Of a stretch of DNA of 11,235 nucleotides, positions 1 to 11,235 are shown piece by piece. Both the position numbers and the translations under genes were made by a program. Source of the DNA: Promethearchaeota archaeon (lineage in GTDB: Archaea; Asgardarchaeota; Thorarchaeia; Thorarchaeales; Thorarchaeaceae); contig JALVPN010000157.1 in the NCBI GenBank assembly GCA_027031765.1, positions 1 through 11,235 on the forward strand. The letters are read 5' to 3'. The notes under the pieces were generated by a model. The model worked only from the letters and a program-made list of their open reading frames with translations. It did no database searches and had not been told where the DNA came from. The stretch's first letter is position 1; each line of letters begins with the position of its first letter.

Positions 1-2036
1 GTCGCAGTGTCGGTGGCCTGGGGGAGGTTGCGTGTGGGGAAGTCGGCAGATATGGTGGCACCCGTGAAATAGGCGGTGCCGTAGCTGTCGACACACGCGG
101 AGGTGAGTGTTTCAGCTGCCTGGCCACCGAGCAATGTGGAGTGTACGATACTGGTCGACCCCGACTGCCTGATGATCTCTGTGACGAAGCAGTCAGTCGC
201 ACCTGAGTACCCCATGATCTCGTCTTGGAGGGCGAAGTCGGACGAGGCCGTGTAACCGCATACGACCACCCTGTGGCTGTCCACCAGGCCGACCGCCATG
301 GGACTGTCCGTGTCAGACCCGCCCAGGAACGTCCCCATGACGATGTCCTTTCCGCTGGGCCCTATTATGGCAAGGAACCCGTCTGGGGGGTCGTCGAGCG
401 TGTCGTCAACGGGGTCCATGATGGGGAAGTCTGGTGATGTGGTCAGCCCCACGGCGTATGCATTCCCCCAACTGTCAACAACAATGTCCTCGATGCTCTC
501 CCAGTTGCTACCACCGAGATATGTCGAATAGACAAGCCCGGAACCGTCGCTGGCGACTCGGGCCACGAACCCGTCGTAGGGGCCCTTCAGGAACGGGGAG
601 AGGACGTAGTCTGTGGCCATCGAGACGGAACTCGTCTGGCCCGCCACGTAGATGTCACCGTCCCAGCCCACAGCAACGGCACGGCCAGTGTCAGGGTAGT
701 TGTCATCGGTTGACCACTCGCGGTCAACATGCATGAACGTGGAGAAGACCATAGAGCTGCCGTTCGCGCTCAGCCTGAACAGGAAACAGTCGCCATGGCC
801 GTTGTAGCTGTCGTCCAGCGCAGCCACGACCGGGAAGTCTGCCGAGTATGTCACCCCGACCACACAGACATCACCGCTCGCTGTCATTGCAACGTCGTAT
901 GCCCTGTCCTCGTAGGTGCCACCCACGTAGGTCGAGAAGTCGAGCCTGTCCGCACCGATGTCGAGTCGCGTGACGAAGCAGTCGGCCACCATGTCCTCGA
1001 ACGTGTCCTTCACACCTCCCACCACAGGGAAGTCGTGCGAGACCGTGTATCCCACAACCACAATGACATCTTCCTGGTAGACTGCGATGCCCGTGCCAAA
1101 GTCGTCGCCACTCCCACCAAGGACAGCAACGTACTCAAGTGTGCCGTGCCGGTCGACCTTTGCAATGAAGCAGTCTGGCGCCCCGGCCCCACCAGCACTC
1201 CCCTCACCTGTGAAGGGGAAGTCATCCGAGTAGGTGGTGCCCACAACGTAGGCGTTGCCACCACTGTCTACTGCCACAGCCATGCCCCTGTCCTCGGCAC
1301 CACCACCAATTGCCCCCGCATACAACAGGCGGTCCTGTGGCATGCCCTGTGAGAGCACACGGGTGCTGCTCACCCCACAGTCCTCGTCGTCACGCCACGC
1401 CTGTCTGTCAGTGCCGGTCTCACCCGCCAGCTGTGACAGGTCCACAGTCCACCTCGCACTGCCATGGGCCCCGGCAGTCCTCTCACATACGACTGTGACC
1501 GGGCCCTCCCGGGTGCAGAGCGGGGCGGGCGGCACGTTGTCCCCGGTCGCCTCAAGGACAACAGTCGTAGGCCTCACGGTCACGGTGAGCGTGGTGCCCT
1601 GCCAGAGCCCGCGGTACTGCGCATGTGCGTAGGCGTGGACACCCGTAATGCTCGTGTCGCGTCGGAAGAGGCTGTACCGTGTTGGCAGCCTGTCCACACC
1701 CTCCGGACAGACCCTGACATGCGTGTCGAATGTCAGGTCTACCGTGGGCAACCCTTCGCGCACGACCCTCAGGCCTGCGGTCGTAAGTCCGACCACGCCC
1801 CATGCCGTGCGGGCATAGAACACGGTGCTGTTATCACGTAGTTGTCCCCGGTCTTCGTACAGGGGGAGGTACCCGTCCGGCGGCTCCGGGCTGCATACGT
1901 ATGTGCTGTAGGGCTGACTGTCCGGTGTGTGCACCTGTTGTGCCACCTGACCTTGGTACGCCCCTCCGACAACTGGGCTGAAGAGCGTCACCAGAAGAAG
2001 GACTACCATATGGCGTGCAGTTATTCTTTGCAGCAT
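1..2036 (-). CDS. Secreted SBBP (seven-bladed beta-propeller) repeat protein with a DUF7948-like N-terminal domain; 3' end lies outside the window (>678 aa)
   Basis: Translated by hand; open from ATG 2036 to base 1. N-terminus MLQRITARHMVVLLLVTLFSPVVGG is signal-peptide-like and is preceded by RBS GAGGTGA. YEDRGQ...VFYA and YRGLWQGT resemble the ENxGQ / Y.glypGi motifs of the domain that usually precedes SBBP repeats. Seven repeats of type (Y/F)lGG..D...avavD..GnaYvvG.T.S.DFP follow, e.g. YLGGSNWESIEDIVVDSWGNAYAVGLTTSPDFP. Confidence 0.88.
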   Translation of the reverse strand, partial: MLQRITARHMVVLLLVTLFSPVVGGAYQGQVAQQVHTPDSQPYSTYVCSPEPPDGYLPLYEDRGQLRDNSTVFYARTAWGVVGLTTAGLRVVREGLPTVDLTFDTHVRVCPEGVDRLPTRYSLFRRDTSITGVHAYAHAQYRGLWQGTTLTVTVRPTTVVLEATGDNVPPAPLCTREGPVTVVCERTAGAHGSARWTVDLSQLAGETGTDRQAWRDDEDCGVSSTRVLSQGMPQDRLLYAGAIGGGAEDRGMAVAVDSGGNAYVVGTTYSDDFPFTGEGSAGGAGAPDCFIAKVDRHGTLEYVAVLGGSGDDFGTGIAVYQEDVIVVVGYTVSHDFPVVGGVKDTFEDMVADCFVTRLDIGADRLDFSTYVGGTYEDRAYDVAMTASGDVCVVGVTYSADFPVVAALDDSYNGHGDCFLFRLSANGSSMVFSTFMHVDREWSTDDNYPDTGRAVAVGWDGDIYVAGQTSSVSMATDYVLSPFLKGPYDGFVARVASDGSGLVYSTYLGGSNWESIEDIVVDSWGNAYAVGLTTSPDFPIMDPVDDTLDDPPDGFLAIIGPSGKDIVMGTFLGGSDTDSPMAVGLVDSHRVVVCGYTASSDFALQDEIMGYSGATDCFVTEIIRQSGSTSIVHSTLLGGQAAETLTSACVDSYGTAYFTGATISADFPTRNLPQATDTA

Positions 2037-2040
2037 GGTC

Positions 2041-2047
2041 TCACCTC
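2041..2047 (-). promoter_or_regulatory. Shine-Dalgarno site of the SBBP gene
   Basis: GAGGTGA ends 4 nt upstream of ATG 2036 on the - strand; matches the archaeal anti-SD complement. Confidence 0.7.
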
Positions 2048-2277
2048 GTCTACTGACAGGCCACACAGTTGTGGGCCAGTATGTCCACCATATTTCCGCG
2101 CCCGGTACCGGAAAGTCACCAAGTCTGTGGGGCGTGTCTGGTAAGTGGCATGTGCCTGCCAGGCCGTGCGTCCACATACTCTCCTGACCCGGGCAGGTCC
2201 GTGTGGGACACGGGGACTGATATACTTGTGGCCCGCTGCTGGGACGGGGCCGTGCGGGGGCCCACTCTACAGTATCA

Positions 2278-3717
2278 CTAGCGCGCAATCTTCCACGTTG
2301 GGCCGTCCTTTGTGTCAGCGACGACCACGCCCAGCTCACCGAGGCGCGCCCGGATCCTGTCGGCGGTGGCGTAGTCCTTTGCAGCACGGGCCTCCTCCCG
2401 TATTTCGAGGAGCAGTCCTATCAGGCCCTCGACCAGTGCTGCCGCTCCCGCACCCACTGTCTGGGCCCCGCCTGACAGGTCGATACCGAGTACACCCACG
2501 ACCTCAGTAAGTGCAGCGAGGGCCTCTCTGAGGGTACCGGCACTGCCCACCTCCGGGGCGAGGGTGTTGACGTCCCGGACAAAGGTGAATATCTCCGCCA
2601 GCGCACTGGGCGTATTGAAGTCGTCGTCCATGGCGCGTTCAAAGCCCTCCCGCAGCCTGGCAACGGACTCCTTGAGCTCCCTGTCAGACCCCTTGGCCCT
2701 GTCACCGGCCTTCTCGAGGACGCGGATCCGGCCCCGCAACAGTTCCGCCGCGTTCCGGAGCCTGTCGAGGGAGTGCTGTGCCTGTTCCAGGGCCGCCTCG
2801 TTGAAGTCGAGTGGCTGACGGTAGTGTGCTGAGACCAGGTACAGGCGCACGGCCTGGTGGTCGTGTCTGTCGAGCACCTCGCGTGCGGTGTAGAAGTTGC
2901 CCTCCGACTTCGACATCTTCTCCTTGTCAATGGTCAGGAACCCGTTGTGCAGCCAGTACTTGACCGGTGTGTCGATGTTGTACGCCGCCGATGACTGCGC
3001 GATCTCGTTCTCGTGGTGTGGGAATATCAGGTCCTGTCCACCACCATGGATGTCGAAGGGCAGGCCGAGGAACCGCGCACCCATTGCCGAACACTCGATG
3101 TGCCATCCCGGACGGCCGCGCCCCCACGGGCTCTCCCACGACGGCTCCCCCGGCTTCTCAGCCTTCCACAGTGCAAAGTCACGGGGGTCGCGCTTCTTCT
3201 CGTCCACCTCAACCCTCGCCCCGGCGGCCAGCTCGTCCTTGGATATCCTGGACAGGACACCGTACTGCTCGTGTCCGGCCACATCAAAGTAGACGTCTCC
3301 GTCCACCACGTACGCTTTCCCGTTGTCCACAATGTGCTGGATCATGTCAATCATATCGTCTATGTGTTCCGTGGCCCGCGGGTTGACGGTGGCGGGCTTG
3401 AGGTTCAGCTCCCGGGCTATCCGCAGGTACTCCTCGGTGAACCGGGCGGCCAGCTCCCGCACGGTCGTCCCCTCCTCCCTCGCACGGGCTATCATCTTGT
3501 CGTCTATGTCCGTGATGTTCGTCACAAAGGTGACCCGGTAGCCCTTGTACTCAAGGTACCGCCGTATCGTATCGAAGACCGCAAATGAGCGTGCGTTCCC
3601 TATGTGCGGGTAGTCGTACACCGTAGGGCCACACACGTACATCCGTACAGTGTTCCCTTGGAGCGGTACGAACTCCTCCTTGCTGCGGGACAGCGTGTTG
3701 TACACATACAGTGTCAT
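2278..3717 (-). CDS. cysS: Cysteinyl-tRNA synthetase (class I), 479 aa
   Basis: MTLYVYNTLSRSKEEF start; CGPTVY, HIGN (HIGH variant), GRPGWHIECS, HGGGQDLIFPHHENE, KMSKS, AMDDDFNT (DALR region) and C-terminal ADRIRARL. Start placed at 3717 rather than 3816 because the CysRS homology begins there and a TATA-like box lies ~24 nt upstream. Confidence 0.98.
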   Translation of the reverse strand: MTLYVYNTLSRSKEEFVPLQGNTVRMYVCGPTVYDYPHIGNARSFAVFDTIRRYLEYKGYRVTFVTNITDIDDKMIARAREEGTTVRELAARFTEEYLRIARELNLKPATVNPRATEHIDDMIDMIQHIVDNGKAYVVDGDVYFDVAGHEQYGVLSRISKDELAAGARVEVDEKKRDPRDFALWKAEKPGEPSWESPWGRGRPGWHIECSAMGARFLGLPFDIHGGGQDLIFPHHENEIAQSSAAYNIDTPVKYWLHNGFLTIDKEKMSKSEGNFYTAREVLDRHDHQAVRLYLVSAHYRQPLDFNEAALEQAQHSLDRLRNAAELLRGRIRVLEKAGDRAKGSDRELKESVARLREGFERAMDDDFNTPSALAEIFTFVRDVNTLAPEVGSAGTLREALAALTEVVGVLGIDLSGGAQTVGAGAAALVEGLIGLLLEIREEARAAKDYATADRIRARLGELGVVVADTKDGPTWKIAR

Positions 3718-3740
3718 GCCCCGACCTCTGCACTGTGCCA

Positions 3741-3767
3741 CATAAAAAGGCGTCTGCAATAGTTGCC
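3741..3767 (-). promoter_or_regulatory. cysS promoter: TATA-like TTTTTATG (3748-3741) plus upstream palindrome GGCAACTATTGC (3767-3756)
   Basis: - strand reads GGCAACTATTGCAGACGCCTTTTTATG. TATA spacing puts the start site at about the ATG (leaderless-type). The same architecture occurs at the tRNA-Cys promoter. Confidence 0.65.
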
Positions 3768-3881
3768 CACTCTTCCGACCTGTACGACGACACACCCTTC
3801 CCCAGACAGGCCGCACACCTCCCGCACAGGCCAGCCCACTCAGTGCATGTGCCGGTGCTGCCGGATGTGTGGTGTGTGTGA

Positions 3882-3987
3882 CATGTACCTATGCACGACG
3901 GGCCCTACAGCCGTCGATGAGCCGGAGTGGGACTTGCCGGACTTGAAGGGGGCATGCGCCTCTGCACCACGGGCCCAACAGCAGTGG
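3882..3987. repeat. Imperfect 33-bp direct repeat (3882-3914 and 3953-3985, 71-nt period), each copy carrying a stem-loop
   Basis: CATGTACCTATGCACGACGGGCCCTACAGCCGT vs CATGCGCCTCTGCACCACGGGCCCAACAGCAGT, 27/33 identical. Stems CGACGG/CCGTCG and CCACGG/CAGTGG enclose the loop GCCC(T/A)ACAG. Confidence 0.7.
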
Positions 3988-4090
3988 GCAGGGCCTACAG
4001 GTCAGGTATCATGCAGAGGCAAGTGTGGGAGTCCAATGATACGTGGTCGGTCGAGTCAGGACGTGGACCACAGCACAGAGATAGTAGGTG

Positions 4091-4101
4091 GGAAAAGGAG
4101 G
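4091..4101 (-). terminator. Possible pyrimidine/oligo-U terminator after tRNA-Cys
   Basis: CCTCCTTTTCC directly follows the CCA end on the - strand; archaeal terminators are often short U-rich tracts. Confidence 0.35.
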
Positions 4102-4176
4102 TGGAGCCGGCCAGGGGATTTGCACCCCTGTATAACGGATCTGCAGTCCGTCGCGTAGCTACTCCGCCAGACCGGC
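4102..4176 (-). tRNA. tRNA-Cys (anticodon GCA), intronless, CCA genomically encoded (mature body 4105-4176)
   Basis: GCCGGTC TG GCGG AGTAGCT ACGC G ACGGA CTGCAGA TCCGT TATAC AGGGG TGCAAAT CCCCT GGCCGGC T CCA. 7-bp acceptor stem (one G-U), 5-bp anticodon and T stems, GCA at 4144-4142, G37 and discriminator U73 typical of archaeal tRNA-Cys. Confidence 0.96.
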
Positions 4177-4202
4177 TTGCACCCCCTGCTCCGCTTGCAG
4201 GG

Positions 4203-4229
4203 CTTAAAATCATATCGGCAATTGTTGCC
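4203..4229 (-). promoter_or_regulatory. tRNA-Cys promoter: TATA TTTTAAG (4209-4203) plus upstream palindrome GGCAACAATTGCC (4229-4217)
   Basis: - strand reads GGCAACAATTGCCGATATGATTTTAAG; the TATA box ends 27 nt before the mature tRNA 5' end. Confidence 0.72.
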
Positions 4230-4308
4230 TGTTTGTGTGGTGTCCTGCCCGCGCCACTCAGCTGCACCGCCGTCGTACACTGGCTGATAGCCGTAGCAGG
4301 CGCGTCCA

Positions 4309-4347
4309 GGGAGAAATAGGTGTGTGGTGGGGCCATGGCGGCCCCAC
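4309..4347 (-). terminator. Putative terminator of the peroxiredoxin gene
   Basis: Perfect 8-bp stem GTGGGGCC/GGCCCCAC (4327-4334/4340-4347, 5-nt loop) starts 17 nt after the stop and is followed by TATTTCTCCC on the - strand. Confidence 0.5.
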
Positions 4348-4364
4348 TTGTTGGCTGTCGGTGC

Positions 4365-5021
4365 CTACAGTCTCTTCTTGCAGAAGAACCAGTCAGCGCA
4401 GTCGTAGCCTTCCTGCAGGCGCTTGTCCGCCTCCTCCTTCGTGGTCGGTGGCGGCACTATCACCTCGTCGCCGGGCTTCCAGTTGGCCGGTGTTGCAACC
4501 CCGTGCTTGTCGGATGTCTGGAACGCGTCAATGATGCGCAGTATCTCCTCCATGTTGCGGCCGTTGCTCAGTGGGTAGTATATCAGTGCCCGTAGCTTGA
4601 ACTCAGGGTCGATGAAGAACACCGCACGCACGGCAGCGGTGCTGCTCTGTGCCGGGTGGATCATGCCGTACTTCTTGGCCACGTCCATGGACAGGTCGGC
4701 GATTATTGGGAATGGTATCTCCTTGCCGAGCTTCTCCTTGATGGTCTTGAGCCATGCGATGTGGGAGAACACGCTGTCAATGCTGAGGCCCAGCAGCTTC
4801 ACGTTCCGCTTCTTCAGCTCAGGGTAGATGTCCGCGAACGCCATGAACTCCGTGGTGCACACTGGCGTGAAGTCTGCGGGGTGGCTGAACAGTATCACCC
4901 AGCTCCCCTTGGCCCACTGGCTGAACTTGATGACACCAGCCGTGGTCACCGCCTCAAAGTCAGGCACCTCCTCGCCTATCAGGAGCATCCGTTTCTCTTC
5001 CTGTGTTTCCATGTTTCTCAT
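4365..5021 (-). CDS. Peroxiredoxin, Prx6/archaeal type with C-terminal Cys pair (alternative starts at 5012 or 4988)
   Basis: [16 protein letters not shown] peroxidatic motif (PVCTTE is the Prx6 signature), [27 protein letters not shown], and C-terminal CADWFFC as in archaeal thioredoxin peroxidases. Confidence 0.96.
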
Positions 5022-5043
5022 CTCGTGGTATGTTTGCCCTTTC

Positions 5044-5058
5044 TTAGAACTATTCTTA
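5044..5058. promoter_or_regulatory. Per-box-like operator TTAGAACTATTCTTA
   Basis: 7-1-7 imperfect inverted repeat; 10/14 informative positions match the Bacillus Per box TTATAATNATTATAA. It overlaps the downstream edge of the prx TATA box. Confidence 0.55.
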
Positions 5059-5063
5059 TTTAA
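5057..5063 (-). promoter_or_regulatory. TATA box of the peroxiredoxin promoter
   Basis: TTAAATA on the - strand, about 36-42 nt upstream of ATG 5021, in the only strongly AT-rich stretch of the window. Confidence 0.6.
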
Positions 5064-5090
5064 GTCTTGTTACTAAGACATTGTGGTTCC

Positions 5091-5097
5091 TTTATAC
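5091..5097 (+). promoter_or_regulatory. TATA box of the Fur/PerR-family gene
   Basis: TTTATAC ends 23 nt before GTG 5120, consistent with a leaderless transcript. Confidence 0.55.
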
Positions 5098-5119
5098 GAA
5101 GTCTTATAACATCACGTAA

Positions 5120-5572
5120 GTGAGTAGGCATACCATGACCGGGCCCACGACGACGATTGCATCGGAACTACGACGGTACGGCTACCGTGCCACTCCTCAA
5201 CGCATTGCAATCTATGACGCGCTATGGAAGTCGGGTGACCACCCGACAGCCCTTGACATCCACAAGTACGTCGCCATGCGTGATCCCACCATAAGTCTGG
5301 GCACAGTATACAATACCCTCAGGCTGTTCGCTGACCTTGGGCTCGTCCGGGAAATGGGGCTGCGCGACGGCTCCACGAGGTACGACCCGAGAGTGGACGG
5401 CCACGTGAACCTGATCTGTACACGCTGTGGCTCGGTCGTGGACTTCCATTTTGATGGTGTCAGGGGTCTGAAGGAGGCCATCAGGTCAAAGACGGACTTC
5501 ACTGTACACTCGGACTCTGTCGAGGTGTATGGCCTGTGTGCCAGCTGCAGCAGGTCGGTGCGCGGTGAGTGA
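5120..5572 (+). CDS. Fur-family transcriptional regulator, PerR-like (GTG 5120 or ATG 5135 start)
   Basis: RATPQRIAI, DHPTALDI, ISLGTVYNTL (HTH), RYD...HVNLICTRCGSVVDF and VYGLCASC (two CxxC Zn-site motifs). The D in VVDF matches PerR D104. Divergent from the peroxiredoxin gene. Confidence 0.93.
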   Translation: MSRHTMTGPTTTIASELRRYGYRATPQRIAIYDALWKSGDHPTALDIHKYVAMRDPTISLGTVYNTLRLFADLGLVREMGLRDGSTRYDPRVDGHVNLICTRCGSVVDFHFDGVRGLKEAIRSKTDFTVHSDSVEVYGLCASCSRSVRGE

Positions 5573-5706
5573 CGGCCCGGACACGGGGCCTGTGGCAGAT
5601 GGACAGGGCGTGCCACGAGTGGCGTTTCCAGTGTCAGTGATGCAGGACTGCTGGCATAGAGTTATCCTTATCACTGCTCCCGTAACTCAGGGTGGCGTGG
5701 TGTGCA

Positions 5707-5994
5707 ATGAGAGTCAGGGCAGTGCTCCGTGACATCAACATCCTTGAGATGAAGCCGGGGTCGCGCGAGCGGATCATGGCCACGGTAGAGAAGAACCTCG
5801 ACCGGACTGTGAACCTGTCCTCTCTGCTCAGAGTGATGGGCCTCAAGCCAGAGGAGCGGCTGAGGCTCTTCGAGTTACTGGAGGGCAGCGACATCCATGT
5901 GTGGCTGACACGCATGGGCGAACAGCACATCATCTACATGTCACGCAACGCAATTGCCCCCGAGTTCGACCTGCCCGGGTACCAGTGGCAGTAG
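5707..5994 (+). CDS. Hypothetical protein, 95 aa, possible winged-helix fold
   Basis: MRVRAVLRDINILEMKPGSRERIM...PGYQWQ. Natural globular composition and G/C-rich third positions like the neighbouring genes; GGTG-type RBS upstream of ATG 5707. No family motif recognised with certainty. Confidence 0.72.
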   Translation: MRVRAVLRDINILEMKPGSRERIMATVEKNLDRTVNLSSLLRVMGLKPEERLRLFELLEGSDIHVWLTRMGEQHIIYMSRNAIAPEFDLPGYQWQ

Positions 5995-6189
5995 GGATGT
6001 GGCTGGCATGACAGTGCTCCACGGCCACAGCACCACGCCGCCATAGACTGCTGTCCTGGGCCCACCGGCCACACCGCAGCGGCCCCGGGAGGAGGGACTC
6101 CAGCTCTTCTCCGTGTTGGCCACGGAGCCCGCCGGCCACACCACAACGACTCGGTGCAGGGCGCTATCTGTCCGCCGGCGCCTCCATAA

Positions 6190-6197
6190 CTATATTA
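6190..6197 (+). promoter_or_regulatory. Probable TATA box of the surface protein gene at 6230
   Basis: CTATATTA is an isolated AT-rich island ending 33 nt upstream of ATG 6230. Confidence 0.55.
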
Positions 6198-6229
6198 GTC
6201 CATCTCGAGTCCCCGCTGACGTGTCGACC

Positions 6230-8014
6230 ATGTCTGCTCACGCCGCCGCGAGTGGTAGCCGTGTGCGCGGAGCATGGCCAGTACTGGTAGTCCTGGTCGT
6301 GCTGTGTGTTGTGACCAGTCGGTCCGTCCCCATGGCGAGTCCTGTGACCACTACAGGCACAGGTGCGTCCGGCCATGTCCGGGCCCAGCTCCCAAGGACA
6401 GTGCGCCTTGTTGTTGACTACTCCCACGGTCAGAGGTACGACCCGACGTACTACATGGACGAGCACCTGTGGGACAACCTCATGCTCATGGGGTTTGAGG
6501 TCATACTTGCCACGGGCGGGCTCAATGAGACCATACTGGAGGGGGCCGATGCCCTCATGATAGCATCAGTTGTCCAAGAACAGGACATGTTCTCGGTGGC
6601 GGAGGTTGCAGCGGTCCAGTCTTGGTTCTCAGAGGGCAACAAGTTCCTGTGGGTGGCCTGCGACTGCGAGCTCAGCGGCGAGCACGTGACAAACACGTCG
6701 AATGTGGTGCTGGCTGCTGTCGGCAGCCACGTCTATGGGGAGATTGCGGCAGTGGCAGACCCTGTCCACAACGTTGATGCGAGCTACAGGGTGCTGGTGT
6801 CCGATGCGGACCGAGACCCCAGAGTCTTCGCAATGGTCGCGCCACTCACACTGCCAAGTGCGCAGGTCGTAATGCATAGCCCCACACTGGTATATGGGAG
6901 TGACAGTACAGACCCGGCCCCCGACGTGGACCCTGTGCCACTTGAGTCGCAGTCCGTCGATGGTGTCTATCCATTGCTGTACTACAGTGCCAACGCCACA
7001 GTTCTCGACGCTACACCACCACCGTCCCGTGCACACTCCGATGGTCAGACGGGACCACTCGTGGCCATGACCGCCGAGTTCGGTGCAGGGGCGTCAGGCA
7101 CCGGTGTGATTGTAGTGTCTGGCAACTCGCCCTACGGCGACTTCATGCCCATGTGCTCCGAGGAATACCGTGGTGTCGCACTCAACGGCCTGGCCCTTGT
7201 CAGACAGGTGGTCTACTTCGGTGTCCTCAATGCCCTCGACCCTGACCCACCGGTGATCACTGGGCCTGATGACCTTGCTGTCCCGTATGGCTCTACGGGG
7301 AACACGATTTTGTGGACGCTCACGGACGAGTTGCCCGGCGGCTATGAGCTCTTCAGGAATGGGACGCATGTGTTGAGTGGGCCGTGTACGTCGCAGGTCT
7401 TCAACCTGAGCGTCGACCTCGACGGTCTTGACCTCGGGACGTACAACTTCACTCTCGTGGTCTGCGACTTCGTCGGGCACACGTCTGTTGACACTGTGAT
7501 TGTTGAGGTATACTATGACCCGGCCTATGCCGATACCACCCCGCCGTCGGTCTCACAGCCTGACAATGTGACAGTGGCTGTGAACACCAGCGCCTCGGTC
7601 GTGTGGGATGTGTCTGACGACCACCCGGCACTCTATGCAGTGTACGTGGACGGGGAGATACTCATAGCCGGGCAATGGAACGCCACTATGGACACTGTCG
7701 AGTTCCAACTCGAGGGCCTCGATGTGGGCCTCCACAATGTGACCCTTGTCGTGGTGGACCTGGCCGGCAACCGGGCGTCCAGCACAGTCTGGGTCTCCGT
7801 TGTCGAGTCGACAGCTCCCGACCTGGTCTCACTGCTCGTCCAGCAGCTCCCACTCATCATCACCGCTGTGTGTGATGTCACAGTTGTGGCGTTCGGTGCC
7901 CTGACAGTCCGGGCCAGACGACGGTCACAGGTGGCGCCGTCAGCCGTACCGCAGAGTGGCAGTGACACGCCCCTTGGAGAGAGCGGTGAGGGGACGCCCC
8001 CGGTAGCAGAGTGA
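6230..8014 (+). CDS. Membrane-anchored surface glycoprotein: signal peptide + GATase-like (GIFT/DUF4350-type) domain + two Ig-like repeats + C-terminal TM helix, 594 aa
   Basis: Hydrophobic AWPVLVVLVVLCVV segment; VVDYSHGQ and FSVAEVAAVQSWFSEGNKFLWVACD patterns. Two ~90-aa repeats D..PP....PD...V.......i.W...D..P..Y.....G......G.......v.L.GLD.G..N.TL.V.D..G. TM LPLIITAVCDVTVVAFGALTV followed by RARRRS. 10 N-x-S/T sequons by my count. Start moved from 6113 to 6230 on the basis of the TATA box and signal peptide. Confidence 0.85.
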   Translation: MSAHAAASGSRVRGAWPVLVVLVVLCVVTSRSVPMASPVTTTGTGASGHVRAQLPRTVRLVVDYSHGQRYDPTYYMDEHLWDNLMLMGFEVILATGGLNETILEGADALMIASVVQEQDMFSVAEVAAVQSWFSEGNKFLWVACDCELSGEHVTNTSNVVLAAVGSHVYGEIAAVADPVHNVDASYRVLVSDADRDPRVFAMVAPLTLPSAQVVMHSPTLVYGSDSTDPAPDVDPVPLESQSVDGVYPLLYYSANATVLDATPPPSRAHSDGQTGPLVAMTAEFGAGASGTGVIVVSGNSPYGDFMPMCSEEYRGVALNGLALVRQVVYFGVLNALDPDPPVITGPDDLAVPYGSTGNTILWTLTDELPGGYELFRNGTHVLSGPCTSQVFNLSVDLDGLDLGTYNFTLVVCDFVGHTSVDTVIVEVYYDPAYADTTPPSVSQPDNVTVAVNTSASVVWDVSDDHPALYAVYVDGEILIAGQWNATMDTVEFQLEGLDVGLHNVTLVVVDLAGNRASSTVWVSVVESTAPDLVSLLVQQLPLIITAVCDVTVVAFGALTVRARRRSQVAPSAVPQSGSDTPLGESGEGTPPVAE

Positions 8015-8110
8015 CACCCCCGTACCGTGCCTGTGGTGACCACGCGGCCATCGGGCCTGCCCCATGAGGTCAGTGGGGGCCGGACAGCAGCCACACCGGG
8101 GTCCTGAAGA

Positions 8111-8147
8111 CTTAATACATGTCCCGTGTCTGGGTGGGCCCGGTGAT
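8111..8147 (+). promoter_or_regulatory. Probable TATA box (CTTAATA, 8111-8117) and RBS (GGTGAT, 8142-8147) of the NosD-like gene
   Basis: AT island in a GC-rich spacer, and an archaeal SD 3 nt before ATG 8151. Confidence 0.55.
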
Positions 8148-8150
8148 GCG

Positions 8151-10040
8151 ATGGTCTTGTGGCGCCACCGCATGCTACAGTGCGCTGTTGCAGTCCTCTG
8201 TGTCATGTGGCTGTCCTTCTGCCCCACGGCTCCTGTCCCCGAGGCCCGGGCGGCGGCTGGGGGTGGCCCGTTGAGGCCAAGTGTTGATGTCCTGTACGAG
8301 CACGACCCGATACTGGTGCAGGGCGACGGCGACTTCATAGTCCAGCACTGGTCAGGGTCTGGCACCCCGTCCGACCCCTTCGTAATCGACCGCCTGAACA
8401 TAACTGTGCCCGGGACGTGCATTGTCATCAAGCACACCCGGGCGCACTTTGTGATCCGTTGCTGCTACCTCGCCTCGCCGGACGGGCCATCGGGAAAGGG
8501 AATCGTGTTGGAGGACGTACGGAACGCACGCATCGAGGGCAACAGGGTGGTCAACAAGAGCCAGGGCATCGTGGTCAAGTCCTCTGTCGGCTGTACTGTG
8601 AGGGAGGACTACGTCGGGGGCTATGACAGTACGGGGGTCTGGGTGTTCAACTCCCGCGACACCGTGGTCGAGCGCTGCGTCATCGAGGGGCCGTCGAGGG
8701 GCACTGTCATCACCGCCTCCTCCTCGGTCACCGTTGCCACCAACACCATAGACACTGCTGGCGTGTCACTGCTCCTCTCCTCGTCAAGCGCGTGCAACCT
8801 GACCGGGAACGTGGTCTTCGGTGGTGGCCTGTTTGTCGAGGGGCAAGCAGCCCAACACTATGCCCACACTGTGGAGGGCAACACGGTCAACCGCCGGTCA
8901 CTGGGCTACTATGTCGGCCTCTACGGGGCTGACATCGATACCAATCCGTGCGGCCAGCTGTTCATTGTCCAGTGTGGCAATTCCCGTTTCTACGGCGGCT
9001 GCCTTGACCATGTGGCCATTGGTGTCTACGTCCTTGACTCTTGGAAGTGTACGGTAGAGTCAATCCGCAGTTCGTCCAACGCAAATGCCACCGCCCTGGT
9101 CATGCACTCCTATGATATCACACTGGAAGGGGCCCTCGCAAACAGGTCGGGCACGGGCTTCGAGGTCGTCTCGTCTGTGGAGTGTACCATTGCAGGTTCT
9201 GAGGCCCTCAACTGCACTGGGACGGGGATCTCGGTTGCCAGCTCGGTGGACACCAGAGTCGTCAACACCACCGCGTTGGGCTGCGCGACAGGGCTGAAGG
9301 CCGTGGGCGCCAACGGGACAGAAGTCCGGAACTGTACGTTCAGGGAGAACAGGGGCAGCGGCATCAGTATCGAGTGGTCGGGCGGTGTCCTCGTCACGGA
9401 CAGCACCACGTTGGGGAATGCCGGCCACGGCACTGAGCTGAAGGCCTGCGAGGACATTGACGTCCTCAACTGTACCAGCTCGTGGAATGGCGGCAACGGC
9501 ATCTCGCTACTGTACTGTGCGCGGTGCACCGTCAATAGCACGCGTGTCCACGACAACGACGACAACGGCATCCGCATGCGGTGTGTCACCTCCACCGTGC
9601 TCTACGACAACGACGTCATGCGCAACGGCGGCTTTGGCATCTACCTCGGTGTGTCGTGCACTGACAACCTGGTCTATGGCAACCGGATTGGTTGGAACAC
9701 CGTCGCGAATGCTGCCGACTACGGTGCTGACAACTCGTGGGACAACGGTTCCCTCGGGAACTGGTGGGACGACTACACGGGCAGTGGTACCTACGCAATC
9801 GGTGGTGCCGCAGGTTCCAACGACAGGTTCCCACACCAGCTCGTGCCCCCTCCCCCTACTGACACTCTTCCCGTAACCATCGACCCTGCGTTGGTACGTG
9901 CTGTGTCGGTGGTCAGTGCACTCTCGGTCTCGCTGCTCATAGTCATTGAGGGCTACGCCCGCAGGCACGACCGGACACGCGGGCCACGCCATCACCCTCC
10001 AGGGGCCAAGACCGGTACCACCCGCCCAACGACCACGTGA
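8151..10040 (+). CDS. Right-handed parallel beta-helix (NosD/CASH, pectin-lyase-like) surface glycoprotein with C-terminal TM anchor, 629 aa
   Basis: Signal-like MLQCAVAVLCVMWLSFC; GSGTPSDPFVID N-terminal motif; many GI.l..s....v..N....N...G repeats; archaeal NosD-type tail GNRIGWN..NA.DYG..N.WD....GNWWDDY.G.G.Y.I.G...S.DRFP; TM VRAVSVVSALSVSLLIVI followed by RRH. 12 sequons and 23 Cys by my count. Confidence 0.88.
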   Translation: MVLWRHRMLQCAVAVLCVMWLSFCPTAPVPEARAAAGGGPLRPSVDVLYEHDPILVQGDGDFIVQHWSGSGTPSDPFVIDRLNITVPGTCIVIKHTRAHFVIRCCYLASPDGPSGKGIVLEDVRNARIEGNRVVNKSQGIVVKSSVGCTVREDYVGGYDSTGVWVFNSRDTVVERCVIEGPSRGTVITASSSVTVATNTIDTAGVSLLLSSSSACNLTGNVVFGGGLFVEGQAAQHYAHTVEGNTVNRRSLGYYVGLYGADIDTNPCGQLFIVQCGNSRFYGGCLDHVAIGVYVLDSWKCTVESIRSSSNANATALVMHSYDITLEGALANRSGTGFEVVSSVECTIAGSEALNCTGTGISVASSVDTRVVNTTALGCATGLKAVGANGTEVRNCTFRENRGSGISIEWSGGVLVTDSTTLGNAGHGTELKACEDIDVLNCTSSWNGGNGISLLYCARCTVNSTRVHDNDDNGIRMRCVTSTVLYDNDVMRNGGFGIYLGVSCTDNLVYGNRIGWNTVANAADYGADNSWDNGSLGNWWDDYTGSGTYAIGGAAGSNDRFPHQLVPPPPTDTLPVTIDPALVRAVSVVSALSVSLLIVIEGYARRHDRTRGPRHHPPGAKTGTTRPTTT

Positions 10041-10277
10041 GCACCGACCATGACGGGGGCACCAGACCCGTCCGTACCGTGATACCGGCAACTGTGCACC
10101 CCGGGTAGTCCACCGCGACGTACTTTCCTGCAAGGCCCCGCTGCTCAGGACGGGCCCGGTGCGCCACCTGCAAGGTAGCGGCCATGGTCGTGGCACACCC
10201 GTCGCACTGTCCCTCTGCGGTGACCACATGGGGTCATATCACATCTGACAGGGGCTGGTCGCGCCCCTTTGACAACC

Positions 10278-10284
10278 CTTATAT
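10278..10284 (+). promoter_or_regulatory. TATA box of feoAB
   Basis: CTTATAT about 105 nt upstream of the feoA ATG, implying a ~80-nt 5' UTR. Confidence 0.65.
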
Positions 10285-10300
10285 GTTAGACGCGTCTAAC
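10285..10300. promoter_or_regulatory. Perfect 16-bp palindromic operator GTTAGACGCGTCTAAC (DtxR/MntR-like)
   Basis: Exact self-reverse-complement directly abutting the TATA box, upstream of an Fe(II) uptake operon; TTAG-N6-CTAA core. Confidence 0.7.
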
Positions 10301-10389
10301 TCGGCACGTGACTGCTGAGAGGGCCTGTCGACAGCTGTCGGGACGACTGGACCGGTGGTCAGCTCGGGGACACAGGGAGGACACATGAC

Positions 10390-10764
10390 ATGGCTACAGG
10401 GACAGGCAAGGGCGTCTGCCAGTTGACAGAAGTGCCACCGGGAACGGTGTGCCGACTGGTCGACATCGTCAACGGCAGAAGGACGGCACACCGGTACGGA
10501 GTGACACACAGGCCACTGTTCGGACGGCGGCGTCACGGCCCATGTGGGGGTGGTCATGGCCGTTGTGGTGCGGGGCACGGACGACAGCACCGGGACATGC
10601 TCACGCGTCTGCTGGACCTGGGCCTCACGCGTGGGAGCATACTCCAGGTGGTCCAGAGCACCTCTGGGGGGCCCGTACTGGTGGAGGTACGTGGTACGCG
10701 GATTGCCCTTGGTCACGGCCTTGCGAGGCGGCTGCTTGGTGAGGAGGTGAGCGCCCCGTCATGA
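10390..10764 (+). CDS. feoA: Ferrous iron transport protein A (FeoA, SH3-like) with an internal His/Cys/Arg/Gly-rich insertion, 124 aa
   Basis: LTEVPPGTVCRLVDI ... MLTRLLDLGLTRGSILQVVQSTSGGPVLVEVRGTRIALGHGLARRL; RBS GGGAGG at 10375-10380; stop overlaps the feoB start (ATGA). Confidence 0.92.
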   Translation: MATGTGKGVCQLTEVPPGTVCRLVDIVNGRRTAHRYGVTHRPLFGRRRHGPCGGGHGRCGAGHGRQHRDMLTRLLDLGLTRGSILQVVQSTSGGPVLVEVRGTRIALGHGLARRLLGEEVSAPS

Positions 10765-11235
10765 GGGTCGACGTCGCGCTGATCGGGAACCCGAACGTGG
10801 GCAAGTCGGTGGTGTTCAACAACCTGACCGGTCTGCACCAGCACACGGGCAACTGGCCGGGAAAGACTGTGGAGCGGAAGGAAGGGCACTACACGTACCG
10901 TGGCCACGAGTTCCACATCGTCGACCTGCCCGGTGTCTACAGCCTGAGCGCACTGTCCGAGGACGAGCAGGTGGCCCGTGACTACCTGGTGGAGTACCGT
11001 CCGGATGTGGTCGTGGACATAGTCAACGCGTCGCAGCTCGCACGCAACCTGTACCTCACCCTGTTGCTCATCGAGCTGCAACTGAACCTCGTGGTCGCCC
11101 TGAACATGTACGACATCGTGGAGTCCAGGGGTGACCACATCGATGTGGACGCGCTGTCCAGACGGCTCGGCGCTCCCGTCGTAGTCACCACCGCCACCAA
11201 GAAGGCCGGCATGGAAGAGCTCAAGGAGGCAATAC
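10761..11235 (+). CDS. feoB: Ferrous iron transport protein B, N-terminal GTPase domain (partial, continues beyond the window)
   Basis: Hand translation MRVDVALIGNPNVGKSVVFNNLTG...GNWPGKTVERKEG...DLPGVYSL...NLYLT...ALNMYD gives G1 GNPNVGKS, G2 NWPGKT, G3 DLPG and G4 NMYD. RBS GAGGAGGTGA at 10741-10750; coupled to feoA. Confidence 0.96.
   Translation, partial: MRVDVALIGNPNVGKSVVFNNLTGLHQHTGNWPGKTVERKEGHYTYRGHEFHIVDLPGVYSLSALSEDEQVARDYLVEYRPDVVVDIVNASQLARNLYLTLLLIELQLNLVVALNMYDIVESRGDHIDVDALSRRLGAPVVVTTATKKAGMEELKEAI

Follow-up and report, generated by a model that had tools for sequence, protein, structure and literature searches.

Judged from the comparison of promoters, the short palindrome G-GCAA-N3-TTGC-C is a real, gene-specific cis element lying just upstream of the BRE and TATA box of two archaeal genes, cysS (cysteinyl-tRNA synthetase) and the gene for tRNA-Cys, and because it is kept at both throughout the family, it is almost certainly the predicted docking site of a regulator. 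In the reading we prefer, to which we assign a probability of about 0.7, this box would be the operator of a MarR-like winged-helix regulator that controls cysS, tRNA-Cys and a nadK/nadA locus. The window, meaning the whole stretch of 11,235 nucleotides that was analysed, comes from a hydrothermal-vent MAG; its family, made up of uncultured archaea, is probably Asgard and resembles Thorarchaeia. A search of sequencing runs listed one DNA run with this sequence, a hydrothermal-vent metagenome, and no RNA run. The window contains the following features:

2278-3717, minus strand: cysS, class-I cysteinyl-tRNA synthetase of 479 aa, from its translation
3741-3755, minus strand: cysS core promoter, BRE-like AGACGCC (3755-3749) and TATA box TTTTTATG (3748-3741)
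3756-3766, minus strand: cysS box GCAACTATTGC, a dyad GCAA-N3-TTGC; with the 5' G included, 3767-3756 reads GGCAACTATTGC
4102-4176, minus strand: tRNA-Cys (GCA), from ARAGORN; Rfam RF00005, 53.9 bits
4203-4216, minus strand: tRNA-Cys core promoter, BRE-like CGATAT(G) and TATA box ATTTTAAG (4210-4203)
4217-4229, minus strand: tRNA-Cys box, a perfect 13-bp palindrome GGCAACAATTGCC with core GCAA-N3-TTGC at 4218-4228
5707-5994, plus strand: gene for a 95-aa winged-helix orphan protein, a candidate factor; in family genomes the gene is linked to cysS/tRNA-Cys

A preliminary description of this DNA had aligned the two minus-strand promoters, 3767-3741 and 4229-4203, without gaps, and a hand count reproduces its 19 identities in 27 positions. 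The dyads do lie at 3756-3766 and 4218-4228 when read on the minus strand, and in both promoters GGCAAC-W-ATTGC stands at the same offset, 15 nt from the last TATA base. The description was also right that the box is absent from the other promoters of the window, which holds just these two copies of the dyad, against 0.06 expected; not one of 200 shuffles contained two. The center of the cysS TATA box is ~27 nt ahead of the ATG at 3717 (the core promoter as a whole is 24 nt from it), and that of the tRNA-Cys TATA box is ~30 nt ahead of the mature tRNA 5' end. Both TATA boxes thus appear to be correctly placed for their genes, and the cysS spacing suggests a leaderless or near-leaderless mRNA.

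Promoters this similar could also have arisen by chance or by an old local duplication, with a dyad that has no function of its own. In this genome, the two genes are on the same strand and only 385 bp apart, and their BRE/TATA composition is common to promoters anyway, as such an origin would allow. Yet in most relatives cysS and tRNA-Cys are separated by 1.5-36 kb, face opposite ways, or lie on separate contigs, and both boxes are retained despite this separation and despite randomized flanks. Since an unrelated third locus, described below, keeps the same palindrome and shuffling never produced a pair, we regard chance or duplication as extremely improbable.

Orthologues of cysS (63-74% identity) occur in all family genomes. 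Ahead of cysS, the dyad was found at an identical offset in 22 of 22 family genomes, exact in 20 and with 7 of 8 bases in the other 2. When these 22 promoters are aligned, conservation begins sharply at the G preceding the box and stops past the TATA box, and the flanks have an information content of zero; the orthologous core promoters keep the block AGAcGyC-TTTTTATg. At tRNA-Cys, whose core promoter is kept in relatives as CGAYATCC-TTAAAA, the box is more variable. It lies up to 160 nt upstream in 19 of 21 family genomes at 7 of 8 bases or better (12 of 21 exact), either proximal or ~100-160 nt distal, and in many of these genes the left half-site is degenerate (GCCA); in family genome G014, no box was found ahead of tRNA-Cys. 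Outside the family, the sister-family genome G025 carries GCAATAATTGC 7 nt ahead of the cysS TATA box. At cysS, tRNA-Cys and the third locus alike, orthologous promoters have conserved the box while their flanks diverged, as in a phylogenetic footprint. The preliminary description had named a lack of conservation at orthologous cysS and tRNA-Cys genes as grounds for giving up its proposal; instead, about 20 genomes from 16 genera keep the box. A CysRS query against genome contigs brought up only distant CysRS loci, most of them bacterial, and none from the family.

When 31 family genomes were scanned for the pattern, there were 156 matches, compared to 48 for a reversed control, and the cysS and tRNA-Cys classes came back in almost all genomes. 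The other recurrent matches turned out to be coding sequence. The class GCAAyWGTTGCrGAACTCrTTAT, which recurs in three genomes, sits in coding sequence, and most single matches are located inside ORFs. An excess in G025 (21 matches versus 1 for the reversed control) is unreliable as a signal, given an AT-rich genome and CG dinucleotides in the control pattern, and the intergenic matches there form no coherent gene set.

Within this genome, the box has what an operator would be expected to have: short dyad symmetry, a below-chance frequency and a restriction to few promoters. The 2.95-Mb sequence contains three copies of GGCAACWATTGC, the third within a coding sequence. A box followed at an offset of 5-10 by a TATA-like run occurs at cysS and tRNA-Cys only, apart from two matches in coding sequence that have no real TATA box. 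For the more symmetrical GGCAA-N3-TTGCC there are 11 sites, 2 of them intergenic, and these 2 belong to tRNA-Cys and to the spacer between nadA and a NAD-kinase gene fused to a winged helix (nadK-wHTH).

These counts also bear on whether the box is a general upstream promoter element, such as highly expressed genes or those for stable RNAs might share, or a recognition element for an alternative TFB. The right half-site does adjoin the BRE, and the BRE-like sequences CGAYAT and AGACGCC are themselves conserved, both of which fit an element of the basal machinery. However, 23 other tRNA promoters were detected in this genome, and the box is missing from all of them. Of 67 exact copies, just 7 are intergenic, not an enrichment, and the sites at cysS, tRNA-Cys, nadK/nadA and a phosphoribosyltransferase (PRTase) gene account for 4 of the 7. 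Moreover, 33-42 nt separate box and TATA at the NAD locus, more than a BRE extension would span. A general element, which the preliminary description had named as a further ground for giving up its proposal, is therefore very unlikely. The part of the tRNA-Cys promoter that is general can be told apart from the box: tRNA-Gly(CCC) has CGATAC-TTTTAA, so that CGATAT plus TATA at tRNA-Cys represents an ordinary BRE/TATA, distinct from the palindrome.

The third conserved locus widens the picture. In G000, GGCAA-N3-TTGCC lies between nadA (PF02445) and a divergently transcribed gene encoding a fusion of NAD_kinase_C (9e-22) with a MarR_2 domain on residues 279-338 (26.9-30.4 bits, cut-off 27). All 17 fusion-bearing family genomes have a box in this spacer (14 exact, 3 with one mismatch), as does sister-family G025. 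In two of 11 genomes, G000 and G009, a box also precedes a gene for a QPRTase-family phosphoribosyltransferase. With an operator at NAD-kinase::wHTH/nadA, the predicted conserved regulon becomes cysS, tRNA-Cys and nadK-wHTH/nadA, and cysE-cysK and a phosphoribosyltransferase would be occasional members.

These sites do not support the part of the preliminary description that saw a cysteine-specific factor, dedicated to a tRNA gene plus its synthetase. A palindrome kept at a locus for NAD kinase and NAD synthesis, and sometimes before a phosphoribosyltransferase gene, indicates a regulon, or a regulator's specificity class, that extends beyond cysteine. Sites are not confined to cysteine genes, yet cysS, tRNA-Cys and cysE-cysK are among the members. 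A regulator dedicated to tRNA-Cys and cysS (with cysE-cysK), responding to cysteine or charged tRNA-Cys, could still coexist with a paralogue of equal core specificity that binds the NAD palindrome, a possible arrangement that we nevertheless doubt. In its favor, searches did not turn up the fusion in 8 of 25 family genomes (G003, G005, G010, G011, G018, G019, G020 and G024), one of which, G019, is 98% complete, and the cysS and tRNA-Cys boxes are perfect in these genomes. The box also stands 8 nt ahead of the TATA box of cysE-cysK in G011, the one genus with such a box-bearing operon. Spacing differs as well, since the half-site lies 7-8 nt from the TATA box at cysS and tRNA-Cys, compared to 33-42 nt at the NAD-kinase::wHTH gene, so one mechanism may fail to suit both. 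Small winged-helix proteins with a P-x-RT-[VI] recognition-helix signature, paralogous to one another and present as several copies in every genome, could supply the second factor, and in G029 one of them is encoded directly upstream of a near-box at cysS. Against a dedicated factor, no gene was found for a regulator that serves the cys boxes alone, and cys and nad boxes cannot be distinguished in sequence (G-GCAA-N3-TTGC-C with an unconstrained center), so a factor that binds either should bind the other.

Three candidates for the binding protein emerge under the preferred reading of a shared MarR-like operator, and no single one tracks the distribution of the box across genomes. None of the three has a conserved cysteine cluster. 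The wHTH domain of the NadK fusion, encoded at G000:C207:3815-4897, is our tentative first choice. It is joined to a pathway enzyme, and its gene has the palindrome at its own divergent promoter and at other genes of the pathway, but it is not present wherever the operator is kept. A small standalone paralogue of this domain, such as the 77-aa wHTH protein encoded at G000:C213:17184-17417, is a weaker candidate, and we think it doubtful; no box was found near the standalone paralogues (P0015 at G000:C213, or the ~88-aa 'DLPRSA...LCRK' group).

The 95-aa winged-helix orphan is the least likely of the three. Homologues occur in 24 of 25 family genomes and in 0 of 16 outside, with cysS or tRNA-Cys almost always 0.1-5 kb away, and across 1.8 billion representatives the protein forms only 8 clusters. 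In most family genomes, this gene, cysS, tRNA-Cys and nadK-wHTH/nadA are 2-16 kb from one another, and in G025 the loci are adjacent. Pfam gives no match to the protein. Its AF2 model (pLDDT 92.7) has winged-helix topology and weakly resembles ArsR, PurR, CtsR and PCI winged-helix structures in the PDB (Foldseek E of at least 0.07, VIA Z of at most 5.7). The putative recognition helix is acidic and little conserved in the alignment, and the promoter of the gene has no box of its own, save where the gene diverges from tRNA-Cys. An HMM search did not find the protein in G025, G029, G035, G028 or G024, and G025 has the cysS box.

Whichever protein is involved, the factor would be a sequence-specific, probably dimeric winged-helix protein. 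The sequence of the box, its conservation, specificity and positions are observed, whereas binding by a protein, and the identity, sign and effector of that protein, are inferred. At cysS and tRNA-Cys, the operator would adjoin the BRE, with its 3' half-site ending 7-8 nt ahead of the TATA box, which puts the operator center ~43-44 nt ahead of the predicted start. From such a position, a bound factor would contact TFB/TBP. Ptr2 of Methanocaldococcus and TFB-RF1 of Pyrococcus are activators with sites directly upstream of BRE/TATA. The same is true of EarA in Methanococcus (PMC5512572), and the single-wHTH protein OxsR of Haloferax activates when its motif is upstream of BRE/TATA and represses when it is downstream (PMC9426492). 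As in these four systems, the box is a short palindrome or semipalindrome immediately upstream of BRE/TATA, where contact with TFB/TBP is possible. It differs from them in its motif, which is unrelated, and in its putative targets (a tRNA gene, the cognate synthetase gene and a NAD-kinase locus). By analogy with Ptr2, EarA and OxsR, we lean slightly toward an activator that would recruit or stabilize TFB/TBP over a repressor that would occlude the BRE.

Synthetase genes in bacteria can be controlled in another way, by T-box riboswitches and by operons or attenuators that sense uncharged tRNA. What these share with the proposed regulon is the logic of tying a synthetase gene to the amino acid or tRNA that it serves. 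Those systems, in contrast, act on an RNA leader after initiation. The box precedes the TATA box, is hence not transcribed from the cysS or tRNA-Cys promoters, and is found at the tRNA gene itself. The tRNA was the sole match in an Rfam search of the window, and the spacer between tRNA-Cys and cysS (3870-4101, minus strand) folded no better as RNA than its shuffles (z = -0.11).

The NadK-wHTH locus recalls a different class of regulators. ThiR and NadR are metabolic regulators in which a wHTH is fused to an enzyme. The archaeal RbkR combines riboflavin kinase with a wHTH (PMC5397151), and the bacterial NrtR combines a Nudix domain with one (PMC2330246). Like RbkR, ThiR and NrtR, NadK-wHTH joins an enzyme of a cofactor pathway to a wHTH and diverges from nadA with a conserved palindrome between, the same signature from which the regulons of those three were predicted. 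Unlike them, its palindrome also occurs at genes outside NAD metabolism, cysS and tRNA-Cys, and the fusion was not found in a third of the family genomes that keep the boxes there. Coordination of tRNA-Cys, CysRS and the NAD locus by one factor, possibly the DNA-binding NAD kinase, with charging tied to NAD(P)/thiol-redox state, is an idea we put forward with considerable reserve.

The consequences depend on how many factors serve the cysS, tRNA-Cys and nadK/nadA sites. Should a single factor bind at all three of them, charging of tRNA with cysteine would be linked to NAD(P) metabolism, and the NAD-kinase fusion would join the enzyme-regulator hybrids RbkR, ThiR and NrtR. If paralogous factors serve the boxes, the amino-acid charging pair would be a clean minimal regulon. 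Under the single-factor reading, a tRNA gene and its own synthetase would share a dedicated regulator, which the literature we searched does not describe for cysS plus tRNA-Cys in archaea; it likewise describes no NadK-wHTH regulator and no such NAD-kinase fusion. To our knowledge, gene-specific control of single tRNA genes is scarcely documented in archaea, and transcription regulation in Asgard archaea is unstudied, genetic manipulation being not yet possible. Direct tests are within reach all the same, with three short DNA probes (cysS, tRNA-Cys and nadK/nadA) and three small candidate proteins.

Cysteine supply adds a metabolic setting, in an organism that seemingly lacks its own cysteine synthesis. 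CysE, CysK/M, SepRS and SepCysS were not found in this genome (SepRS and SepCysS fell below the cut-off), and class-I CysRS is the sole route to Cys-tRNA found, so that tRNA-Cys and CysRS make up the whole remaining cysteine module here. Among the family genomes searched, cysE occurs in G011 and G012 only, and no box was found at the G012 cysE promoter. In G026, one copy of ATAAC-AAT-GTTAT precedes cysE; the GCAA/TTGC half-sites described here are unlike the palindromes TTAACAATTGTTAA and ATAAC-N3-GTTAT.

The palindromic box GCAA-N3-TTGC that precedes both cysS and tRNA-Cys proved to be a real, conserved and gene-specific element, as judged from its rarity, its footprint across the archaeal family and its absence from other tRNA promoters. 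Both promoter stretches read as the preliminary description had quoted them, with 19/27 positions identical and 15 nt between the end of the box and the last base of the TATA octamer in each, and the genes it had named were both found. The features involved are these:

3767-3741, - strand: cysS promoter stretch, GGCAACTATTGCAGACGCCTTTTTATG, read from the sequence
4229-4203, - strand: tRNA-Cys promoter stretch, GGCAACAATTGCCGATATGATTTTAAG, read from the sequence
2278-3717, - strand: cysS, 479 aa
4102-4176, - strand: tRNA-Cys(GCA)
4365-5021, - strand: 1-Cys peroxiredoxin gene, upstream
5120-5572, + strand: Fur-family gene, upstream
5707-5994, + strand: 95-aa ORF, upstream

The dyad occurs twice in the 11.2-kb window against 0.06 copies expected, and two copies arose in 0/200 shuffles. 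The TATA centers lie ~27 nt ahead of the start codon (ATG) of cysS and ~30 nt ahead of the 5' end of mature tRNA-Cys, distances that would fit the usual archaeal geometry, and the right half-site adjoins the BRE at both genes. The 385-nt spacer between the two genes contains partly repeated GC-rich segments (CTGTAGGCCC... and GCTGTAGGGCCC...; 3870-4101, - strand), a region whose predicted RNA fold is no better than that of shuffled sequence (z = -0.11).

The window is a complete contig of a 2.95-Mb assembly (229 contigs, 59% G+C), in which GGCAACWATTGC has three copies, the third within coding sequence. In a genome scan, a box followed at offset 5-10 by a TATA-like run was found at cysS and tRNA-Cys only, barring two coding matches without a real TATA. 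According to crude in-house gene calls (2,622 genes, 84% coding), only 7/67 exact 11-mers and only 2 of the 11 GGCAA-N3-TTGCC 13-mers are intergenic. The box is missing from the promoters of all 23 other tRNA genes found by ARAGORN, which have in common only a BRE-like CGAAAG/CGATAC followed by TTTWAA.

The family covers 16 genera, and each of its 24 other genomes has a CysRS orthologue; in 22 family genomes, including that of the window, the cysS 5' end lies on a contig. Across these 22, DNA upstream of cysS is unalignable save for one block, gGCAA-N3-TTGC-AGAcGyC-TTTTTATg, about 55 nt before the ATG, with information content dropping to zero at either side; 20 genomes keep the 8 dyad bases exactly, and the remaining 2 match at 7/8. 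Where tRNA-Cys could be located (21 family genomes), its promoter consensus is (G/T)GC(A/C)A-N3-TTGC-CGAYATCC-TTAAAA. The proximal box is exact in 6 of the 21, retains 7/8 bases (GCCA or TGGC) in 7, and a 6/8-base box occurs in 1; only G014 has no box. An exact distal box lies ~100-160 nt upstream of tRNA-Cys in 6/21 (G003, G009, G011, G016, G021 and G023) and also in G042 and G045. Its context is cysS-like (TTGCAGAtTTC-TTTAA), and the proximal half-site is also kept in some of these genomes; the distal arrangement could reflect a long pre-tRNA leader, a tandem promoter or a small RNA. This distal box, with its own TTTAA box, recurs in at least seven genera (loci L040, L042, L043, L046, L049, L035, L195 and L196), and the DNA between it and tRNA-Cys has conserved patches, e.g., TATAGAATTTCTGCAGTA.

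In the window's genome alone, cysS and tRNA-Cys are neighbors on one strand; in the other genomes they diverge, are separated by 1.5-36 kb or sit on separate contigs, and this differing arrangement therefore rules out recent local duplication as the source of the common box. When 31 family genomes were scanned with a degenerate pattern, there were 156 matches versus 48 for a reversed control, with the cysS and tRNA-Cys classes recurring in almost all genomes. The sole other recurrent class falls within conserved coding sequence. Beyond the family, GCAATAATTGC precedes the cysS TATA by 7 nt in the sister-family genome G025, and the near-box GGCAATATTTTCC occupies the corresponding place in G029, a member of another family.

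An activator-type site common to tRNA-Cys and cysS, as first proposed, is plausible, but its supposed dedication to cysteine is contradicted by an NAD locus. Among the remaining intergenic copies in the window's genome (G000), two have the sequence GGCAAGAATTGC: one lies in the spacer between nadA and a divergent gene (G000:C207:3815-6066; L243, relatives L246-L263), the other 80 nt before a QPRTase-family gene. The nadA product is quinolinate synthase NadA (PF02445, 2e-104), and the divergent gene encodes a 360-aa protein, NadK-wHTH, that joins an NAD_kinase_C domain to a C-terminal MarR-like winged helix. Besides 16/24 other family genomes, the fusion occurs in G025 and in members of two more families, one represented by G031 and the other by G028, where it again adjoins nadA. 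All 17 fusion-bearing family genomes, G000 included, carry gGCAA-N3-TTGCC in the fusion-nadA spacer (14 exact, 3 with one mismatch), 33-42 nt upstream of the TTTAAGAG box of the fusion gene; G025 has GGCAATTTTTACC at the equivalent place. These nad boxes are indistinguishable in sequence from the cys boxes. At nadA of G003, G005 and G011, where no fusion was found, the full box is absent and only the proximal TTGCC-GnTTGAGATT element is retained; the phosphoribosyltransferase gene has the box in only 2/11 genomes. The proximal element is a second conserved feature of all family nadA promoters (L286-L302; G000:C207 ~5040-5075), ending ~3-5 nt before the TATA and including one box half-site.

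Searches of the 95%-complete G000 assembly found no CysE, CysK/M, SepRS or SepCysS above curated cut-offs, so CysRS and tRNA-Cys form its entire cysteine module; the organism may need an outside supply of cysteine and have no route to Cys-tRNA other than CysRS. Among the family genomes searched, cysE was found only in G011 and G012. In G011 it belongs to a cysE-cysK operon with an exact box 8 nt ahead of the operon's TATA; the cysE promoter of G012 has no box. The G011 cysE and cysK genes overlap by 29 nt. In a genome of another family (G026:C1, L205), cysE adjoins cysS and is immediately preceded by a perfect ATAAC-AAT-GTTAT palindrome. The serine acetyltransferases of G011 (L203:1501-2319), G026 and G032 share a ~30-aa N-terminal extension with a zinc-ribbon-like CxxC...CxxC pattern.

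Three candidate binders can be named, none of them proven. NadK-wHTH has a recognizable DNA-binding domain and a conserved box in its own control region, the same logic by which RbkR, ThiR and NrtR were defined. In most genomes the distance from its gene to cysS or tRNA-Cys is 2-16 kb; in G025, nadA and a single further ORF are all that stands between the fusion gene and cysS. Against it, our search did not find the fusion in G003, G005, G010, G011, G018, G019, G020 or G024, which keep perfect cys boxes.

Standalone paralogues of its winged helix (77-100 aa, signature LP(P/R)SA...P-x-RT-[VI]) occur in every genome, and the G029 orthologue of the 77-aa group runs right up to the near-box of cysS; no box was found at paralogue promoters in G000 or three relatives. 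The G029 frame (L026:1198-1431; 78 codons, MarR/TrmB-like), whose stop abuts the near-box, has no in-frame ATG/GTG/TTG before its helix-turn-helix. In the 5' region (G000:C213:17417-17460) of the 77-aa MarR-like gene of G000, the palindrome GTTGGCAAC separates a predicted TATA-like box from the ATG, and a RimK/ATP-grasp-like gene follows downstream.

The third candidate, the 95-aa orphan, is found in 24/25 family genomes and 0/16 outside the family. The distance between its gene and cysS or tRNA-Cys is nearly always 0.1-5 kb, and in G006 and G010 the gene and tRNA-Cys are divergent and share a spacer that contains the box. The predicted structure is a confident winged helix (pLDDT 92.7) with weak matches to ArsR, PurR, CtsR and PCI winged-helix structures, and a search of 1.8 billion cluster representatives gave only 8 relatives. 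Its candidacy is weakened by a third helix that is acidic and variable, unlike one that recognizes an invariant site, and by the search of G025, which did not find the protein.

Because the right half-site adjoins the BRE, a dimer bound at the cysS or tRNA-Cys box would have to contact TFB/TBP or else exclude TFB. For Ptr2 and TFB-RF1, a site upstream of BRE/TATA activates. The same is described for OxsR (PMC9426492) and for EarA (PMC5512572). As upstream sites activate in these documented cases, we lean, at roughly 55:45, toward the box activating rather than repressing cysS and tRNA-Cys. The nad-locus box, at least one turn further upstream, likewise resembles a UAS. The NAD-kinase domain suggests NAD(P) or ATP as a possible effector, and a redox link through the neighboring peroxiredoxin and Fur-family genes and cysteine thiol chemistry is conceivable, if speculative.

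Enzyme-fused winged-helix regulators are a known kind, and so are operators lying ahead of an archaeal core promoter. What is new is that, in an Asgard-like lineage, a conserved, gene-specific putative operator precedes both a tRNA gene and the gene for its cognate synthetase, and that this putative operator recurs at the NAD-kinase::wHTH/nadA locus. Our literature search found no paper on a cysS/tRNA-Cys operator in archaea or on a NadK-wHTH fusion as a regulator. The sole sample holding the window sequence is a hydrothermal-vent metagenome.
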